Origin: Candidatus Cloacimonadales bacterium
Lineage (GTDB): Bacteria; Cloacimonadota; Cloacimonadia; G963667145
Direction: 5' to 3'
Assembly (NCBI GenBank): GCA_965140615.1
Contig: OZ223280.1
Location: 1,268,077-1,332,076 of the forward strand
DNA length: 64,000 nt
Shown: one piece after another, positions 1 through 64,000 of the stretch
How positions within the stretch are numbered: the first letter of the stretch is position 1
Layout of the letters: each line of letters begins with the position of its first letter
Position numbers and translations under genes: made by a program
The notes under the pieces: generated by a model
Told to the model about the DNA's origin: nothing
Database searches by the model: none
The model's input: the letters and a program-made list of their open reading frames with translations, nothing else

Positions 1-109
1 GGTTTATTTTGAGCATAATGAGTTTTGGGATAGGGTTTTTTTGGAGTGTGCCTTATTTTAACCAATCTATCACTCAACTATATTTGGAAGTATTGCAAAT
101 TAAGAGGTG

Positions 110-124
110 TGAAGTTGTAATTTA
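110..124. repeat. Left copy of the 15-bp target-site duplication (TGAAGTTGTAATTTA) for IS copy A
   Basis: Identical 15-mer lies immediately outside both IS ends; its right copy is at 1346-1360. Confidence 0.75.
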
Positions 125-1345
125 TGGAAACTCCACACTAAAAGTATCCACCCCAAGTTAGTGATTTGTAATTGGCTGGTTTATGATAAAATGGAAAAGT
201 TAATTAGAAAAATGGAGAAATAGTCTGTAAAAAAAATGGTCAAATCAGCCGTGAGAGCTGTAATTTGACCATTATGAATAAATATATAGACAATCTGAAA
301 ATTATGAGTAGAAAAGACAAGAAATTTTATCGGAAAAATTTGGTGAAATTTGCAAATGAAACATCTATTTCCGATGCAGCTAGAGAATTTGAAACCACTA
401 GAAAAACTGTGCGAAAGTGGGTCAAAGCCTATAAAGAAAAGGGCGAGGATGGTCTGGTTAATAAATCTCGAAAAGAGCAAAATTTCCCAAATCGCTTAAA
501 ATCTGAGATAATAGAGGAAATAGTAGTTTGTCGCAAAAAGGCAAAAAATCGCTGGGGAGCTAGGCGAATTATTGACCATTTACAGTTAAATTGTTCAGCT
601 TCAACTGTTCATAAAAAGCTCTGTGATGCTGGTTTGGTAAAGAAAAAGAAACGGAAATATCAGCAACGCAAAGATTTAAGTGAAATGCGAGCTAGGGCAA
701 AACCTTTTGAAAAAATCCAAGTGGATATTAAGTATTTGACCGATATGCCAGAATTGTTTGAGGGGATTAAGTACAAAAATTATCCTCGCTATCAAATCAC
801 TGCTAGAGACTACAAAACTGGCATGCAATTTATCGGTTATTGCTATGAGAAAACAGCCGTAAATGCAGGGATTTATATCGATTTTTTGTCTAAAAGATTA
901 AAGAGTTGTGGTGTTGATCTTTCCAAAGTTACTTTTCAGACCGACAATGGCTCAGAGTTTGTGAGTCCGAAGAAAAAGGGTATGAGCTTTTTTCAAAAAA
1001 GTGTGCAAATAAATGGTGCTAATCATTCGCTTATCCCTAAAGGTTCGCCTACTTTTAATTCGGATGTTGAGAGTGCTCATCGGCTGGTAGAGGATGAGTT
1101 TTATCTGATTGATGAATTTGATGATTGCAACGATTTTGTGCGTAAAGCACACAGTTATACGCTGTATTTTAACCATTTAAGAGGAAACAGAGGGCGAAAA
1201 GGTAAGACTCCGAAGCAAATTTTGCGGGAAAATTCTAGGAAGCCCAATTTTAATGTTTTGAACATTAGCCCAATAATCACAGATTATTATTTAAAAGATA
1301 TAGAAAAAATAAATAAGGGTGGATACTTTTACTGTGTACCGCCCA
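125..1345 (+). mobile_element. IS element copy A, about 1221 bp with a single DDE transposase ORF (IS481-like by organisation). Imperfect terminal inverted repeats: left TGGAAACTCCACACTAAAAGTATCCACCCC, right (reverse-complemented) GGGCGGTACACAGTAAAAGTATCCACCC. Flanked by a perfect 15-bp direct repeat.
   Basis: Three near-identical copies in the window share the same ends (…GGAGTTTCCA / GTGTACCGCCCA) and diverge immediately outside them. Copy A is flanked by TGAAGTTGTAATTTA at 110-124 and at 1346-1360. Confidence 0.8.
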
Positions 1346-1356
1346 TGAAGTTGTAA
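265..1356 (+). CDS. DDE transposase with an N-terminal HTH and an rve/integrase core (IS481-like). The ORF has no stop codon inside the IS and terminates in flanking DNA.
   Basis: 363-aa ORF with D (QVDIKY), D (QTDNGSEF) and E (ESAHRLVEDEF) catalytic spacing. The C-termini of the three copies diverge after ...YFYCVPP, exactly at the IS boundary. Confidence 0.8.
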   Translation: MTIMNKYIDNLKIMSRKDKKFYRKNLVKFANETSISDAAREFETTRKTVRKWVKAYKEKGEDGLVNKSRKEQNFPNRLKSEIIEEIVVCRKKAKNRWGARRIIDHLQLNCSASTVHKKLCDAGLVKKKKRKYQQRKDLSEMRARAKPFEKIQVDIKYLTDMPELFEGIKYKNYPRYQITARDYKTGMQFIGYCYEKTAVNAGIYIDFLSKRLKSCGVDLSKVTFQTDNGSEFVSPKKKGMSFFQKSVQINGANHSLIPKGSPTFNSDVESAHRLVEDEFYLIDEFDDCNDFVRKAHSYTLYFNHLRGNRGRKGKTPKQILRENSRKPNFNVLNISPIITDYYLKDIEKINKGGYFYCVPPMKL

Positions 1357-1360
1357 TTTA
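1346..1360. repeat. Right copy of the 15-bp target-site duplication for IS copy A
   Basis: TGAAGTTGTAATTTA, identical to 110-124. Confidence 0.75.
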
Positions 1361-1433
1361 AGGGTTGACAACAAACAGGCAATCAAAACATTAGCTCTAT
1401 TAAAATGAAATAGTAGAAACAGGAGACTAGCAG

Positions 1434-1751
1434 ATGTACGCAATAGTTGATTTTAAAGGGATGCAGTTTAAAGCTGAAAAAGATAAAGTGATTAAAGTAC
1501 CTTTTCTTAGTGGTGTTGAGATTGGTGCTAATATGAGTTTGGATAGCGTGATTTTTTATAAAGATGACCAAGATGTAGTTTTGGGTACTCCAGTGGTGGA
1601 TGGTACCAAAGTTTCCATTGAGGTGATAGCTCATAAAAAAGAAAAAAAAGTGATCGTTTTCAAAAAGAAGAGAAGAAAAGGTTACCGCAGAACTCAAGGG
1701 CACAGACAAGATTTCACTGAGATAAAAGTAAAAGATATAGTAAGGAGCTAA
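1434..1751 (+). CDS. rplU: 50S ribosomal protein bL21
   Basis: 105-aa [25 protein letters not shown]... with a typical bL21 sequence. GGAG Shine-Dalgarno 8 nt upstream. Followed immediately by rpmA. Confidence 0.9.
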
Positions 1752-1754
1752 CCA

Positions 1755-2003
1755 ATGGCACATAAGAAAGGGGTCGGATCATCCAAAAACGGCAGAGACA
1801 GTAATCCTAAGTATCTGGGTGTGAAGAAGTACGGTGGTGAGAGCGTAATTGCTGGAAATATCATCGTTCGTCAAAGAGGCACTAAACTCAAGCCGGGCAA
1901 AAATGTCGGTTTGGGCAAAGATCACACTATTTTCAGCTTGGTAGATGGTAATGTACAGTTTTCTACAGGCAGAAATGGACGGAAGTTCGTGAATGTAGTG
2001 TAA
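1755..2003 (+). CDS. rpmA: 50S ribosomal protein bL27
   Basis: 82-aa [31 protein letters not shown]... Confidence 0.92.
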
Positions 2004-2021
2004 GCGTATTTTTTTTAATAG

Positions 2022-2056
2022 GAGCAAACTTGTTTAGAGAGTTTGCTCTTTTTTAT
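2022..2056 (+). terminator. Rho-independent terminator after rpmA
   Basis: Stem GAGCAAACT paired with AGTTTGCTC around a 9-nt loop, followed by TTTTTTAT. Confidence 0.6.
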
Positions 2057-2075
2057 ATTATAAGGGAGAGTAAGT

Positions 2076-2405
2076 ATGACTCGAATGTTAGAGATTAAAC
2101 TTTTCAAGATTTTTAGTACGATTTTGCAGAAAAATATAGATGACCCTGTTTTGCAGTTTGTTAGCATTAATGATGTAAAGATTGCCAAAGATTTGTCGTT
2201 GGCGAATGTATATGTTTCTTGTTTCGATCCTAATAAGAAAAAAGCGGAAGTTTTGCAACATTTGACGAAGAGTTCAGGCGTTTTCAAAAGTGAGCTGGCG
2301 AAGCTGAAAACAATCCGCAGGATACCAGAGATGAAGTTTATTTATGATGATACCACGGAAAAAGCTGTCAATTTGAGTCAGAAGATAGAAAAGCTGACGC
2401 GATAA
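2076..2405 (+). CDS. rbfA: Ribosome-binding factor A
   Basis: 109-aa ORF with an RbfA-like profile (..ILQKNIDDPVLQFVSINDVKIAKDLSLANVYVS..). Confidence 0.7.
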   Translation: MTRMLEIKLFKIFSTILQKNIDDPVLQFVSINDVKIAKDLSLANVYVSCFDPNKKKAEVLQHLTKSSGVFKSELAKLKTIRRIPEMKFIYDDTTEKAVNLSQKIEKLTR

Positions 2406-2511
2406 TAGGAGAAATTTTCTAGGAGTTTTATTTATAAACTTGACAATAAATTTATAAGATAGTTTTCGGGTATGTTGGAAATTAATTTATAAAAAAAGAG
2501 GAAGGTATATT

Positions 2512-4140
2512 ATGAAAAAAAGAATGATGTTATTTTGGTTGATGGCTTTGAGTGCTCTTATGTTTTCTTGTTTTGACTCATCTACCAGTAGTTCAGACAG
2601 CAGTTCAGATTCTGACGATGGTTCTGGGAGTACAGAAAAGATTTCGGTAACTTTGTCGGCTCCAGCGAACGGTGCGAAAGACCAGATGTTGAGTGTGGGA
2701 TTATCTTGGAGTGGTGATGCTACTAGCTATGATTTGTATGTAGGGAGCTCATCTGAAAGTATGGATTTAAAGAAAGCAGATATTATTGGTACGAGCTATA
2801 CTTTGTCTGGGTTGGAGGTTAGCACTAATTACTGTTGGAAGTTGGTGGCTAAGAAAAGTGGATGTGAAGATGTGACTAGCGAAGTCTGGAGTTTCACTAC
2901 TGGGAATTATGGAGTGAGTTTGGCATCTCCAGAAGCAGGTGGAAAAGTATATCAAAAAGAGGTAGAGTTAACTTGGAGTGGTAATGCTGATAGTTATGAT
3001 CTTTATATAGGAACGACTGCTGAAAATATGGTTTCAAAGCAGGGTTGGTCAACCAACAAGAGTTACACATATACGCCAGATTATGGCACTTATTATTGGA
3101 AAATTGTCGGTAAATTTGGGACTAAGATTATAGAAACAGCTGTTAATAGCTTTACGACTGTTGAGCTAACTAGAGCGGAGCTTGATGTTTTAGTTGCTTC
3201 TGGTGTAGATCTTTCTAAAAATGTGGATGTTTCTGGTGTTACCGATATGAGCAATCTTTTTAAGGATAGAGCAACTTTTAATGATGATATTAGTGGTTGG
3301 GATGTGAGTAATGTTACTAATATGTCAGGTATGTTTAATGGAGCAACTGCTTTTAATCAAGAGATTGGTGGTTGGACTGTGAGTAATGTTACTAATATGT
3401 CAGGTATGTTTAATGGAGCAACTGCTTTTAATCAAGAGATTGGTGGTTGGACTGTGAGTAATGTTACTGATATGTCAAATATGTTTAAGCTAGCTTCTTC
3501 TTTTGATAAACCTATAGGAGGCTGGGATGTGAGTAAAGTTACTAATATGTTAGGAATGTTTATGAATGCTTCTTCTTTTGATAAGCCTATAGGAGGCTGG
3601 GATGTGAGTAAAGTTACTAATATGCTAGGTTTATTTAGTGGGGCGACAAACTTTAATCAAGATATTAGCGGATGGATTACTGAAAGTGCTACAACAATGG
3701 ACTGCATGTTTGCAAATACAGAAAATTTTAATGCGGATATTAGTGGTTGGAATGTGAGTAAAGTTGAGCAGTTTGGTTATATGTTCATTAATGCAAAATC
3801 TTTTAATAGAGATCTTAATAATTGGGATGTTTCTAGTGCTAAAGGAATGGGACGTATGTTTAGTAATGCAGTAAAATTTAATTGTGATTTGGATAAATGG
3901 AATGACAAAGTGGGTAATGTTACCTATATGCGTGAGATGTTTTCTGGTGCGACAATTTTTAATGGAAACATCTCTGGTTGGAAAACTGAAAATAATAAAA
4001 GCATGACAGGAATGTTTGAAAATGCTACTAGTTTTAATCAAGACCTTAGTGGCTGGGATGTAAGCAGCTTAGAAGAATATGATGACTATGATAAAGGTAT
4101 TGAAAGCACATGGACATTGGCTAGGCCGAATTTTAATTAA
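2512..4140 (+). CDS. BspA-family / DUF285 repeat surface lipoprotein. It has a signal peptide with a lipobox-like ..LMFSC, a Ser/Asp-rich linker, two ~85-aa duplicated domains and about 11 copies of the ~25-aa GWDVSxVTNMxxMF repeat.
   Basis: Repeats [24 protein letters not shown] and similar. The N-terminal [24 protein letters not shown] is followed by [15 protein letters not shown]. Confidence 0.75.
3304..3453 (+). repeat. Two perfect tandem 75-bp repeats inside the BspA-like gene; a further near-identical 75-bp pair lies at ~3494-3640
   Basis: 3304-3378 and 3379-3453 are identical 75-mers, each encoding 25 aa in frame. Confidence 0.85.
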
Positions 4141-4161
4141 AGAGTAGAACTATGATATCAA

Positions 4162-4197
4162 ATGCGGACACTTTAGAAGGTGTTCGCATTTTTTTTG
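4162..4197 (+). terminator. Rho-independent terminator after the BspA-like gene
   Basis: AATGCGGACAC ... GTGTTCGCATT hairpin (one G·U pair) followed by a T8 run. Confidence 0.6.
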
Positions 4198-4629
4198 TTT
4201 TTATTGCTCTCTTATTAGAGGGGTGTTCATTTTCTTTTGTAACCAGAAGAAATAACGAACCCAAAAGAAAAGTTTCTTTTATCGTTTTTTGGTAATATAG
4301 TTCTTCGCTTTTCAGCGTAGCTCAGTCGGTATAAGTAATACTAATCTATTTGCTTAAAGTTTTTTATTAACTTGCCTTGCCCTGACGGCATTCTAGGTCT
4401 TGTTGTTGTACTAGCTTGTCTGCTGAGTTAGTGGCTATATGCAGGGCTTGGGTTTCTTTTTTAGGATTACTATAAAAGAATTTAAGTCCGAATTACAGCC
4501 TATGTGAAGGAAGTTTTTAGTTTTGCAAGTTGCTTAGGTTTTTGATTTTTTTTTCAGTAAAAGAAGAGAGTTGACATACTACGATAGTAGCCAAAGAAGA
4601 GGTAGACTTACGCTAAAAGCGAAATTTAG

Positions 4630-5475
4630 TTACCACCTCTTATGCATCCAAAACCATTGCTCAGGATATTTTAAGATATATTTTTCTAAAGATTTGCTGA
4701 TTGCTTTGGTGAGCTCGGGAATTTGCTTTTTGGTGTATTTGCTTCCGTCTATTGGCTTTTCGGCGATAACCTTGAAGCCTTTGGCTGTACGAACACAGAT
4801 GATGGGTTGGAGCATTGCTCCAGATTTTATAGCGAATTTGGCGGGACCTTGGAAAACAGATGCTGGTATCCCTAGCCAAGTTTGCTTTAGTCCAACTTTA
4901 CGGGCGTTTTGGTCGACCATTATACCGATGCCTTCGTCGTTTTTTAGAGCGGTTAGCGTGCCTTTGAAGGCGTTTTCTAGAAAGATACTGGGCACGCCAT
5001 TGCTAAGGCGGATATTTTCGATGTATCTATCTAAGTGGGTGTTTCGCATCCTTTTTGCTAGTCCGTTCACTTTTAGGTGCATTATTTCTGTCATATATTT
5101 CATGCCGATTTCCCAGTTGCCTATGTGCAGATTTGGATAGATGACCCCTTTGTGTTGGGCTATGGAGTGTTGCAAGTGTTTAAGCCCTTCGAACTCAAAA
5201 TTTCGCAGGAGTTTTCTTTGGTTGCAAAAGAAAAATTCGTAGGCGAGTAGTCCCAAGTTGTGGTAGATTTTTTGGCAAAGAGTTTTAATCTCGGCAGGCG
5301 ATTTTTGAGGAAAGACCAGTTTGAGTTGCTTGATGACCAGCTTCTTTCTGATGGGAATTAGCCTAGTGAGGCGTGTGAGAAGTAGCTTTTGCAAAAAGCC
5401 GGGGAGCGGTGTGAGTAGAGCCTTGAATGTGAGAAAAGCGAAATACTCGCAGAAGTTTTTTTGAGCTTTACTCAT
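4630..5475 (-). CDS. Lipid A biosynthesis late acyltransferase (LpxL/HtrB family)
   Basis: 281-aa ORF ending ...YPEQWFWMHKRW, characteristic of Kdo2-lipid IVA acyltransferases; lysophospholipid acyltransferase-like core. Confidence 0.65.
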   Translation of the reverse strand: MSKAQKNFCEYFAFLTFKALLTPLPGFLQKLLLTRLTRLIPIRKKLVIKQLKLVFPQKSPAEIKTLCQKIYHNLGLLAYEFFFCNQRKLLRNFEFEGLKHLQHSIAQHKGVIYPNLHIGNWEIGMKYMTEIMHLKVNGLAKRMRNTHLDRYIENIRLSNGVPSIFLENAFKGTLTALKNDEGIGIMVDQNARKVGLKQTWLGIPASVFQGPAKFAIKSGAMLQPIICVRTAKGFKVIAEKPIDGSKYTKKQIPELTKAISKSLEKYILKYPEQWFWMHKRW

Positions 5476-6247
5476 AATAGGTGTCCAATCTTTTGTTCCA
5501 GCCAGCTAGCCAGCTTTTTTCGTGTGGTGCTAGCTTTATCCTACGGTTAAGGACATATTTGGCTGCGTTGGCAAAGTCGTGAGCGGGTGAGTTTGTGGTG
5601 GTCTGCATACTCTCTAGGACTTGCAATAGCCCCCAGTAGTTGCCGTCGTAGGACTCTTTGGGGTCTAGTCCTTCGCCTTTGAAGTTCACATAGTCGAGCA
5701 TGGCATACACTCCGTTCATCGATTTGGAAAGTTTTTTGATGTTGTTTTTCACTTTTTCTTTCTGTGAGCTTTTTTTTAGCATATTGGGGATAGATTGTTG
5801 CAGGCGAAGCACGAGGAAGTCCGTTTGCTCTTGGCGAGAGTTTTGCAGGAATTTGTAAAGTTGCTCTTTTTTGTCAGAGTCGGCACTGCTATAGAAATCT
5901 TCTTCGCTTTGCCAAGGGCAGCTCGTGGTGTCTGTGAGCCACTCGGGTAGTGGATAGTTGCTCTTTTGCAAGTAAGAAAGCAGTAAGGAGAAGCTCTCCA
6001 CAAAGTGTTTTTTTTGCCCTTGCGGATACCAGATGAAGTGGGCGATGCCTAGTGAGAGGAAGTTTTCTTGCTTGTTCCATTGCAAGAGCTTGGCGTGTCG
6101 CAGGTCTGTTTCGTTGATGAAAATCCGTTGAGAAAGAAGTGCTGCTTGAGTTTTGGAGATGTGAATGTCGATAGAGCTTAATTTATTACAAAACAAACTA
6201 AATATGGTAAAAAGAAAAAAGCATAATATTTTATATTTTGAGTTCAT
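5468..6247 (-). CDS. Hypothetical exported protein with an N-terminal signal peptide
   Basis: 259-aa ORF. The N-terminal hydrophobic stretch KILCFFLFTIFSLFC fits a signal peptide. No family recognised. Confidence 0.35.
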   Translation of the reverse strand: MNSKYKILCFFLFTIFSLFCNKLSSIDIHISKTQAALLSQRIFINETDLRHAKLLQWNKQENFLSLGIAHFIWYPQGQKKHFVESFSLLLSYLQKSNYPLPEWLTDTTSCPWQSEEDFYSSADSDKKEQLYKFLQNSRQEQTDFLVLRLQQSIPNMLKKSSQKEKVKNNIKKLSKSMNGVYAMLDYVNFKGEGLDPKESYDGNYWGLLQVLESMQTTTNSPAHDFANAAKYVLNRRIKLAPHEKSWLAGWNKRLDTYYE

Positions 6248-6337
6248 ACTTCCTTTGTTATTATGTAGTTAATGATTTTATGTATTTTATGCAAAAAAAA
6301 GTTGTTGCTAATTCGAGCAAGTAAATTTTGTTTTTTT

Positions 6338-6366
6338 TTGACACTTGGTCTAATAGGTAAATATTG
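6338..6366 (+). promoter_or_regulatory. Candidate sigma70-like promoter for engB: TTGACA, 17-bp spacer, ATATTG
   Basis: TTGACA at 6338-6343; an AT-rich -10-like hexamer 17 bp downstream. Confidence 0.3.
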
Positions 6367-6403
6367 GCGTTGTTAAATATATAATAAAGAAGTAGGTTTA
6401 ATT

Positions 6404-6991
6404 TTGATAAGAGTAGTAGAGTCCAGTTTTGTAACGAGTGCTGTAAAGCCAGATGGTTATCCGCCTGTAACTTGCAAGGAGGTGGCTTTCGTGGGTAGAT
6501 CCAATGTGGGGAAGTCTTCGATGATAAACACCATCTTGGGGCGTAAGTTGCTGGCAAAAATTTCGGGTCGCCCGGGCAAGACTCAGCTGATTAATTTCTT
6601 TCGTGTGGTGAGTAAAGACGATGAGCAAGATTTGAAAGGGGAGCTTAGTTTTGTGGATTTGCCGGGTTACGGCTACGCCAAGGTAAACCTGCGGGAGAAA
6701 GAGAATTGGCGAGCGATGATCCAGAAATATATTACAAGGCGACCGCAATTGTTGGGAGTAGTAATTTTGGTTGATATTAGGCACAAGCTGGATTTTAAGG
6801 ATCAGCTGATGCGAGAGATGTTGGAGGAGCAAAATATTGCTTATCTGATGGTGGCAACTAAGTGTGATAAGCTGGCTGCGAGCAAGATACACTCGATATG
6901 TAAGAAAAATTTCCCTTTTGAGGTTTTGCCTTTTTCGTCTAAGAGTAAAAAAGGTGTGGAGAAAGTGCTGAAATGGATAAACGAGCTTTAA
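6404..6991 (+). CDS. engB: Ribosome biogenesis GTP-binding protein EngB/YsxC (YihA); probable TTG start
   Basis: AFVGRSNVGKSSMIN (G1 motif), DLPGYGY (G3 motif), TKCDK (G4 motif). Confidence 0.85.
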   Translation: MIRVVESSFVTSAVKPDGYPPVTCKEVAFVGRSNVGKSSMINTILGRKLLAKISGRPGKTQLINFFRVVSKDDEQDLKGELSFVDLPGYGYAKVNLREKENWRAMIQKYITRRPQLLGVVILVDIRHKLDFKDQLMREMLEEQNIAYLMVATKCDKLAASKIHSICKKNFPFEVLPFSSKSKKGVEKVLKWINEL

Positions 6992-7998
6992 TCTTTTTTT
7001 TGATTTTTGGTCTTGGCTTTGGTTACGCTGGTCAGGAGCAAAAGTTGGACATCGTGCTGGAAGAGATAAAAGAGCAGAAGCAAGAGATAGGTAGGATTAA
7101 GAGCCAGCAAAGCCAATATTCGCAGAAGATGGATGTTTATAGTAAGAAGCTCAAAAATGCTCAGTCTCGGATGAAATATTTGCAGGGTAAATACTCTGGA
7201 AAGAGTGAAGAGAAACGAAAACTAAGCGAGCAGATACTGGATCTGAAAGAGAGGATAAAGGAGATTAAGACGCTTTATCTTTTGTCTTTCACGAGGCTCT
7301 ACGAGGCGGAATATATAGAGGAAGAGCCGATAAATTCTAGTGTGCTTAGTTTTTTGGTAAGAAAATCAGATCAGAAAGTTGCTCAGTACAGTCAGAAAAA
7401 TGTTAAGCTGGTGAACAGTGAGGTGAGTCTGAACAGACAGATAAAAGAGCTGGAGCAAAAAAGGGAGAAGGAGCAGGAGAACATCTCCTTTTCTCGCTAT
7501 GTAACCTCGGCAGTGAGCAAAAATCTGGCAGAGAGCAAGAAGAAAGAGAAAGAGGTCAGCAAGAAGCTGGCTTTTTTGCAAGAGGAGCGGGACAAACTGG
7601 AGAAGATTATCGCCGATCTGAAACTGGAAAAGCAGATTACGGGCTACTCGTACAAGTTCACCGCTCCGTACATATTGTGGCCAGTAAAGGGTAAAGTGGT
7701 GGATAACGAGCTGATACGCAGTGGGTTGGATATTTGTACGCAAGACAAGTATTGCAAAGCTGTGGACGATGGAGTGGTGGTGGATTACAAAAAAATTGGC
7801 AACAAGAAGTGCTTGGTGGTAGACCACCGCAACGGGTATATCAGCTTGTATGTGTACAAAGGCAATACGCTGGCAGAGTTGCGGGGCAAGGTGAAACGCG
7901 GTCAAAACTTGGTGGAGTTGAATTCGGACATTATTCACTTTGAGTTGCGAAAAGATTCGAAAGAGTCTGTAGACCCGCGGTTCTTCTTTGAGCAATAG
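6973..7998 (+). CDS. EnvC-like protein: long coiled-coil region plus a C-terminal degenerate LytM (M23) domain
   Basis: Lys/Glu-rich coiled coil. The C-terminal stretch ..VVDHRNGYISLYVY...IIHFELRKD is M23-like but lacks a full HxH motif. Confidence 0.55.
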   Translation: MDKRALIFFLIFGLGFGYAGQEQKLDIVLEEIKEQKQEIGRIKSQQSQYSQKMDVYSKKLKNAQSRMKYLQGKYSGKSEEKRKLSEQILDLKERIKEIKTLYLLSFTRLYEAEYIEEEPINSSVLSFLVRKSDQKVAQYSQKNVKLVNSEVSLNRQIKELEQKREKEQENISFSRYVTSAVSKNLAESKKKEKEVSKKLAFLQEERDKLEKIIADLKLEKQITGYSYKFTAPYILWPVKGKVVDNELIRSGLDICTQDKYCKAVDDGVVVDYKKIGNKKCLVVDHRNGYISLYVYKGNTLAELRGKVKRGQNLVELNSDIIHFELRKDSKESVDPRFFFEQ

Positions 7999-8008
7999 GT
8001 GACTGGCG

Positions 8009-8560
8009 ATGAGTAATATCAACCTTCACTTCACAGGGAAAATGTTTGGAATGGGAGCCTCGCTAGACGATTTGGCGTCTTTGCAAGCGATAAACCGACT
8101 CAAAAGAAGAGATGATGGGAAATCTTTTATTGTTCTTTTGGCGAATATAGAAGATTTGTGGAAGTATGTGGGATTTGATAGTAAATTAGAGAAATTTTTG
8201 AGTAAACTTTGGGCAGGAGAGCTTACGGTGATATTGCCTTGCTCTGCGTTGCCACACCTGTCTGTGGACGGGTTTGTTGCCTTCAGAGTGCCGAGCGATG
8301 AGCAGTTGCGACTAAAGTTACAAGAGGGAGCGATTGTCAGTACGAGCGTCAATGTTTCTGGGCAAGCACCACTGACAAGCTACGAGCAGATATTAAAGCA
8401 GCATACCGCTTGGTTTGATGAGGACTGGGTGCCTGCGGACATCACTAGGGCAGATGGGACCCCATCCACGCTGGTGAAGGTGGACAAGGGGCAGTTGACC
8501 TGCTTACGAGAGGGTTCGCTCCCATTTACCAAGGTGCAGGAGGTGTGGGCATGCTCTTAG
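8009..8560 (+). CDS. tsaC: L-threonylcarbamoyladenylate synthase (TsaC/YrdC family)
   Basis: YrdC-like fold with the signature ..IVSTSVNVSGQAPL.. Confidence 0.7.
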   Translation: MSNINLHFTGKMFGMGASLDDLASLQAINRLKRRDDGKSFIVLLANIEDLWKYVGFDSKLEKFLSKLWAGELTVILPCSALPHLSVDGFVAFRVPSDEQLRLKLQEGAIVSTSVNVSGQAPLTSYEQILKQHTAWFDEDWVPADITRADGTPSTLVKVDKGQLTCLREGSLPFTKVQEVWACS

Positions 8561-9498
8561 ATAAATTACTGCATTATCGAAAGATAGGAATATTTACGCA
8601 TAAGCAACCCGATGCGGACGCTCTGGGCTCGTGTTTCGCCTTGCAGATGGTGCTTGGGCACTCCAGAGCGGTTGTGGTGCTGGAGTCGCAGCTATCCGAC
8701 GCTCTTTTTGCAGAGTTTGGTGCTGTGAGTACTCAAGTTGCAGAAGAAGAGCTGGAAGCTGTGGTGGTGTTGGATGCTCACCAAAAGGGCAGGCTTGGCA
8801 AGTGGGAAGAGTTTGTGGGGAGCTTTAGCAAAGATGTCTTTGTGATAGACCATCATCAGCTGGGCGATGATAAACTGCCCAGTACCAGCCAGATAATAGA
8901 CACCAGTGCGGTGAGTACGGGGGTTTTGGTCTTTGCAATGTGCAGACACTTGGTCTCGGGCTGGAACGAACTCAAGAGGGCGAAATTTGCCAGAGCTATC
9001 TATTACACGATCCTTGGCGATACAGATGGCTTTCAGAATCGTAACTTGGATGCCAACTGCTTTGCGGTCTGCTCTACCTTGCTGGAGTGGGGAGTAGACC
9101 CTGCCAAAGCGTACGAAGAGTTTTTTTGCAAGATGAGCCTGCGAGAGCTGGAGTATTTGGCAAAAGTTTATAAAACTATAAAATCGCACGAGCAAGGTAA
9201 GATTGTGTTTGCTTTTAGCGATATGGAATTGCACGAAAGGCTTGGGTTTGTTTACGATGAGCTTCCCGATGTGGTCGGCAGGCTTAAGCGTCTCAAAGAT
9301 TATCAGATTATTGTCTTTTTCAAAGAGCGAGAAAAGGGGCTGTACAAGCTTAGTTTTCGCTCTAAGTCGGCAGATGTGCGAGCAATATGTAGCAATTATG
9401 GCGGAGGTGGACACCTGCTGGCGGCGGGCTGTGAGGTAGCAGACGATAGACAAAAGATAGAAAAGGCGATACTCGGGTTATGCAAGAAACAGCTTTGA
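8545..9498 (+). CDS. nrnA: DHH/DHHA1 phosphoesterase (NrnA-like oligoribonuclease / pAp phosphatase)
   Basis: HKQPDADALGS, DHHQ, and a C-terminal GGGGH motif. Confidence 0.75.
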   Translation: MGMLLDKLLHYRKIGIFTHKQPDADALGSCFALQMVLGHSRAVVVLESQLSDALFAEFGAVSTQVAEEELEAVVVLDAHQKGRLGKWEEFVGSFSKDVFVIDHHQLGDDKLPSTSQIIDTSAVSTGVLVFAMCRHLVSGWNELKRAKFARAIYYTILGDTDGFQNRNLDANCFAVCSTLLEWGVDPAKAYEEFFCKMSLRELEYLAKVYKTIKSHEQGKIVFAFSDMELHERLGFVYDELPDVVGRLKRLKDYQIIVFFKEREKGLYKLSFRSKSADVRAICSNYGGGGHLLAAGCEVADDRQKIEKAILGLCKKQL

Positions 9499-10340
9499 AC
9501 GGAGTACTTTTGGTGGACAAGCCCGCAGGCATTAGCTCTTTTGGGGTCATCTCTCAGATAAGACGGATTTTAGGCATCAAAAGGGTCGGACACTGTGGCA
9601 CTCTGGACAACTTTGCTACAGGTGTGCTGGTGGTGATGATAGGCAAAGCTACCCGCTTAGCTAGATTTGTGTCTGTTCAGGACAAAAGTTATCAGGCAAC
9701 AATCGTCTTCGGGCAGCAGACCGACACGGCTGACATCACAGGAGAGGTGATAGCCACAAGTGCTTTGCCTAGGGGACTCAGGGGCGATCTGGCAGAAAAG
9801 GTGCTGAGCATTACCTCACAAGTGCCACCGATATACTCGGCGATAAAGGTAGACGGCAAGCGAGCTTATGTCTTGGCACGCAGTGGCAGTGCAGTGCAGA
9901 TGAAGCCACGGGATGTGAAAATCTCGGAGTTCGCAGTGCAGGAGTTCGACGGCAAGCGGCTCACCTACACGGCGAGAGTGTCCAAGGGGACATATATCAG
10001 GACGCTCAGCGAGGACATCAGCGAGCTTCTGGGGGCAGTGGGGACTACGCAATCTCTTTGCAGGTTGGATTGTGCTGGATTTAGCCTTGATGAATGTGTG
10101 AGAGTAAAGCCGAATATGGACAAAGATTTTTTATTGGGCAAGGTGCTTTCACCAGATGTTTTGCTAAAAGATTTGCCTGCTATAGAGCTGGATGAGACGA
10201 ATTACGACAAGTTTTGTTGTGGTAATAGTTGGATGCAAGAAAGAGATAAAAATGACTTTACAAAAATTTACCACCGCGGAGTGTTGGTGGGTGTAGCGTG
10301 GGTCGAGCAGGGTGAGGTCAGACCCAAGATAGTGTTTTAG
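9480..10340 (+). CDS. truB: tRNA pseudouridine(55) synthase
   Basis: LLVDKPAGISSFGV...RVGHCGTLD with the catalytic Asp motif. Conserved truB-ribF gene order. Confidence 0.88.
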   Translation: MQETALNGVLLVDKPAGISSFGVISQIRRILGIKRVGHCGTLDNFATGVLVVMIGKATRLARFVSVQDKSYQATIVFGQQTDTADITGEVIATSALPRGLRGDLAEKVLSITSQVPPIYSAIKVDGKRAYVLARSGSAVQMKPRDVKISEFAVQEFDGKRLTYTARVSKGTYIRTLSEDISELLGAVGTTQSLCRLDCAGFSLDECVRVKPNMDKDFLLGKVLSPDVLLKDLPAIELDETNYDKFCCGNSWMQERDKNDFTKIYHRGVLVGVAWVEQGEVRPKIVF

Positions 10341-10353
10341 ATAGGGTGAATTT

Positions 10354-12708
10354 ATGAAAAGATTTATTAAGATTTTTATTATAATACTTTTTTCGCAAGG
10401 TATCTTGTGGTCGGCTGCTCAAAATGCACCTATCAACACCAAATTTGATAGCGAAGCGAAAAGGACAGCTTGGTGGAAAGGGCTGGAGTATCAGTGGAAG
10501 CTGACTTTCAATGAGCTACTGGGTAATGGGAAAACTGTCAAAAAGCCTAAAGATAGTTTTTTGCAAGGGCTACTAAAAAGAACTACGCTTTTTTTGTATG
10601 GGTATGGACTTACCAACATTAGTGGATTGTCTGAACTCGATCATCTGGAGAATATAAATTGTTCTTACAATAAAATCTCTAGCATAAAAGGTATAGAAAA
10701 TCTGGTAAACCTAAAGGAATTAAAGCTAAGCGACAATCGTATAACTTCTTTGCAACGCCTAAAAAACCTCAAAAAGCTGGAATATCTGCGAGCCGATTTT
10801 AACGACCTGCACGACCTTAAAGGGCTGGAGAATTTGCTTAATCTTAGGCGAGTGTATGTGAAGCGGAACTTTATCTCGTCGATCGAGCCTTTGGCGAATA
10901 AGCCTCTTTTGGAGGAGCTATCCATTAGCTACAACAAGATTGTCTCTTTGCAGCCGCTTCGCACTAGCACCAAGCTGAAGATTTTGCTGGTGCAACACAA
11001 TCTGCTGACGGACATCAAAGGGCTGGAAAGGCTGGTGAATTTGGAGCGAGTCTTCATCTTTAAGAACCGATTAACAAGCCTAGAGGGCGTGCAAAACCTC
11101 AAGAAGCTGAAAGTTTTTATGTTCTCGCAGGAGAGTGAAATTTTGCCTGAGGCAGAAAAGGAGAAAGTAAGGAAATTTTTTGCTCGAAAAAAGGCTTTTA
11201 GGTTTGGAATTGGTGGTGGATTGTTGGTGTTGTTTTGTTTAGCATTTTTTGGCTACATTTTGATAAACATTGCCAAGAGAGTAAAAAGACGCAAAGAACG
11301 AAGGAAAGAGTTTTTGCGGTTGCGGAAACTTTTTGAAAACCAAAAGGCGTCGTTTTTCGATAATAAAAAGCGACTTTACCAGTGGTGGAACAACTTGGAT
11401 GAGCAGTGGAAACGGATTTTTAATGTGCAACTGGACAACGGAAGCTCTTTGTTCTTTCCCCGAGAAGATGAGCTACGGATGCTGGTAAATAGTCGCTTTT
11501 TTAGGATGCGAGGCGACAATCTGACCAATCTTGGGGGACTGAGGAACTGCACAAAGTTGGAGCGACTTAGCTTTTACAACGAGGGTCCAAGATTTTTGAA
11601 GCTGTTTTCCGACTTAAACTTTTTAGCAAGATTTTCTGTCTTGAAGAAGATCGAGTTTTCCACAAGAGATGTGCAAAAAATCAAAAACTTTGCAAGGCTG
11701 GAAAAGATGTTCGAGATCGTAGTGCCAGCAAGCGAAATCCCTTATACTGCCAAGGGAAGTTTTATTGATGTATCTGATGATATACAAGTGCGTTATAAGT
11801 ATCCTATTGTGGCTATCGGCAACTTTGAGGGGTTGCACCTTGGGCATGCCAAGATACTCAATCGCCTCTACGCTAGAGCTGAGGACACAGGAGGAGAGGC
11901 TTTGGTGCTGACCTATAGAGTGCATACTCGGGAGCATTTCCTCAAGAAGGGGAACAAGCCAATAGCACCTTATATGATTTTGGAGAAAGATCACAAAGAG
12001 AACTTGCTATTTCATAAGTTTGGGGTGCACTCCATCTTGTATCTGGATTTTGAGAATCAGGTGGTAAACCTTACAGCCGAAGAGTTTTTTGAAGAGATTT
12101 TGATACGGAAGTTGCATATCAGGGAGATAGTTTGCGGACACGACACCAGATTTGGCAAAGATAGGAAGGGCGACTACAAGCTGTTGACAGAGCTGGCAAA
12201 GCCCTATGGGATACACATCCGCTTGGTAGATCCACTGATGATGGGTGATGAGATAGTATGTAGCAGATTGATCCGCCAGAAGATAGAAAATGGCGACATC
12301 AACGGGATTAAGCGGTATCTCTCGCGGAATTATTCGATAGTGGGTACTGTAGAGGCAGGGCGGAAGATTGGAGGGAAGCTGGGGTTTCCCACTCTGAACC
12401 TAGAGCCCAAGCAGGCATACAAGCTTTACCCAGCACAAGGGGTGTACATAACGCACACCAAGATAGGCAACAAGGGTTACTACGGTTTGACCAACATAGG
12501 GTTTGCCCCGACGGTGAGGCAAGATATTAAAAAGAAAACAATAGAAAATTACTTGCACAAATTTAGTGGTTCGCTTTATGGACAAGAGGTGAAAATCGTG
12601 TTTTTGCAGTATCTGCGGGGCGAGAAGAAGTTTGCCTCCAAAAGTGATTTGGTGCAACAGTTGAAAGAAGATTTGAAAATGCTAAAGCAATATATAAGGG
12701 TGCATTAG
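10354..12708 (+). CDS. ribF: Fusion protein: signal peptide, leucine-rich repeats, one TM helix, a second LRR-like module, and a C-terminal riboflavin kinase / FAD synthetase (RibF)
   Basis: N-terminal LRR units (LxxLxLxxNxIxxI). TM segment FGIGGGLLVLFCLAFFGYILINI followed by KRVKRRKERRKE. The C-terminal ~310 aa (YPIVAIGNFEGLHLGHAKIL ... GDINGIKRYL...PTLNLEP) is a canonical RibF. No stop codon occurs between the modules. Confidence 0.7.
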   Translation: MKRFIKIFIIILFSQGILWSAAQNAPINTKFDSEAKRTAWWKGLEYQWKLTFNELLGNGKTVKKPKDSFLQGLLKRTTLFLYGYGLTNISGLSELDHLENINCSYNKISSIKGIENLVNLKELKLSDNRITSLQRLKNLKKLEYLRADFNDLHDLKGLENLLNLRRVYVKRNFISSIEPLANKPLLEELSISYNKIVSLQPLRTSTKLKILLVQHNLLTDIKGLERLVNLERVFIFKNRLTSLEGVQNLKKLKVFMFSQESEILPEAEKEKVRKFFARKKAFRFGIGGGLLVLFCLAFFGYILINIAKRVKRRKERRKEFLRLRKLFENQKASFFDNKKRLYQWWNNLDEQWKRIFNVQLDNGSSLFFPREDELRMLVNSRFFRMRGDNLTNLGGLRNCTKLERLSFYNEGPRFLKLFSDLNFLARFSVLKKIEFSTRDVQKIKNFARLEKMFEIVVPASEIPYTAKGSFIDVSDDIQVRYKYPIVAIGNFEGLHLGHAKILNRLYARAEDTGGEALVLTYRVHTREHFLKKGNKPIAPYMILEKDHKENLLFHKFGVHSILYLDFENQVVNLTAEEFFEEILIRKLHIREIVCGHDTRFGKDRKGDYKLLTELAKPYGIHIRLVDPLMMGDEIVCSRLIRQKIENGDINGIKRYLSRNYSIVGTVEAGRKIGGKLGFPTLNLEPKQAYKLYPAQGVYITHTKIGNKGYYGLTNIGFAPTVRQDIKKKTIENYLHKFSGSLYGQEVKIVFLQYLRGEKKFASKSDLVQQLKEDLKMLKQYIRVH

Positions 12709-13074
12709 ATGAAAGTAAAAGAAATGTTGAAGTTGGTAGATGGCAAGCTATTGAGCGTGGATGCACATCTGGAGTACGATGTGTTTTTTGGTGTGGGTTC
12801 GGATCTTATTAGCGATATCTTGATGTGTGTGAAAGACTCCGCTGTGCTTTTCACGGGGCTTATTAACCATCAGATTATCCGAGTGGCAGAGATGGTGGAT
12901 ATGCAAGCCATTGTGTTTGTGCGGGGGAAAAAGCCGACGCAAGAGATGCTAGATTTGGCAAAGGAACACGATTTGCCTGTTTTATGTTCTAACTTGTCTT
13001 TGTATGAGGCTTGTGCTTTAGCGTATCAAGGTGGATTGAAACCTCTGCCGATAAAGGTTAGCATAGATGAATAG
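12709..13074 (+). CDS. DRTGG domain protein
   Basis: 121-aa ORF. Its sequence recurs as the C-terminal domain of the HydS-like protein at 13565-15172. Confidence 0.55.
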   Translation: MKVKEMLKLVDGKLLSVDAHLEYDVFFGVGSDLISDILMCVKDSAVLFTGLINHQIIRVAEMVDMQAIVFVRGKKPTQEMLDLAKEHDLPVLCSNLSLYEACALAYQGGLKPLPIKVSIDE

Positions 13075-13546
13075 GTTCGTCTATAGCAAAGATGCGGATG
13101 TAGATCCAGATGAGTTTTTGGCTGATTTGGGGCAACCTCCCATCAACTTTGAGTTCGATATAGAGCCCAAAGATTTCGTGGTGTCGGGCAAAGCTACAAC
13201 CAAGGTGAAGAAGTACCTAAAGGTGCTGGGCATAGACGCTGGCTCTTTGCGGAGGTTTGCCGTGGCTAGCTACGAGGCGGAGATAAATGTGGTGGCTCAC
13301 TCCAAGGGTGGCAAGATGATTAGTGGAATCTACCCGGAGTTTGTGCATCAGAAGTTCAGCGACGAAGGTCCGGGCATAGATGATATAGACAAGGCGATGC
13401 AGCCCGGCTACTCCACAGCGGACGAGCTGGCACGCTCTATGGGGTTTGGTGCTGGTATGGGCTTGCCAAATATTAAAGATAATGTGGACATTATGAGGCT
13501 TACATCACAGCAAAAAACGGTGATGGAGCTGGTGGTGTTTTTTTGA
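13067..13546 (+). CDS. Anti-sigma-factor-like serine kinase (RsbW/SpoIIAB-type HATPase)
   Basis: 159-aa ORF with an HATPase_c-like core (..EAEINVVAHSKGG...DEGPGID..GFGAGMGLP). Confidence 0.6.
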   Translation: MNRFVYSKDADVDPDEFLADLGQPPINFEFDIEPKDFVVSGKATTKVKKYLKVLGIDAGSLRRFAVASYEAEINVVAHSKGGKMISGIYPEFVHQKFSDEGPGIDDIDKAMQPGYSTADELARSMGFGAGMGLPNIKDNVDIMRLTSQQKTVMELVVFF

Positions 13547-13564
13547 TGAAGATGAAGAAGAAAG

Positions 13565-15172
13565 ATGATGAGTAAAGGTTCTGTCCAAGAGGATAAAACA
13601 AAGTGCATCGGTTGCACCAGATGTGTGCGTGTCTGCCCTGTATCTGCCATTCGACTGCGAGATGGCAAGGTGGAGCGATATACGCAAAGGTGCATTAGCT
13701 GTGGGCAGTGTATCAAGGTTTGCCCAGTGGGTGCTATTCAGAGTGTTTATGATGATTTTGATCAGCTGCTGCAAGACTCAAGGTTTAAGTACCGCGTAGC
13801 TTTGTTGTCTAATGTGTTTATCGGGCAACTGCCCCCAAAAGTGGACTATAAGATGGCGACGGATGCTCTTTTGCGTTTGGGCTTCGATAGGGTGATAGAT
13901 GAGAATATGATCACCGGGGTGATGGCACCGATTTTTGCCAAGAAGCTCAATCAGGCGAAGATACGGCCATTGATTTCGTCCAATTGCCCTGCGATAGTCA
14001 GGCTCATAAGATTTAAGTATCCATCGCTGTTGCCGCACATCTTGCCTCTAGAGACCTCTGTGGAGATACTCAGCACTTACTATCGGCACTATCTAGCTCA
14101 GCAGATGGGGTGTAAACTGAAGGAGATCGGCATCTTTTTTGTAGCTCCTTGTTCTGCTCAGATTACGGCACAAAAAAGCCCTGTAGGCAGGAAGGAGTCT
14201 TCCTTGGACGGTGCTTTGGCGATGAAAGATATTTATAATCGGGTGCTGAATATTTGTTATAAGCAAAAGCATGAAGAGAAGAAAGAGGAGCAAGATAGCA
14301 AAAGCACGAAGCGGCACGAGAATTGGGGCATCTATGTTTCCGAAGGAAACCAGATAAAGAAAAGCAACTTTAAGACTTTAGCCGTCAGCGGGTTCAAGGG
14401 CACAAAAGATATTTTGACCAAGATAGAAGGTGGACAGCTAGATTTTTACGACTATGTGGTACTCCGCAGTTGCACGAACGGTTGTGTGGGTGGCGATTTG
14501 AATGCGGAGAACCCATTTATTGCTTCCAATCGGATAGCGTCGTCCGATGTTGTGTTCGAGAAGATAGATAAGGAGCTTTTTTACAAACTGTTTGAGCAAG
14601 GGGAGTTCGGATTGCGAGAGGCTCTTACTCCTGTGGCGTGCGATAAAGATAGTTTGTCTATAAAGGAAAAGATTGTTAAGATGAAAAAGTACAAAGATAT
14701 CCAAAAACTTTTGCCCGGGAAAGATTGCGGAATATGTGGCTGTCCTACTTGTGCAGATTTGGCTAAAGAGATAGTGGATGGCAACGCTAAGTTCTCCGAT
14801 TGCGTTTTTAATATGCAAGAGCAAAAGAAGGTATCGTTGCCCAAGATAATAGAGGCTATCGGGGGCAAGCTCTTGAGTCAGGAGAGAGATTTGTCGCAGA
14901 TGGAGGTAAGCAGTGTCTATGCGGGCGATTTGCTTTCGGATGTGATGGCTTCGGCTGGGGATTGCCAAGTGTGGGTAACGATAATGCAACACCAGAACAC
15001 GATAGCCGTGGCATCGCTTTTGGAGATAGAGGCGGTGATTTTTGCCAAAGACAAGAAGCCCGAGCAAAAGTTGATAGAGAAAGCTAACGAAGAAGGGATT
15101 GTGCTTATTAGCAGCTCACTTTCTTCTTTTCAGATTTCGGGGATATTGTACAAAATGGTGGTGGTAAAGTAG
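13565..15172 (+). CDS. Sensory-type [FeFe]-hydrogenase-like protein (HydS-like): 2x[4Fe-4S] ferredoxin N-terminus, an H-cluster domain with non-canonical motifs, an extra Cys cluster and a C-terminal DRTGG-like domain
   Basis: CIGCTRCVRVCP and CISCGQCIKVCP. L1-like SSNCPA (canonical TSCCPxW), L2-like APCSAQ (canonical MPCxxKxxE), L3-like SCTNGCVGG (canonical MACxxGCxxGGGQP). CGICGCPTC cluster. The C-terminus is similar to ORF 12709-13074. Confidence 0.65.
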   Translation: MMSKGSVQEDKTKCIGCTRCVRVCPVSAIRLRDGKVERYTQRCISCGQCIKVCPVGAIQSVYDDFDQLLQDSRFKYRVALLSNVFIGQLPPKVDYKMATDALLRLGFDRVIDENMITGVMAPIFAKKLNQAKIRPLISSNCPAIVRLIRFKYPSLLPHILPLETSVEILSTYYRHYLAQQMGCKLKEIGIFFVAPCSAQITAQKSPVGRKESSLDGALAMKDIYNRVLNICYKQKHEEKKEEQDSKSTKRHENWGIYVSEGNQIKKSNFKTLAVSGFKGTKDILTKIEGGQLDFYDYVVLRSCTNGCVGGDLNAENPFIASNRIASSDVVFEKIDKELFYKLFEQGEFGLREALTPVACDKDSLSIKEKIVKMKKYKDIQKLLPGKDCGICGCPTCADLAKEIVDGNAKFSDCVFNMQEQKKVSLPKIIEAIGGKLLSQERDLSQMEVSSVYAGDLLSDVMASAGDCQVWVTIMQHQNTIAVASLLEIEAVIFAKDKKPEQKLIEKANEEGIVLISSSLSSFQISGILYKMVVVK

Positions 15173-15889
15173 ATGAGGTGCAAAGCCGATCTGCATATGC
15201 ACTCTGTTTTATCGCCGTGTGGGGATTACTCTATGTCGCCTTCGCTTTTGTTTGAGAAGGCTGTGCAGAGTGGATTTCAGATGGTTTCTATCACAGAACA
15301 TAACAGTCTGGCAAATGCCAGAGCTTACGATAGCATCGCCAAAAAGTTCGGTATCCACTTTATCTATGGGGTGGAGATACAGACCAACTTGGAGGTGCAC
15401 CTTTTGGCTTATTTGCCAGATAAAGATGCGGCGGAAGCTTTTGATAAAGAGCTTTACCAGAGTTTGCCCGATATTCAAAACAAGAAAAATTTCTTTGGCG
15501 ACCAAGTGTTGATAAACGAAGATGAGATGGTGCTTGGTTTCGAGAATAGACTTTTGCTCAACTCTGTGTCGTGGGATTTGCGGACGACGGCGATCAAGGT
15601 GAAAAACTATGGAGGCTTGCTGGTGGCATCGCACATAGATGCCGATAGCTTTAGTATTAGCTCGCAATTGGGGTTTTTGCCCGAGGATATCCAGTTCGAA
15701 GCTCTGGAGGTGGTGGGCGACACTACGCCGTGGGTAAAGTACGATTTGCCTTTGGTCAAAAACTCTGACGCTCACTATCTGAAAGATTTTGGTAAGCGGT
15801 ACACGGAGTACCAGATGGACGAGATAGGGTTTGAGGGATTGAAAAATGCATTGCAAAAAAAGCAAATTGCGATAAAAAGTAGCGAATAG
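15173..15889 (+). CDS. PHP-domain phosphoesterase
   Basis: N-terminal DLHMHSVLSPCGD...ITEHN, a PHP metal-binding motif. Confidence 0.65.
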   Translation: MRCKADLHMHSVLSPCGDYSMSPSLLFEKAVQSGFQMVSITEHNSLANARAYDSIAKKFGIHFIYGVEIQTNLEVHLLAYLPDKDAAEAFDKELYQSLPDIQNKKNFFGDQVLINEDEMVLGFENRLLLNSVSWDLRTTAIKVKNYGGLLVASHIDADSFSISSQLGFLPEDIQFEALEVVGDTTPWVKYDLPLVKNSDAHYLKDFGKRYTEYQMDEIGFEGLKNALQKKQIAIKSSE

Positions 15890-15897
15890 GGGGAAAA

Positions 15898-16368
15898 GTG
15901 GTGAAATGTGAAAACGCACTTTACGATGAGCTGAAAAAGATAATCCAGACGAAGGCTGAGCTGAAAGATCCTTTGATTGAGATTTTGCGAGAGGCTCAAG
16001 AGTTGTTTGGTTATTTGCCCAAAGAGGTACAGATATTTGTTGCAGAACAGATGAATTTGCCAGTGAATAAAGTTTATGAAGTGGTAACTTTTTACAACTT
16101 TTTTTCTATGAAGCCTCGGGGGAAGTTTGTGATAAATGTTTGCACTGGGACAGCTTGCTATGTGAAGGGTGCTGCGAAAGTGATAGAGATGATAGAACAA
16201 GATTTGGGTATTCAGCTAGGGCAGACTAGCCCAGATGGCAAGTTTACGCTTTCTTCTGTGCGTTGCGTGGGAGCTTGTTCGCTAGCACCAGTGGTGGTTA
16301 TCGGGCAAGATACTTATGGCAAGGTCGTTAGCAAAGCACAGGTCAAAGAGATTTTAAGCAAATATTAG
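15898..16368 (+). CDS. NuoE/HndA-like [2Fe-2S] subunit (hydrogenase gamma subunit, HydC-like), copy 1
   Basis: Thioredoxin-like [2Fe-2S] cysteine pattern: VCTGTACYVKG ... CVGACSLAPVV. Confidence 0.8.
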   Translation: MVKCENALYDELKKIIQTKAELKDPLIEILREAQELFGYLPKEVQIFVAEQMNLPVNKVYEVVTFYNFFSMKPRGKFVINVCTGTACYVKGAAKVIEMIEQDLGIQLGQTSPDGKFTLSSVRCVGACSLAPVVVIGQDTYGKVVSKAQVKEILSKY

Positions 16369-16409
16369 TGAAAAGTAGATAAAATGAAACTGACGGAAGA
16401 CCCAAGGTT

Positions 16410-16955
16410 ATGCAAGACATATCTTTACATTTATTAGACATTTTGCAAAATTCCGTGAGTGCGGGTGCGTCGCTGATTGTCTGCCGATTTGTGAAGTCTG
16501 CGGGAGTTTTGCGAGTGTCTGTGCAGGACGATGGCAAAGGGATGGATGAGCAGACCTTGCAAGCTGCTCTAGACCCTTTTTACACTAGCAAGGTGCATCG
16601 CAAGAAGAAGGTCGGCTTGGGCATTCCGCTCTTTGCACAGAGTGCTAAGCTCTCGGGTGGCTCTTTTCAGATGCAATCTAGCGTTGGTAAAGGCACGCAA
16701 TTGGAGGCAAGCTTTGTCCTTTCCAGTATAGATGCCTTGCCACTGGGGGATATAGCTTTTAGCGTGCTTACCTGTGTTGTGTCGCATCCAGAGGTAGATT
16801 TTGTGGTGGAGAGTGTGGTGGAGCAAGAGAAAGATTATTTTGATACTCGTCTGATCAAAAAGGAGTTAGAGGGCGTGCCCTTGGATCAGCCAGAGATAAG
16901 AGCTTTTATAGAAGAGCTTCTTAACCAGCAGATAGTAAAATTGGAGGAAAGATGA
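16410..16955 (+). CDS. Histidine-kinase-like ATPase domain protein (HATPase_c only)
   Basis: ..VQDDGKGMDEQTL...GLGIPL.. The position between NuoE-like and NuoF-like genes matches HydABCD-type operons. Confidence 0.6.
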   Translation: MQDISLHLLDILQNSVSAGASLIVCRFVKSAGVLRVSVQDDGKGMDEQTLQAALDPFYTSKVHRKKKVGLGIPLFAQSAKLSGGSFQMQSSVGKGTQLEASFVLSSIDALPLGDIAFSVLTCVVSHPEVDFVVESVVEQEKDYFDTRLIKKELEGVPLDQPEIRAFIEELLNQQIVKLEER

Positions 16956-17305
16956 AGTCGTTAGCAGAGTTGAAAAAGTTGAAAGAAGAAGTTCAGAAAA
17001 AGATGAACTTGAGAAATTCGGATTATAAATATAAAATCGTGGTAGGTATGGGCACTTCTGGTATCGCGATGGGAGCTAGAGAAGTTATGAGAGCTTTTTT
17101 GGATGAAATATCCAAAAGAGATATTTCGGGAGTAGTGGTAACCCAGAGTGGTGAGAAAGGTGCCTCTAGTATGGAGCCTGTAGTGGATGTGTTGGAAAGG
17201 GATGGTAAGGTTGTTACTTATTGCCAGATGAGTGCCGAGAAGGCGAAAAAAGTTATCAGTGAGCATATTGTTAATGGAAATATTATTAGTGAATATTTGA
17301 TTTAG
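16952..17305 (+). CDS. Thioredoxin-like ferredoxin-fold protein (HndB/HydD-like), apparently cysteine-depleted
   Basis: 117 aa with only one Cys. GMGTSGIAMGA sits where the CxGxxC motif would be. Confidence 0.5.
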   Translation: MKSLAELKKLKEEVQKKMNLRNSDYKYKIVVGMGTSGIAMGAREVMRAFLDEISKRDISGVVVTQSGEKGASSMEPVVDVLERDGKVVTYCQMSAEKAKKVISEHIVNGNIISEYLI

Positions 17306-17314
17306 AAGGTTAGT

Positions 17315-19138
17315 ATGTTAAAAAGGATTGATGTTTTACTGTGTTTTGGTTCTGGATGTGTATCTGCTGGAGCCAAAAAAATTAAGGAAGAGCTCCAAAA
17401 TCAGGTCAAAGCTTATGATATAGATAGCGAGGTAAACATCATAGAAACAGGCTGTATGGGACCTTGCGATTATGGACCTTTGATGCTTATTTATCCAGAA
17501 GGTGTTTTTTATAAACAGTTGAAACCTGAAGATATGAAAGAGGTGGTGGAAGAGCATTTTGTAAAGGGCAGAATCGTGGAGCGTCTTTTGATGAAAGATG
17601 AATCTGTGTCTGCAAGGGCTATTCGCAATGTGGAAGATGTGCCTTTTTACCAGAACCAAACCAAGATAGCACTCAAGCATTGCGGCTATGTAGATCCTGA
17701 GTCGCTGGAGGAGTATGTGGCTGTGGATGGCTACGCTGCTTTGGGGAAGGTATTAGAGGAGATGTCGCCCGATGAGGTGATAAAGCAGATAGCCATCTCG
17801 GGCTTGCGAGGTAGAGGAGGTGGGGGTTTTCCCACGCACCTCAAGTGGAAGTTTGCTAGAGCTGCCAGTAGCGACGATGGCGTAAAGTATATGATATGCA
17901 ACGGCGATGAGGGAGATCCGGGAGCTTTTATGGATAGGTCGCTTTTGGAAGGCGATCCGCATAAAGTACTGGAAGGAATGATGATAGCTGCTTATGCAGT
18001 GGGAGCTTGTGAGGGATTTTTTTATATTAGAGCGGAGTATCCTTTAGCTATTCAAAGAATAAAATTGGCTATCGAAAAAGCTAGAGAATTTGGGCTTTTG
18101 GGCGACAACATTTTAGGAAGTAATTTTTGTTTTGATATAGAGGTGCGTACTGGTGCAGGTGCTTTTGTGTGTGGAGAGGAAACAGCTTTGATTTCTTCTA
18201 TTGAGGGTAAGAGGGGTCATCCTAAACCAAAGCCCCCTTTCCCTGCTAACAAGGGACTCTGGGGCAAACCGACGAATATTAACAATGTGGAGACTTTTGC
18301 TAATGTTCCGTCCATCATTTTGAAAGGTGGCGATTGGTTTGCGTCGATGGGCACTAAAACCAGCAAAGGCACAAAGGTGTTTGCCCTGACTGGCGATGTG
18401 AAGAACACTGGGCTGGTGGAGGTGCCGATGGGCATCACTATCGGTGAGTTGATAGGTAAAGTGGGTGGTGGTATGAGTGATGGTCAGTTCAAGGCTGTAC
18501 AGCTGGGTGGACCCTCTGGCGGTTGCCTGACCAAAGAGCACTGGGATGTGCCGATAGATTACGACTCGTTGGTGGCTGAGGGTGCTATGATGGGTTCTGG
18601 TGGTGTGATAGTGATGAATGAAGGGAAATGTATGGTCAATGTTGCTAAATTTTTCTTGGAGTTCTCTTTGGAAGAGTCTTGTGGTAAGTGCTCCCCTTGT
18701 CGCATTGGTCTGAAGCATATGCACAATATCTTGGAGAAGATTACCGCTGGCAAGGGTACTATGGAAGATATTGTGGAGCTAGAAAAGGTTGGGGATGTGG
18801 TAAAGCGTACTTCGTTGTGCGGATTGGGGCAAACCGCTCCAAATCCTGTACTTTCTACTCTGAAATATTTCCGTAATGAATACAAAGAGCATATCGAAGA
18901 GAAAAAATGTTCGTCTCTTGTTTGCCAAGACCTTTTGCATTTTAGGATAGATAAAGCTAAATGTGTGGGGTGTTCGTTGTGTGCGAAAAAGTGTCCCACC
19001 GCTTGCATCGAAGGCTCTCGTGATGAGAAATTCACCATTTTACAAGCTGAGTGTATTAAGTGTGGGAGCTGCTTAGAGGTTTGCCCAGTGAATGCTGTGG
19101 CAAAGTTGCCGGGAAAATGGGAAGAAGAAACAATATAG
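17315..19138 (+). CDS. NuoF/HndC-like NADH-binding flavoprotein subunit (HydB-like). N-terminal Trx-like [2Fe-2S] domain and two C-terminal [4Fe-4S] ferredoxin motifs.
   Basis: GLRGRGGGGFPT, CNGDEGDPGAF, ESCGKCSPCRIG. C-terminal CVGCSLCAKKCP and CIKCGSCLEVCP. Confidence 0.88.
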   Translation: MLKRIDVLLCFGSGCVSAGAKKIKEELQNQVKAYDIDSEVNIIETGCMGPCDYGPLMLIYPEGVFYKQLKPEDMKEVVEEHFVKGRIVERLLMKDESVSARAIRNVEDVPFYQNQTKIALKHCGYVDPESLEEYVAVDGYAALGKVLEEMSPDEVIKQIAISGLRGRGGGGFPTHLKWKFARAASSDDGVKYMICNGDEGDPGAFMDRSLLEGDPHKVLEGMMIAAYAVGACEGFFYIRAEYPLAIQRIKLAIEKAREFGLLGDNILGSNFCFDIEVRTGAGAFVCGEETALISSIEGKRGHPKPKPPFPANKGLWGKPTNINNVETFANVPSIILKGGDWFASMGTKTSKGTKVFALTGDVKNTGLVEVPMGITIGELIGKVGGGMSDGQFKAVQLGGPSGGCLTKEHWDVPIDYDSLVAEGAMMGSGGVIVMNEGKCMVNVAKFFLEFSLEESCGKCSPCRIGLKHMHNILEKITAGKGTMEDIVELEKVGDVVKRTSLCGLGQTAPNPVLSTLKYFRNEYKEHIEEKKCSSLVCQDLLHFRIDKAKCVGCSLCAKKCPTACIEGSRDEKFTILQAECIKCGSCLEVCPVNAVAKLPGKWEEETI

Positions 19139-19167
19139 ATTTGAAGTTGTAAAACGAAAAGGAGGTT

Positions 19168-19608
19168 GTGTTGACTAATTTTGATAAATATCTACCAAAA
19201 CCAGAGAATATTTTACAGTTGTTGCATATGGCACAGGGTGCTAGTCCTTTGCAATACTTGAGCAAAGAAGCACTGATGGAGGTGGCGGAATATTTGAAAA
19301 TGCCTTATAATCAGGTTTATTCTGTGGCGAGTTTTTACTCTATGTTTTCTTTGAAACCCAGAAGTAAATTTGTAATTAAGGTTTGTCAGTCGCCACATTG
19401 TGTGGTGCAAGGGTCGGATAATCTTTTGGATTATTTGCAAAAAGAGACCAAGAAGATGAACGATGTGAGCCTAGAGGCTTGCCAGTGTTTGGGTGTGTGT
19501 GGCAACGCTCCTGTGGTGCTGGTCAACGACAAGGTTTACGGCAATATGACACTGGAGAAGCTGGAAGGATTGCTGCAAAACCTCAAGGAGGGTGAAAATG
19601 TTTTATAG
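19168..19608 (+). CDS. NuoE-like [2Fe-2S] subunit, copy 2
   Basis: KVCQSPHCVVQG ... CQCLGVCGNAPVV. Confidence 0.8.
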   Translation: MLTNFDKYLPKPENILQLLHMAQGASPLQYLSKEALMEVAEYLKMPYNQVYSVASFYSMFSLKPRSKFVIKVCQSPHCVVQGSDNLLDYLQKETKKMNDVSLEACQCLGVCGNAPVVLVNDKVYGNMTLEKLEGLLQNLKEGENVL

Positions 19609-21163
19609 ATCGCATATACTTTTTGTGGTGGACGATCACTCTCTGGGCAAAGGCGTGAAAGCGGTGATAAAAGCTATGAGGGACGAGCTGGCAAAAAACG
19701 GATTGGACAAAGAGGTGGGCGTGTTGGAGACGGGAACTTTGGGGTACATTTCCAAAGGAGTGCATTTCTTGGTATATCCTGATAACCTTTTGTATCACGA
19801 TGTTATGGCGGATGATGTCCCTTTTATAGTGCAAGAGCATTTCTTAAAAGGGCGACCTGTGAAACGCTTGTGCCAAGAGGCGAAGCAAGAGGTTGATTTG
19901 GCTTACTCTCAGCGGATTGTGCTGAAGAACTCTGGCAAGATAGACCCCGAGTCTATCGATGAGTATATTGCTGTGGATGGTTATCAGTCGCTGGGTAAAG
20001 CTTTGCAAATGGGTAAAGACGCTGTGTTGCAAGAGATAAAAATCTCTAAGTTGCGTGGTCGTGGAGGTGCAGGATTTCCAGCAGGAATTAAGCTGGAGAT
20101 GACAGCCAAGCAAAAAGAGAAGCAAAAGTATATTGTGGTGAACGCCGACGAGGGCGAGGCTGGGACTTTTAAAGATAGATTGATAATGGAAGGAGATCCG
20201 CATAAGTTGTTGGAAGGGATGATGATAGCGGGTTTTGTGGCAGGTGCGGATACGGGCTACATCTACATCAGAGGCGAGTATCAGCTGTGCATTAGCAGGC
20301 TAAAGAAAGCTATCAGGCAAGCCAAGGAGTATGGACTGGTGGGCAAAGATATTTTCGGTAGTGGTTTTAACTTTGATGTGGTGGTGAAAGTTGGGGCAGG
20401 GGCGTATGTCTGTGGTGAAGAGACGGCATTGTTGAACTCTTTGGAAGGTGGCAGAGGTAATCCTCGTTCTAAACCGCCTTACCCTGGTGTGAGTGGACTC
20501 TGGGGGAAACCGACGGTGGTGAATAATGTGGAGACTCTTTCTAATATGCCAGCTATTGTAGAAAAGGGTGGGGAATGGTTTGCAAGCATAGGGACTCCAG
20601 AATCTTGTGGTACGAAGGTTTATACGATTTTGGGAGATGTGAACAATCCTGGCTTGATTGAGGTACCTATGGGTACAACTTTGTCGGAGATTATTCTTAA
20701 ATATGGCGGTGGACTGAAAGAGGATGAGCGTTTTAAAGCGGCACTAGTAGGCGGGGCTGCTGGGATGTTTTTGCCTAGAGAGCTTTTACAGATTAAGCTA
20801 GATTATGAAAATTTGTCTAAAGAGTCGGCTGTGCTTGGTTCGGGAGCTATTTTGATTTTGAACGAGCGGACTAATATGCTCAATGTTTTGCGTTCGATTT
20901 TGAATTTTTTCTTGCACGAATCTTGCGGTAAATGTAGTCCTTGTCGAATTGGTTGTAAAGTACTGGTAAATATTATGGATAAGATAATTGCTGGTCAAGC
21001 AGATGCGGACGATGTGCAGAAGTTACTGAGTGTGTCTGAAGTGATGCAAAAAACATCTTTTTGTGCTTTGGGTCAATCTCCTGTGATGCCCATAGCGAGC
21101 ATGGTCAAGTACTTTGGAGATGAGTTTGAAAAGTTTATAGGAGAGGAGAAAAAATGCAAATAA
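19592..21163 (+). CDS. NuoF-like flavoprotein subunit, copy 2. Cys-less Trx-like N-terminus and no C-terminal ferredoxin domain.
   Basis: KLRGRGGAGFPAG, VNADEGEAGTF, ESCGKCSPCRIG. Ends shortly after the [4Fe-4S] N3-type motif. Confidence 0.85.
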   Translation: MKMFYRSHILFVVDDHSLGKGVKAVIKAMRDELAKNGLDKEVGVLETGTLGYISKGVHFLVYPDNLLYHDVMADDVPFIVQEHFLKGRPVKRLCQEAKQEVDLAYSQRIVLKNSGKIDPESIDEYIAVDGYQSLGKALQMGKDAVLQEIKISKLRGRGGAGFPAGIKLEMTAKQKEKQKYIVVNADEGEAGTFKDRLIMEGDPHKLLEGMMIAGFVAGADTGYIYIRGEYQLCISRLKKAIRQAKEYGLVGKDIFGSGFNFDVVVKVGAGAYVCGEETALLNSLEGGRGNPRSKPPYPGVSGLWGKPTVVNNVETLSNMPAIVEKGGEWFASIGTPESCGTKVYTILGDVNNPGLIEVPMGTTLSEIILKYGGGLKEDERFKAALVGGAAGMFLPRELLQIKLDYENLSKESAVLGSGAILILNERTNMLNVLRSILNFFLHESCGKCSPCRIGCKVLVNIMDKIIAGQADADDVQKLLSVSEVMQKTSFCALGQSPVMPIASMVKYFGDEFEKFIGEEKKCK

Positions 21164-22902
21164 CAGTTAATGGAAAAAAGATTGAAGCTAAGTCGGGTCA
21201 GACGATAATGGAAGCTGTCCGCGATGGCGGGTTCTATATCCCTAGCTTGTGCTATCACAAAGATTTGACTCCTACTGGTAATTGTGGAGTGTGTGTGGTG
21301 CAGATAGAGGGGATGGCAGCTCTGAAGAGGGCGTGTGTTACTCTTGTGGCAGATGGGATGTCCATCGTTACAGACTCTCCAGAGATAAGAAAGGTTCGCA
21401 AAGAGCTTTTGTCTTTGATATTGTTGGATCACGATGTGAAATGCCCGACTTGCGATCAAAACGGCAAGTGCGAATTGCAGGAGCTGATAAATTATATGGA
21501 CATACCAGAGTCGGACTACGAGCCGATATTTACCAAAGCTAAGGTGGACAATCTGGGTCCATCCATCGTCAAAGATACTACCAAGTGCATCCACTGTGGG
21601 CGGTGTATCACCGTGTGTAACGACATCCAAGCCGTACATGCCCTGTGTGTGGGTGGCAGAGGGTTTGATAGTGTGGTAACAGCCGCTTTTGGTTCTTCTT
21701 TGGTGGATAGTCCTTGTGTGAACTGCGGGCAGTGCACGGTGTATTGCCCAGTGGGAGCACTCAAAGAGAAAACGGAGATAGAGCAGGTGCAAGAGGCTTT
21801 GTTCGACCCAAGCAAGATTGTAGTGGTGCAAGAAGCTCCATCTGTACGGACAGCACTGGGAGAGGAGTTTGGGATGGATGCCACGGAAGTTACTGTGGGC
21901 AAGATGTATGCGGCTTTGCGTAAGTTGGGCTTCGATAGAGTGTTCGATACTAACTTCGCAGCAGATTTGACAATAATGGAAGAGGGCTCAGAGCTTATCC
22001 AGAGGATAAAAGAGGGCGGTACTTTGCCGCTTATTACTTCTTGTTCTCCCGGCTGGGTGAAGTTTGTGGAGACCTATTTCCCCGATTTTCTTCCTAATGT
22101 CTCTAGTTGCAAATCGCCACAACAGATGTTTGGAGCGATGGTCAAAACCTATTTTGCCAAGCAGGAAGGCATCGACCCCAAAGATATTGTGAGCGTGTCT
22201 ATTATGCCGTGCACAGCCAAGAAGTTTGAAGCCAAGCGACCAGAGATGAACTCCTCGGGCTATCAAGATGTCGATTGCGTGCTGACAGTTAGAGAGTTCA
22301 TTAAGATGATTAAAGGTGCTAAGCTAGATTTTAAAAATTTGCCAGAAGAGAAAGCCGACCAGCTAATGGGACAATATACAGGAGCAGGCACTATCTTCGG
22401 TGCTACAGGTGGAGTGATGGAGGCTGCTATCCGCACAGCGTACGCTATCCTTGCTGGCAAGGAGCTAGACAATCTGAATGTGGAAGCGGTGCGTGGGATG
22501 CAAGGTATCAAGGAAGCGAGCTTGGACATCCCCTTGAAGGATAGCTCGACGGTCTTGAAGGTCAATGTCGCCGTAGTACACGGGCTGGGCAATGCCAAGA
22601 GGCTATTGGAAGATGTAAGAGCGGGTAAGAGGTCTTACCACTTCATCGAGATAATGGCGTGCCCTGGAGGATGTGTGGGCGGTGGTGGACAGCCGTACGG
22701 CTCAGATATTGCCGATCGTGCCAGAAGGGGCGAGTCTCTTTACAAAGAGGACAGTAAGTGCGAATACAGGGCGTCTCACACCAATCCGATGATTAAGAAG
22801 ATTTACGCTGAGTTCTTGGGCGAACCGCTCTCGCACAAGTCGCACCAGTACCTGCACACTAGCTACAAGCCAAGAAATAAGGTAACAGGCAAGCAAGATT
22901 AG
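21154..22902 (+). CDS. hydA: [FeFe] hydrogenase catalytic subunit (HydA/HndD-like) with a [2Fe-2S] N-terminus, [4Fe-4S] F-clusters and the H-cluster
   Basis: N-terminal 2Fe-2S Cys motif. CIHCGRCITVC and CVNCGQCTVYCP. H-cluster L2 MPCTAKKFE and L3 EIMACPGGCVGGGGQP. L1 reads ITSCSPGWV (canonical TSCCPxW). Confidence 0.88.
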   Translation: MQITVNGKKIEAKSGQTIMEAVRDGGFYIPSLCYHKDLTPTGNCGVCVVQIEGMAALKRACVTLVADGMSIVTDSPEIRKVRKELLSLILLDHDVKCPTCDQNGKCELQELINYMDIPESDYEPIFTKAKVDNLGPSIVKDTTKCIHCGRCITVCNDIQAVHALCVGGRGFDSVVTAAFGSSLVDSPCVNCGQCTVYCPVGALKEKTEIEQVQEALFDPSKIVVVQEAPSVRTALGEEFGMDATEVTVGKMYAALRKLGFDRVFDTNFAADLTIMEEGSELIQRIKEGGTLPLITSCSPGWVKFVETYFPDFLPNVSSCKSPQQMFGAMVKTYFAKQEGIDPKDIVSVSIMPCTAKKFEAKRPEMNSSGYQDVDCVLTVREFIKMIKGAKLDFKNLPEEKADQLMGQYTGAGTIFGATGGVMEAAIRTAYAILAGKELDNLNVEAVRGMQGIKEASLDIPLKDSSTVLKVNVAVVHGLGNAKRLLEDVRAGKRSYHFIEIMACPGGCVGGGGQPYGSDIADRARRGESLYKEDSKCEYRASHTNPMIKKIYAEFLGEPLSHKSHQYLHTSYKPRNKVTGKQD

Positions 22903-22916
22903 AGTAAATTAAGAAT

Positions 22917-22950
22917 AAAAGCACCTTTGTTTATGATGGCAGAGGTGCTT
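22917..22950 (+). terminator. Rho-independent terminator after hydA
   Basis: GCACCTTTG ... CAGAGGTGC hairpin followed by a T8 run. Confidence 0.6.
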
Positions 22951-23001
22951 TTTTTTAAAGATAATTATTAAAAATTTCCCAAAATAAGTTATGGAGGTAG
23001 G

Positions 23002-23535
23002 ATGAAAATTTGTGTTTATTGTGCTTCGGCAGAGAATATCGCTCTGGAGTACAAGAAAGCGGCTCGCCAGCTGGGCGAGCAGATGGTGGAGCGTGGGAAT
23101 AGCCTTGTGTATGGTGGTGGTGCTGTGGGGCTGATGGGTGAGCTCGCTAGGAGTGTTGCGGCAAATGGAGGCTACACTCTGGGGGTGATACCGCACAAGC
23201 TGAAAAATTTGGAGTTGGCTTACAAAGGTGCTAGCCAGATGATTTTCACGGAAAATATGCGGATACGCAAATCTGTGATGCAAGACAACGCCGATGGCTT
23301 CATCGCCTTGGCTGGGGGCTTTGGCACTCTGGAGGAGGTCTTTGAGATGATAACCCTGCGGAAATTGGGTTACCATCACAAGCCGATTGTGCTCTTGAAC
23401 ACGGCTGGGTTTTACGACAAACTTTTGGAGTTTATCGACTCTATCATCCAGAAGAAATTTTCCACAGACGAGAAACTTTTTTCCGTGGTAACCACCCCTG
23501 AGCAAGCGTTAGTGGAGCTAGAGGCAAAAGCGTGA
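23002..23535 (+). CDS. LOG-family protein (cytokinin riboside 5'-monophosphate phosphoribohydrolase-like, TIGR00730)
   Basis: VYGGGAVGLMG and ALAGGFGTLEE motifs. Confidence 0.8.
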   Translation: MKICVYCASAENIALEYKKAARQLGEQMVERGNSLVYGGGAVGLMGELARSVAANGGYTLGVIPHKLKNLELAYKGASQMIFTENMRIRKSVMQDNADGFIALAGGFGTLEEVFEMITLRKLGYHHKPIVLLNTAGFYDKLLEFIDSIIQKKFSTDEKLFSVVTTPEQALVELEAKA

Positions 23536-23540
23536 TAGAG

Positions 23541-24941
23541 TTAGTCTAAGAGGCTTTTTTGTCGATAGTCGCTTAGCCACTTTTCTGCTGAGGCGACGCT
23601 TTCTCGGACGGCTGCAGGAGCAGGACCTCCATGCAAAATCCGTTTGTTTACGCAGGTTTGCAAATCTATAGAAGAGTAAATATCGTTACAAAAAATGGCA
23701 GAAAATTTTTGGAACTGCTCCAAGCTCATCTCTTCGATGGCGATTTTGTGTTCGAGGCAATGAAAGACAATTTGTCCTACGATATGGTGGGCCTCACGAA
23801 ATGGTAACCCTTTCTTTGCCAAATAATCGGCGACATCTGTGGCGTTGGTAAATCCGCCTTTGGCACCAGCGAGCATTTTATTTTTATTTACTTTCATCGT
23901 GGCGAGCATGGGCGAAATGGTCAAAAGACAACCTTTTAGCGTGTCGATGGTGTCGAAGAAGCTCTCTTTGTCTTCTTGCATGTCTTTGTTGTAGGCTAGG
24001 GGGAGCGATTTGAGTGTGGTGAGTATCCCCAGCAGGTTGCCGTAAACTCTGCCCGTTTTACCACGGATGAGCTCGGCGACATCGGGGTTTTTCTTTTGGG
24101 GCATAATGCTAGAGCCAGTGGAGTAGGCGTCGTCTAGGGTGATGAAGCCGAACTCGTCGCTCGACCAGAGGATAATCTCTTCGCACAGCCTTGAGAAGTG
24201 CATCATCAAGATGGCTGCTACGGACTGAAACTCCACGATGTGGTCGCGGTCGCTCACTCCGTCTAGCGAGTTTGCTGTTACATCGGCAAAGCCCAGCTCA
24301 CGAGCCACCATCTGTCTATCTAGTGGGAAAGTTGTAGTTGCCAAAGCTCCTGAGCCAAGCGGACAGGTGTTGGCTCTGTGCAGGCAGTCGGCAAATCTGT
24401 CCAAATCTCGCTGAAACATGGCGAAGTAAGCCATAATGTGGTGAGCCAAAGTGATGGGTTGAGCTTTTTGCAAGTGTGTGTAGCCGGGCATAATGGTGTC
24501 CAGATTTTCGCTGGCAATTTTTAGGATGTTTTCTTGCAAGTTCAGAAGCAGTTTTTGTAGACTGTTAATCTCTTTCTTGAGGTAAAGCTTGATATCCAGA
24601 GCCACTTGGTCGTTACGAGATCTGCCGGTGTGGAGCTTTTTACCGACCTGACCGACTTTGGCAGTGAGTAGAGTCTCGATGTTCATATGGATGTCCTCTG
24701 CTGATGGGTCGAACTCGATTTGCCCAGTTTCGATTTCTTTCTGTAACTCTTTCAATCCTTTTATTAGGCTTTTGGCTTCATCCAAAGAGATAATATCTTG
24801 CAATCCCAGCATTTTGGCGTGTGCTATAGAGCCTTGGATATCTTCCCGATACAGTCTTTGGTCGAACCCAATCGACGAATGAAAATCTTCCACTAACTTA
24901 TCGGTTTGTTTTTGAAATCTACCACCCCAAAGTTTACTCAT
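23541..24941 (-). CDS. argH: Argininosuccinate lyase
   Basis: MSKLWGGRFQ... and the fumarate-lyase signature GSSIMPQKKNPD. Confidence 0.92.
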   Translation of the reverse strand: MSKLWGGRFQKQTDKLVEDFHSSIGFDQRLYREDIQGSIAHAKMLGLQDIISLDEAKSLIKGLKELQKEIETGQIEFDPSAEDIHMNIETLLTAKVGQVGKKLHTGRSRNDQVALDIKLYLKKEINSLQKLLLNLQENILKIASENLDTIMPGYTHLQKAQPITLAHHIMAYFAMFQRDLDRFADCLHRANTCPLGSGALATTTFPLDRQMVARELGFADVTANSLDGVSDRDHIVEFQSVAAILMMHFSRLCEEIILWSSDEFGFITLDDAYSTGSSIMPQKKNPDVAELIRGKTGRVYGNLLGILTTLKSLPLAYNKDMQEDKESFFDTIDTLKGCLLTISPMLATMKVNKNKMLAGAKGGFTNATDVADYLAKKGLPFREAHHIVGQIVFHCLEHKIAIEEMSLEQFQKFSAIFCNDIYSSIDLQTCVNKRILHGGPAPAAVRESVASAEKWLSDYRQKSLLD

Positions 24942-25071
24942 CTTTATTTACCCCTTTTGCTTGGTATTTTGTTATACAATCTGAGAATAGCTTTTGATGT
25001 CAAGAGTAAAGAAAAGGTGAGACTATCTATTTTTTCTATTAGAACAAGAAAAAAGGATAAGAGAGATTACC

Positions 25072-25668
25072 TCAAATTTTTATAATTCCTACGCTTCCTT
25101 TGGTGGCGATGATTTTGCTTTTTAGCAGAGGGGACTCTAGCCTAGCTAGCGGATACAAGATGTAGCCCCGTCCAGCTGTTGCCAGACACCTGATGGTGGC
25201 TAAGACGACTTGCTCTTGATTGCATTTAAGTTCAAAGCGGGCAATTTGCTTGCCGACATCTTGGGGCATTTTTCCAGAGTTTTTTGGGAAAAAAGGTGGA
25301 TTGCAGATGACAAGGTCGTATTTTTGGTGGTGTTGGTTTAAGTCTTGGCAAACGAACTTCAGTTCTAAGTTGCAAAGTTGGGCGTTTTTTTGGGCAAGCT
25401 GGATGAGGTTTGCTTGGATATCTATCCCGCATATTTGCCAAGATGGTCTTTTAAGTTTGAGCATAAAGCCCAAAATTCCGCACCCGCAACCGATGTCCAA
25501 CACTCGCAAATTTTTTTGGGGATGATTTTTGAGGATAGTTTCTACTAAAAAGTTGCCATCGCTAGAGATAGCTTGTCCAGAGGAGCTTTGGTAGATGAAC
25601 CTTTTTTTATCGGGCAAGATAACTTTTTGCAAAGTTTTAGATTGGTCTGTGGTTATAGCTCTATCCAA
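25072..25668 (-). CDS. Class I SAM-dependent methyltransferase with an NPPF motif (N6-adenine / small-MTase family)
   Basis: VLDIGCGCGILG (motif I) and CNPPFFP (motif IV). Confidence 0.6.
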   Translation of the reverse strand: MDRAITTDQSKTLQKVILPDKKRFIYQSSSGQAISSDGNFLVETILKNHPQKNLRVLDIGCGCGILGFMLKLKRPSWQICGIDIQANLIQLAQKNAQLCNLELKFVCQDLNQHHQKYDLVICNPPFFPKNSGKMPQDVGKQIARFELKCNQEQVVLATIRCLATAGRGYILYPLARLESPLLKSKIIATKGSVGIIKI

Positions 25669-26249
25669 TTTTTTAGGAGTTGCAATCCAGATTTGCCGCT
25701 TTTTTCGGGGTGAAATTGCGTGCCGTAGATGTTGCCCTTTTGTAAGACAGCACCAAAAGAGATGTCGTATTGGCAGGAAGCTAAAATGTCGGCTTGATTG
25801 TCCGCTTGGGGATAGTAGCTGTGGACGAAGTAGAAGTTGCTACCACTGGGGATTTTTTGGAAGAGTGGGTCTTGGCGTTGGTAAGTGATTTGATTCCAGC
25901 CCATTTGAGGCACTTTTTGGCAGGTGAATTTTTTGCATTGTCCAGAAAAAATCCCAAACCCTTTGGCATTAGGAGCTTCGCTACTACCTTGCATTAGCAG
26001 TTGCAAACCTACGCAGATGCCCAAAAAAGGCTTATCTTGGGTCAGCCAGTCCAAGAGAGCTTGGTAGCATCCTGAATTTTCTAGCTTTTTGCTGGCTTGT
26101 CCGAAGTGCCCTACTCCGGGTAAGATGATTTTGTCGACATTCTTTAAATCTTGTGATGATGAGACTAAAAGATGATCGGCTTTTAGGTAATTTAGGGCGT
26201 TTTGTACGGAGTGCAGGTTGCCAGCTCCGTAATCTATTATGGCGATCAT
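25653..26249 (-). CDS. hisH: Imidazole glycerol phosphate synthase glutaminase subunit
   Basis: MIAIIDYGAGNLHSV, GICVGLQLL (catalytic Cys), HPEKS. Start set at the internal Met; the longer ORF is an upstream extension. Confidence 0.85.
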   Translation of the reverse strand: MIAIIDYGAGNLHSVQNALNYLKADHLLVSSSQDLKNVDKIILPGVGHFGQASKKLENSGCYQALLDWLTQDKPFLGICVGLQLLMQGSSEAPNAKGFGIFSGQCKKFTCQKVPQMGWNQITYQRQDPLFQKIPSGSNFYFVHSYYPQADNQADILASCQYDISFGAVLQKGNIYGTQFHPEKSGKSGLQLLKNWIEL

Positions 26250-27100
26250 TAGTTTTCCTTTGGGTTTTTTATCAGTAGGTACGATCCTATGGGTACGCCG
26301 ATGTGATTTGCTATCACTTGGCATTTAGCTTTTAGGAGAAAGTAAATCGGTAAATCTGTATCGGAGAGAGCTTCGTAGTTGCCTTGACCTTTGCTGATGA
26401 TGATATCTGCTTGTGTTAGCGTTTGTTTAAATTTTGGGGAGCAAAGCTTGGGCACAGTTCCCGGGGTCTTCGCACCAGAGCTAACGACTGAGCAAACGGA
26501 GTCTAAGCCAATTTTTTTTGCCCATTGCATAGTGATGTCGTTTATCACAGGGAGGGCACGAGTGGCGAAGACGAGCGGTTTGTTTATTTGCTTGATAAGG
26601 AGTTTGTCAAAGACACCTTCGGCTGTGTTATCGCCCAGATAGACGATATTCTTGGCTTTGGCGATATCTTGGGCGAAATCGGCAAAATGGTCGATAGCAA
26701 AGTTGGCAGAAAGCACTTTTTCTAACTCTTCTTCTAAATTGAAGCTTTGCTGAGCACCTAAGTCGATAACATTCCCAGCTATGGCTAAGCGAGTGGCGGT
26801 GTGTAGGGGGTTAGTAGAGGCAACAATTTTTGAGTTCAACATTGGTAACATTTTTAGAGCTTCTGTTACATTTTTTTGTTTTATCAAAGCGTAAGGGTCT
26901 TTTTTTTGCAAGAAATCTTTTAGGTTGTGGTGGATATGATAGGCTATCTCGGGTGAGGTGGCACTCACATCTATCTGAGCAAAAAGAGATCCAGTGTGGT
27001 CGATGACTTTTTTTTGTTCTTGTTCACTTAGACCGCAGATTTTGGCAAGGTGCAGAGCTTGTCGCAAAAAGCAAGGGAAGCATTCTAGGTAGGTTTTCAT
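26249..27100 (-). CDS. DUF89 / ARMT1-like damage-control phosphatase family protein
   Basis: Begins MKTYLECFPCFLRQAL (internal Met start chosen). Embedded between hisB and hisH with overlapping stop and start codons. Confidence 0.55.
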   Translation of the reverse strand: MKTYLECFPCFLRQALHLAKICGLSEQEQKKVIDHTGSLFAQIDVSATSPEIAYHIHHNLKDFLQKKDPYALIKQKNVTEALKMLPMLNSKIVASTNPLHTATRLAIAGNVIDLGAQQSFNLEEELEKVLSANFAIDHFADFAQDIAKAKNIVYLGDNTAEGVFDKLLIKQINKPLVFATRALPVINDITMQWAKKIGLDSVCSVVSSGAKTPGTVPKLCSPKFKQTLTQADIIISKGQGNYEALSDTDLPIYFLLKAKCQVIANHIGVPIGSYLLIKNPKEN

Positions 27101-27687
27101 AGAGAGCCTTTGGTTGAGGGTATCTTGTCCGTGGCTCTGGGCAGGTGGGCACAGGCGAAACGCAGTGCTTTGGCGAGTGCTTTGAAGCACGCTTCCAGCT
27201 TGTGATGGTCGCTACGACCGTAAGGCATCCGCACCACGAGGTTAGCGGGGATGTTTTCCGCTAGTCCAGCGAAGAAGTCGGGCATTAGGTCGAGGTCTAG
27301 CTCTCCGCAGAACCTGCGTGAGAACTGGCAATCGTATTGCAGATAAGCTCTACCGCCCAAATCGACAGCTACGACAGCTAGAGCCTCGTCCATGGGATAG
27401 ACGAAGTAGCCACTGCGTTCGATGCCCTTTTTGTCTGCCAATGCTTGCCTAAAGGCTTGTCCGAGGGCGATGCCGACATCTTCCACCAGATGGTGCTGGT
27501 CAACATGCAGGTCGCCTCTGGCTTTGAGTTGTAAATCAAACAGACCGTGCTTGCACAAGCCCTCTAGCATATGGTCGAAGAAACCGATGCCGGTGTCTAT
27601 CTGGTAATCGCCTTCTCCGTCGATAGTTAGCTCTATCTTGATTTGGGTCTCGTTCGTGTTTCTTTCTAGTGATGCAGTTCTTTTCAT
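27097..27687 (-). CDS. hisB: Imidazoleglycerol-phosphate dehydratase, monofunctional
   Basis: 196 aa. Two His-rich motifs: GIGFFDHML and HVDQHHLVED. Confidence 0.9.
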   Translation of the reverse strand: MKRTASLERNTNETQIKIELTIDGEGDYQIDTGIGFFDHMLEGLCKHGLFDLQLKARGDLHVDQHHLVEDVGIALGQAFRQALADKKGIERSGYFVYPMDEALAVVAVDLGGRAYLQYDCQFSRRFCGELDLDLMPDFFAGLAENIPANLVVRMPYGRSDHHKLEACFKALAKALRFACAHLPRATDKIPSTKGSL

Positions 27688-29345
27688 CTTAGTACCAGCT
27701 TTTTTATCTCGGTGATATGGTGGAGGCTGTAGTCGGCTCGGCAGTCGTCTATCAGGCTAATGGCAACGCACTGGGCGGATAGAGATGCACTGACATCGTC
27801 CACGGTGTCGCCTACATAGGCGATGAGCTTTGCGTTGGTCTTTTCTTTCAGGAGCTCTAGCCCGAAGCCGTTAGGCTTTGGTTTGTCTTGGGTGTCTTCC
27901 ATGCCGACTATCTGCTGGAAAAAGTTTCCGGTCTTAAACAAATCTAGTGCGTAGATAATATCTTTCTTGGGTCTTCCCGAGAAGATTGCCAAGGGGAATA
28001 GACTGCTTAGCTGTTGCAGATCTTCGCTGGGTATTAGCCACTTTTCCGTCTTCTTGTTTTTTAGGTAAAAGTTTTCAAAAGTTTGGATAATTTCGTCTTT
28101 GTCGATGTTGATGTCTTCTTGGAGTAAAAGGTGCTCGGTAAGGTCCCAGTCGTTGTTGTAACCTCCTTTTTGTCGCACGGAGTCGATTTGCTTGGTGGAG
28201 ACAGTTTTGCCAGAGAAGTGTAATACGGTATCTTTGATGGATTGGATGTAAGATTGTTGCACATCGATCAGAGTGCCGTCCATATCAAATGCCAAGAGGC
28301 GAGCTGACCATAGCTCTTGGAACGCTTGGCGGAACTTTTGGTTTTGCTCGGGCGTGCCCATTGATATGCGGATGTAGCTTTTAAGCAGTGGGTTACTGCC
28401 TTGATGTCTGACCATTATACCCAGCTTTGCCAACGAGGAATAGACAGCTTTACTCCATATGCCTGTTTTGACGAGCAAGAAGTTTGTTTGACTAGGTAGG
28501 TAGGCGATTTTTAGGGAGCGGAAGAACTCTTCCATTTTCTTCTTTTCTGCCAAGATTGTGGTGATGATGTAGTGGAAATGGTCTGTGTCTGCCAGAGCTA
28601 TCTGGGCTGCTTGCAGCGAGAAGTAGTTGACCCTAAAAGGCAGAGAGACCTTGTAGAGCAGAGCCATAGTAGCGGGTGCTGCCATGGCAAAGCCAATCCT
28701 GTGTCCAGCCAGAGCGTACGCCTTGGAGAATGTCCGTAGGACAATGAGGTTGTCGTATCGCAAGATTAGATCCCAAAGCTCTTCGTGGGCGAAGTGGATG
28801 TAAGCCTCGTCTAGTACTAGCAAAGAGTTTGGTGCTGCCTGCAAGATGTTCTCGACTTGATCTCGAGAGAGCATATCGCCTGTGGGGTTGTTTGGGTTGA
28901 CCAAGATGATTAGTTTGGGGTTTTTTCGGGCTGCGATAAGAAATTCGTCTATGGGGAATTGCAAATCTTGGTCGTAGGAGATTTTGGTGATTCGAGCGTT
29001 TTTGCTTTGCAATAGCAGGTAGTAAACGGAGAAAGTGGGAAATGGAATGAGCACTTCGTCCCCTTCTTGGATGAAGGCTTCTAGTATCAGGGTGATAGCC
29101 TCGTTTGAGCCGTTGCAAATCATAAAACTTTCACAGGGAAGTTGAAAACGAGAGGCGAGCTTGGCTATTAGAGCGTCTTCTTGCGGATAAACTCCCGAGA
29201 GGGCGGGGTCAAACCTTAGTTTACTAAGCTTGGGAGTTGGTGGCAGATTTACCTCATTGAAGTCCAAGCGGATTTTTGTGATGCGGTCTGCGGGTGGACC
29301 TTGATAGGGCAAGAGGTTTGCTACACTTGGCTTGGTGGTAATCAT
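27684..29345 (-). CDS. hisC: Histidinol-phosphate aminotransferase fused to a C-terminal HAD-superfamily hydrolase domain
   Basis: N-terminal ~350 aa is a class II aminotransferase (..NPNNPTG.., FSKAYALAG, PLP Lys). C-terminal ~200 aa carries HAD motif I (FDMDGTL), motif II (SGRP) and motif IV (GDTVDD). Confidence 0.8.
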   Translation of the reverse strand: MITTKPSVANLLPYQGPPADRITKIRLDFNEVNLPPTPKLSKLRFDPALSGVYPQEDALIAKLASRFQLPCESFMICNGSNEAITLILEAFIQEGDEVLIPFPTFSVYYLLLQSKNARITKISYDQDLQFPIDEFLIAARKNPKLIILVNPNNPTGDMLSRDQVENILQAAPNSLLVLDEAYIHFAHEELWDLILRYDNLIVLRTFSKAYALAGHRIGFAMAAPATMALLYKVSLPFRVNYFSLQAAQIALADTDHFHYIITTILAEKKKMEEFFRSLKIAYLPSQTNFLLVKTGIWSKAVYSSLAKLGIMVRHQGSNPLLKSYIRISMGTPEQNQKFRQAFQELWSARLLAFDMDGTLIDVQQSYIQSIKDTVLHFSGKTVSTKQIDSVRQKGGYNNDWDLTEHLLLQEDINIDKDEIIQTFENFYLKNKKTEKWLIPSEDLQQLSSLFPLAIFSGRPKKDIIYALDLFKTGNFFQQIVGMEDTQDKPKPNGFGLELLKEKTNAKLIAYVGDTVDDVSASLSAQCVAISLIDDCRADYSLHHITEIKKLVLR

Positions 29346-30199
29346 AGGATTACCTTGCTAAGGTTGTACTCCAAAATGTCGCTAGCTCCCCACTTTTTCA
29401 GCTTGGGCAGTAGTGCAGGTACATCTTGTGTGTCGATGGTAATCTTGACGGCAAAGCCAGCTTCGTTTGCCAGAGGCATCACCGTGGGCGATTTTAGAGC
29501 GGGGAGTTTGCCGATTATCTCTTTTTTGTCAGTTGGGATGTTCATCTCTATCATCGACTTGTTTCTGCCCAAGAGGATTGCCTCGAAAAGCATTTTCAGC
29601 TCTAAGATTTTTTCGCTTTTCCAAGGGTCAGTCATCGCACTTTTGGTGGCTACGAAGTTGGTGGCGGATTGCATTAGCGTAGCGACGATTTTCAGGTTGT
29701 TGTCTCGCAAGGTGTTGCCTGTGGAAGTGTTATCTATTATCATATCAGCATCTTCTGGTGGGTAAACTTCGGTGGCTCCGTGTACGGTTAGTAGTTTATA
29801 GTCAAATCCTTGTTCGCTTAGCCAGCTTTTGGCAATTTTTTCGTACTCCGAGACAACGATGATTTTCCGCTTCTTGAGGCTCTCCAGCGTTAGGTTATCG
29901 GGGATAGCTGCCACTATGTTCACGGGGTTAAATCCCAAAGGCAAGATAGTGGTAAGGTGCTGATTAGCCTCAGATTCTAGTATCCAGTCGTCTCCACTGA
30001 AGCCGATATCGTGTCTGCCCAGAGCCAAGAGGTTGGGGATGTTGCGAGGCTTCATTATTTTTACGATCAAATCTTCTTTGTTCGTGGCTGGTCGCAGCCC
30101 TCTACCGCTTAGGGTCAAGCGGATGCCAGCTTGTGCCATTAGCTCTTTTACTTGGTCAAAGATTCTTCCTTTGGGTAAAACTAAGTTCAATTTTTTCAT
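29342..30199 (-). CDS. hisG: ATP phosphoribosyltransferase, long form
   Basis: MKKLNLVLPKGRIFDQV... 285 aa, including the C-terminal regulatory domain. Confidence 0.85.
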   Translation of the reverse strand: MKKLNLVLPKGRIFDQVKELMAQAGIRLTLSGRGLRPATNKEDLIVKIMKPRNIPNLLALGRHDIGFSGDDWILESEANQHLTTILPLGFNPVNIVAAIPDNLTLESLKKRKIIVVSEYEKIAKSWLSEQGFDYKLLTVHGATEVYPPEDADMIIDNTSTGNTLRDNNLKIVATLMQSATNFVATKSAMTDPWKSEKILELKMLFEAILLGRNKSMIEMNIPTDKKEIIGKLPALKSPTVMPLANEAGFAVKITIDTQDVPALLPKLKKWGASDILEYNLSKVIL

Positions 30200-30209
30200 T
30201 TTTTATCCT

Positions 30210-30557
30210 TTATTCGGCTAAAATATTTTCAATCTCTTGGACTGCTTTTAATATCTGTTTTTTCAAGGTTTCCCTGTCAAATTCCTCTACGAAGTCGTTT
30301 TTCTTAGTGCGATTGTTCAGGATCTTCTTCACGCCTTTGATGGCGTAGCCTTGCGTGTGGAGCATATACTTTATCTCTTCCAAAAGTTTTATATCTTTTT
30401 TGGAGTATTGCCTTTTTCTGCCCGAGAGTTTGTTGGGTGATAGTTGCTTGAACTCGGTTTCCCAATAGCGGACGGTGTGATCTGGCAATTGCAAGAGGTT
30501 ACAAACCTCTCCGATGGAGTAGTATCTTTTTTTCATTATTATCGGAAACAAAACCAA
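30210..30557 (-). CDS. MerR-family HTH transcriptional regulator upstream of the his operon
   Basis: YSIGEVCNLLQLPDHTVRYWETEF, a MerR-type HTH. Confidence 0.7.
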   Translation of the reverse strand: MVLFPIIMKKRYYSIGEVCNLLQLPDHTVRYWETEFKQLSPNKLSGRKRQYSKKDIKLLEEIKYMLHTQGYAIKGVKKILNNRTKKNDFVEEFDRETLKKQILKAVQEIENILAE

Positions 30558-30696
30558 TACGCTCCAGATTGTAAAGTGGAAATTCTAAAATTTTTGGTTG
30601 ACAGCCCACAACTCTGCTTGAGTTTATATTTTCAATTTGGTTTGCAAGGTTTTTTGCTAGGCTTGGTTTAAGTTTAATATTTTTAAGGTTGGTTTT

Positions 30697-31467
30697 ATGA
30701 GGATAAATAAACTGGTTTTTTTGGTTCTGCTTTTGAGTTTTTCCCTATTGTGGAGTATGCAGATGACAAAGGTGCGAGGGGCTACCTTTACTAGAGGTAA
30801 CGCCTTGGAAAAGGGAGATTTGTTCCCTGAGCATCAGGTAAAGGTGAAGAGCTTTTACATTGGAAAATATGAGGTTACACAAAAGCAGTGGAACCAGATA
30901 ATGGATAGTGTAGATTGCCCTATTAAGGGCGACGATTACCCTGTGTCTAATGTGAGCTGGTGGGACGCTGTTAAGTTTTGCAATAAGCTCTCTCGCAAAG
31001 AAAGGCTGACCCCTTGTTATAATGTGTTAAAAGGGCAGATGGTAAAGTGCGATTATGAAGCCTCGGGTTATCGCTTGCCTTCTGATGCGGAGTGGGAGCT
31101 TGCAGCTATAGGTGGGGGAGATAAATATCGCAGAAAATATGCGGGCGATGATGAGCTGGGAATGGTAGGCTGGACAGGAATTAAAGAACCACACCCAGTG
31201 GGGCAAAAGAAGCCCAATAGGCTGGGGATATACGATATGACAGGCAATGTATTTGAATGGTGCAACGACTGGTATGATGCTTATTATTACAAGCTGGCTA
31301 AGGTGCAGCCCAAGAACCCCAAAGGTGCTAATTTTGGAAGTTTCAAGTCGATAAGAGGCGGAAGCTATCTAAGTGGGAGCAAAGATGCAATGGTGCCTTA
31401 TCGTAGCTTCGCCAGACCAGTCAGACGCAAGGAAAATATCGGCTTTAGAGTGGCGAAGTCTTTTTAG
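30697..31467 (+). CDS. Formylglycine-generating-enzyme (SUMF1/FGE-sulfatase) domain protein, secreted
   Basis: Signal peptide. WWDAVKFCN, GYRLPSDAEWELAA, GNVFEWCNDWY and RGGSY are FGE-domain hallmarks. Confidence 0.7.
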   Translation: MRINKLVFLVLLLSFSLLWSMQMTKVRGATFTRGNALEKGDLFPEHQVKVKSFYIGKYEVTQKQWNQIMDSVDCPIKGDDYPVSNVSWWDAVKFCNKLSRKERLTPCYNVLKGQMVKCDYEASGYRLPSDAEWELAAIGGGDKYRRKYAGDDELGMVGWTGIKEPHPVGQKKPNRLGIYDMTGNVFEWCNDWYDAYYYKLAKVQPKNPKGANFGSFKSIRGGSYLSGSKDAMVPYRSFARPVRRKENIGFRVAKSF

Positions 31468-31474
31468 CACTACA

Positions 31475-32779
31475 ATGAAAATACTGGAAAAATACTTACT
31501 CAAGGAGTCTTTCAAGCCTTTCATCGGAGCTTTGGGGGTCTTCACTTCGCTGTTTTTGATCGATATGATTATCAGCAAACTCAGCCTTATTATCCAAAAG
31601 AAGCTTTCCTTTATGACTGTGTTGAGTTTGTTCGGCTACAATCTGCCGGCGATGGTGGCTCTGACTATCCCGATGGCTATCTTGTTTGCTTCGATTATGA
31701 CTTTCGGCAAACTTTCTATAGACAACGAGCTGACGGCTATCAAGTCTTGCGGAGTGAGCATCTACAAACTTCTGCGACCTTTGTATGTCTTGGTGATAGT
31801 TTTCTCTTGCTTTATGTTGTATTTCAACCATATTGTCTTGCCAGACAGTAACTTCTACTCTCGGGACTTGCTAATTCATATCGCTTATCGCAATCCCATT
31901 AGCAACATCAAAACAGGTGTCTTCAATAAAAACCAAAACATTTCTGATTTGGTGATTTACGCTGGCGACAAGGACAAAAAGTACCTGCGGGATGTTTTGA
32001 TTTACAACAAAGGACAAAGGGAAACTTTCCAGATTGTGAGTGCCAAGTACGGTGCTATAGAGTTGGCTAACAATGGGAACGATTTGATAGCGAAACTCTA
32101 CGAAGGCGAGATACACGAGAAGAGTCTGAAGAACCCCAACAACTACAGGGTAGTCAAGTTCCGTCAGTTCAACTTCAACATCTTTGGTGGCACTGGCGAT
32201 AGCAATTTGCGACACACGCTTAGCGATAGGGAGATGAACACGAAGCTGATGATGGAGAAGATTGGGCAGAACAATATGGTAATCTTGGGTGCAGACTCCC
32301 TGCGAGAGGTTTATCATCGACAATTGGAGAAGATGGAGCATGGCAAACAGTACGATGCCATCACCACCAAGATGCTACAAGAAGAGAACAAAGCCAAGCG
32401 TTACCAAGGGTACAACTACGCTTACTGGGTGGAGATACACAAGAAGAACGCCTTGGCGTTTGCGTGCATTATCTTCTTGTTCTTGGGAGTACCCGTGGGG
32501 CTTATGGCCAAGAGCAGCGGAGTGGGAGCAGCTTTCGGCTTTAGCATGGTGGTGTTTGTGCTGTACCACTCAATGCTCCTAGGGGGCGAAGAGCTGGCTG
32601 ACCGCGGGATAGTGGCTCCATGGCTATCGATGTGGCTAGCGAATATCGTCTTGGTCGTTTTGGCTACTATCCTTACTTGGAAGTCCAAACGAGACACCAA
32701 CGCTTTCGACTCGGTGAGGTTTAAGTTGCGTAAATTTTTCAAAAAATTTTTAAAAACTAAAGGAACTCAGATTGATTAA
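31475..32779 (+). CDS. lptF: LptF/LptG-family (YjgP/YjgQ) lipopolysaccharide export permease
   Basis: MKILEKYLLKESFKPF... start chosen at the internal Met with an upstream SD. Six-TM permease fold with a large periplasmic loop. Confidence 0.7.
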   Translation: MKILEKYLLKESFKPFIGALGVFTSLFLIDMIISKLSLIIQKKLSFMTVLSLFGYNLPAMVALTIPMAILFASIMTFGKLSIDNELTAIKSCGVSIYKLLRPLYVLVIVFSCFMLYFNHIVLPDSNFYSRDLLIHIAYRNPISNIKTGVFNKNQNISDLVIYAGDKDKKYLRDVLIYNKGQRETFQIVSAKYGAIELANNGNDLIAKLYEGEIHEKSLKNPNNYRVVKFRQFNFNIFGGTGDSNLRHTLSDREMNTKLMMEKIGQNNMVILGADSLREVYHRQLEKMEHGKQYDAITTKMLQEENKAKRYQGYNYAYWVEIHKKNALAFACIIFLFLGVPVGLMAKSSGVGAAFGFSMVVFVLYHSMLLGGEELADRGIVAPWLSMWLANIVLVVLATILTWKSKRDTNAFDSVRFKLRKFFKKFLKTKGTQID

Positions 32780-33866
32780 AATATTAGATCGCTACATATT
32801 GGGCTCTTATATCAAAAACTTTGTGCTGATAAGTTTGTCTTTTTCCGTGCTTTTTATCGTGATTAGCATCTTCGATAGGCTCACAAGGTTTATGAAGTAC
32901 GGAGCTTCTTTGTACGACGCATTGTCTTATTTCTTGTACAATATGCCTTACCTTTTCATCCTTACATCGCCCGTGGCAGTGCTTTTGTCTAGCCTATTTC
33001 TGATGAACAAACTTTCCAAATTTAATGAGTCTATCGCCGTGAGAGCTTCTGGCAGGAGCATTACAAGGATGGTGATGCCCGTTTTTATCTTCGGCTTTTT
33101 TTATAGCTTTTTTGTGATGTGGGTCGGCGAGACGATATTGCCCAAAGCTATCCAACTGCGGGAGCACACCTATGTGGTCAAGATTAGAGGCGAGAAGATG
33201 GAAGACATCAAACGACGGGCGAACATCAATTACAAGGGGCAAAACGACTTGTTTTTTAATATCGGATTTTTTGACGGTTATAGCAAGAAGTTGTACAACA
33301 TAGATATCGTGCAGTACGATCCCATCACGGGTGGACTGGTGCAGACTATCGCTGCTCAATCGGCTGTCTGGCAAGAGGATAAGTGGATTTTCAAAGGGTG
33401 CTATGTTCGCAAGTTTGAAGATGGGATGCCCACAGAGGTGGACTTTTTCAAAGATGGCAAGGTAATTCCCATCGTGGATGTCAAGCCGATAGATTTTGTT
33501 AAATCTTCCAAAGACCCTTTGGCGATGAGCTACACAGAGCTCAAAGAGTACATCCAGCGGCAGGAGAAGGTGGGCGAAAAGTCTTTGTCCGAGAGGGTAG
33601 ATTTGGCAACGAAGCTGGCTTTCCCCTTTGCTAACTTGATTATCTTGTTCTTTAGCGTGCCCATGGCGTCTGCCTCTGTGCGGAGCAAGACCAGAAGCGT
33701 GGTCTTTTTGGTGGGACTGGTGGTTTGCTTTGTCTATCTGGCAGCACTACGAGTAAGCCAAAACCTTGGCTACACGGGGGTTTTGCCACCTTTGTGGGCA
33801 GCTTGGGGACCGAATGTCCTTTTCAGCGTTTTGGGTCTATGGTTTGCTAGTAGAGCAGAGGTGTAG
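32772..33866 (+). CDS. lptG: LptF/LptG-family permease, second paralog
   Basis: MIKILDRYILGSYIKNF...; overlaps the preceding gene by 8 bp. Confidence 0.7.
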   Translation: MIKILDRYILGSYIKNFVLISLSFSVLFIVISIFDRLTRFMKYGASLYDALSYFLYNMPYLFILTSPVAVLLSSLFLMNKLSKFNESIAVRASGRSITRMVMPVFIFGFFYSFFVMWVGETILPKAIQLREHTYVVKIRGEKMEDIKRRANINYKGQNDLFFNIGFFDGYSKKLYNIDIVQYDPITGGLVQTIAAQSAVWQEDKWIFKGCYVRKFEDGMPTEVDFFKDGKVIPIVDVKPIDFVKSSKDPLAMSYTELKEYIQRQEKVGEKSLSERVDLATKLAFPFANLIILFFSVPMASASVRSKTRSVVFLVGLVVCFVYLAALRVSQNLGYTGVLPPLWAAWGPNVLFSVLGLWFASRAEV

Positions 33867-33883
33867 CTTTTTGACCTTATTGC

Positions 33884-34801
33884 TTAGATAAGGAACAACC
33901 TCTCTAGCGTTGCAAATATCTTTTCCAAGCTGGTGATCGTATTTATTTCTTGGCGGGCTTTGCTACCACCTATGATGTTTTTGGTGTACTTGGCGATGTG
34001 TGCTCGCATCAGTTGCACGCCTTTTGTCTTACCGTAATGCTGGATGGCTAGGTGATAGTGCTCTTTGATGGTGTCGAGCTTTTCTTGGTTAGTGGGCGAT
34101 TTTTGGGCGAAGACCCACGGATTGCCGATAGCTCCACGCCCTATCATCACACTATCGCACCCTGTCTCTTGCTTCATCTTGCGGATGTCATCTCTGCTAA
34201 AAACATCGCCGTTGCCCACCACGGGCAGGTCGCAAGCCTGTTTTAGCTTGGTTATCTGTGACCAAGTGCTGTGCCCTGTGAACATCTGTGCTCTGTTGCG
34301 TGGGTGCAAGATCAAGATGTCAGCACCTGCCTCTTGCATTTTTAGCCCGAACTCTAGGTAGTTGACGCTGGTGTAGCCAGAGCGGAACTTGACTACCAGT
34401 GGCGTGTCATCTGGCAGGCATTCTCGGCAACTTGCCACGATGCGGGCTGCTAGCTGGGGGTTGTCCATCAGAGCCGAGCCTGCTCCAGTTTTCACCACCT
34501 TCTTCACTGGGCAACCCATATTGATGCAAAGAAAGTCCATTGCTGGTAATATGGCGATAGCTTTGCGAAAATGAGCAGGGTCGCTACCGAAGAGCTGGAT
34601 GCCGATGGGAGAGGGGTCTTTGCTAGTGCAAGCGTAGGGTAAGCTCCCGCTGGGGGAGTATGTGAGTCCTGCGGCACTGACCATCTCGGTGGTGAGGATG
34701 TCTACGCCGTATTTCTTGGCTATGAGTCTGTAGGGTAGGTCGGTGAAGCCAGCTAGTGGTGCTAGCCAAGTGGTGTCGTTGCCAAGGTTAAAGGATTGCA
34801 T
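33884..34801 (-). CDS. dus: tRNA-dihydrouridine synthase
   Basis: LAPLAGFTDLPYR, INMGCPVKKV (catalytic Cys) and the TIM-barrel Dus signature. Confidence 0.85.
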   Translation of the reverse strand: MQSFNLGNDTTWLAPLAGFTDLPYRLIAKKYGVDILTTEMVSAAGLTYSPSGSLPYACTSKDPSPIGIQLFGSDPAHFRKAIAILPAMDFLCINMGCPVKKVVKTGAGSALMDNPQLAARIVASCRECLPDDTPLVVKFRSGYTSVNYLEFGLKMQEAGADILILHPRNRAQMFTGHSTWSQITKLKQACDLPVVGNGDVFSRDDIRKMKQETGCDSVMIGRGAIGNPWVFAQKSPTNQEKLDTIKEHYHLAIQHYGKTKGVQLMRAHIAKYTKNIIGGSKARQEINTITSLEKIFATLERLFLI

Positions 34802-34837
34802 AATCTTAAAGTGGTGCTAAGCGGGGTAAGAGAGGTG

Positions 34838-35209
34838 TTAGCTCTTTTTTTGGTTGCAGTGAAGCCAAAAGAGGTAGCCTTCGTAGAGGTAGAGGCTGAT
34901 GAGTGGTAAAAGTAGCCCAAGACCGTAAGGTATTACCTGTAGCTGCAGATGAGTGAAGAGCAGATAGCTGTAGAGGGTGATGACCAAGAACCTGCTACCA
35001 AAGCCGACGATGATGGCTTTGCTGGTGGCGTAGCGAGAGCTAAGGGCGATGAGCGTGCTGATGCCTGTGCAGAGCAAAAAAAATAACCCTCCAAGAAGTC
35101 CCAAGAGAAGACTGAGTCCAGAGGGTAAAAGTGTTGCGGGGCACGCCAATATTATGCTCAGCAGGCTGACTTTGCCCAAATAGATCAAATGCTTTTTATT
35201 TGATACCAT
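34838..35209 (-). CDS. Small hypothetical integral membrane protein
   Basis: 123 aa with 3-4 predicted TM helices. No family recognised. Confidence 0.3.
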   Translation of the reverse strand: MVSNKKHLIYLGKVSLLSIILACPATLLPSGLSLLLGLLGGLFFLLCTGISTLIALSSRYATSKAIIVGFGSRFLVITLYSYLLFTHLQLQVIPYGLGLLLPLISLYLYEGYLFWLHCNQKKS

Positions 35210-35549
35210 TTTGTCCCATGGTGCAGTTTCCGTTGAGGGCTGCTCCGGGTTCTACTATGAGGGTTATGGCTTTGATATCGCCGTTTATTTTGGCACTTTT
35301 TTTTATCTCGATAGTGCCTTTGGAGTTGATGCCACCGTTTACTATGCCAGCGATGATGCAGTTGTTGCAGTCGATATTGCCTTCGACCTTGCCAGTGGTG
35401 GTGATGGAAATCAGAGATTTACCATTGATGTTGCCCACGATGTCGCCGTCGATTTTTATGCCGTTCTCTCCGCTGATATCGCCTTTGATTTTCAGGTCTT
35501 TACCGATGATGGAAGAAACTTCTATCTCTCTATTTTTTTCTTTTATCAT
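35196..35549 (-). CDS. Bactofilin (DUF583) cytoskeletal protein
   Basis: Repetitive beta-helix-type ..GDI.G.I.G.. units (IKGDISGENGIKIDGDIVGNINGK...). Confidence 0.7.
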   Translation of the reverse strand: MIKEKNREIEVSSIIGKDLKIKGDISGENGIKIDGDIVGNINGKSLISITTTGKVEGNIDCNNCIIAGIVNGGINSKGTIEIKKSAKINGDIKAITLIVEPGAALNGNCTMGQNGIK

Positions 35550-35569
35550 AATAGTTCTCTCCTTAAATG

Positions 35570-36223
35570 TTAAATATCTTTTATAAAATTTTGCGGGTTT
35601 AGTTTGTTTTCATTTTGGATAATCTCGTAATGCAGATGCGGGTTGGTGCTGTAGCCAGAGTCTCCGAGTTTGCCGATGGCTTGTCCTTTTTTCACGAAAG
35701 AGTTTTTGGTGACCAAGATGGAATCTAGGTGAGCGTAAACGGTTTTGAAGCCGTTGAGGTGATTTAGGGTAATGGTTTTGCCGAAATAGTTGTCTTGGCT
35801 GGTTTGTTCCACCACTCCCGAGGCTGTTGCCAAGATAGGCGATGTTTTCTTGCCAGCGAAGTCTGTGGCAGGGTGTTTTTGGCTGTAGATTTTGCTTACT
35901 TTGTAAGGTTTTGCCACGGGCAATAAATCTGGGTAGAAGTTCTGAGGGTCGCTGAGGTTTTCGCCTTTGTTTTCTTCTATTTTTGGCTTTTGAGCCAAAT
36001 AATCTTCTAAGGCTAAGCGAAGTTTTTCTAGTTTGAGGTTGTTGTTTAGGTCTTTGTCTTGGAGTAGGTCTTGCCTGTAAGAGTCCAACTTTTTGGTCAG
36101 GGAGTTTACTTTTTGCTCGTTTTGCTTTAGTTTGTTTATCAGGTGGTAGTTGATGTAAAAGCTAGCTAGCAAAAAAGTGAGAAGCAGGATGAGAAGTATG
36201 ATGCCAAAATGCTTATTTTTCAT
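35570..36223 (-). CDS. M23-family metallopeptidase with an N-terminal TM anchor and coiled coil
   Basis: HxxxD and NPHLHYEI motifs. Confidence 0.8.
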   Translation of the reverse strand: MKNKHFGIILLILLLTFLLASFYINYHLINKLKQNEQKVNSLTKKLDSYRQDLLQDKDLNNNLKLEKLRLALEDYLAQKPKIEENKGENLSDPQNFYPDLLPVAKPYKVSKIYSQKHPATDFAGKKTSPILATASGVVEQTSQDNYFGKTITLNHLNGFKTVYAHLDSILVTKNSFVKKGQAIGKLGDSGYSTNPHLHYEIIQNENKLNPQNFIKDI

Positions 36224-37073
36224 CTGTGAGAAGTTTCAGGAGTTCTTCTTTTTGAGATTTTGATTGATACGAAAAGACGACCTTGCCCTTGCTATTGCTT
36301 CCTTGGACTTTCACGGAGACATTGTACTTATCTTTTAAGAGGTGCTCCAGCTGGGAGAAGTCTAGCTGAGCTTTTTTATTTTTAACGATTGTGGCAGAAG
36401 ATTTGACCAAAGACTCGCTGGCTCGCACAGATAGCCCTTTTTGGGCGATAGTGGCAGCGATAGCCTCTCGTTGCTCTGGCTCGGCTTGCATTATCACCTT
36501 GGCGTGTCCCATGCTTATCTTTTTTTGTAAGAGGAGCTCTCTTATGGAGTTCTCTAGGCTCAAAAGGCGAAGAAAGTTGGAGATAGTAGTACGGTCTTTG
36601 CCCATAGCGGTGGCTATCTCGCTGTGAGTGTAGTTGAACTCTTCTCGTAGCCTTTGGTAACTGGCAGCCTCTTCGATGGGGTTCAAGTTCTCTCGCTGAA
36701 CATTTTCGATGATAGCTAGCTGGAGCATCTGTTGTCTGGTAGCCTCACGGATGACTACGGGTACTTTTTCCAGATTTGCCAGTTTTGCCGCTTGTAGTCG
36801 TCGCTCGCCGGCTATCAGCTCGTAGCGACCTTCCTCTTGTTGAGTAACTATCAGTGGCTGGATGATGCCGTTCTCGATGATGGAGTCTCTGAGTTCTTCC
36901 AGTTTCTCTTGGTCGAAGTGCCGTCTGGGCTGATAGCGGTTGGGGAAGATAGATTTGGGGCTTAGCTCGTTTATGGGGCTAGCTTCTTGGTTGTCAGTCT
37001 CTTGGGATGTCGGTTTGAAGTCAACAGGCTTAATAAGGGCTTCCAAGCCACGACCCAGTTTTTTTTTGGTCAT
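36213..37073 (-). CDS. parB: Chromosome partitioning protein ParB
   Basis: GERRLQAAKLANLEKVPVVIRE, a ParB box / HTH. Confidence 0.9.
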   Translation of the reverse strand: MTKKKLGRGLEALIKPVDFKPTSQETDNQEASPINELSPKSIFPNRYQPRRHFDQEKLEELRDSIIENGIIQPLIVTQQEEGRYELIAGERRLQAAKLANLEKVPVVIREATRQQMLQLAIIENVQRENLNPIEEAASYQRLREEFNYTHSEIATAMGKDRTTISNFLRLLSLENSIRELLLQKKISMGHAKVIMQAEPEQREAIAATIAQKGLSVRASESLVKSSATIVKNKKAQLDFSQLEHLLKDKYNVSVKVQGSNSKGKVVFSYQSKSQKEELLKLLTDEK

Positions 37074-37825
37074 CGTGCTACCACCTCTTTGACTAGGTTT
37101 AGGTAATCTTGAGCTCCGCGAGAGGTGATGGCGTAATCAAAGATGGTTTGACCAAAGCTAGGAGACTCGCTGAGTTTGACATTTCTGGCGATGTAAGTTT
37201 TGAAAAGCTTATCGCCAAAGTAGTTTTTGACATCCTCTTCCACTTGCTGACTGAGGTTGAGCCTCTTGTCGTACATAGTCAGGAGCACGCCTAGTATCTC
37301 TAAGGTAGGGTTAAGGCTGTTTTGGATCAGCTTGATGGTGTTCAGTAGCTGGCTGACACCTTCCAAGGCGTAGTACTCGCATTGGATAGGCAATAGCACA
37401 TGGGTGCTGGCAGTCAGGGCGTTGATGGTCAGTAGTCCCAGCGATGGTGGGCAGTCGATGATGATGTACTCGTAATCTTCCAAGATGGGTTGTAAGGCGT
37501 TTTTTAGCTTTTGTTCACGGGCGTACTCTTTTACTAGCTCTATTTCCGCTCCAGTTAGGTTGATGTCCGCAGGCACTACATCCAGTTTTTTGTAGTTGGA
37601 TTTGACGATGCAAGACTTGATGCTTTTTTCCCCGATGAGCATTTTGTAAACTTGGCTATTGACTTTGCTTTTGTTTATGCCGATGCCCGATGTGGAGTTG
37701 CCTTGCGGGTCTAAATCTATGAGCAGGGTTTTCTTTTCGTAAACTCCCAAAGCTGCTGACAAGTTCACAGAGGTGGTGGTTTTGCCCACTCCACCTTTTT
37801 GATTGACGACTGATACTACTTTCAT
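37070..37825 (-). CDS. parA: Chromosome partitioning ATPase ParA/Soj
   Basis: KGGVGKTTTSVNLSAALG, a deviant Walker A motif. Confidence 0.9.
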   Translation of the reverse strand: MKVVSVVNQKGGVGKTTTSVNLSAALGVYEKKTLLIDLDPQGNSTSGIGINKSKVNSQVYKMLIGEKSIKSCIVKSNYKKLDVVPADINLTGAEIELVKEYAREQKLKNALQPILEDYEYIIIDCPPSLGLLTINALTASTHVLLPIQCEYYALEGVSQLLNTIKLIQNSLNPTLEILGVLLTMYDKRLNLSQQVEEDVKNYFGDKLFKTYIARNVKLSESPSFGQTIFDYAITSRGAQDYLNLVKEVVAR

Positions 37826-37875
37826 AACCGTCCTTTCTATTTTTTTGGTTAATATTTTCTTGGTTCAGTTACAAG

Positions 37876-38969
37876 TCAAGATGTTTTTGTCGTCTTTCTG
37901 GGCGGTACACAGTAAAAGTATCCACCCTTATTTATTTTTTCTATATCTTTTAAATAATAATCTGTGATTATTGGGCTAATGTTCAAAACATTAAAATTGG
38001 GCTTCCTAGAATTTTCCCGCAAAATTTGCTTCGGAGTCTTACCTTTTCGCCCTCTGTTTCCTCTAAAATGATTAAAATACAGCGTATAACTGTGTGCTTT
38101 ACGCACAAAATCGTTGCAATCATCAAATTCATCAATCAGATAAAACTCGTCCTCTACCAGCCGATGAGCACTTTCAACATCAGAATTAAAAGTGGGCGAA
38201 CCTTTGGGGATAAGCGAATGATTAGCACCATTTATTTGCACACTTTTTTGAAAAAAGCTCAAACCCTTTTTCTTGGGACTCACAAACTCTGAGCCATTGT
38301 CGGTTTGAAAAGTAACTTTGGAAAGATCAACACCACAACTCTTTAATCTTTTAGACAAAAAATCGATATAAATCCCTGCATTTACGGCTGTTTTCTCATA
38401 GCAATAACCGATGAATTGCATACCAGTTTTGTAGTCTCTAGCAGTGATTTGATAGCGAGGATAATTTTTGTACTTAATCCCCTCAAACAATTCTGGCATA
38501 TCGGTCAAATACTTAATATCCACTTGGATTTTTTCAAAAGGTTTTGCCCTAGCTCGCATTTCACTTAAATCTTTGCGTTGCTGATATTTCCGTTTCTTTT
38601 TCTTTACCAAACCAGCATCACAGAGCTTTTTATGAACAGTCGAAGCTGAACAATTTAACTGCAAATGGTCAATAATTCGCCTAGCTCCCCAGCGATTTTT
38701 TGCCTTTTTGCGACAAACTACTATTTCCTCTATTATCTCAGATTTTAAGCGATTTGGGAAATTTTGCTTTTTTCGAGATTTATTAACCAGACCATCCTCG
38801 CCCTTTTCTTTATAGGCTTTGACCCACTTTCGCACAGTTTTTCTAGTGGTCTCAAATTCTCTAGCTGCAGCGGAAATAGATGTTTCATTTGCAAATTTCA
38901 CCAAATTTTTCCGATAAAATTTCTTGTCTTTTCTACTCATAATTTTCAAATTGTCTATATATTTTTTCA
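37876..38969 (-). CDS. DDE transposase (copy B); ORF terminates in flanking DNA ~50 bp upstream of parA
   Basis: MKKYIDNLKIMS... nearly identical to copies A and C. The C-terminal tail ...VPPRKTTKTS is flank-encoded. Confidence 0.75.
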
Positions 38970-38975
38970 TAATGG
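37899..38975 (-). mobile_element. IS copy B (older copy), body from the right end to its own start codon. Its left end, 40198-40355, has been displaced by insertion of copy C.
   Basis: Right end GTGTACCGCCCA (reverse complement at 37899-37910). The body is co-linear with copies A and C and is interrupted immediately upstream of its ATG. Confidence 0.7.
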
Positions 38976-40057
38976 TTGGGCGGTACACAGTAAAAGTATC
39001 CACCCTTATTTATTTTTTCTATATCTTTTAAATAATAATCTGTGATTATTGGGCTAATGTTCAAAACATTAAAATTGGGCTTCCTAGAATTTTCCCGCAA
39101 AATTTGCTTCGGAGTCTTACCTTTTCGCCCTCTGTTTCCTCTAAAATGATTAAAATACAGCGTATAACTGTGTGCTTTACGCACAAAATCGTTGCAATCA
39201 TCAAATTCATCAATCAGATAAAACTCGTCCTCTACCAGCCGATGAGCACTTTCAACATCAGAATTAAAAGTGGGCGAACCTTTGGGGATAAGCGAATGAT
39301 TAGCACCATTTATTTGCACACTTTTTTGAAAAAAGCTCAAACCCTTTTTCTTGGGACTCACAAACTCTGAGCCATTGTCGGTCTGAAAAGTAACTTTGGA
39401 AAGATCAACACCACAACTCTTTAATCTTTTAGACAAAAAATCGATATAAATCCCTGCATTTACGGATGTTTTCTCATAGCAATAACCGATAAATTGCATG
39501 CCAGTTTTGTAGTCTCTAGCAGTGATTTGATAGCGAGGATAATTTTTGTACTTAATCCCCTCAAACAACTCTGGCATATCGGTCAAATACTTAATATCCA
39601 CTTGGATTTTTTCAAAAGGTTTTGCCCTAGCTCGCATTTCACTTAAATCTTTGCGTTGCTGATATTTCCGTTTCTTTTTCTTTACCAAACCAGCATCACA
39701 GAGCTTTTTATGAACAGTCGAAGCTGAACAATTTAACTGCAAATGGTCAATAATTCGCCTAGCTCCCCAGCGGTTTTTTGCCTTTTTGCGACAAACTACT
39801 ATTTCCTCTATTATCTCAGATTTCAAGCGATTTGGGAAATTTTGCTCTTTTCGAGATTTATTAACCAGACCATCCTCGCCCTTTTCTTTATAGGCTTTGA
39901 CCCACTTTCGCACAGTTTTTCTAGTGGTCTCAAATTCTCTAGCTGCAGCGGAAATAGATGTTTCATTTGCAAATTTCACCAAATTTTTCCGATAAAATTT
40001 CTTGTCTTTTCTACTCATAATTTTCAAATTGTCTATATATTTGTTCATAATGGTCAA
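38933..40057 (-). CDS. DDE transposase (copy C); ORF reads through the IS end into copy B sequence
   Basis: MTIMNKYIDNL... 374 aa. The C-terminal tail ...VPPNHYEKIYRQFENYE is encoded by copy B DNA. Confidence 0.8.
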   Translation of the reverse strand: MTIMNKYIDNLKIMSRKDKKFYRKNLVKFANETSISAAAREFETTRKTVRKWVKAYKEKGEDGLVNKSRKEQNFPNRLKSEIIEEIVVCRKKAKNRWGARRIIDHLQLNCSASTVHKKLCDAGLVKKKKRKYQQRKDLSEMRARAKPFEKIQVDIKYLTDMPELFEGIKYKNYPRYQITARDYKTGMQFIGYCYEKTSVNAGIYIDFLSKRLKSCGVDLSKVTFQTDNGSEFVSPKKKGLSFFQKSVQINGANHSLIPKGSPTFNSDVESAHRLVEDEFYLIDEFDDCNDFVRKAHSYTLYFNHFRGNRGRKGKTPKQILRENSRKPNFNVLNISPIITDYYLKDIEKINKGGYFYCVPPNHYEKIYRQFENYE

Positions 40058-40197
40058 ATTACAGCTCTCACGGCTGATTTGACCATTTTTTTTACAGACT
40101 ATTTCTCCATTTTTCTAATTAACTTTTCCATTTTATCATAAACCAGCCAATTACAAATCACTAACTTGGGGTGGATACTTTTAGTGTGGAGTTTCCA
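38976..40197 (-). mobile_element. IS copy C (complete, 1222 bp) nested in copy B, flanked by a 15-bp near-perfect direct repeat
   Basis: Same ends as copy A. The flanks are ACCATTATGAAAAAA (38961-38975, reverse complement) and ACCATTATGAATAAA (40198-40212, reverse complement), with one mismatch. Confidence 0.75.
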
Positions 40198-40355
40198 TTT
40201 ATTCATAATGGTCAAATTACAGCTCTCACGGCTGATTTGACCATTTTTTTTACAGACTATTTCTCCATTTTTCTAATTAACTTTTCCATTTTATCATAAA
40301 CCAGCCAATTACAAATCACTAACTTTGGGTGGATACTTTTAGTGTGGAGTTTCCA
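40198..40355 (-). repeat. Displaced left end of IS copy B: left IR, leader and the first 3 codons
   Basis: 158 bp matching the left-end leader of copies A and C (…TGGAAACTCCACAC…GACCATTATGAATAAA). Confidence 0.7.
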
Positions 40356-40478
40356 GAGTTGACAAATTTTTCGATTGACAGACAAACCAGAGGCAAGAGG
40401 AATAGTCAAATGTAGATAAATTGTGGTAGGGTGTGAATATTTTTTTTAAAAACAAGAGGTAAGTAATAAATTTAAAAG

Positions 40479-42905
40479 ATGAACAAACAAAAGAAAATAG
40501 GAATTTTACTGAGTGTTTTTGGTAGTCTGGAGGTGGTGATAAACTCCTTGCTGGCTACCTCTTCTTTTGGGTTTAGGCAAGATTTGGTTTCTGGTCTGGG
40601 GTTGTCTTTTCCCACTTTTTGGGTTGTCTGCTCTTTGTTGCCTGTGGCTGGTCTTTTGGTTGCTTCTGGAAAAGTCTGGACGAAGGAGAAGAGCGAGTTG
40701 TGCTCGCTAGCTGTAGCTCAAGAGCCTGTGATGCCGGAGCATCTTATTAGTAGGGGTAAGGAACTCAAGGTTTTGCAAAAGAGGCTGAAGCGAAAAAATA
40801 TCGTGCTGATAGGTGGAGAAAAAAGTAGCGGAAAAAGTTTGCTTGCGGCAGAGTATTACGACAAGATGAAAGGCTACTACAAAGAGCGTTACTGGATTGG
40901 AGCTCAAAAAAGTATCGAAGAGTCGTTTTTGCGGTTTGGTGAGGAGCAGATTTTAGTGGGTAATGAGCAAAAACTTCCTGAAAAAAAAAGATTAGAGCGG
41001 ATTTTTGATAAGTTTGCAAAGCTTGAAAATTCTTTGCTGGTGGTGGACAATCTGAACGATGCTAGGCAAATGAAGATTTGCCTTTCTTGGTTAGAGAGGT
41101 GCAATAATTTGCAGGTGCTGATAACTACTCGCCTTCCTGAATTTCCAAATGTGGAGTATTTTCAGCTAGAGAGCCCTAAGTTGCGAGCTTGTCTTAAGCT
41201 TTTCAAAAAGCATTGTTCCAAGTGTAAGCCGAAAAAGATGCTGAAAGAGGTCGTTGAAAACTTAGGTAACAATGTTTTTTTAGTGCAGTTACTTGCCAAA
41301 AATTTGCAACACAATAGGAAACGAGACTCTGAATATACCTTATCCAATATGGTGGAAGATTTGCACAACGGTTTGCTGACTCTGGGCAAAAGTAAGAAAG
41401 TTGCGACAAAGAACAACGCTGGAAGTGATAAGCTCCAAGTTCGGCAGTTAGAGGAGCTGGTGATGGCTGTTTATGATGGCATGGATTTGGCAGAGCAAGA
41501 AAAGACATTACTTTCAGTTTTTGTTGTCTTGCCTAGCGAAAATATCGCGTGGCAATTTTTGGAAAGAAGTTACGGTGATGAGGGAGTGGAGAAGCATCTT
41601 ATGAGTTTGACAAAAAAAGGGCTTCTCAATTGGGACGAAAAAAGAAAGATTGTGTCAGTCTGCTCGCTAGTGGCAGAGGCAGTCGCTCATTTGCATAGAG
41701 ATAGGACTTTCGACGATTGCAAACCGATGTTGGAGCAGATTAGCCAGCAACTTTTTGGTAAAGAGATACTATCGGCTAAAAAGGCGAGATATAGCCAGCT
41801 TTTGCTTAGGTACACTTCGAGCGTAATGAAAGAGTTAGATGGACAAGGCAAAGAGATTGCTGTTTTGCATGGAGCTTTGGGGAACTATTACAAAAATGTG
41901 GGCGATTTGTCGTCTTCTTTACCTTCATACGGTAAAGCTTGTTTGATTTTTGAAGATTTGTGCAAGGGAAGTACCTCTAACCAAGACCTCAAGTACAATC
42001 TGGCAGTCTCTTATTATAAATTGGGAGCGATACACAAAGAATTGGAAAATGCGGTTAAAGCTCTGAAGTGTTTTGAGCTTAACACCAAACTCAACAAAGA
42101 GTTGTACGACGCTTATCCGCAAAATAGTTCTGTGCAAAGCAATTTGGCTTACTCTTTTGATTTACTGGGATTGATGCACAAGGAGTTGGATAATATGCAA
42201 AAGGCTCAAGTTTGCTACGGGAATTGTTTGAAATTGGTCGAGGAACTTTGTAGAACATTACCGCAGGAAAGTTCTTTCAAGAAGAGGTTGATAAAATCGT
42301 ATGAAAATCTGGGTGATATTCACAAAACAAGAAAAAATTTTAATCAAGCTTTGGAATGTTTTGAAAAGGGGACGAGGCAGGCTTTAAAGGTTTGTGAAGA
42401 GTTTGCAAAAGATGTCTCTGCCAAAAAAGATTTGGTGCAGTTATTTTCCAAGTTGGGTTTGTTGCAGATGAGCTTAAATCGGGTTGATCTGGCAGTTAGG
42501 TGCTTTAGCAGAGAGAACGCGTTGTATCGGCAGATGCATAAAAAAAACCCCAAAGAGCTTTTTTGGAAGCAAGGCTTAGCTGTTTCTTATGAGAAGTTGG
42601 GCACCATGCAGTCCAAATTGGGCGAACTGGACAAGGCACAAAAGAGCTTCGAGCAAGAAGTGTCTTTGTTTACCCAGCTTTGTAAATCTTTCCCACAAGA
42701 TGCGAACCTCGAAAACGGACTTGCTGTTTCTTATGCCAAATTTGCGACATTTTATCGAGCAAAACGCAAAGACACTCGACAAGCGCGGCACTATTTCGGC
42801 AAAGCTAAGTCGTTGTGGGGCAATCTGGTGGGACAATTTCCACAGAATCAGTTGTTTAGCAAGTTCTTGAGCAATGTGGAGAGGGATTTGCACAGGCTTA
42901 GGTAG
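40479..42905 (+). CDS. Membrane-anchored STAND NTPase: two N-terminal TM helices, an NB-ARC-type P-loop NTPase domain and C-terminal TPR repeats
   Basis: TM helices IGILLSVFGSLEVVINSLLATS and LSFPTFWVVCSLLPVAGLLVASG. Walker A VLIGGEKSSGKS. Walker B SLLVVDNLND. RNBS-B-like LQVLITTR. About 10 TPR-like units (..LAVSYEKLGTMQSKLGELDKAQKSFEQ..). Confidence 0.65.
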   Translation: MNKQKKIGILLSVFGSLEVVINSLLATSSFGFRQDLVSGLGLSFPTFWVVCSLLPVAGLLVASGKVWTKEKSELCSLAVAQEPVMPEHLISRGKELKVLQKRLKRKNIVLIGGEKSSGKSLLAAEYYDKMKGYYKERYWIGAQKSIEESFLRFGEEQILVGNEQKLPEKKRLERIFDKFAKLENSLLVVDNLNDARQMKICLSWLERCNNLQVLITTRLPEFPNVEYFQLESPKLRACLKLFKKHCSKCKPKKMLKEVVENLGNNVFLVQLLAKNLQHNRKRDSEYTLSNMVEDLHNGLLTLGKSKKVATKNNAGSDKLQVRQLEELVMAVYDGMDLAEQEKTLLSVFVVLPSENIAWQFLERSYGDEGVEKHLMSLTKKGLLNWDEKRKIVSVCSLVAEAVAHLHRDRTFDDCKPMLEQISQQLFGKEILSAKKARYSQLLLRYTSSVMKELDGQGKEIAVLHGALGNYYKNVGDLSSSLPSYGKACLIFEDLCKGSTSNQDLKYNLAVSYYKLGAIHKELENAVKALKCFELNTKLNKELYDAYPQNSSVQSNLAYSFDLLGLMHKELDNMQKAQVCYGNCLKLVEELCRTLPQESSFKKRLIKSYENLGDIHKTRKNFNQALECFEKGTRQALKVCEEFAKDVSAKKDLVQLFSKLGLLQMSLNRVDLAVRCFSRENALYRQMHKKNPKELFWKQGLAVSYEKLGTMQSKLGELDKAQKSFEQEVSLFTQLCKSFPQDANLENGLAVSYAKFATFYRAKRKDTRQARHYFGKAKSLWGNLVGQFPQNQLFSKFLSNVERDLHRLR

Positions 42906-42949
42906 CGGAGCTTACGGTTAATAGTTGATGAGGAGAAAATCCCACTGTC

Positions 42950-43175
42950 TCTTAATCTTGAACACCACCAGAGTTTTGTCATCAACCGTTTTCACTTTGG
43001 CATACCACTTGTTTTGTGTTCTCACTTGCTCTGATTGTTGCACACCACCTGCCTTGTGCTACCACCTGCCCTCATTTCTACTCACCACCAGTCTTGTGCC
43101 ACCACTTCATACTATTCTTGCTCACTATCAGTTTTGCCTTCTCCACCTAGCTTCATTCTTTTGAAAGCAGGAATT
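42950..43175 (+). repeat. Pyrimidine-rich tract (about 12% G on the plus strand) made of roughly 9 degenerate ~20-22-bp periodic units
   Basis: Recurrent CACCACCWG..YTTGTGYY-like units. No convincing ORF. Complement strand carries repeated AGGTGG/GGTGGTG. Confidence 0.5.
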
Positions 43176-43439
43176 TATCGTCCCAGACGATGCTTTCAAG
43201 GGTCAGGAAAGGGCGGCGTCTTACTTTTCCCCTCAACCATTATTCCTCAGTAACTTTTAACTGGGGGCGTTAGCCCACCTGTAGGCGACTCACCCCAAAA
43301 AGCAAAGCTCACAACACCAATATTTGCAAGATGATGAGTTTCTGCTTACCTTGCAAATAATTTCCTTGACCGATAAACCCCAGCAGTTCCTTTGGTCTGT
43401 AGTAAGAAAAATACAGCAAAAAGTGGGGTGATGTTACTT

Positions 43440-43649
43440 ATGCCGATGGTCGTTACTAAAAATAAAGAGCCTTTTGAGGTGTTGCTTCGTAAGTTTAAGA
43501 AGAAGTGCGAGATGGCGGGTGTGCTTTCTGATATTAAGAAAAACCAACGCTACGAAAAGCCTTCTGTTAAAAAACGCCGAGAAGTAAACGCGGTAAAAAG
43601 AAAGCTTTTTAACAAGCAACGCAAGTTGACTCGATTGAGAGGGTATTAG
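43440..43649 (+). CDS. rpsU: 30S ribosomal protein bS21
   Basis: MPMVVTKNKEPFEVLLRKFKKKCEMAGVLSDIKKNQRYEKPS... The longer ORF from 43392 is likely an extension; the true start may be a few codons upstream. Confidence 0.8.
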   Translation: MPMVVTKNKEPFEVLLRKFKKKCEMAGVLSDIKKNQRYEKPSVKKRREVNAVKRKLFNKQRKLTRLRGY

Positions 43650-43732
43650 TTTTTATTAAGCTAAAAAAATGAGGCAGTGTCGTATTCTGGTCGTGAAGTG
43701 ATAAGAATTAGGCATTGCCTTTTGTTTGTGGT

Positions 43733-44206
43733 ATGAATATTTTAGATATTATTTTATTGGTTTTCATTTTCGCATTGCTGGTCTACGGCTTCGTGAAAGG
43801 GTTCGTCTGCTTCTTGACCAAGGTGCTGGCAATAATCGGGACTGCCGTGTTGGGTGTGCTTTTTGGCGATCTGCTGGGCATCGTGCTTGCTCGGGAACTA
43901 GGTGTTTCTGCAGTAGTGGGCAAGCTCATCTCGTATCTGCTCATCTTCTTGGCAGTGGTCATCTTGCTCAAGGTGTTTAGTGTTTACATCCATAAAGGAC
44001 TTAATTTCTTGGACTTAGGGCTGTACGATAGAGCTTTAGGAGCGATGTTTATCGTCTTTCTTTTCTTGGGCTTACTAGCCTTAATCTTCTTAGGAATTAG
44101 AATATTTTTTGATTATAACTTGTTAGAGAGTCAAGCAGTAGTCTCGTCTCGGATATTGGGGGCACTCTTTGGTGCAGTGCAACGGTTTTACCCCGAAGTG
44201 CTGTAA
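43733..44206 (+). CDS. cvpA: CvpA-family membrane protein
   Basis: MNILDIILLVFIFALLVYGFVKG... 4 TM helices, CvpA-like. Confidence 0.65.
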   Translation: MNILDIILLVFIFALLVYGFVKGFVCFLTKVLAIIGTAVLGVLFGDLLGIVLARELGVSAVVGKLISYLLIFLAVVILLKVFSVYIHKGLNFLDLGLYDRALGAMFIVFLFLGLLALIFLGIRIFFDYNLLESQAVVSSRILGALFGAVQRFYPEVL

Positions 44207-44211
44207 GAAGG

Positions 44212-44928
44212 ATGCAGAAGCAGATGTTGAACGCAAGCAAGAAAGTTTATGTGTTAGATGACGAGCTGGACATCTTGGAGCTGGTGAAGGCGAGCCTTAC
44301 AGACCCAAACCTCGAGGTGGAGTTGTTTTCTGACTATCGCTTGTTTGAGGACGCAGTGATAGCTTCGCTCCCCGACTTGGTGCTTTTAGACCTGATGTTG
44401 CCGGGCAAAGATGGACTGGAGATTTGCAAAGACCTCAAAAGAGCTTATCCTCAGCTGATGGTCTTGATGCTCACTGCTAGGGGCGACATCATAGACAAGG
44501 TGTTAGGGTTGGAGCTGGGTGCGGACGACTACATCACCAAGCCTTTTCATCCTAAAGAGCTCTTGGCTCGGGTGCGAGCCTTTTTGCGACGAGAGAGCCT
44601 TTGCGGTGCGGACGCACAGGGCAGACAGCCGAGTGATGTCAAACGAAAGCTAGGGCAATCTTTGCTTATCGACTTTGCCTCCCATCTGGTATGGGAAGAC
44701 GGCAAGCAGGTCAAGCTCACCTTTGCGGAGTTTTCTATCCTCGATTTGCTCTCGAGCAGGCTGGGAGTAGTGCAGACTCGACAAAAGATATTGGATTTCG
44801 TCTGGGGGCAAGAGAAGATAGTAACCGACCGCAGTGTGGATGTTCACATCGCTAAACTGCGGAGCAAGCTGAAGAGCGTTGAAATCGCAGGAGTTCGCTC
44901 TGTGGGGTACAAGTTGGAGTTGAGATGA
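44212..44928 (+). CDS. OmpR-family response regulator: receiver domain plus winged-helix DNA-binding domain
   Basis: VLDDELDI...LLDLMLPGKDG (receiver Asp) and a C-terminal Trans_reg_C. Confidence 0.85.
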   Translation: MQKQMLNASKKVYVLDDELDILELVKASLTDPNLEVELFSDYRLFEDAVIASLPDLVLLDLMLPGKDGLEICKDLKRAYPQLMVLMLTARGDIIDKVLGLELGADDYITKPFHPKELLARVRAFLRRESLCGADAQGRQPSDVKRKLGQSLLIDFASHLVWEDGKQVKLTFAEFSILDLLSSRLGVVQTRQKILDFVWGQEKIVTDRSVDVHIAKLRSKLKSVEIAGVRSVGYKLELR

Positions 44929-46079
44929 GCTGGGTGCTAGCGGTGGCGTGTGTGGTGCTGGCAGTGGCTTGCTGGCTGGCTGATAGACGGTATCAGGGGT
45001 TGCTACGAGCCGTCAGGCGGCTAGCACAGGATGGCAAGGTGGACACCCTGCAAACTGGCAAAGCGTGGTCTGTGTACTTGCAGGAGCTCAAAGGGCAACG
45101 GAGAAAGGAGAAGCAACGAACACTGCGGGAGAAGAACGATCTGAAAGGCGTGCTACAGTTTTTGCCATCGCCCGTGTGGATACAAGATAAGCAGGGGATG
45201 GTACTGCGTGGTAACGGTGCGTTTTGCGAGCTTTTGGGCAAAGATTTTGAGCCCGACTTTTACTGGAATTTGATAGAAACACCTGAGCTTTTTAGGTTCG
45301 TAGACTCTTTTGATGAAGGTAAGAAGAACACTCAAAACATCAAACTTGGCGATGCTCATTTCGTGGCTGGAGGCTCGCCTTTGCCCTCTGGTGGCAAGCT
45401 TTTTGTTTTGCAAGATATAAGCCAGCTGTATGAACTGCAATTGCTGAAGAAAGATTTGCTGATAAACATCTCCCACGAGTTGAAGACTCCCTTGACCACC
45501 ATTAGTGGCTTTTTGGAGTTATTGCCTGCCGAGGATAACAAGGTGCTAACCATCTTGAAGAGGAACGCCGAGCGGCTGAAATCTTTGGTGGACGATATCT
45601 TGCAGTTGGCGAGCATGGAGTCAGCAGTGGATTTGGAGCTAGAGCAGGTGGATTTGGTGGAGGTCGTGCAGGAGAGCAAGCTCTTGTTTCCTGAGAGTAA
45701 GATACCTATCCAGACCAGATTTTCTGCCCCTGTGATAAAGATAGAGGCGGATTTCTTCCGATTGCAACAGGTGGTGGTAAACCTGCTGAGTAACGCTGTG
45801 AAGTACACACAGCACGGTAAGATAGTGGTGGAGGTCGGTAGCTCGGACACTCAAACTTATCTGCTTGTGGAGGACACAGGGGTGGGCATCTCTGCCGAGA
45901 ACTTGCCCAAAATTTTCCAAAGATTTTTCGTGGGAGACAGATCGCGAGCTAAGACGGTGGATAACACGGGGTTGGGGCTGGCGATAGTCAAGAGCATTGT
46001 GGAAAAGCATGGATGGAGCATTGCTGTGGAGAGTCAGCTGGCAGTGGGCACAAAGGTGCGAGTGAACATCCCGCACTAG
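44925..46079 (+). CDS. Sensor histidine kinase: TM region, a PAS-like domain, HisKA and HATPase_c
   Basis: ISHELKTPLTTISGFLELL (H-box), N-box ..LLSNAVKYT.., G-boxes DTGVGI and GLGLAIVK. Confidence 0.85.
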   Translation: MSWVLAVACVVLAVACWLADRRYQGLLRAVRRLAQDGKVDTLQTGKAWSVYLQELKGQRRKEKQRTLREKNDLKGVLQFLPSPVWIQDKQGMVLRGNGAFCELLGKDFEPDFYWNLIETPELFRFVDSFDEGKKNTQNIKLGDAHFVAGGSPLPSGGKLFVLQDISQLYELQLLKKDLLINISHELKTPLTTISGFLELLPAEDNKVLTILKRNAERLKSLVDDILQLASMESAVDLELEQVDLVEVVQESKLLFPESKIPIQTRFSAPVIKIEADFFRLQQVVVNLLSNAVKYTQHGKIVVEVGSSDTQTYLLVEDTGVGISAENLPKIFQRFFVGDRSRAKTVDNTGLGLAIVKSIVEKHGWSIAVESQLAVGTKVRVNIPH

Positions 46080-46082
46080 AAG

Positions 46083-46598
46083 ATGAAAAGCGTGCAGATA
46101 GAAGATTACTTGCCCTTGATAAGAGGAGTGATAAAGCGTTACGGTTTGAGTAATAAGCAGTTGCAAGAAGATTTGGAGCAAGAAGGGTTTTTGGGAATTT
46201 TGGAAGCTCAAAAAAGGTTCGACCCCAGCAAAGGCGTGATGTTTTCTACTTACGCTTACTTTTGGGTAAAAAAAAAGGTTTTGGCTTATCTTGGTCAGGA
46301 GCTAGACCAAAAAAGCCAAGCTCTCTCACAGAAGTTCATGGACGAGGTAGCTATAGATGATGTGCCTTTTGAGGAAACTTATCAAAGTGCAAAAAGTTGC
46401 CTTGCACACCTGCCAGAAGATATGCCAGATAGCGAGCAAGAGGTGTTAGAGCTGTTTTTTGATAAGAGGCTACCTTTGTCTGAGATCGCTAAGCGATTGG
46501 GCTTTAGCAGGGAAAAGGTACGAGCCCTGAAGGTAAAAGCTCTGCGACGGTTGAAAGCAAATCTTGCTGATAAAAAGGGCAATAATTTCTTAAAATAA
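46083..46598 (+). CDS. Small sigma-70-family sigma factor with regions 2 and 4 only
   Basis: FDPSKGVMFSTYAYFWVKKKV (region 2.x). Region 4 HTH LSEIAKRLGFSREKVRALKVKALRRLK. Translationally coupled to the HK gene. Confidence 0.7.
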   Translation: MKSVQIEDYLPLIRGVIKRYGLSNKQLQEDLEQEGFLGILEAQKRFDPSKGVMFSTYAYFWVKKKVLAYLGQELDQKSQALSQKFMDEVAIDDVPFEETYQSAKSCLAHLPEDMPDSEQEVLELFFDKRLPLSEIAKRLGFSREKVRALKVKALRRLKANLADKKGNNFLK

Positions 46599-46665
46599 AT
46601 TGACACGAAAACTGCAAAAAATTTTCTAAATAAACTTAGCAACTTCTTGGTTAGTATTTGCTAAA

Positions 46666-46741
46666 GGGGCATTAGCTCAGTTGGTAGAGCACTACACTGG
46701 CAGTGTAGGGGTCAGCGGTTCAAGTCCGCTATGCTCCACCA
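46666..46741 (+). tRNA. tRNA-Ala, anticodon GGC, with encoded CCA
   Basis: Cloverleaf: acceptor stem GGGGCAT/ATGCTCC with the G3·U70 alanine identity pair; D-arm AGCTCAGTTGGTAGAGC; anticodon loop CTGGCAG; T-arm GGTTCAAGTCC; 3' ACCA. Confidence 0.9.
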
Positions 46742-46753
46742 TTTTCTCTTTAA

Positions 46754-46796
46754 AAACGCTTGTTTACTCTTGTAGTGAATAAGCGTTTTTTTTTCT
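46754..46796 (+). terminator. Rho-independent terminator after tRNA-Ala
   Basis: AACGCTTGTTTAC ... TGAATAAGCGTT imperfect hairpin followed by a T9 run. Confidence 0.5.
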
Positions 46797-46878
46797 TGAC
46801 TTTATATTTCGCTTGGCTTTCTTGTCAATTAAGTCATTTTACTAATTTGAATCAAATTTTAGTTAGGAGCTGATTAAG

Positions 46879-48141
46879 ATGATAAAGATTTTAGATAATC
46901 AAAGTTTACCCGAAAATTTTTATACCCCTTTGGATTACACAGAAGGGGATGTAGTGCAAGGGATATTGGACGATGTAAAACGCCGTGGAGATGAGGCTTT
47001 GCGACGATATACGCAGAAATTCGACGGTGTAGATTTGGCAAAGTTTCGGGTGGAGGCTCAGCAGATAAAAAAAGCTTACGAGGCTCTTACCGAAGAGCAA
47101 GTGGAGACTATCAGGTACGCCAAGGGCAATTTGGAGAAGTTTGCTGAGGCACAGCTGGCTCAGGCGAAAGATTTTGAGATAGAGACGCAAGAGGGTGTGT
47201 GGTGCGGGCAACGGGTGGTGCCAATACAGAAGGTGTGTGTTTACGCACCGGGTGGTAACTTCCCATTGCCCTCGTCTGTGCTGATGGGGGCTGTGCCCGC
47301 CAAAGTGGCTGGGTGTGGCTCTGTTGTGCTGAGTTCGCCCCCTAGTTACCATGGTGGTGTGCATCCAGCTGTGCTGGTGGCAGCGGACATTGCTGGCGTG
47401 GATGAGGTCTACGCTCTGGGTGGAGTGCAGGCTATCGGTGGTTTTGCCTTTGGTACGGAGTCTATTGCTCGCGTGGATTTGATAGTGGGTCCTGGGAATA
47501 AGTATGTAACCTTGGCGAAGAAGAGCGTGTATGGCGTAGTGGGTATCGACTTTGTGGCAGGACCATCGGAGGTGATGATTATCGCCGACAATCAGGCTCG
47601 TGCGGACTATATCGCTGCGGATATGCTGGCTCAGGCAGAACACGACCTGCATGCGAGTGCATTCTTGCTGACGGACAGCAAAGAGCTTGCTCAGAAGGTG
47701 CAGCTAGAGTTGGAGGAGCAGCTTAAAGTGCTGGGAACAAGGCAGATAGCCAGAGAGTCTATAGACAAGAATAGCTGTATTGTGCTTTGTGATGATTTGG
47801 CTCAAGCTGTACAAATATCTAATGCCAAAGCTCCTGAGCATTTGGAGTTGCAGACGGTGGATAACAACAAGTTGATACCGAGATTGAGCAACTACGGTTC
47901 GTTGTTTATCGGGGAGAAGTCCGTGGAGGCTCTGGGCGATTACTCTGCGGGAGTGAACCACACATTGCCCACAGGCTTGGCTGCTCGCTACACAGCGGGG
48001 CTTTCGGTGAACAATTTTATCAAGAAGCAGACGACACTGCGGGTGGAAAAGAGCGGAGAGGCGACTAGAGTTGCCAAGATCTTTGCTCAGATGGAAGGGC
48101 TGGAGGCTCACGGCAAGTCAGCTGGGAAAAGGCTGAGCTAG
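46879..48141 (+). CDS. hisD: Histidinol dehydrogenase
   Basis: ..[26 protein letters not shown].., QAEHD, and conserved Zn-binding residues. Confidence 0.9.
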
Positions 48142-48200
48142 CAGATTTTTGAGTATATACTTTTTTTACGAAGGAAATAAGGTAAAATAAGGAGGTAGAT

Positions 48201-49904
48201 ATGACTGCTGTAATAGTAATAGTAGGTCTAGTACTGTATGTTCTGCTGTACAAAGTGTACGGTAGCAAATTGGCGAAGATGGTGAAAGCCAGTGATGCGA
48301 ATGAGGCTCCGTCTTCGAGGCTCAGAGACGATGTGGATTATGTTCCTGCAAAGGCTTCTGTGCTGTTTGGGCATCATTTTGCATCAATCGCTGGGGCAGC
48401 TCCAATAATTGGTCCCGTGTTGGCTCTTGCTTGGGGTTGGATGCCAGCTTTGCTCTGGATTTGGTTTGGTAACATCTTCATCGGGGCAGTGCACGATTAT
48501 TTGGCGATAATCTCGTCCGTGCGTTACGATGGTAAATCTTGCCAGTTCGTGGCTGCCGATGTGATAGGAGCTCGTACTAGTAGGATTTTTTATTGGCTGG
48601 TGTTTTTTATGATTATCTTGGTGATATCCGCTTTTGGTGCTGTGGTCGGAGGGATGTATGTCTCTCAGCCAGCGGTGGCGTCTTCTTATGTGCTCAAGCT
48701 GGTGGCTGCTCTTATCTTGGGGCAATTGATGTATAAGGTAAAGATGAATTTCCACTTGGCGACTGCCATCGGAATTGTTCTCTTGATTTTTGCCATTATT
48801 GGCGGAACTTGGATGCCCATCAAGCTTGGTTGGGGAGCGTGGATGCTGATTATCGGGGTGTATATCGTAGTGGCGTCTTCTGTGCCGGTGAACATCTTGC
48901 TGCAACCCCGGGACTACCTGAACTCTTGGCTGTTGTACTTTGGGCTTGTGATAGGGCTTATCGCTGCTGTATTTAGCTTTTCTAGTTTCACAGCTCCTGC
49001 TTTCACCTCTTTTGCTCCGATCATCTCGGGTGGCAAACCTACGCCGTTTTGGCCTGCTATCGTCTTGATCATCGCTTGTGGCTCTTTGTCGGGCTTTCAC
49101 GCCTTGGTAGGCTCTGGCACGACATCCAAACAAGTGGCTAAAGAGAGCGATGTGATGACCATCGGCTACGGCTCGATGCTTACAGAGGGATTTTTATCCA
49201 CAATCGTGTTGGTTTCGTTGGCTGGTTTTTCTTTTGGAATCTTGCAAGAGGCTGGCACGGGCATCACTCTGGAGAATTGGGGGATGAAATACACCTCAGC
49301 TATGATGGGTAATTTCCCGAAAGCTTCCATGTTTGTGGAGTCTTATGCCAAGATGGTGGGGGCTACTTTCCTGAATGTAATTCCAGTGCGATTTGTGAAA
49401 GTGATAGCCGGTATGTGGGTTGCATCTTTTGCTATGACCACCTTGGACACTACTAATCGCTTGGGCAGATACGCCATTTGTGAGGTTTGTGCTCCTCTTA
49501 AAGATAGCTCATCAACTTTGTACAACTTCTTGACTAACAAATGGATAGCTTCATCTATCCCAGCTTTGATAGGACTGCTTTTGGCTTACACCAAAAGCTT
49601 TACCGTGCTTTGGCCTTCGTTTAGCACTGCTAACCAGCTGATAGCCTCTATTACGCTTTTCACCAGTGTGGCTTGGCTACAAAAGAGGTTGAAGGTGAAA
49701 AAGCTGAATATTGTGCTGGTACCTGCTTACCTTTTGTGGATTACCGTTACAGCCGCTATCTTGTGGTTTAGCGTTGTGGTGCTTCCGGGTACTATCGCTG
49801 CTAAGCCTTTCACCGGTTACACCGTGATGGGTATTGAGGTGATTATGATTGTTCTCAACTTTATCTTCTTCTACGATTTTTTGAAAACGAGAAAGAAGGT
49901 GTAA
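48201..49904 (+). CDS. cstA: Carbon starvation protein A family transporter
   Basis: HHFASIAGAAPIIGPVLA, a CstA signature; 567 aa polytopic. Confidence 0.85.
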   Translation: MTAVIVIVGLVLYVLLYKVYGSKLAKMVKASDANEAPSSRLRDDVDYVPAKASVLFGHHFASIAGAAPIIGPVLALAWGWMPALLWIWFGNIFIGAVHDYLAIISSVRYDGKSCQFVAADVIGARTSRIFYWLVFFMIILVISAFGAVVGGMYVSQPAVASSYVLKLVAALILGQLMYKVKMNFHLATAIGIVLLIFAIIGGTWMPIKLGWGAWMLIIGVYIVVASSVPVNILLQPRDYLNSWLLYFGLVIGLIAAVFSFSSFTAPAFTSFAPIISGGKPTPFWPAIVLIIACGSLSGFHALVGSGTTSKQVAKESDVMTIGYGSMLTEGFLSTIVLVSLAGFSFGILQEAGTGITLENWGMKYTSAMMGNFPKASMFVESYAKMVGATFLNVIPVRFVKVIAGMWVASFAMTTLDTTNRLGRYAICEVCAPLKDSSSTLYNFLTNKWIASSIPALIGLLLAYTKSFTVLWPSFSTANQLIASITLFTSVAWLQKRLKVKKLNIVLVPAYLLWITVTAAILWFSVVVLPGTIAAKPFTGYTVMGIEVIMIVLNFIFFYDFLKTRKKV

Positions 49905-49937
49905 TTATTACAACAAATCGAACTAAAAGGAATTTGC

Positions 49938-50207
49938 TTGAAGTTTGACTTTTTGAAAAGGGCATGGGAAACCATGGAAACTGTGCATCGTGGCAAGGCT
50001 GTAGAGGCTTTGCAAAACGAGCTGACGGAGATGGAAAATATGTTTTGTCTTTTGTCGATGAGCGGTCTGCTAGGTTTTCCCATGCCTATTTTTTATCATA
50101 GCTTGGAGTATTTGCCCGATATGCAAGCGGAGTGGCAAAAATTTTTTCACAAAGCTGAACGGGCAGACGATATGCTGGCGAGCATAGCGGGGATGAGCGA
50201 GCTGTGA
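49938..50207 (+). CDS. Small hypothetical protein with a central hydrophobic segment. Its TGA stop overlaps the GTG start of the next gene.
   Basis: Start is TTG (49938) or an in-frame ATG (49974). Hydrophobic stretch FCLLSMSGLLGFPMPIFY. Confidence 0.4.
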   Translation: MKFDFLKRAWETMETVHRGKAVEALQNELTEMENMFCLLSMSGLLGFPMPIFYHSLEYLPDMQAEWQKFFHKAERADDMLASIAGMSEL

Positions 50208-51112
50208 GGCTGGTAATTTTGCTAGGTAAAGGGGGAGTGGGCAAGTCCACTTGCTCTTCGGCATTGGCTTGGCAGCTAGCGAATAGGGGGCAGAAGACGC
50301 TTTTGGCTTCTTTCGACCCCGCACACAACTTGGGAGACATCTTCTCCCGCAAATTTGGCAGAAAGATTAAAAAATTTTCTGCAAACCTCGATGTATTGGA
50401 AGTCGATACGCAAAAAGCTGCCGACGAATATATCTCCAAAACTAAAGATTTGCTTAAGCAGGTTTACTCTTACAACACTGCCTACAATGTGGACGACTAC
50501 TTCAAGCTGTTTCGCTATTTGCCGGGAATACAAGAGTATGCGTCCCTCACTGCGTTGCTGGGACTGTTGCAAAAAAACAGCGAGAAATATCAGAATATTG
50601 TGCTAGACACACCACCCACAGGGCTTGCTTTGCAGATTTTGGCGTTGTCGTCTGTGTCGCTTAAGTGGTTGCGAGAGCTAAAAAGGTTGCGAGCAAAGAT
50701 ACTAAACGCAAGGCATGCCATCGCTTCTATCAGCGATAGGGATAACGAGCTCCGTTGCAGACAGGCGATGAAAACCGACCCAGTGTTACTAAAAATCGAG
50801 AAGATGCTTGCCGACTATAGTTGGCTAGAGAGTTTGCTCAAGGGAAGTCAGACGCACTGTGGTATCGTTACCAATCTGGATTTGCTTTCCCAAAAAGAGT
50901 CGCAGAGGATAAAAAAGAGTCTCAAAGATATTGGCATTCCACTGCGGTTTGTCCTTGTAAATAAAGTGGTAGCGGGTAGCCAAGAGAAAATATCCCAGAT
51001 TAAAAAAAGTTTGGCAGAGAAAGAAACTCTCTGTCTAGAGGTAGCCAGCAATCCTAAATATTGCGATTTTGCCGAAGATTTGAGCAAAATTTTATCAAAA
51101 GAGAGAGACTAA
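50204..51112 (+). CDS. ArsA/Get3-family ATPase, single-domain, ~300 aa
   Basis: LLGKGGVGKSTCSSALAWQLA (deviant Walker A), DPAHNLGD, DTPPTG (A-loop / switch). GTG start. Confidence 0.75.
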   Translation: MRLVILLGKGGVGKSTCSSALAWQLANRGQKTLLASFDPAHNLGDIFSRKFGRKIKKFSANLDVLEVDTQKAADEYISKTKDLLKQVYSYNTAYNVDDYFKLFRYLPGIQEYASLTALLGLLQKNSEKYQNIVLDTPPTGLALQILALSSVSLKWLRELKRLRAKILNARHAIASISDRDNELRCRQAMKTDPVLLKIEKMLADYSWLESLLKGSQTHCGIVTNLDLLSQKESQRIKKSLKDIGIPLRFVLVNKVVAGSQEKISQIKKSLAEKETLCLEVASNPKYCDFAEDLSKILSKERD

Positions 51113-51113
51113 A

Positions 51114-51737
51114 ATGGAACAAGATCCGCTTTTTTATCTATTCGTAGTGCTGACCATAGCGTTGGCTTTCGCTTACTTTGTGGGTGCCAGAGGCAATAAG
51201 AGAAGGTCCAGAGCGACTTTTGGCGTATTGGAGCAGGTGCTGCAACCCAGCAAGAAGAACTACACCAACATCGGTGGGCTGATAGGTTACAACTTCAACT
51301 ACGCCAAGCTGAAAGCCAAAAGAGTGTCGCACATCAACGGCGTGCTGACGATGCTCCCCAGACAGTCGCCTTTGTATCTGCCCATAGCCAAGCTTTTGGG
51401 GCGGAGAGATAAGCTGTATATGACAATTTTTGTTACCAATGTGCAACCCGGTGGTGCTTGGCACATCGTACACAGCAAATGCAAAGAGAGCATAGATATG
51501 GGAGATTTGACGCTAAAAAAGTTGTCTGTAGCTGGGGAAAGTTTCGAGCTTTTTTACCAAAACGAAGAAGATTTTACGATGTTGGAGCGGTTTATTACCA
51601 AGGTAAGCCCCAAACACCTTCGTCATATGGGGTATCATCCGCAAGACAAATCTTTTGCGATGTATTGGCTTCCTAGTAATTTTTGGCAAGAGCTGAAAGA
51701 AAGTTACGCTTTTATTTGCGGTATTGTAAATAGATAG
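51114..51737 (+). CDS. Hypothetical protein with a single N-terminal TM anchor, translationally coupled to the ArsA-like gene
   Basis: The ATG lies 1 nt after the upstream TAA. LFYLFVVLTIALAFAYFVGA is a TM segment. No family recognised. Confidence 0.4.
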   Translation: MEQDPLFYLFVVLTIALAFAYFVGARGNKRRSRATFGVLEQVLQPSKKNYTNIGGLIGYNFNYAKLKAKRVSHINGVLTMLPRQSPLYLPIAKLLGRRDKLYMTIFVTNVQPGGAWHIVHSKCKESIDMGDLTLKKLSVAGESFELFYQNEEDFTMLERFITKVSPKHLRHMGYHPQDKSFAMYWLPSNFWQELKESYAFICGIVNR

Positions 51738-51863
51738 TTTTTTTTGTTCTCTTTAAGGTGTGCAAGATAAGCTCTTCTAGAGTCTCTTTTTGATATTTTG
51801 CAAAAAAATTTTGACAATCTGCAACAATCAAAAAAATATCGCAAAAATTCTAAAGGACTGAAA

Positions 51864-53234
51864 ATGAGTAAATTGATGGTGAGTGTATCGGGAATGAGGG
51901 GAGTCTATGGCAAAGATCTTTTGCCGGAAAATGTCGTGAGAGTGGCTGCCAAGTTCGGTTGCCTGCAAGGTAGAGGGAAGATAGTGGTGGGCAGAGATAG
52001 CAGGACTACAGGGGAAGCGATGCTTCACAGTGTGAAGGCTGGGCTCTTGAGCGTAGGGTGTACTGTGGTGGATATCGGTGTGGTGTCTACGCCGACGGTG
52101 CTCTTGCAGGTGCAGGAGTCCGATGCAGATGGTGGGATAGCCATTACCGCTAGCCATAACCCTGGGCAGTGGAACGCGATGAAGTTTGTGGATAGCAATG
52201 GGTTATTTTTATATCCAGACAAAGCAAAGAATTTTATCGGTTCTTTGGAAGAAGATATTTCTTATGCAACTTGGGATAAGATGGGTACAGAAGAGAAAAA
52301 CGAGACTGCTATCGAATTACACTTGAAGAAGATTTTAGATTTGTCTTTTATGGATATAGAGTCCATTAGGCATAAGCGGTTTAGAGTGGCTTTGGATACG
52401 GTTAATGGTGCTGGAGGGAAGATATGCCTAGAGCTTCTTAATCGCTTAGGTTGTGTGGTAGAGCAGATAAACACCGAGCCTACGGGGGTGTTTGCTCACA
52501 ATCCTGAGCCTCAGGCTAAGAACTTGACCCAGCTTTGCCAATTGGTAAAAGACAGCGGTGTGGATGTTGGCTTTGCTACAGACCCCGATGTAGACCGTTT
52601 GGCTATTGTGGACGAGACAGGGGAGTGCATTGGCGAGGAGAAGAGCTTGCTTTTGTGCGAAGATTACATTTTGGCTAAAACCCCGACCGATATAGTTACG
52701 AACCTTTCCTCTTCGATGGGTAGTGATGATTTGGCTAAAAAATATGGGGTAAAAGTTTATCGTGAGAAGGTGGGCGAGATAAATGTCGGCTCCAAGATGA
52801 AAGAGGTGCAAGCCAAGATCGGAGGCGAGGGAAATGGCGGTGTGATTTGCTCGGAGTTGCACTATACCAGAGACGCAATGGTGGGGATAGCTATTGTGCT
52901 AAATTATATGGCGACATCTGGTAAAAGGTTGTCGGAGTTAAACCAAAAGTTGCCGACTTACTTCTTTGCCAAGCGAAAGGTGGAAACCAGCTTTGAAAAG
53001 CTGGACAAGGTGATGAGTTTAGCGGAAGGTATCTACGAAGATGCAGAATTTTGGGCTGGGCAAGAGAAGAGCCTGAACACAAAAGACGGGATAAAAATGG
53101 TGGGCGACAAGAAGTGGGTACACATTCGCAAAAGTGGCACAGAGCCAATAGTGCGGGTGTATGTGGAGGCGATAAGCCAAAAAGAAGCGGAGCAGATTTG
53201 CGAAGATGTTTGCCAAAGAATAACCAAATTTTGA
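51864..53234 (+). CDS. Alpha-D-phosphohexomutase family enzyme (phosphoglucosamine mutase / phosphomannomutase-like)
   Basis: GIAITASHNPGQWN (active-site Ser) and GGEGNGG-like sugar-binding loop. Start at the internal ATG with an AAGGA SD. Confidence 0.8.
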   Translation: MSKLMVSVSGMRGVYGKDLLPENVVRVAAKFGCLQGRGKIVVGRDSRTTGEAMLHSVKAGLLSVGCTVVDIGVVSTPTVLLQVQESDADGGIAITASHNPGQWNAMKFVDSNGLFLYPDKAKNFIGSLEEDISYATWDKMGTEEKNETAIELHLKKILDLSFMDIESIRHKRFRVALDTVNGAGGKICLELLNRLGCVVEQINTEPTGVFAHNPEPQAKNLTQLCQLVKDSGVDVGFATDPDVDRLAIVDETGECIGEEKSLLLCEDYILAKTPTDIVTNLSSSMGSDDLAKKYGVKVYREKVGEINVGSKMKEVQAKIGGEGNGGVICSELHYTRDAMVGIAIVLNYMATSGKRLSELNQKLPTYFFAKRKVETSFEKLDKVMSLAEGIYEDAEFWAGQEKSLNTKDGIKMVGDKKWVHIRKSGTEPIVRVYVEAISQKEAEQICEDVCQRITKF

Positions 53235-53255
53235 AATAAAAGTGAAGAAGATAAG

Positions 53256-55301
53256 ATGAATTTTTTATTGGAAGTAGGCACAGAAGAGATACCTGCTGGA
53301 TATATAGCTGGAGCTGCAAAGCAGTTGTGGGAGTTTCTGCAAAAAGGCTTGCAAGAGTGTGAGCTTGGTTTTGGGCAGGTCAAGGTTTTTGACACTCCCA
53401 GGAGGTTGGCTGTGAGCATAGCTGGCTTGGCTAAAGCCCAAGAGGACAAGCTGGTGGAAAAGGTTGGACCTAGCTTAGAGGTAGCTTATCTGCCCGATGG
53501 TAAGAGCTTGTCCAAGGCGGGAGAAGGGTTTTTGCGTAGTAGCGGGTGTGATGCTAGCCAGATTTGTGTGGTGGACGGCAAGAAAGGCAAAAGCATCTGC
53601 GTGAAGTACGAAAGGAAAGGCAAAAGTTCGAAGGAGATTTTGACCAGTTTGGCGACAGAGGCTATTGAGAAAGTCAGTTTCCCCAAGTCGATGAAGTGGG
53701 GTAGTGGCTCTTTCTTCTTCGCTCGACCTATTCGCTGGTTGGTGGCTCTGCTGGATGATGAGGTGCTGGATGTGCAGGTGGCAGGGGTGAAAGCTGGGCG
53801 GGTAACTTACTCCCATCGTGAGTTCGGTGGTGAGCACATCTTGCCCGATGTTGGTAGCTATGAGCAAGCTTTGTTAGATGGCAGGGTGATAGTCGACCGT
53901 AAGAGGCGGATGGAGAGCATCCTCGAGCAGTTTGCTCAGTTGGATGTAGATGTGGTGGATGACGATAAGTTGATGAGCCTCGTGTGCGATATCGTGGAGT
54001 ACCCCGTGGTGATGGTAGGTGAGTTCGAGCAAAGGTTCTTGCTCTTGCCCGAGAAGATTATCGTTACTACGCTCTGTGAGCACCAAAAATGCTTTGCCAC
54101 TCGGCAAGATGGCAAGCTGGTGAATAAGTTCGTGTTCGTCTCCAACGGCAAGAAGGAGAACGAGCAGACAATTATCCTCGGCAATCAAAAGGTTGCTAAA
54201 GCACGGTTGTCTGATGCGGAGTTTTTTTATAAAGAGGATACCAAGCAAAGTTTGTTAGATTATTATCCTGATTTGGGAGATGTTACTTTTCAGCGAGATT
54301 TGGGTTCACTCTTGTCCAAAGTGCAGCGAGTGGAGAGTGTTTGCAACTATCTGGCAAAGAAGTTAGATTTGACGATGTCAGACGAGTTGTGTCTAGCTGC
54401 CAAGCTGTGTAAATGCGATTTGGTTACGACGATGCTTGGAGAGAAGGAGTTCACCAAATTGCAAGGGTATATCGGCAAAGAGTACGCCGTGAGCTCTGGA
54501 GTGAGCCAGCAGGTGGCAGAGGCTATAGAGGAACACTACTTGCCCAAAGGATTAGGTGGTGAGTTGCCCAAGGGCACTCTGGGGGCTGTTTTGGCGATAG
54601 CCGACAAGCTGGACACGCTCTGCGGGATAGTGGGCATAGGTATGCTACCTACGGGCTCAGCCGACCCTTTTGCTCTGCGACGGGCAGCCACTGGCATTTG
54701 CAGGATAGTGCTGGACAGAGGTTACGATTTGGAGCTGGTGGATGCTGTGCGAGAGTGCTTTGCCCTGCAACCAGATAGTGTGGACAAAAAGCACGCTGAG
54801 TTCGTGATCGACTACTTGTTACAAAGAGCTAAGTATGTGTTTGGGCAAAAGAAGGTGGAAGCGGACTTGTTGCACGCTCTGCTGGATGGTAGCAAGAGTC
54901 TTAACTTGCTGGAAACTAAAGAGAAGCTGGCTGTGCTACAGCCGATGAAATGCAGTGCAGAGTTTTTGCAGTTGGTGCTAGCGTGCAAGCGAATAGACAA
55001 CATCTTGGCAGGTACACAGCCGCGTGGCAAGGTGCTACCAGAGCTTTTGCAGGAAAAGCAGGAGAAAGAGCTCTATGATGCTTATAGCAAGCTCGAACTG
55101 GAAAGCGAAAAAGATTTTGCCCAAGTGATAGAAGATTTGGTTGGCTTTTGCGGATTTATTGAGCGGTTTTTTGACAAGATAATGGTCAACGCCGAGGATG
55201 AGAAGTTGAAGATGAACAGATGTAACCTTCTGGCAGAGATTAGTGCCAGCATAAAAAAAATAGTCGATCTGAGCAAGATCGAAGCAGGAGAGTTGAAGTA
55301 G
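53256..55301 (+). CDS. glyS: Glycine--tRNA ligase beta subunit
   Basis: MNFLLEVGTEEIPAGYI... a canonical GlyS N-terminus; 681 aa. Confidence 0.9.
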   Translation: MNFLLEVGTEEIPAGYIAGAAKQLWEFLQKGLQECELGFGQVKVFDTPRRLAVSIAGLAKAQEDKLVEKVGPSLEVAYLPDGKSLSKAGEGFLRSSGCDASQICVVDGKKGKSICVKYERKGKSSKEILTSLATEAIEKVSFPKSMKWGSGSFFFARPIRWLVALLDDEVLDVQVAGVKAGRVTYSHREFGGEHILPDVGSYEQALLDGRVIVDRKRRMESILEQFAQLDVDVVDDDKLMSLVCDIVEYPVVMVGEFEQRFLLLPEKIIVTTLCEHQKCFATRQDGKLVNKFVFVSNGKKENEQTIILGNQKVAKARLSDAEFFYKEDTKQSLLDYYPDLGDVTFQRDLGSLLSKVQRVESVCNYLAKKLDLTMSDELCLAAKLCKCDLVTTMLGEKEFTKLQGYIGKEYAVSSGVSQQVAEAIEEHYLPKGLGGELPKGTLGAVLAIADKLDTLCGIVGIGMLPTGSADPFALRRAATGICRIVLDRGYDLELVDAVRECFALQPDSVDKKHAEFVIDYLLQRAKYVFGQKKVEADLLHALLDGSKSLNLLETKEKLAVLQPMKCSAEFLQLVLACKRIDNILAGTQPRGKVLPELLQEKQEKELYDAYSKLELESEKDFAQVIEDLVGFCGFIERFFDKIMVNAEDEKLKMNRCNLLAEISASIKKIVDLSKIEAGELK

Positions 55302-55304
55302 CTT

Positions 55305-55658
55305 ATGGATAAAATGTCTAAAAACTTACAGATGAAGTTGTTTGAGCTTTTTGGAAATCCCAATGGTAAGTCAAGCGACAGTTACCGTGTGATGAGCACT
55401 AGCGAGAAAGAGCTTTTCACAGGTTCGGCACAATCTTATTTGCTCGGGTTACTTTACAGCTCGTCTATCGACCATAGGTCTTTCGAGACGATTATGGAGG
55501 TTTCTAGCGGATTTTATCGCTTTTATAAAGAGAAGATAGAGGTGGAGAACATAAAGAAAATCGTGGAGTCTGTGGTGTTTGCCGTGGGCGAGAGCGATTC
55601 TGGGGCTAATATTAGCATTTTGGACAAGATTTATCCCGAAGAGGAAGAGGCAAACTAG
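55305..55658 (+). CDS. Hypothetical protein
   Basis: 117-aa ORF tightly packed between glyS and topA. No family recognised. Confidence 0.3.
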   Translation: MDKMSKNLQMKLFELFGNPNGKSSDSYRVMSTSEKELFTGSAQSYLLGLLYSSSIDHRSFETIMEVSSGFYRFYKEKIEVENIKKIVESVVFAVGESDSGANISILDKIYPEEEEAN

Positions 55659-57869
55659 ATGGCAAAAAGTTTACTAATCGTGGAGTCGCCAGCCAAGAGC
55701 AAGACGATTTCAAAGTTCTTGGGCAATCAATTTATGGTGGAGTCGTCTATGGGGCATATTCGTGATTTGCCCAAAAGTAAGCTAGGCGTGGATGTGGAGA
55801 AAGATTTTGCGGTGAAGTATGTGAACGATAGGTCGAAAGCCAAGATTACCAAAAAGCTCAAGGAGGCTGCCAAGAGTGCCAAAGACATCTATTTGGCAGC
55901 AGACCCCGACCGTGAGGGAGAGGCGATAGCTTGGCATTTGACACAGCTTTTGAGCAAAGAGATTAAAGATAAAGCGGTGTACCGCGTGGTGTTCAACGAG
56001 ATTACTCAAAAAGCGGTGCAAAAAGCTGTCAACCAGCCAGTGGACATCGATATGAATATGGTCAACTCGCAACAGGCACGGCGAGTGCTAGACAGGCTGG
56101 TGGGCTATGAGATTTCGCCCTTGATATGGCGGGTGATATACTACGGTTTGTCCGCCGGTAGAGTGCAATCTGTGGCTCTGCGGATGGTTTGTGAGAAAGA
56201 GGACTTGATAAAAGCTTTTGTGCCGGAAGAGTACTGGGAAGTTTCTGGTTTTTTTGGTAAGGGCGAGGTTTCGTCTTTTATGGCAAAACTGGTGGAGATA
56301 GATGGCAAGAAAGCCGACCCGAAGAACAAAGAGCAGGTGGATGAGCTACTGGACAAGCTAGCTGGAAAAAAGGCGAAAATAGTGGACATCCAGCAAAGTC
56401 AGCGAAAGAACCACCCTCTGCCTCCATTTATCACCTCCACCTTGCAACGAGCTGCCTCTACATATTTGGGCTTCTCGGCGAAGCGGACGATGGGTGTAGC
56501 CCAAAAGCTCTACGAGGGCATCGCCTTGGGCAAAGAGAGCGTCGGGCTGATAACCTATATGCGTACAGACTCGGTGAGGATGTCCGATGAGGCTGTACAA
56601 GCCACCAGAGCGTTGATACCATCGTTGTATGGTAAACAAGCACTAGAGCCTAAGGTAAGGCACTTTAGAGGCAAGAAGGGGGCTCAAGACGCTCATGAGG
56701 CTATCCGACCCACAGATGTAAGCAAAACGCCAGAGAGCATCAAGAAGTTCTTGAGTGCTGAGCAGTTTAAGCTGTACAACTTGATTTGGCAGCGGTTCGT
56801 GGCAACTCAGATGATACCTGCCGTGGTGGCATCGCAGAAGGTAAAGATAGCCAAGGGCGGGGCACTTTTCGAGGCACAAGGCGGTAGTGTGCAAGAGGTT
56901 GGGTTTACGGCGTGCTATACCTTTACCAAGCTGGCACTGGGCGAGAGCATCGACCCTTGCTACCAAACAGGCGACACCATGGACAAAGAGGAGATAGTGC
57001 CCGAGCAGAAGTTCACCAAGCCTCCAGCTAGGTATTCGGAGAGTTCGTTGATAAAGGAGCTGGAAGCCAAGGGAATAGGCAGACCTTCCACTTATGCTAG
57101 CATCTTGTCCACCATCCAAGACCGTGGCTATGTGCAACTATCGGAAAAAAGATTTTACGCCTTGGAGCTGGGTATGGCTGTGAACAAGTTTTTGGTGGGC
57201 AGTTTCGACTCGTTTTTTAATACAGATTTCACTTCGGGGATGGAGAGTGATTTGGATGATATTAGCGAGGGTAAGCTGGACTGGAAAAAGTTTTTGGATG
57301 TTTATTACAAACAGATGCACAAGCTAATGGACAAGGTGGATACTGCTAAATCCAAAGCTGCTTTGGTGAGACCAACTAGGAAGAAATGCCCTGAGTGCGG
57401 AAAATATTTGGTGATAAAGTGGGGACGCAACGGACAATTTTTGACTTGTAGCAATTACCCGAAATGTAAGTTTTCTGCTAACTTTAGGAAAAATGCTAAA
57501 GGTACAATAGAGATAGAAAAGCCGAAGGTGTTGGATGAAAAGTGTCCCAAGTGTGGGAAAGATTTGACAATTAAAAAGGGAAGATTTGGAGAGTTCGTAG
57601 CGTGTAGTGGTTACCCCGATTGCAAGTTCTCCAAGCCTTTGACTCTGGGGATAAAATGCCCCCAATGTGGCAAAGGTGAGATTGCCCAGAAGATGAGCAA
57701 GAGAGGGGTGTTTTACGGATGCACCCAGTATCCAGAGTGCAAGTTTGCTACGAACAACAAGCCTATACCTATAGCTTGCCCCGAGTGTGGGAACTCCTAT
57801 ATGGAGATAAGAAATATAAAAGGAAAGCAGGTCAAAGTTTGTCCCAAGTGTGGACAAGAGGCACTGTAA
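55659..57869 (+). CDS. topA: DNA topoisomerase I with four C-terminal zinc-ribbon repeats
   Basis: LLIVESPAKSKTI (TOPRIM), a catalytic Tyr region, and 4x CPxCG...C..C. Confidence 0.92.
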   Translation: MAKSLLIVESPAKSKTISKFLGNQFMVESSMGHIRDLPKSKLGVDVEKDFAVKYVNDRSKAKITKKLKEAAKSAKDIYLAADPDREGEAIAWHLTQLLSKEIKDKAVYRVVFNEITQKAVQKAVNQPVDIDMNMVNSQQARRVLDRLVGYEISPLIWRVIYYGLSAGRVQSVALRMVCEKEDLIKAFVPEEYWEVSGFFGKGEVSSFMAKLVEIDGKKADPKNKEQVDELLDKLAGKKAKIVDIQQSQRKNHPLPPFITSTLQRAASTYLGFSAKRTMGVAQKLYEGIALGKESVGLITYMRTDSVRMSDEAVQATRALIPSLYGKQALEPKVRHFRGKKGAQDAHEAIRPTDVSKTPESIKKFLSAEQFKLYNLIWQRFVATQMIPAVVASQKVKIAKGGALFEAQGGSVQEVGFTACYTFTKLALGESIDPCYQTGDTMDKEEIVPEQKFTKPPARYSESSLIKELEAKGIGRPSTYASILSTIQDRGYVQLSEKRFYALELGMAVNKFLVGSFDSFFNTDFTSGMESDLDDISEGKLDWKKFLDVYYKQMHKLMDKVDTAKSKAALVRPTRKKCPECGKYLVIKWGRNGQFLTCSNYPKCKFSANFRKNAKGTIEIEKPKVLDEKCPKCGKDLTIKKGRFGEFVACSGYPDCKFSKPLTLGIKCPQCGKGEIAQKMSKRGVFYGCTQYPECKFATNNKPIPIACPECGNSYMEIRNIKGKQVKVCPKCGQEAL

Positions 57870-57897
57870 AAATTACTTAAGACAAGGAGAGTTAAGT

Positions 57898-59625
57898 ATG
57901 TCTAGTAAACCGAGTTTAGAGTTTTATGACTCTATCGACCAGATCTCGCCAGTAAGAGCGGTGGCTGAAACCTTATTGCACTCGAAAAAAGTGCGTAAAG
58001 TAACTGCTGCAGAGGCTTATGAATTGGCTAGAAAGCAATCAGGAGTGGAAGAGACCGACCTGGAGATTTATGCAGGGACAGCCAAAAGATTGGGCTTGGC
58101 TAAAGGCTCTAAGGTGTTAGTGGATAACCACGGGAAAATCATCGGCCGTACCGCCAAGGCTAGAAGATTTTACTCTAAAAGTTCTGCTGCAGAAAAAAGA
58201 AGGTTGGACGGAGACCTGAGAGAAGCCGTTTATCAGATGCAAAAAGAGCCATTGATTAAAGCCGATGCGATTATTGGTCTGGACAACGATTTGATGCTTA
58301 AAGCTACTTACATCACCACGGAGTCTGATGCCAACAATGTGTTCAACTGGCTTTGCAACTTCACACCTTACGAATCGATGGTTAAGGAGTACGCTGCGAG
58401 CAAGAAGTTGCCCATCCAAGATATCATCATTTTGGCTTTCAACGGTTGGTCTAATAACGATCCATTCTATGAAAACACAGGTGCTCCACAGTTGGCTCTG
58501 GTAGATCAAAATCACAATGTGATTGTCAATTTGGGAATGCGTTATTTTGGAGAGAGGAAAAAAGGAACGCTAACTTTGGCTTGGACAAGCGGAATGCGTT
58601 TGGGTATGGCAGCTAGCCATGGTGGCATCAAAGAGATAGATTTTTCTGAATGTAGTGATGAATACAAATCTTTGGGCAAGAGAGCGATAGCTTTTTATGG
58701 CTTATCTGGTACTGGTAAATCGTCGCACACTAACTCTGCTGATAATGCTGGTACGATGCCTAAGGGCTTTAAGAAAGTTGTGTTGCACGACGATGCTTTC
58801 CAGATCGATGTGAAAGACAAGGTGTGCCGTGTGTGGGAGCCTAGCTTGTTTGATAAGACCGACTCTCGCGACTTGGACAACCCTGAGTGGGATTATCTGA
58901 CAGCTGTGATGAACCATGCTGTCATCACCTACAAAGACAAGGTAGTGCCATTAGGGCTTGATGCTCGCCAACAAAACGGGCGTGCGTTGTTCGATCGCGA
59001 CTTGTTGGGTGCTTGGGTAAACAAGTGCGAATTTCCTAACTCGCTTGTTTGGTTGATGAAAGATACCATCTTGCCTCCAGTGGTAAAGATAACGGACAAG
59101 TACTTGAGTGTGGCTATGGGTGCTGCTTTGATGACCGAGAGGAACGCTGCGGAGAATGTGAAGGCAGAAGATTTGGGCAAGTTGGTTTTCGTGCCTTATG
59201 CCAATCCTTTCCGTGTGTATGAGCTGTACAAAGATGTTGAGTCTTTCAAGACAGTGGTAGATAACGGTGCTGACTGCTTCGTGTTTAACTCTGCTGGTTA
59301 TTGGAGATCTTCCACAGAAGATTTGGAAGACATCAAGCTCAAGACCTCGTTGTCTTTGCAAACGGCTATCCTCACAGACGCTTTGCAGTGGGAAGAGTGG
59401 GACTTATTGCCCGGAGCGATGATACCTACCAAAGAGTCTATCGAGAAGTTAGTGCCAGATTACTATGCAAAGTACGATCCAGCTAAGCGTCAAAACTTGA
59501 AAGAGTACAAAAAATTGGTTAAAGGCAGATTTCAGCAAAGGATAGAGTTCTTGCAGAACTCTGATGTAGCTGAAAAACCTGAGCTTTTGGCGAAACTTGT
59601 TGCCTCGCTAAAGGTTAAGTGCTAG
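57898..59625 (+). CDS. pckA: Phosphoenolpyruvate carboxykinase (ATP)
   Basis: FYGLSGTGKSS (kinase-1a P-loop). Start at the ATG with an AAGGAGA SD; the longer ORF overlaps topA. Confidence 0.75.
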   Translation: MSSKPSLEFYDSIDQISPVRAVAETLLHSKKVRKVTAAEAYELARKQSGVEETDLEIYAGTAKRLGLAKGSKVLVDNHGKIIGRTAKARRFYSKSSAAEKRRLDGDLREAVYQMQKEPLIKADAIIGLDNDLMLKATYITTESDANNVFNWLCNFTPYESMVKEYAASKKLPIQDIIILAFNGWSNNDPFYENTGAPQLALVDQNHNVIVNLGMRYFGERKKGTLTLAWTSGMRLGMAASHGGIKEIDFSECSDEYKSLGKRAIAFYGLSGTGKSSHTNSADNAGTMPKGFKKVVLHDDAFQIDVKDKVCRVWEPSLFDKTDSRDLDNPEWDYLTAVMNHAVITYKDKVVPLGLDARQQNGRALFDRDLLGAWVNKCEFPNSLVWLMKDTILPPVVKITDKYLSVAMGAALMTERNAAENVKAEDLGKLVFVPYANPFRVYELYKDVESFKTVVDNGADCFVFNSAGYWRSSTEDLEDIKLKTSLSLQTAILTDALQWEEWDLLPGAMIPTKESIEKLVPDYYAKYDPAKRQNLKEYKKLVKGRFQQRIEFLQNSDVAEKPELLAKLVASLKVKC

Positions 59626-59645
59626 AAGAGAGATTACTAAACGGG

Positions 59646-59677
59646 AAAGGCGATTTTTTTTAAAGTCGCCTTTTTTT
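59646..59677 (+). terminator. Rho-independent terminator after pckA
   Basis: AAAGGCGA ... TCGCCTTT hairpin followed by a T7 run. Confidence 0.6.
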
Positions 59678-59799
59678 GTGATTGCCAAGGCAAAGAAGAT
59701 GATTTCCACACTCAAAAATTCTTGCCAAAAAAAGAAAGAAAAAGAGAGTGTCTACCTAGGGTTGATGAAAAATTTTTGGATATTTAGTAGGAGTTTACA

Positions 59800-61710
59800 A
59801 TGGGTTTGAGTTTAGCACAAAAAATTATCAAAGAGCATATTTCACAGGGGGAAGCTGTAGTGGGTCAAGAGGTTGGTTTGCGGATAGACCAGACTCTTAC
59901 GCAGGACGCCACTGGTACGGCTGCTTATTTGCAGTTCGAGGCGATGGGGGTGCAGAGGGTACAGACGGAGCTTTCGGTGAGTTATGTAGATCACAACACG
60001 ATTCAGTCCGATTTTCGGAACGCAGATGATCATCGTTATTTGCAGTCGATAGCCGCCAAGTATGGCTTGTACTTCTCTCGTCCAGGCAATGGCATTTGTC
60101 ATCAGGTACATCTAGAACGGTTTGCTGTACCGGGAAAGACACTCATTGGTTCAGACTCGCACACACCTACTGCAGGAGGTGTGGGTTCTTTGGCTATGGG
60201 TGCAGGAGGATTGGATGTTGCCATGGCGATGGCTGGAGAGAGTTTCAACATTAAATATCCTCAAATAATGGGAGTGGAACTTATAGGGAAATTGCCTGAT
60301 TGGGTTAGTGCTAAAGATGTGATACTGGAGGTGCTTCGGCTAATAGATGTGAAAGGCGGAGTGGGATACATCATCGAGTACTTCGGTGAGGGTGTGCAAA
60401 ACCTCAGCGTGCCAGATAGAGCCACTATCACCAATATGGGTACGGAAACGGGCTGTACGACCTCGATTTTCCCTTCTGATGAGTTGACTAGAGATTTCTT
60501 GGTGGCTCAAGGAAGAGGTGAGCAATGGCGTGAGCTTTTGCCTGATGAGGATGTGAAATATGATAAGGTTCTTACTATTGAAATGTCGAAGCTAGAGCCT
60601 TTAGCTGCTTGTCCGCATAGCCCAGGGATGGTAAAACCTGTGCGTGAGTTAGCTGGAATGAGTGTGCAACAAGTGGGTATTGGCTCGTGCACCAACTCCT
60701 CTTTGCGAGATTTGTCTATAGTGGCTGATGTGTTGGCTGAAAAGACGATAAGTCCCGATTTGCATTTGGTAGTGAACCCCGGTAGCCGTCAGGTGTTAGA
60801 TCATTTGATAGATGAGGGTAAATTTTCGCATATTGTTCGTAGTGGTGCTAGGATAATGGAGAACGCTTGTGGTGCTTGCATCGGCATGGGTGCTGCTCCT
60901 TCTAGCGGAGCGGTGAGTGTGCGGACATACAACCGTAACTTCTTTGGTAGAAGTGGGACTAAAGATGCCGATGTGTACCTAGTATCGCCCGAGACGGCTG
61001 TGGCTACGGCTCTCACTGGAGTATTCACCGATCCGAGAAGTTTGGTTATGGATTACCCGAGCTTTAGCTTGCCAGAGCGGTTCAAGGTTAATGATAATAT
61101 GATTATTAAGCCTGAGTCGGGTGAAGGTGTCCAAATTTTGCGAGGACCCAATATTGTAGCTTTGCCTGAGTTTACGGCGTTACCAGAGATTTTGCAAGGT
61201 AAGATATTGCTTAAGTTGGACGATAATATTACCACCGACCATATAATGCCTGCAGGAGCTAAGATTTTGCCACTTCGCTCTAATATCCCTGAGATTTCTA
61301 AGCATGTCTTTGAGGTGGTGGACACCGAGTTTGCGACAAGAGCGTTGCAAGAAAACGGCGGGTTTTTGCTTGCTGGTGAGAATTATGGACAAGGTTCTAG
61401 TCGCGAGCATGCGGCTTTGGCTCCTAAATATCTAGGGGTAAAAGCTGTGATAGCGAAAAGTTTTGCCCGCATCCATCTAGCCAACTTGATAAACTTTGGC
61501 ATCGTTCCGTTAACTTTCGTTAATCCAGACGATTACGACAAGTTGGCACAAGGGGACGAAATTTCTATTCAGATAAAAAATTTGCAAGAGCAGAAGATTT
61601 ATCTGGAAGCTGGCAAAGAGCAAATTGAGCTTTGTCATGCTTTGTCGAAACTGGATGCTAAAATATTGAAAGCTGGAGGAAAGCTGGCTTGGGTAAAGTC
61701 GAAAAAATGA
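59800..61710 (+). CDS. acn: Aconitate hydratase (aconitase-family protein with fused catalytic and swivel domains)
   Basis: ..IDQTLTQDATGT.., GSDSHT, CTNSS and SSREHAA motifs with Fe-S cluster-ligand Cys; 636 aa. Confidence 0.75.
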   Translation: MGLSLAQKIIKEHISQGEAVVGQEVGLRIDQTLTQDATGTAAYLQFEAMGVQRVQTELSVSYVDHNTIQSDFRNADDHRYLQSIAAKYGLYFSRPGNGICHQVHLERFAVPGKTLIGSDSHTPTAGGVGSLAMGAGGLDVAMAMAGESFNIKYPQIMGVELIGKLPDWVSAKDVILEVLRLIDVKGGVGYIIEYFGEGVQNLSVPDRATITNMGTETGCTTSIFPSDELTRDFLVAQGRGEQWRELLPDEDVKYDKVLTIEMSKLEPLAACPHSPGMVKPVRELAGMSVQQVGIGSCTNSSLRDLSIVADVLAEKTISPDLHLVVNPGSRQVLDHLIDEGKFSHIVRSGARIMENACGACIGMGAAPSSGAVSVRTYNRNFFGRSGTKDADVYLVSPETAVATALTGVFTDPRSLVMDYPSFSLPERFKVNDNMIIKPESGEGVQILRGPNIVALPEFTALPEILQGKILLKLDDNITTDHIMPAGAKILPLRSNIPEISKHVFEVVDTEFATRALQENGGFLLAGENYGQGSSREHAALAPKYLGVKAVIAKSFARIHLANLINFGIVPLTFVNPDDYDKLAQGDEISIQIKNLQEQKIYLEAGKEQIELCHALSKLDAKILKAGGKLAWVKSKK

Positions 61711-62165
61711 TGAAAAATAAAAATAAAGAAATATCGCCAAGAAGTGAGATGAATTTTTTGCGGGAAGTGTTAAAAGATTCGTTTTACAGTCAGGTTTATA
61801 CAATGCTAAAAGCTGATTTCCAAGCGATATATACTCATTCTCAGGGCATTATGGGGCTTGCTACGATTTGTTTGACGATTACGGGATTTTCTGGTCCTAG
61901 GATAGCTGCTTCTAGTGTATTTTCACGATTCAGCATCGCCATTGGTTTGGCTCTGGTGATACTGTCCGTTTTCTTCTTATTGCTGGGTCCTATCTATCCC
62001 AAATGGATGAGCAACCGAAAAGGTTTGGAGTTGCAACGAGCTTTTTCTATTTACTTTCTACGGCGTGACTCTCGCACTTTTAAATACAGGTTGTCTTTGG
62101 TTACTTTGGTGGTGGGGCTTAGTTTTTATGTGGCGAGTGTGATAGGTTATTTGTTGTCGTTATAA
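61689..62165 (+). CDS. Hypothetical membrane protein
   Basis: 158 aa with 3-4 TM helices. No family recognised. Confidence 0.3.
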   Translation: MGKVEKMMKNKNKEISPRSEMNFLREVLKDSFYSQVYTMLKADFQAIYTHSQGIMGLATICLTITGFSGPRIAASSVFSRFSIAIGLALVILSVFFLLLGPIYPKWMSNRKGLELQRAFSIYFLRRDSRTFKYRLSLVTLVVGLSFYVASVIGYLLSL

Positions 62166-62206
62166 GAGATATTTCAAAAATCAGGAAAAGGAAAAATAAG
62201 AGAAAG

Positions 62207-63493
62207 GTGAAGATTATGAAAAAACTGATTTTGGAACTTTTGAGACAAGAAGTGAAACCTGCCATGGGTTGCACAGAGCCAATAGCAGTGGCTTTGGCAG
62301 CGGCTAAGGTGCGGGAATTTTGTGATGGCGATGATTTTGATAAGATGCAAATTACTCTTAGTGCGGGCATTTTTAAGAACGGCTTTGCCGTGGGAATACC
62401 GCACACAAGCTTGACTGGGCTAGATGTAGCTGGGTTAGTGGGCTTTTGGCAAGGAAACGCTGCCGCTGGGCTGGAGGTGCTGGCAGAGGTGGACGAGAGC
62501 AAGTTCCCTGAGTTTAGCAAATATTTGCCCAAAGTGGAAGTGGGTATCGCCGACACAGAGCAAAAAGTGTTTGTACAGGTGGTCGTAGAGCATGGCGACA
62601 AGAGTTGCCAAGCCACTATCCAAGGCATGCACGACAACTTCACCGACTATGGTGTTGTGGGCGATTTGACAGTGCTGACAAGTGCTGACACGAGTGATGA
62701 TAGTGGTGCGGATAAGTTCGCCAAAATTTTTGCGATGGATGTTTACCAGACCATCCAAGAGGTGGAGGGTATCCCTGCAGATGACATCTTGTTTATGCTC
62801 GATGGTGTGAAGATGAACGAAGCCGTGGCGAACATGGGGCTGAAAGAGAAAATGGGTTTGGTAGTGGGATATACTATCAAGGAGTTGGCAAGCGAGGGTA
62901 AGATGTGTACTCACCTGCCGACTATCGCCTCGCAGATGGTGGCTGCGGCTGTGGATGTGCGGATGTCTGGTGCCAGCGTACCGGTTATGAGCTCCAACGG
63001 CAGTGGCAACAATGGGCTTATGGCTATTTTGCCACTGGTGGCTTATGCTAATGTTCATCGTCCGTCCCAAGAGAGACTCGCCAAAGCGATAGCTATCTCG
63101 CATCTGGTAAACGGCTATATAAAAAGAAGCATAGGCAGGCTCTCGCCGATTTGCTCGGGCGGTGTGTCCGCTGGAGCGTCCAGCTCTGCGGCATTGGTGT
63201 GGCTGATGGGCGGAGATAGGAGGCAGATAGAGGGTGCTGTGAAGAATATGCTTGGTAATATAGCGGGGATGCTTTGCGACGGAGCGAAGAACGGCTGTGC
63301 CCTCAAACTTTCTACTGCGGGTTACTTTTCTGTGGTCAGTGCTTTTTTTGCGTGCAAGGGAACGATTATCAAAGCTGGAGACGGCATAATTGCAGAAACT
63401 TTAGAGCAAACTATCCGCAATCTGGGGAAAGTCAGTAACCAAGGGCTTTTCGCAGCTGACAAGGCGATGATCGAAGTGATGAGAAACAGTTAA
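62207..63493 (+). CDS. UPF0597 / L-cysteine desulfidase (CyuA/YhaM) family protein
   Basis: N-terminal ..EVKPAMGCTEPIAVALAAA.. is typical of the serine-dehydratase-like / CyuA family; 428 aa. Confidence 0.65.
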   Translation: MKIMKKLILELLRQEVKPAMGCTEPIAVALAAAKVREFCDGDDFDKMQITLSAGIFKNGFAVGIPHTSLTGLDVAGLVGFWQGNAAAGLEVLAEVDESKFPEFSKYLPKVEVGIADTEQKVFVQVVVEHGDKSCQATIQGMHDNFTDYGVVGDLTVLTSADTSDDSGADKFAKIFAMDVYQTIQEVEGIPADDILFMLDGVKMNEAVANMGLKEKMGLVVGYTIKELASEGKMCTHLPTIASQMVAAAVDVRMSGASVPVMSSNGSGNNGLMAILPLVAYANVHRPSQERLAKAIAISHLVNGYIKRSIGRLSPICSGGVSAGASSSAALVWLMGGDRRQIEGAVKNMLGNIAGMLCDGAKNGCALKLSTAGYFSVVSAFFACKGTIIKAGDGIIAETLEQTIRNLGKVSNQGLFAADKAMIEVMRNS

Positions 63494-63566
63494 AAAAGCT
63501 GGAAATATGTTATCGAAGAATTAAGAGAAGAAACTCAAAAAGCATTAAAGTGATAAAAGGAAAAAG

Positions 63567-64000
63567 ATGACAAAAATAAAGATGTTAAACCCCATTGTGG
63601 AGATGGATGGCGATGAGATGACCCGTGTGGTCTGGCCGATGATTAAAGATATTTTGCTCGAGCCGTTCGTGGAGCTGAAGACGGAGTACTACGACCTTCA
63701 TATTAAAAATAGAGATAACACAGACGACCAAGTAACCCTAGATGCAGCCGCAGCGATGAAGAAGCATAAGGTGGGGGTGAAGAACGCCACTATCACGCCA
63801 AATGCAGCGAGAGTGAAAGAGTACGACCTGAAAAAGATGTGGAAGAGCCCCAACGGAACGATACGGGCGATTTTGGACGGCACGGTGTTCCGCAAGCCTA
63901 TTATCGTGAAGAATGTGCAACCATTTGTGCGTGGTTGGCAGAAGCCGATTATCATCGGGCGACACGCCTATGGTGATGTATACAAGAACGCCGAGATATT
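63567..64000 (+). CDS. idh: Isocitrate dehydrogenase (NADP), eukaryotic-like subfamily; 5' portion, truncated by the window end
   Basis: [23 protein letters not shown]...GTVFRKPII.. with an AAAGGAAAAAG SD upstream. Confidence 0.8.

What the first reader, a model, noticed from the sequence alone, without database searches (positions are those of the whole stretch)
49938..51737. Coupled three-gene cassette: small hydrophobic protein, single-domain ArsA/Get3-like ATPase, N-anchored membrane protein
The three ORFs are translationally coupled (TGA/GTG overlap, then a TAA-A-ATG junction). The central protein is a ~300-aa single-domain member of the ArsA/Get3 deviant-Walker-A ATPase family. It is not the duplicated ~580-aa arsenite pump ATPase, and there is no ArsB or ArsD anywhere nearby. 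Its partners are an 89-aa protein with one central hydrophobic hairpin and a 207-aa protein with one N-terminal TM helix, and neither matches a family I recognise. This resembles a GET-like membrane-protein targeting or insertion module more than a metal-resistance operon, and would be an undescribed system if conserved.
Basis: inference. Interest (0 to 1): 0.55.

Follow-up and report, generated by a model that had tools for sequence, protein, structure and literature searches.

The report
CstA transporter operon with ArsA-like ATPase
The three genes are real, but they are the tail of a four-gene operon headed by the CstA nutrient transporter, a type noted from genome comparisons in 2010 and never tested; its last protein is predicted to fold like CCDC47, a eukaryotic membrane-protein assembly factor.

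Summary
The cassette is incomplete, though. A 567-aa CstA transporter gene (48201-49904) ends 33 nt upstream. The order CstA, 89-aa protein, ArsA-like ATPase, 207-aa protein holds in every related locus long enough to show it (87 loci held). These come from Cloacimonadota (the window's lineage), Syntrophales, Spirochaetota and Hippea, plus a Desulfurococcaceae archaeon.

This is the cstA-cstX-arsA-cstY operon type that Castillo & Saier described from genome comparisons in 2010, so it is not an undescribed system. ORF1 is CstX (Pfam DUF7990). ORF2 is a single-domain ArsA/Get3-family ATPase with no metalloid-binding cysteines and no Get3 CxxC motif. ORF3 is CstY, previously reported only in five archaea.

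Most likely the three proteins form an ATPase module attached to CstA. A CstA-dedicated assembly (GET/PAT-like) role is the main rival. Arsenic resistance is excluded. No part of the mechanism has been tested experimentally.

The parts
48201..49904 (+). cstA: 567-aa multipass CstA-family transporter.
   Evidence: PF02554 CstA at 2.6e-120 over residues 3-517. Partial match to the E. coli pyruvate/H+ symporter CstA model NF011590 (1.1e-57, far below its equivalog cut-off). About 12 hydrophobic peaks. AAGGAGG ribosome-binding site 6 nt before the ATG. Lies directly upstream of the cstX homologue in every related locus that extends far enough.
49938..50207 (+). cstX: 89-aa DUF7990 protein, predicted as two long helices joined by a conserved hydrophobic G-[FL]-P-x-P-P turn.
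   Evidence: The identical protein P0035 carries a precomputed PF25952 (DUF7990) hit. It aligns with the DUF7990 genes of Syntrophales, Spirochaetota, Hippea and an archaeon; invariant residues are E31, E33, N34, F36, L38, G46, P50, E65 and D78. Weak hit to NCBIfam cory-CC-star (1.2e-6). AF2 model of only moderate confidence (pLDDT 68): helices 2-43 and 59-88. Hydropathy is borderline for a transmembrane segment.
50204..51112 (+). arsA-like gene: 302-aa single-domain ArsA/Get3/TRC40-family deviant-Walker-A ATPase, of the CstA-associated clade.
   Evidence: PF02374 at 4.4e-49 and TIGR00345 at 173 bits (cut-off 135). Closest solved relatives are Chlamydomonas ARSA1, archaeal Get3 and ArsA. Family-conserved motifs are GKGGVGKST, DPAHN, DTPPTGLTLR and NPD..LS..ES.R; there is no CxxC and no conserved Cys in 77 members.
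51114..51737 (+). cstY: 207-aa protein with an N-terminal membrane anchor and a cytoplasmic alpha/beta domain predicted to have the CCDC47 fold.

Best explanation
The locus is a four-gene operon, cstA-cstX-arsA-cstY, in a Cloacimonadota genome. CstA is a multipass uptake carrier; family members import pyruvate and peptides. The three downstream proteins are its dedicated accessory module.

Inferred mechanism: a homodimer of the single-domain ArsA-like ATPase is held at the cytoplasmic face of the membrane next to CstA. It is held there by the N-anchored CCDC47-fold protein CstY and by the small helical-hairpin protein CstX. ATP binding and hydrolysis by the ATPase are then coupled to CstA activity. 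The coupling could energise uptake, as ArsA does for ArsB, or gate it according to the cell's energy state.

Shown here: gene identities, strict synteny across bacteria and archaea, tight gene packing, absence of arsenic-related and Get3-specific motifs, and the predicted fold of CstY. Inferred: that the four proteins form a physical complex, the role of ATP, and the substrate.
For: (1) Synteny. In every one of the 87 related loci that extends far enough, the order is CstA, DUF7990, ArsA, CstY on one strand. The loci come from Cloacimonadota, Syntrophales/Syntrophaceae and Spirochaetota. A complete Desulfurococcaceae archaeon genome and Hippea maritima show the same order.

(2) Packing. The genes overlap or nearly touch: the GTGA overlap and TAA-A-ATG junction here, the same in L009, and 4- and 8-nt overlaps in Hippea. 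This fits co-translated subunits of one complex.

(3) Independent prior analysis. Castillo & Saier found 26 CstA-ArsA operons, 24 of them with CstX, and co-evolving trees for CstA, ArsA, CstX and CstY. They proposed that the ArsA homologue energises CstA with CstX as the linker (PMC2963123).

(4) Precedents. E. coli CstA needs the small adjacent protein YbdD for pyruvate uptake (PMC5847655). [quoted passage not shown]

(5) The ATPase keeps an intact P-loop, switch I and switch II, so it is probably catalytically active.

(6) Topology. The CstY anchor is followed by RGNKRRSR, so by the positive-inside rule its globular domain lies in the cytoplasm, where the ATPase is.
Against: There is no experimental evidence of any kind for this operon type. 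No complex prediction could be run, so the protein-protein contacts are entirely inferred. CstA-family carriers that have been studied work as proton symporters without an ATPase. CstY is optional across the wider family: Castillo & Saier saw it in only 5 of 26 operons, so the core mechanism cannot depend on it. My locus sample was drawn using CstY as the query, so it cannot show how often CstX and ArsA occur without CstY. The eukaryotic relatives of both ArsA (Get3) and CstY (CCDC47) act in membrane-protein biogenesis, not transport. The substrate of this CstA subfamily is unknown; it matches only the N-terminal half of the E. coli CstA model.
Confidence: 0.5

Rival explanations
1. A client-dedicated biogenesis machine. 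The Get3-like ATPase, the CCDC47-like membrane protein CstY and CstX would insert, fold or assemble the large multipass CstA. Alternatively they would insert CstX's hydrophobic hairpin next to CstA. ATP would drive capture and release of hydrophobic segments, and CstY would serve as the membrane receptor.
Against: The Get3 zinc CxxC motif is absent in 0 of 77 members. CstY has no counterpart of the CCDC47 C-terminal latch helices, which contact the ribosome and Sec61; the protein ends after the globular domain. CstX shows no similarity to Asterix. Strict one-to-one linkage and translational coupling with a single transporter gene fits stoichiometric subunits better than a catalytic chaperone. 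Most CstA genes, E. coli's included, need no such factor.
Confidence: 0.22
2. A general tail-anchored-protein targeting factor: a true prokaryotic Get3 serving many clients that merely happens to lie next to cstA.
For: Membership of the TRC40/GET3/ArsA subfamily and similarity to archaeal Get3 structures 3ug6 and 3zq6.
Against: The gene is invariably embedded between cstX and cstY, downstream of cstA, across phyla and across domains. That is not expected of a housekeeping factor. There is no CxxC motif, and no Get1/Get2-like receptor was recognised.
Confidence: 0.03
3. An arsenite/antimonite resistance ATPase.
For: Only the family name. There are partial matches to the ArsA equivalog models (92 bits) and to the ArsA structures 1f48 and 9nbl.
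Against: It has a single domain rather than the duplicated ~580-aa form, and it scores far below the ArsA equivalog cut-off (92 against 650 bits). There are no conserved cysteines at all. No arsB, acr3, arsD, arsR or arsC lies in the neighbourhood here or in the related loci with listed genes. Castillo & Saier found no arsenic genes in any cst operon.
Confidence: 0.02
4. A ParA/MinD-like positioning or scaffolding system. It would localise CstA in the membrane, for example at the poles, without affecting transport or insertion.
For: ArsA/Get3 belong to the same deviant-Walker-A group as MinD and ParA (weak MinD/ParA model hits).
Against: The best family match is clearly ArsA/Get3, not MinD/ParA (173 bits against about 25-31). 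Nothing in the sequence points to a membrane-targeting amphipathic helix or to DNA binding.
Confidence: 0.05

Closest known systems
cstA-cstX-arsA(-cstY) operons (Castillo & Saier 2010, Int J Microbiol, PMC2963123)
   Same: Same gene content, sizes and order: CstA, a ~90-aa CstX, a single-domain ~300-330-aa ArsA homologue and a ~210-aa single-TMS CstY, with no ars genes. An archaeal (Desulfurococcaceae) cassette with a 329-aa ATPase contains members of the same DUF7990 and CstY families as the window.
   Different: The paper reported CstY in five archaea only. Here CstY is found in Cloacimonadota, Syntrophales, Spirochaetota, Hippea and Brevinematia. The paper gave no structural assignment for CstX or CstY. 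The system has never been tested experimentally.
ArsAB arsenite efflux pump
   Same: An ArsA-family ATPase encoded with a multipass secondary-type carrier. The working model is the same: a peripheral ATPase attached to the carrier.
   Different: Single domain rather than a duplicated pseudo-dimer. No metalloid-binding cysteines. Switch II reads DTPPTGLTLR rather than DTAPTGHT. The partner is CstA, an uptake carrier, rather than ArsB or Acr3. There is no ArsD or ArsR.
Get3/TRC40 with the Get1/Get2 receptor (tail-anchored protein insertion)
   Same: Same ATPase subfamily (TIGR00345) and a single-domain architecture that presumably forms a homodimer. It is encoded next to a membrane-anchored protein with a cytoplasmic domain that could act as a receptor.
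   Different: No CxxC zinc motif (0 of 77 members). No Get1/Get2 or WRB/CAML homologue. It is tied to one transporter gene rather than acting as a general factor.
CCDC47 (PAT complex subunit of the eukaryotic multipass translocon; Pfam PF07946)
   Different: Only 13% sequence identity, below the Pfam threshold. CstY has no lumenal N-terminal domain and no C-terminal latch helices. No Asterix-like partner was detected. Its genomic partners are a Get3-like ATPase and a transporter, not Sec61 and the ribosome.
E. coli CstA-YbdD and BtsT-YjiX-YjiA
   Same: A CstA-family carrier followed by a small co-functional protein. YbdD is needed for pyruvate uptake (PMC5847655). From my own knowledge, the btsT locus also encodes a P-loop NTPase, YjiA.
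   Different: YbdD and YjiX are DUF466 proteins ending in CC. The DUF7990 family shows no detectable similarity to them (hhalign probability 0.1%). YjiA is a COG0523 GTPase, not an ArsA homologue. There is no CstY equivalent.
TtfA-MmpL3 (mycobacterial trehalose monomycolate export)
   Different: A much weaker structural match. There is no ATPase partner, the transporter family is unrelated, and the system is confined to mycolic-acid bacteria.

Membership tests
cstA-cstX-arsA-cstY operon type (Castillo & Saier 2010) | A CstA-family transporter gene in the same operon | tested here: met
   48201-49904, PF02554 at 2.6e-120, ending 33 nt upstream of ORF1. It is conserved in every related locus long enough to show it.
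cstA-cstX-arsA-cstY operon type (Castillo & Saier 2010) | A ~90-aa CstX with one hydrophobic segment, between cstA and the ATPase gene | tested here: met
   ORF1 is 89 aa and belongs to DUF7990. It is homologous to the gene at the same position in bacterial and archaeal cassettes. I could not compare it directly with the paper's own CstX sequences.
cstA-cstX-arsA-cstY operon type (Castillo & Saier 2010) | A single-domain ArsA homologue of ~300-330 aa, with no ars genes | tested here: met
   302 aa with one PF02374 domain. The family mean is 310 aa. No ars genes were found nearby.
cstA-cstX-arsA-cstY operon type (Castillo & Saier 2010) | A ~210-aa single-TMS CstY downstream of the ATPase gene | tested here: met
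   ORF3 is 207 aa with one N-terminal TMS. The same family occupies that position in a Desulfurococcaceae archaeon (215 aa), the order to which the paper's Staphylothermus example belongs.
ArsA/Get3/TRC40 ATPase family (PF02374, TIGR00345) | Score above the curated cut-offs; deviant Walker A GKGGVGK[ST]; switch I DPAHN; switch II DTxPTG | tested here: met
   167.8 bits (cut-off 24.3) and 173 bits (cut-off 135). GKGGVGKST, DPAHN and DTPPTG are conserved at 90% or more in the family.
Arsenical pump-driving ArsA (TIGR04291) | Duplicated ~580-aa protein, metalloid-binding cysteines, DTAPTGHT motif, adjacent arsB/acr3/arsD | tested here: not met
   92 bits against a 650-bit cut-off. It has one domain, no conserved Cys, and Leu in place of the motif His. 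No ars genes are nearby.
Get3/TRC40 tail-anchored protein targeting factor | CxxC zinc-binding motif at the dimer interface | tested here: not met
   0 of 77 family members contain CxxC.
Get3/TRC40 tail-anchored protein targeting factor | A hydrophobic client-binding groove and a Get1/Get2-type receptor | not testable with these tools
   The structure tool accepted no deep alignment for ORF2 and cannot model complexes. No Get1/Get2 family hit was seen for ORF1 or ORF3.
CCDC47 (Pfam PF07946) | Sequence score above the Pfam gathering threshold | tested here: not met
   15.8 bits against 27.7 for ORF3. The best family member reaches 24 bits. Profile searches against PDB sequences found nothing.
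CCDC47 (Pfam PF07946) | A single transmembrane helix followed by the characteristic cytosolic alpha/beta globular domain | tested here: met
CCDC47 (Pfam PF07946) | C-terminal latch helices/coiled coil, a lumenal N-terminal domain and an Asterix partner | tested here: not met
   ORF3 begins 4 residues before its transmembrane helix and ends with the globular domain. CstX shows no similarity to Asterix, whose sequence I supplied from memory.
DUF466 / CC-star small partners of CstA (YbdD, YjiX; NF041419 cory-CC-star) | Model score above cut-off and a C-terminal Cys-Cys | tested here: not met
   28.4 bits against 80 for cory-CC-star. ORF1 ends in MSEL. hhalign against YbdD gives probability 0.1%; the recalled YbdD sequence was validated as PF04328 at 1.6e-30.

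The most novel reading that the evidence does not exclude
CstX, the ArsA-like ATPase and CstY together form a prokaryotic, ATP-driven, client-dedicated membrane-protein assembly machine. It would pair a Get3 homologue with a true CCDC47 homologue, and it is present in archaea and bacteria. CstY would then be the first recognised prokaryotic relative of the PAT-complex subunit CCDC47. It would point to a prokaryotic origin for part of the eukaryotic multipass translocon, and to an ancestral functional link between the Get3 and CCDC47 lineages.
Probability: 0.15. Interest if true: 0.85.

Novelty: new member of a known kind. Interest (0 to 1): 0.5.

Why it matters
The operon type links a widespread nutrient carrier to an ArsA/Get3-family ATPase, and it has had no experimental follow-up since it was noticed in 2010. 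It sits in energy-limited anaerobes that ferment amino acids and peptides (Cloacimonadota, Syntrophales, Thermococcales, Desulfurococcales; physiology from general knowledge), where the way uptake is powered or gated matters for physiology.

The new element is the predicted CCDC47 fold of CstY. Papers on the multipass translocon describe the PAT complex as conserved throughout eukaryotes and mention no prokaryotic relative (PMC12572126). In the searchable library I found no paper linking CCDC47 to CstA or TtfA.

If the relationship is real homology, it has two consequences. It provides a simple, genetically tractable prokaryotic system for asking what the CCDC47 globular domain does. It also makes the origin of this translocon subunit testable.

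Tried and rejected
- **CstX as an Asterix relative.** hhalign of the DUF7990 alignment against human Asterix (sequence from memory) gave probability 0.2%. Rejected.
- **CstX as a DUF466 (YbdD/YjiX) relative.** hhalign probability 0.1%. Rejected, although the weak cory-CC-star hits leave a remote link possible.
- **Sequence-level link of CstY to solved structures.** Profile searches with A1 and A3, and a single-sequence search with P0016, against PDB sequences found nothing relevant. The CCDC47 link therefore rests on the predicted fold plus sub-threshold Pfam hits.
- **Promoter and terminator scan of 47.9-52 kb.** No more sites than in shuffled sequence, so it was uninformative. The Rfam scan found only a tRNA upstream of hisD and no riboswitch.
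- **Structure prediction of CstX with a deep alignment.** For the same reason I did not submit a fused or paired construct of CstX, ArsA and CstY. The 5-sequence CstX model is only moderately confident (pLDDT 68), so I did not run a fold search on it.
- **Unavailable searches.** The afdb50 fold library was not available. So I could not sample cstX/arsA cassettes independently of cstY.
- **Exact-sequence lookup of the window's own CstY.** It returned no contig. The organism was instead inferred from the nearest genome hits.
- **The UniRef name 'DUF3137' for the Hippea CstY.** Not reproduced by a Pfam scan.
Full report

Yes. The ORF list places an 89-aa ORF at 49938-50207 (TTG start), a 302-aa ORF at 50204-51112 (GTG start) and a 207-aa ORF at 51114-51737 (ATG start), all on the + strand. 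The sequence shows the GTGA start/stop overlap between the first two. It also shows TAA, one A, then ATG between the second and third.

The central protein matches Pfam ArsA_ATPase (4.4e-49). It passes the curated cut-off of the TRC40/GET3/ArsA subfamily model (173 against 135 bits). It reaches only 92 of the 650 bits needed for a true arsenical pump ATPase.

ORF3 has one strong N-terminal hydrophobic helix followed by a run of basic residues. The central hydrophobic stretch of ORF1 is only borderline for a membrane span. All three have clear homologues in other phyla, so they are genes and not chance ORFs.

**2.

Immediately upstream, ending 33 nt before ORF1, lies a 567-aa CstA-family transporter gene (48201-49904; PF02554 at 2.6e-120). 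It has a strong AAGGAGG ribosome-binding site.

The first two distant ORF3 homologues I looked up (about 30% identity) both sat in the order CstA, DUF7990, ArsA_ATPase, ORF3 homologue. The look-ups returned eight places in all, several of them near-identical copies.

A scan of one genome per species with the ORF3 family alignment returned 79 loci. They come from:
- Cloacimonadota, with 60-77% identity and chromosomes of about 1.55 Mb, which identifies the window's lineage;
- Syntrophales, Syntrophaceae and Smithella;
- Spirochaetota.

I called ORFs in all 87 loci held at that point and searched them with the four window proteins or family profiles. Every locus long enough to show it has CstA, X, ArsA and Y in that order on one strand. 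The few 'CstA-ArsA-X-Y' strings in that output are artefacts of over-extended ORF starts.

A broader profile search added Hippea, Brevinematia and a Desulfurococcaceae archaeon. The archaeon's complete genome and Hippea maritima carry the same cassette. The conserved unit therefore has four genes and spans both prokaryotic domains. The cassette's G+C content (0.457) matches that of the window (0.444), and there is only one copy in the window.

**3. It has been described before.**

Castillo & Saier (2010, PMC2963123) examined operons encoding ArsA homologues. They reported 26 cases in which a single-domain ArsA homologue of about 300-330 aa is encoded with cstA. In 24 of these a ~90-aa single-TMS 'CstX' was present, and in five archaea a ~210-aa single-TMS 'CstY' as well. 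They found no arsenic genes in any such operon.

Their trees suggested that CstA, ArsA, CstX and CstY co-evolve. They proposed that the ArsA homologue energises CstA with CstX as a linker. Their archaeal cluster 14 includes Staphylothermus marinus with a 329-aa ATPase. The Desulfurococcaceae cassette found here also has a 329-aa ATPase.

The sizes, order and content match the window exactly, so the window is a new bacterial instance of that operon type. A full-text search for papers naming both CstA and ArsA returned eight, of which only this one concerns these operons. I found no experimental work on the system.

**4. The individual proteins.**

- **ORF1 = CstX.** The identical database protein carries Pfam DUF7990 (PF25952), as do the genes at this position in the other loci. 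The local Pfam copy appears to lack that model. The family alignment shows an invariant E-x-E-N-x-F...G-x-P...E...D pattern around a hydrophobic turn, typically G-[FL]-P-x-P-P. A shallow-alignment AF2 model (pLDDT 68) gives two long helices joined by a low-confidence loop at that turn. Members weakly match NCBIfam 'cory-CC-star' but do not end in Cys-Cys.

- **ORF2 = the ATPase.** Among 77 cassette-linked relatives, GKGGVGKST, DPAHN, DTPPTGLTLR (DTPPTGLALQ in the window) and NPD..LS..ES.R are conserved. No cysteine is conserved, and none has a CxxC motif. It therefore lacks both the ArsA metalloid site and the Get3 zinc site. The closest solved relatives are Chlamydomonas ARSA1, archaeal Get3 and ArsA.

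- **ORF3 = CstY.** It matches no Pfam or NCBIfam model above threshold. It nevertheless defines a well-conserved family with the motifs PLFYLF, TNIGG, LPRQS, D99 and H117. An exhaustive profile search found 252 representative clusters.

**5. The new result: CstY is predicted to have the CCDC47 fold.**

An AF2 model of ORF3 built from a 22-sequence alignment without templates is confident (pLDDT 92.5, pTM 0.86). It shows a long N-terminal helix (residues 5-43) followed by an alpha/beta domain.

Independently, 21 of 22 family members give sub-threshold hits to Pfam PF07946 (CCDC47), with a best E-value of 1.5e-4. For one member the hit extends over about 100 residues (2.5e-5, 24 bits against the 27.7-bit cut-off).

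Sequence identity is only 13%, and direct sequence searches of the PDB find nothing. So the link is a strong predicted-fold match with weak sequence support. It is not formal family membership.

CstY corresponds to the transmembrane helix plus globular domain of CCDC47. It lacks the lumenal N-terminal domain and the C-terminal latch helices that contact the ribosome and Sec61.

The translocon papers I read describe the PAT complex as conserved throughout eukaryotes and mention no prokaryotic relative. No paper in the searchable library links CCDC47 with CstA or TtfA.

**6. How it most likely works.**

Several observations point the same way:
- The linkage to one transporter gene across phyla and domains is strict.
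- The genes are tightly packed or overlapping.
- Castillo & Saier reported that the proteins co-evolve.
- There are precedents: ArsA with ArsB; the small protein YbdD, which E. coli CstA needs for pyruvate uptake (PMC5847655); and TtfA, which acts with MmpL3 (PMC6593404).

I therefore favour a stoichiometric accessory module. In this model an ATPase homodimer is held at the cytoplasmic face of CstA by CstY and CstX, and ATP binding and hydrolysis are coupled to carrier activity. The data cannot say whether that coupling energises uptake or gates it.

The main rival is a CstA-dedicated assembly or insertion machine. It is attractive because both Get3 and CCDC47 act in membrane-protein biogenesis in eukaryotes. 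It is weakened by the missing Get3 and CCDC47 hallmark elements and by the one-transporter linkage.

A general tail-anchored-protein pathway, arsenic resistance and a ParA-like positioning role are unlikely, for the reasons given under the rival explanations. Every step beyond gene identity, synteny and predicted fold is inference.

**7. Verdict.**

This is a new (Cloacimonadota) member of a known but experimentally untouched operon type.

Two additions go beyond the 2010 description. CstY is widespread in bacteria, not confined to archaea. CstY is also predicted to share the CCDC47 fold. Interest is moderate, and it would be high if the CCDC47 relationship proves to be homology with a shared biogenesis function.

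Noticed in passing
L089:1900-3822 (Hippea maritima CP002606) and L090:1403-3130: The cstA gene upstream of the Hippea cassette has an in-frame TAG near codon 75. The alignment to the window's CstA runs straight across it (E 5.6e-193). The gene is uncalled in the genome record and is split in two in an independent read assembly. It may be a pseudogene or a read-through site.
   Followed up: partly
Spirochaetota loci, e.g. L020:3197-3838, L043:6938-7606, L019:4328-4972, L062:7660-8316: Many spirochaete cassettes carry a second, divergent CstY paralogue (profile E-values mostly 1e-26 to 1e-43). It lies either just upstream of cstA or just downstream of cstY.
   Followed up: no
L027:2753-3733 (-) and L039:2614-3543 (-): Two spirochaete loci have a second ArsA-like gene on the opposite strand, directly upstream of cstA (E 4e-72 and 3e-69 to the window's ATPase).
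   Followed up: no
window 50204-51112 and family alignment: This ATPase clade has a distinctive switch II. It reads DTPPTGLTLR in most members (DTPPTGLALQ in the window), with Leu where ArsA/Get3 have the His of DTAPTGHT. It could serve as a signature for finding the clade.
   Followed up: partly
window 48201-49904: The cassette-linked CstA (567 aa) matches only the N-terminal half of the E. coli CstA equivalog model (residues 4-341, 196 bits against a cut-off of 1188). It is shorter than the 701-position E. coli model. This suggests a distinct CstA subfamily.
   Followed up: no
window 46666-46738: A tRNA gene (Rfam, 67.7 bits) lies between the sigma-factor-like ORF and hisD. A sub-threshold antisense-RNA match (HPnc0260, 40 bits against 59) overlaps it and is probably chance.
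   Followed up: no
window 37070-37825 (-): This is the only other ORF in the window with similarity to the ATPase (E 9.7e-7, 21.8 bits). From its size (251 aa) and the weak score I take it to be an unrelated deviant-Walker-A ATPase (for example ParA/MinD/Mrp-like); I ran no family scan on it.
   Followed up: no
P0249 (Hippea maritima CstY): UniRef labels this protein 'DUF3137 domain-containing'. A Pfam scan at E <= 5 shows only the weak CCDC47 hit, so the name looks outdated or transferred from another protein.
   Followed up: partly
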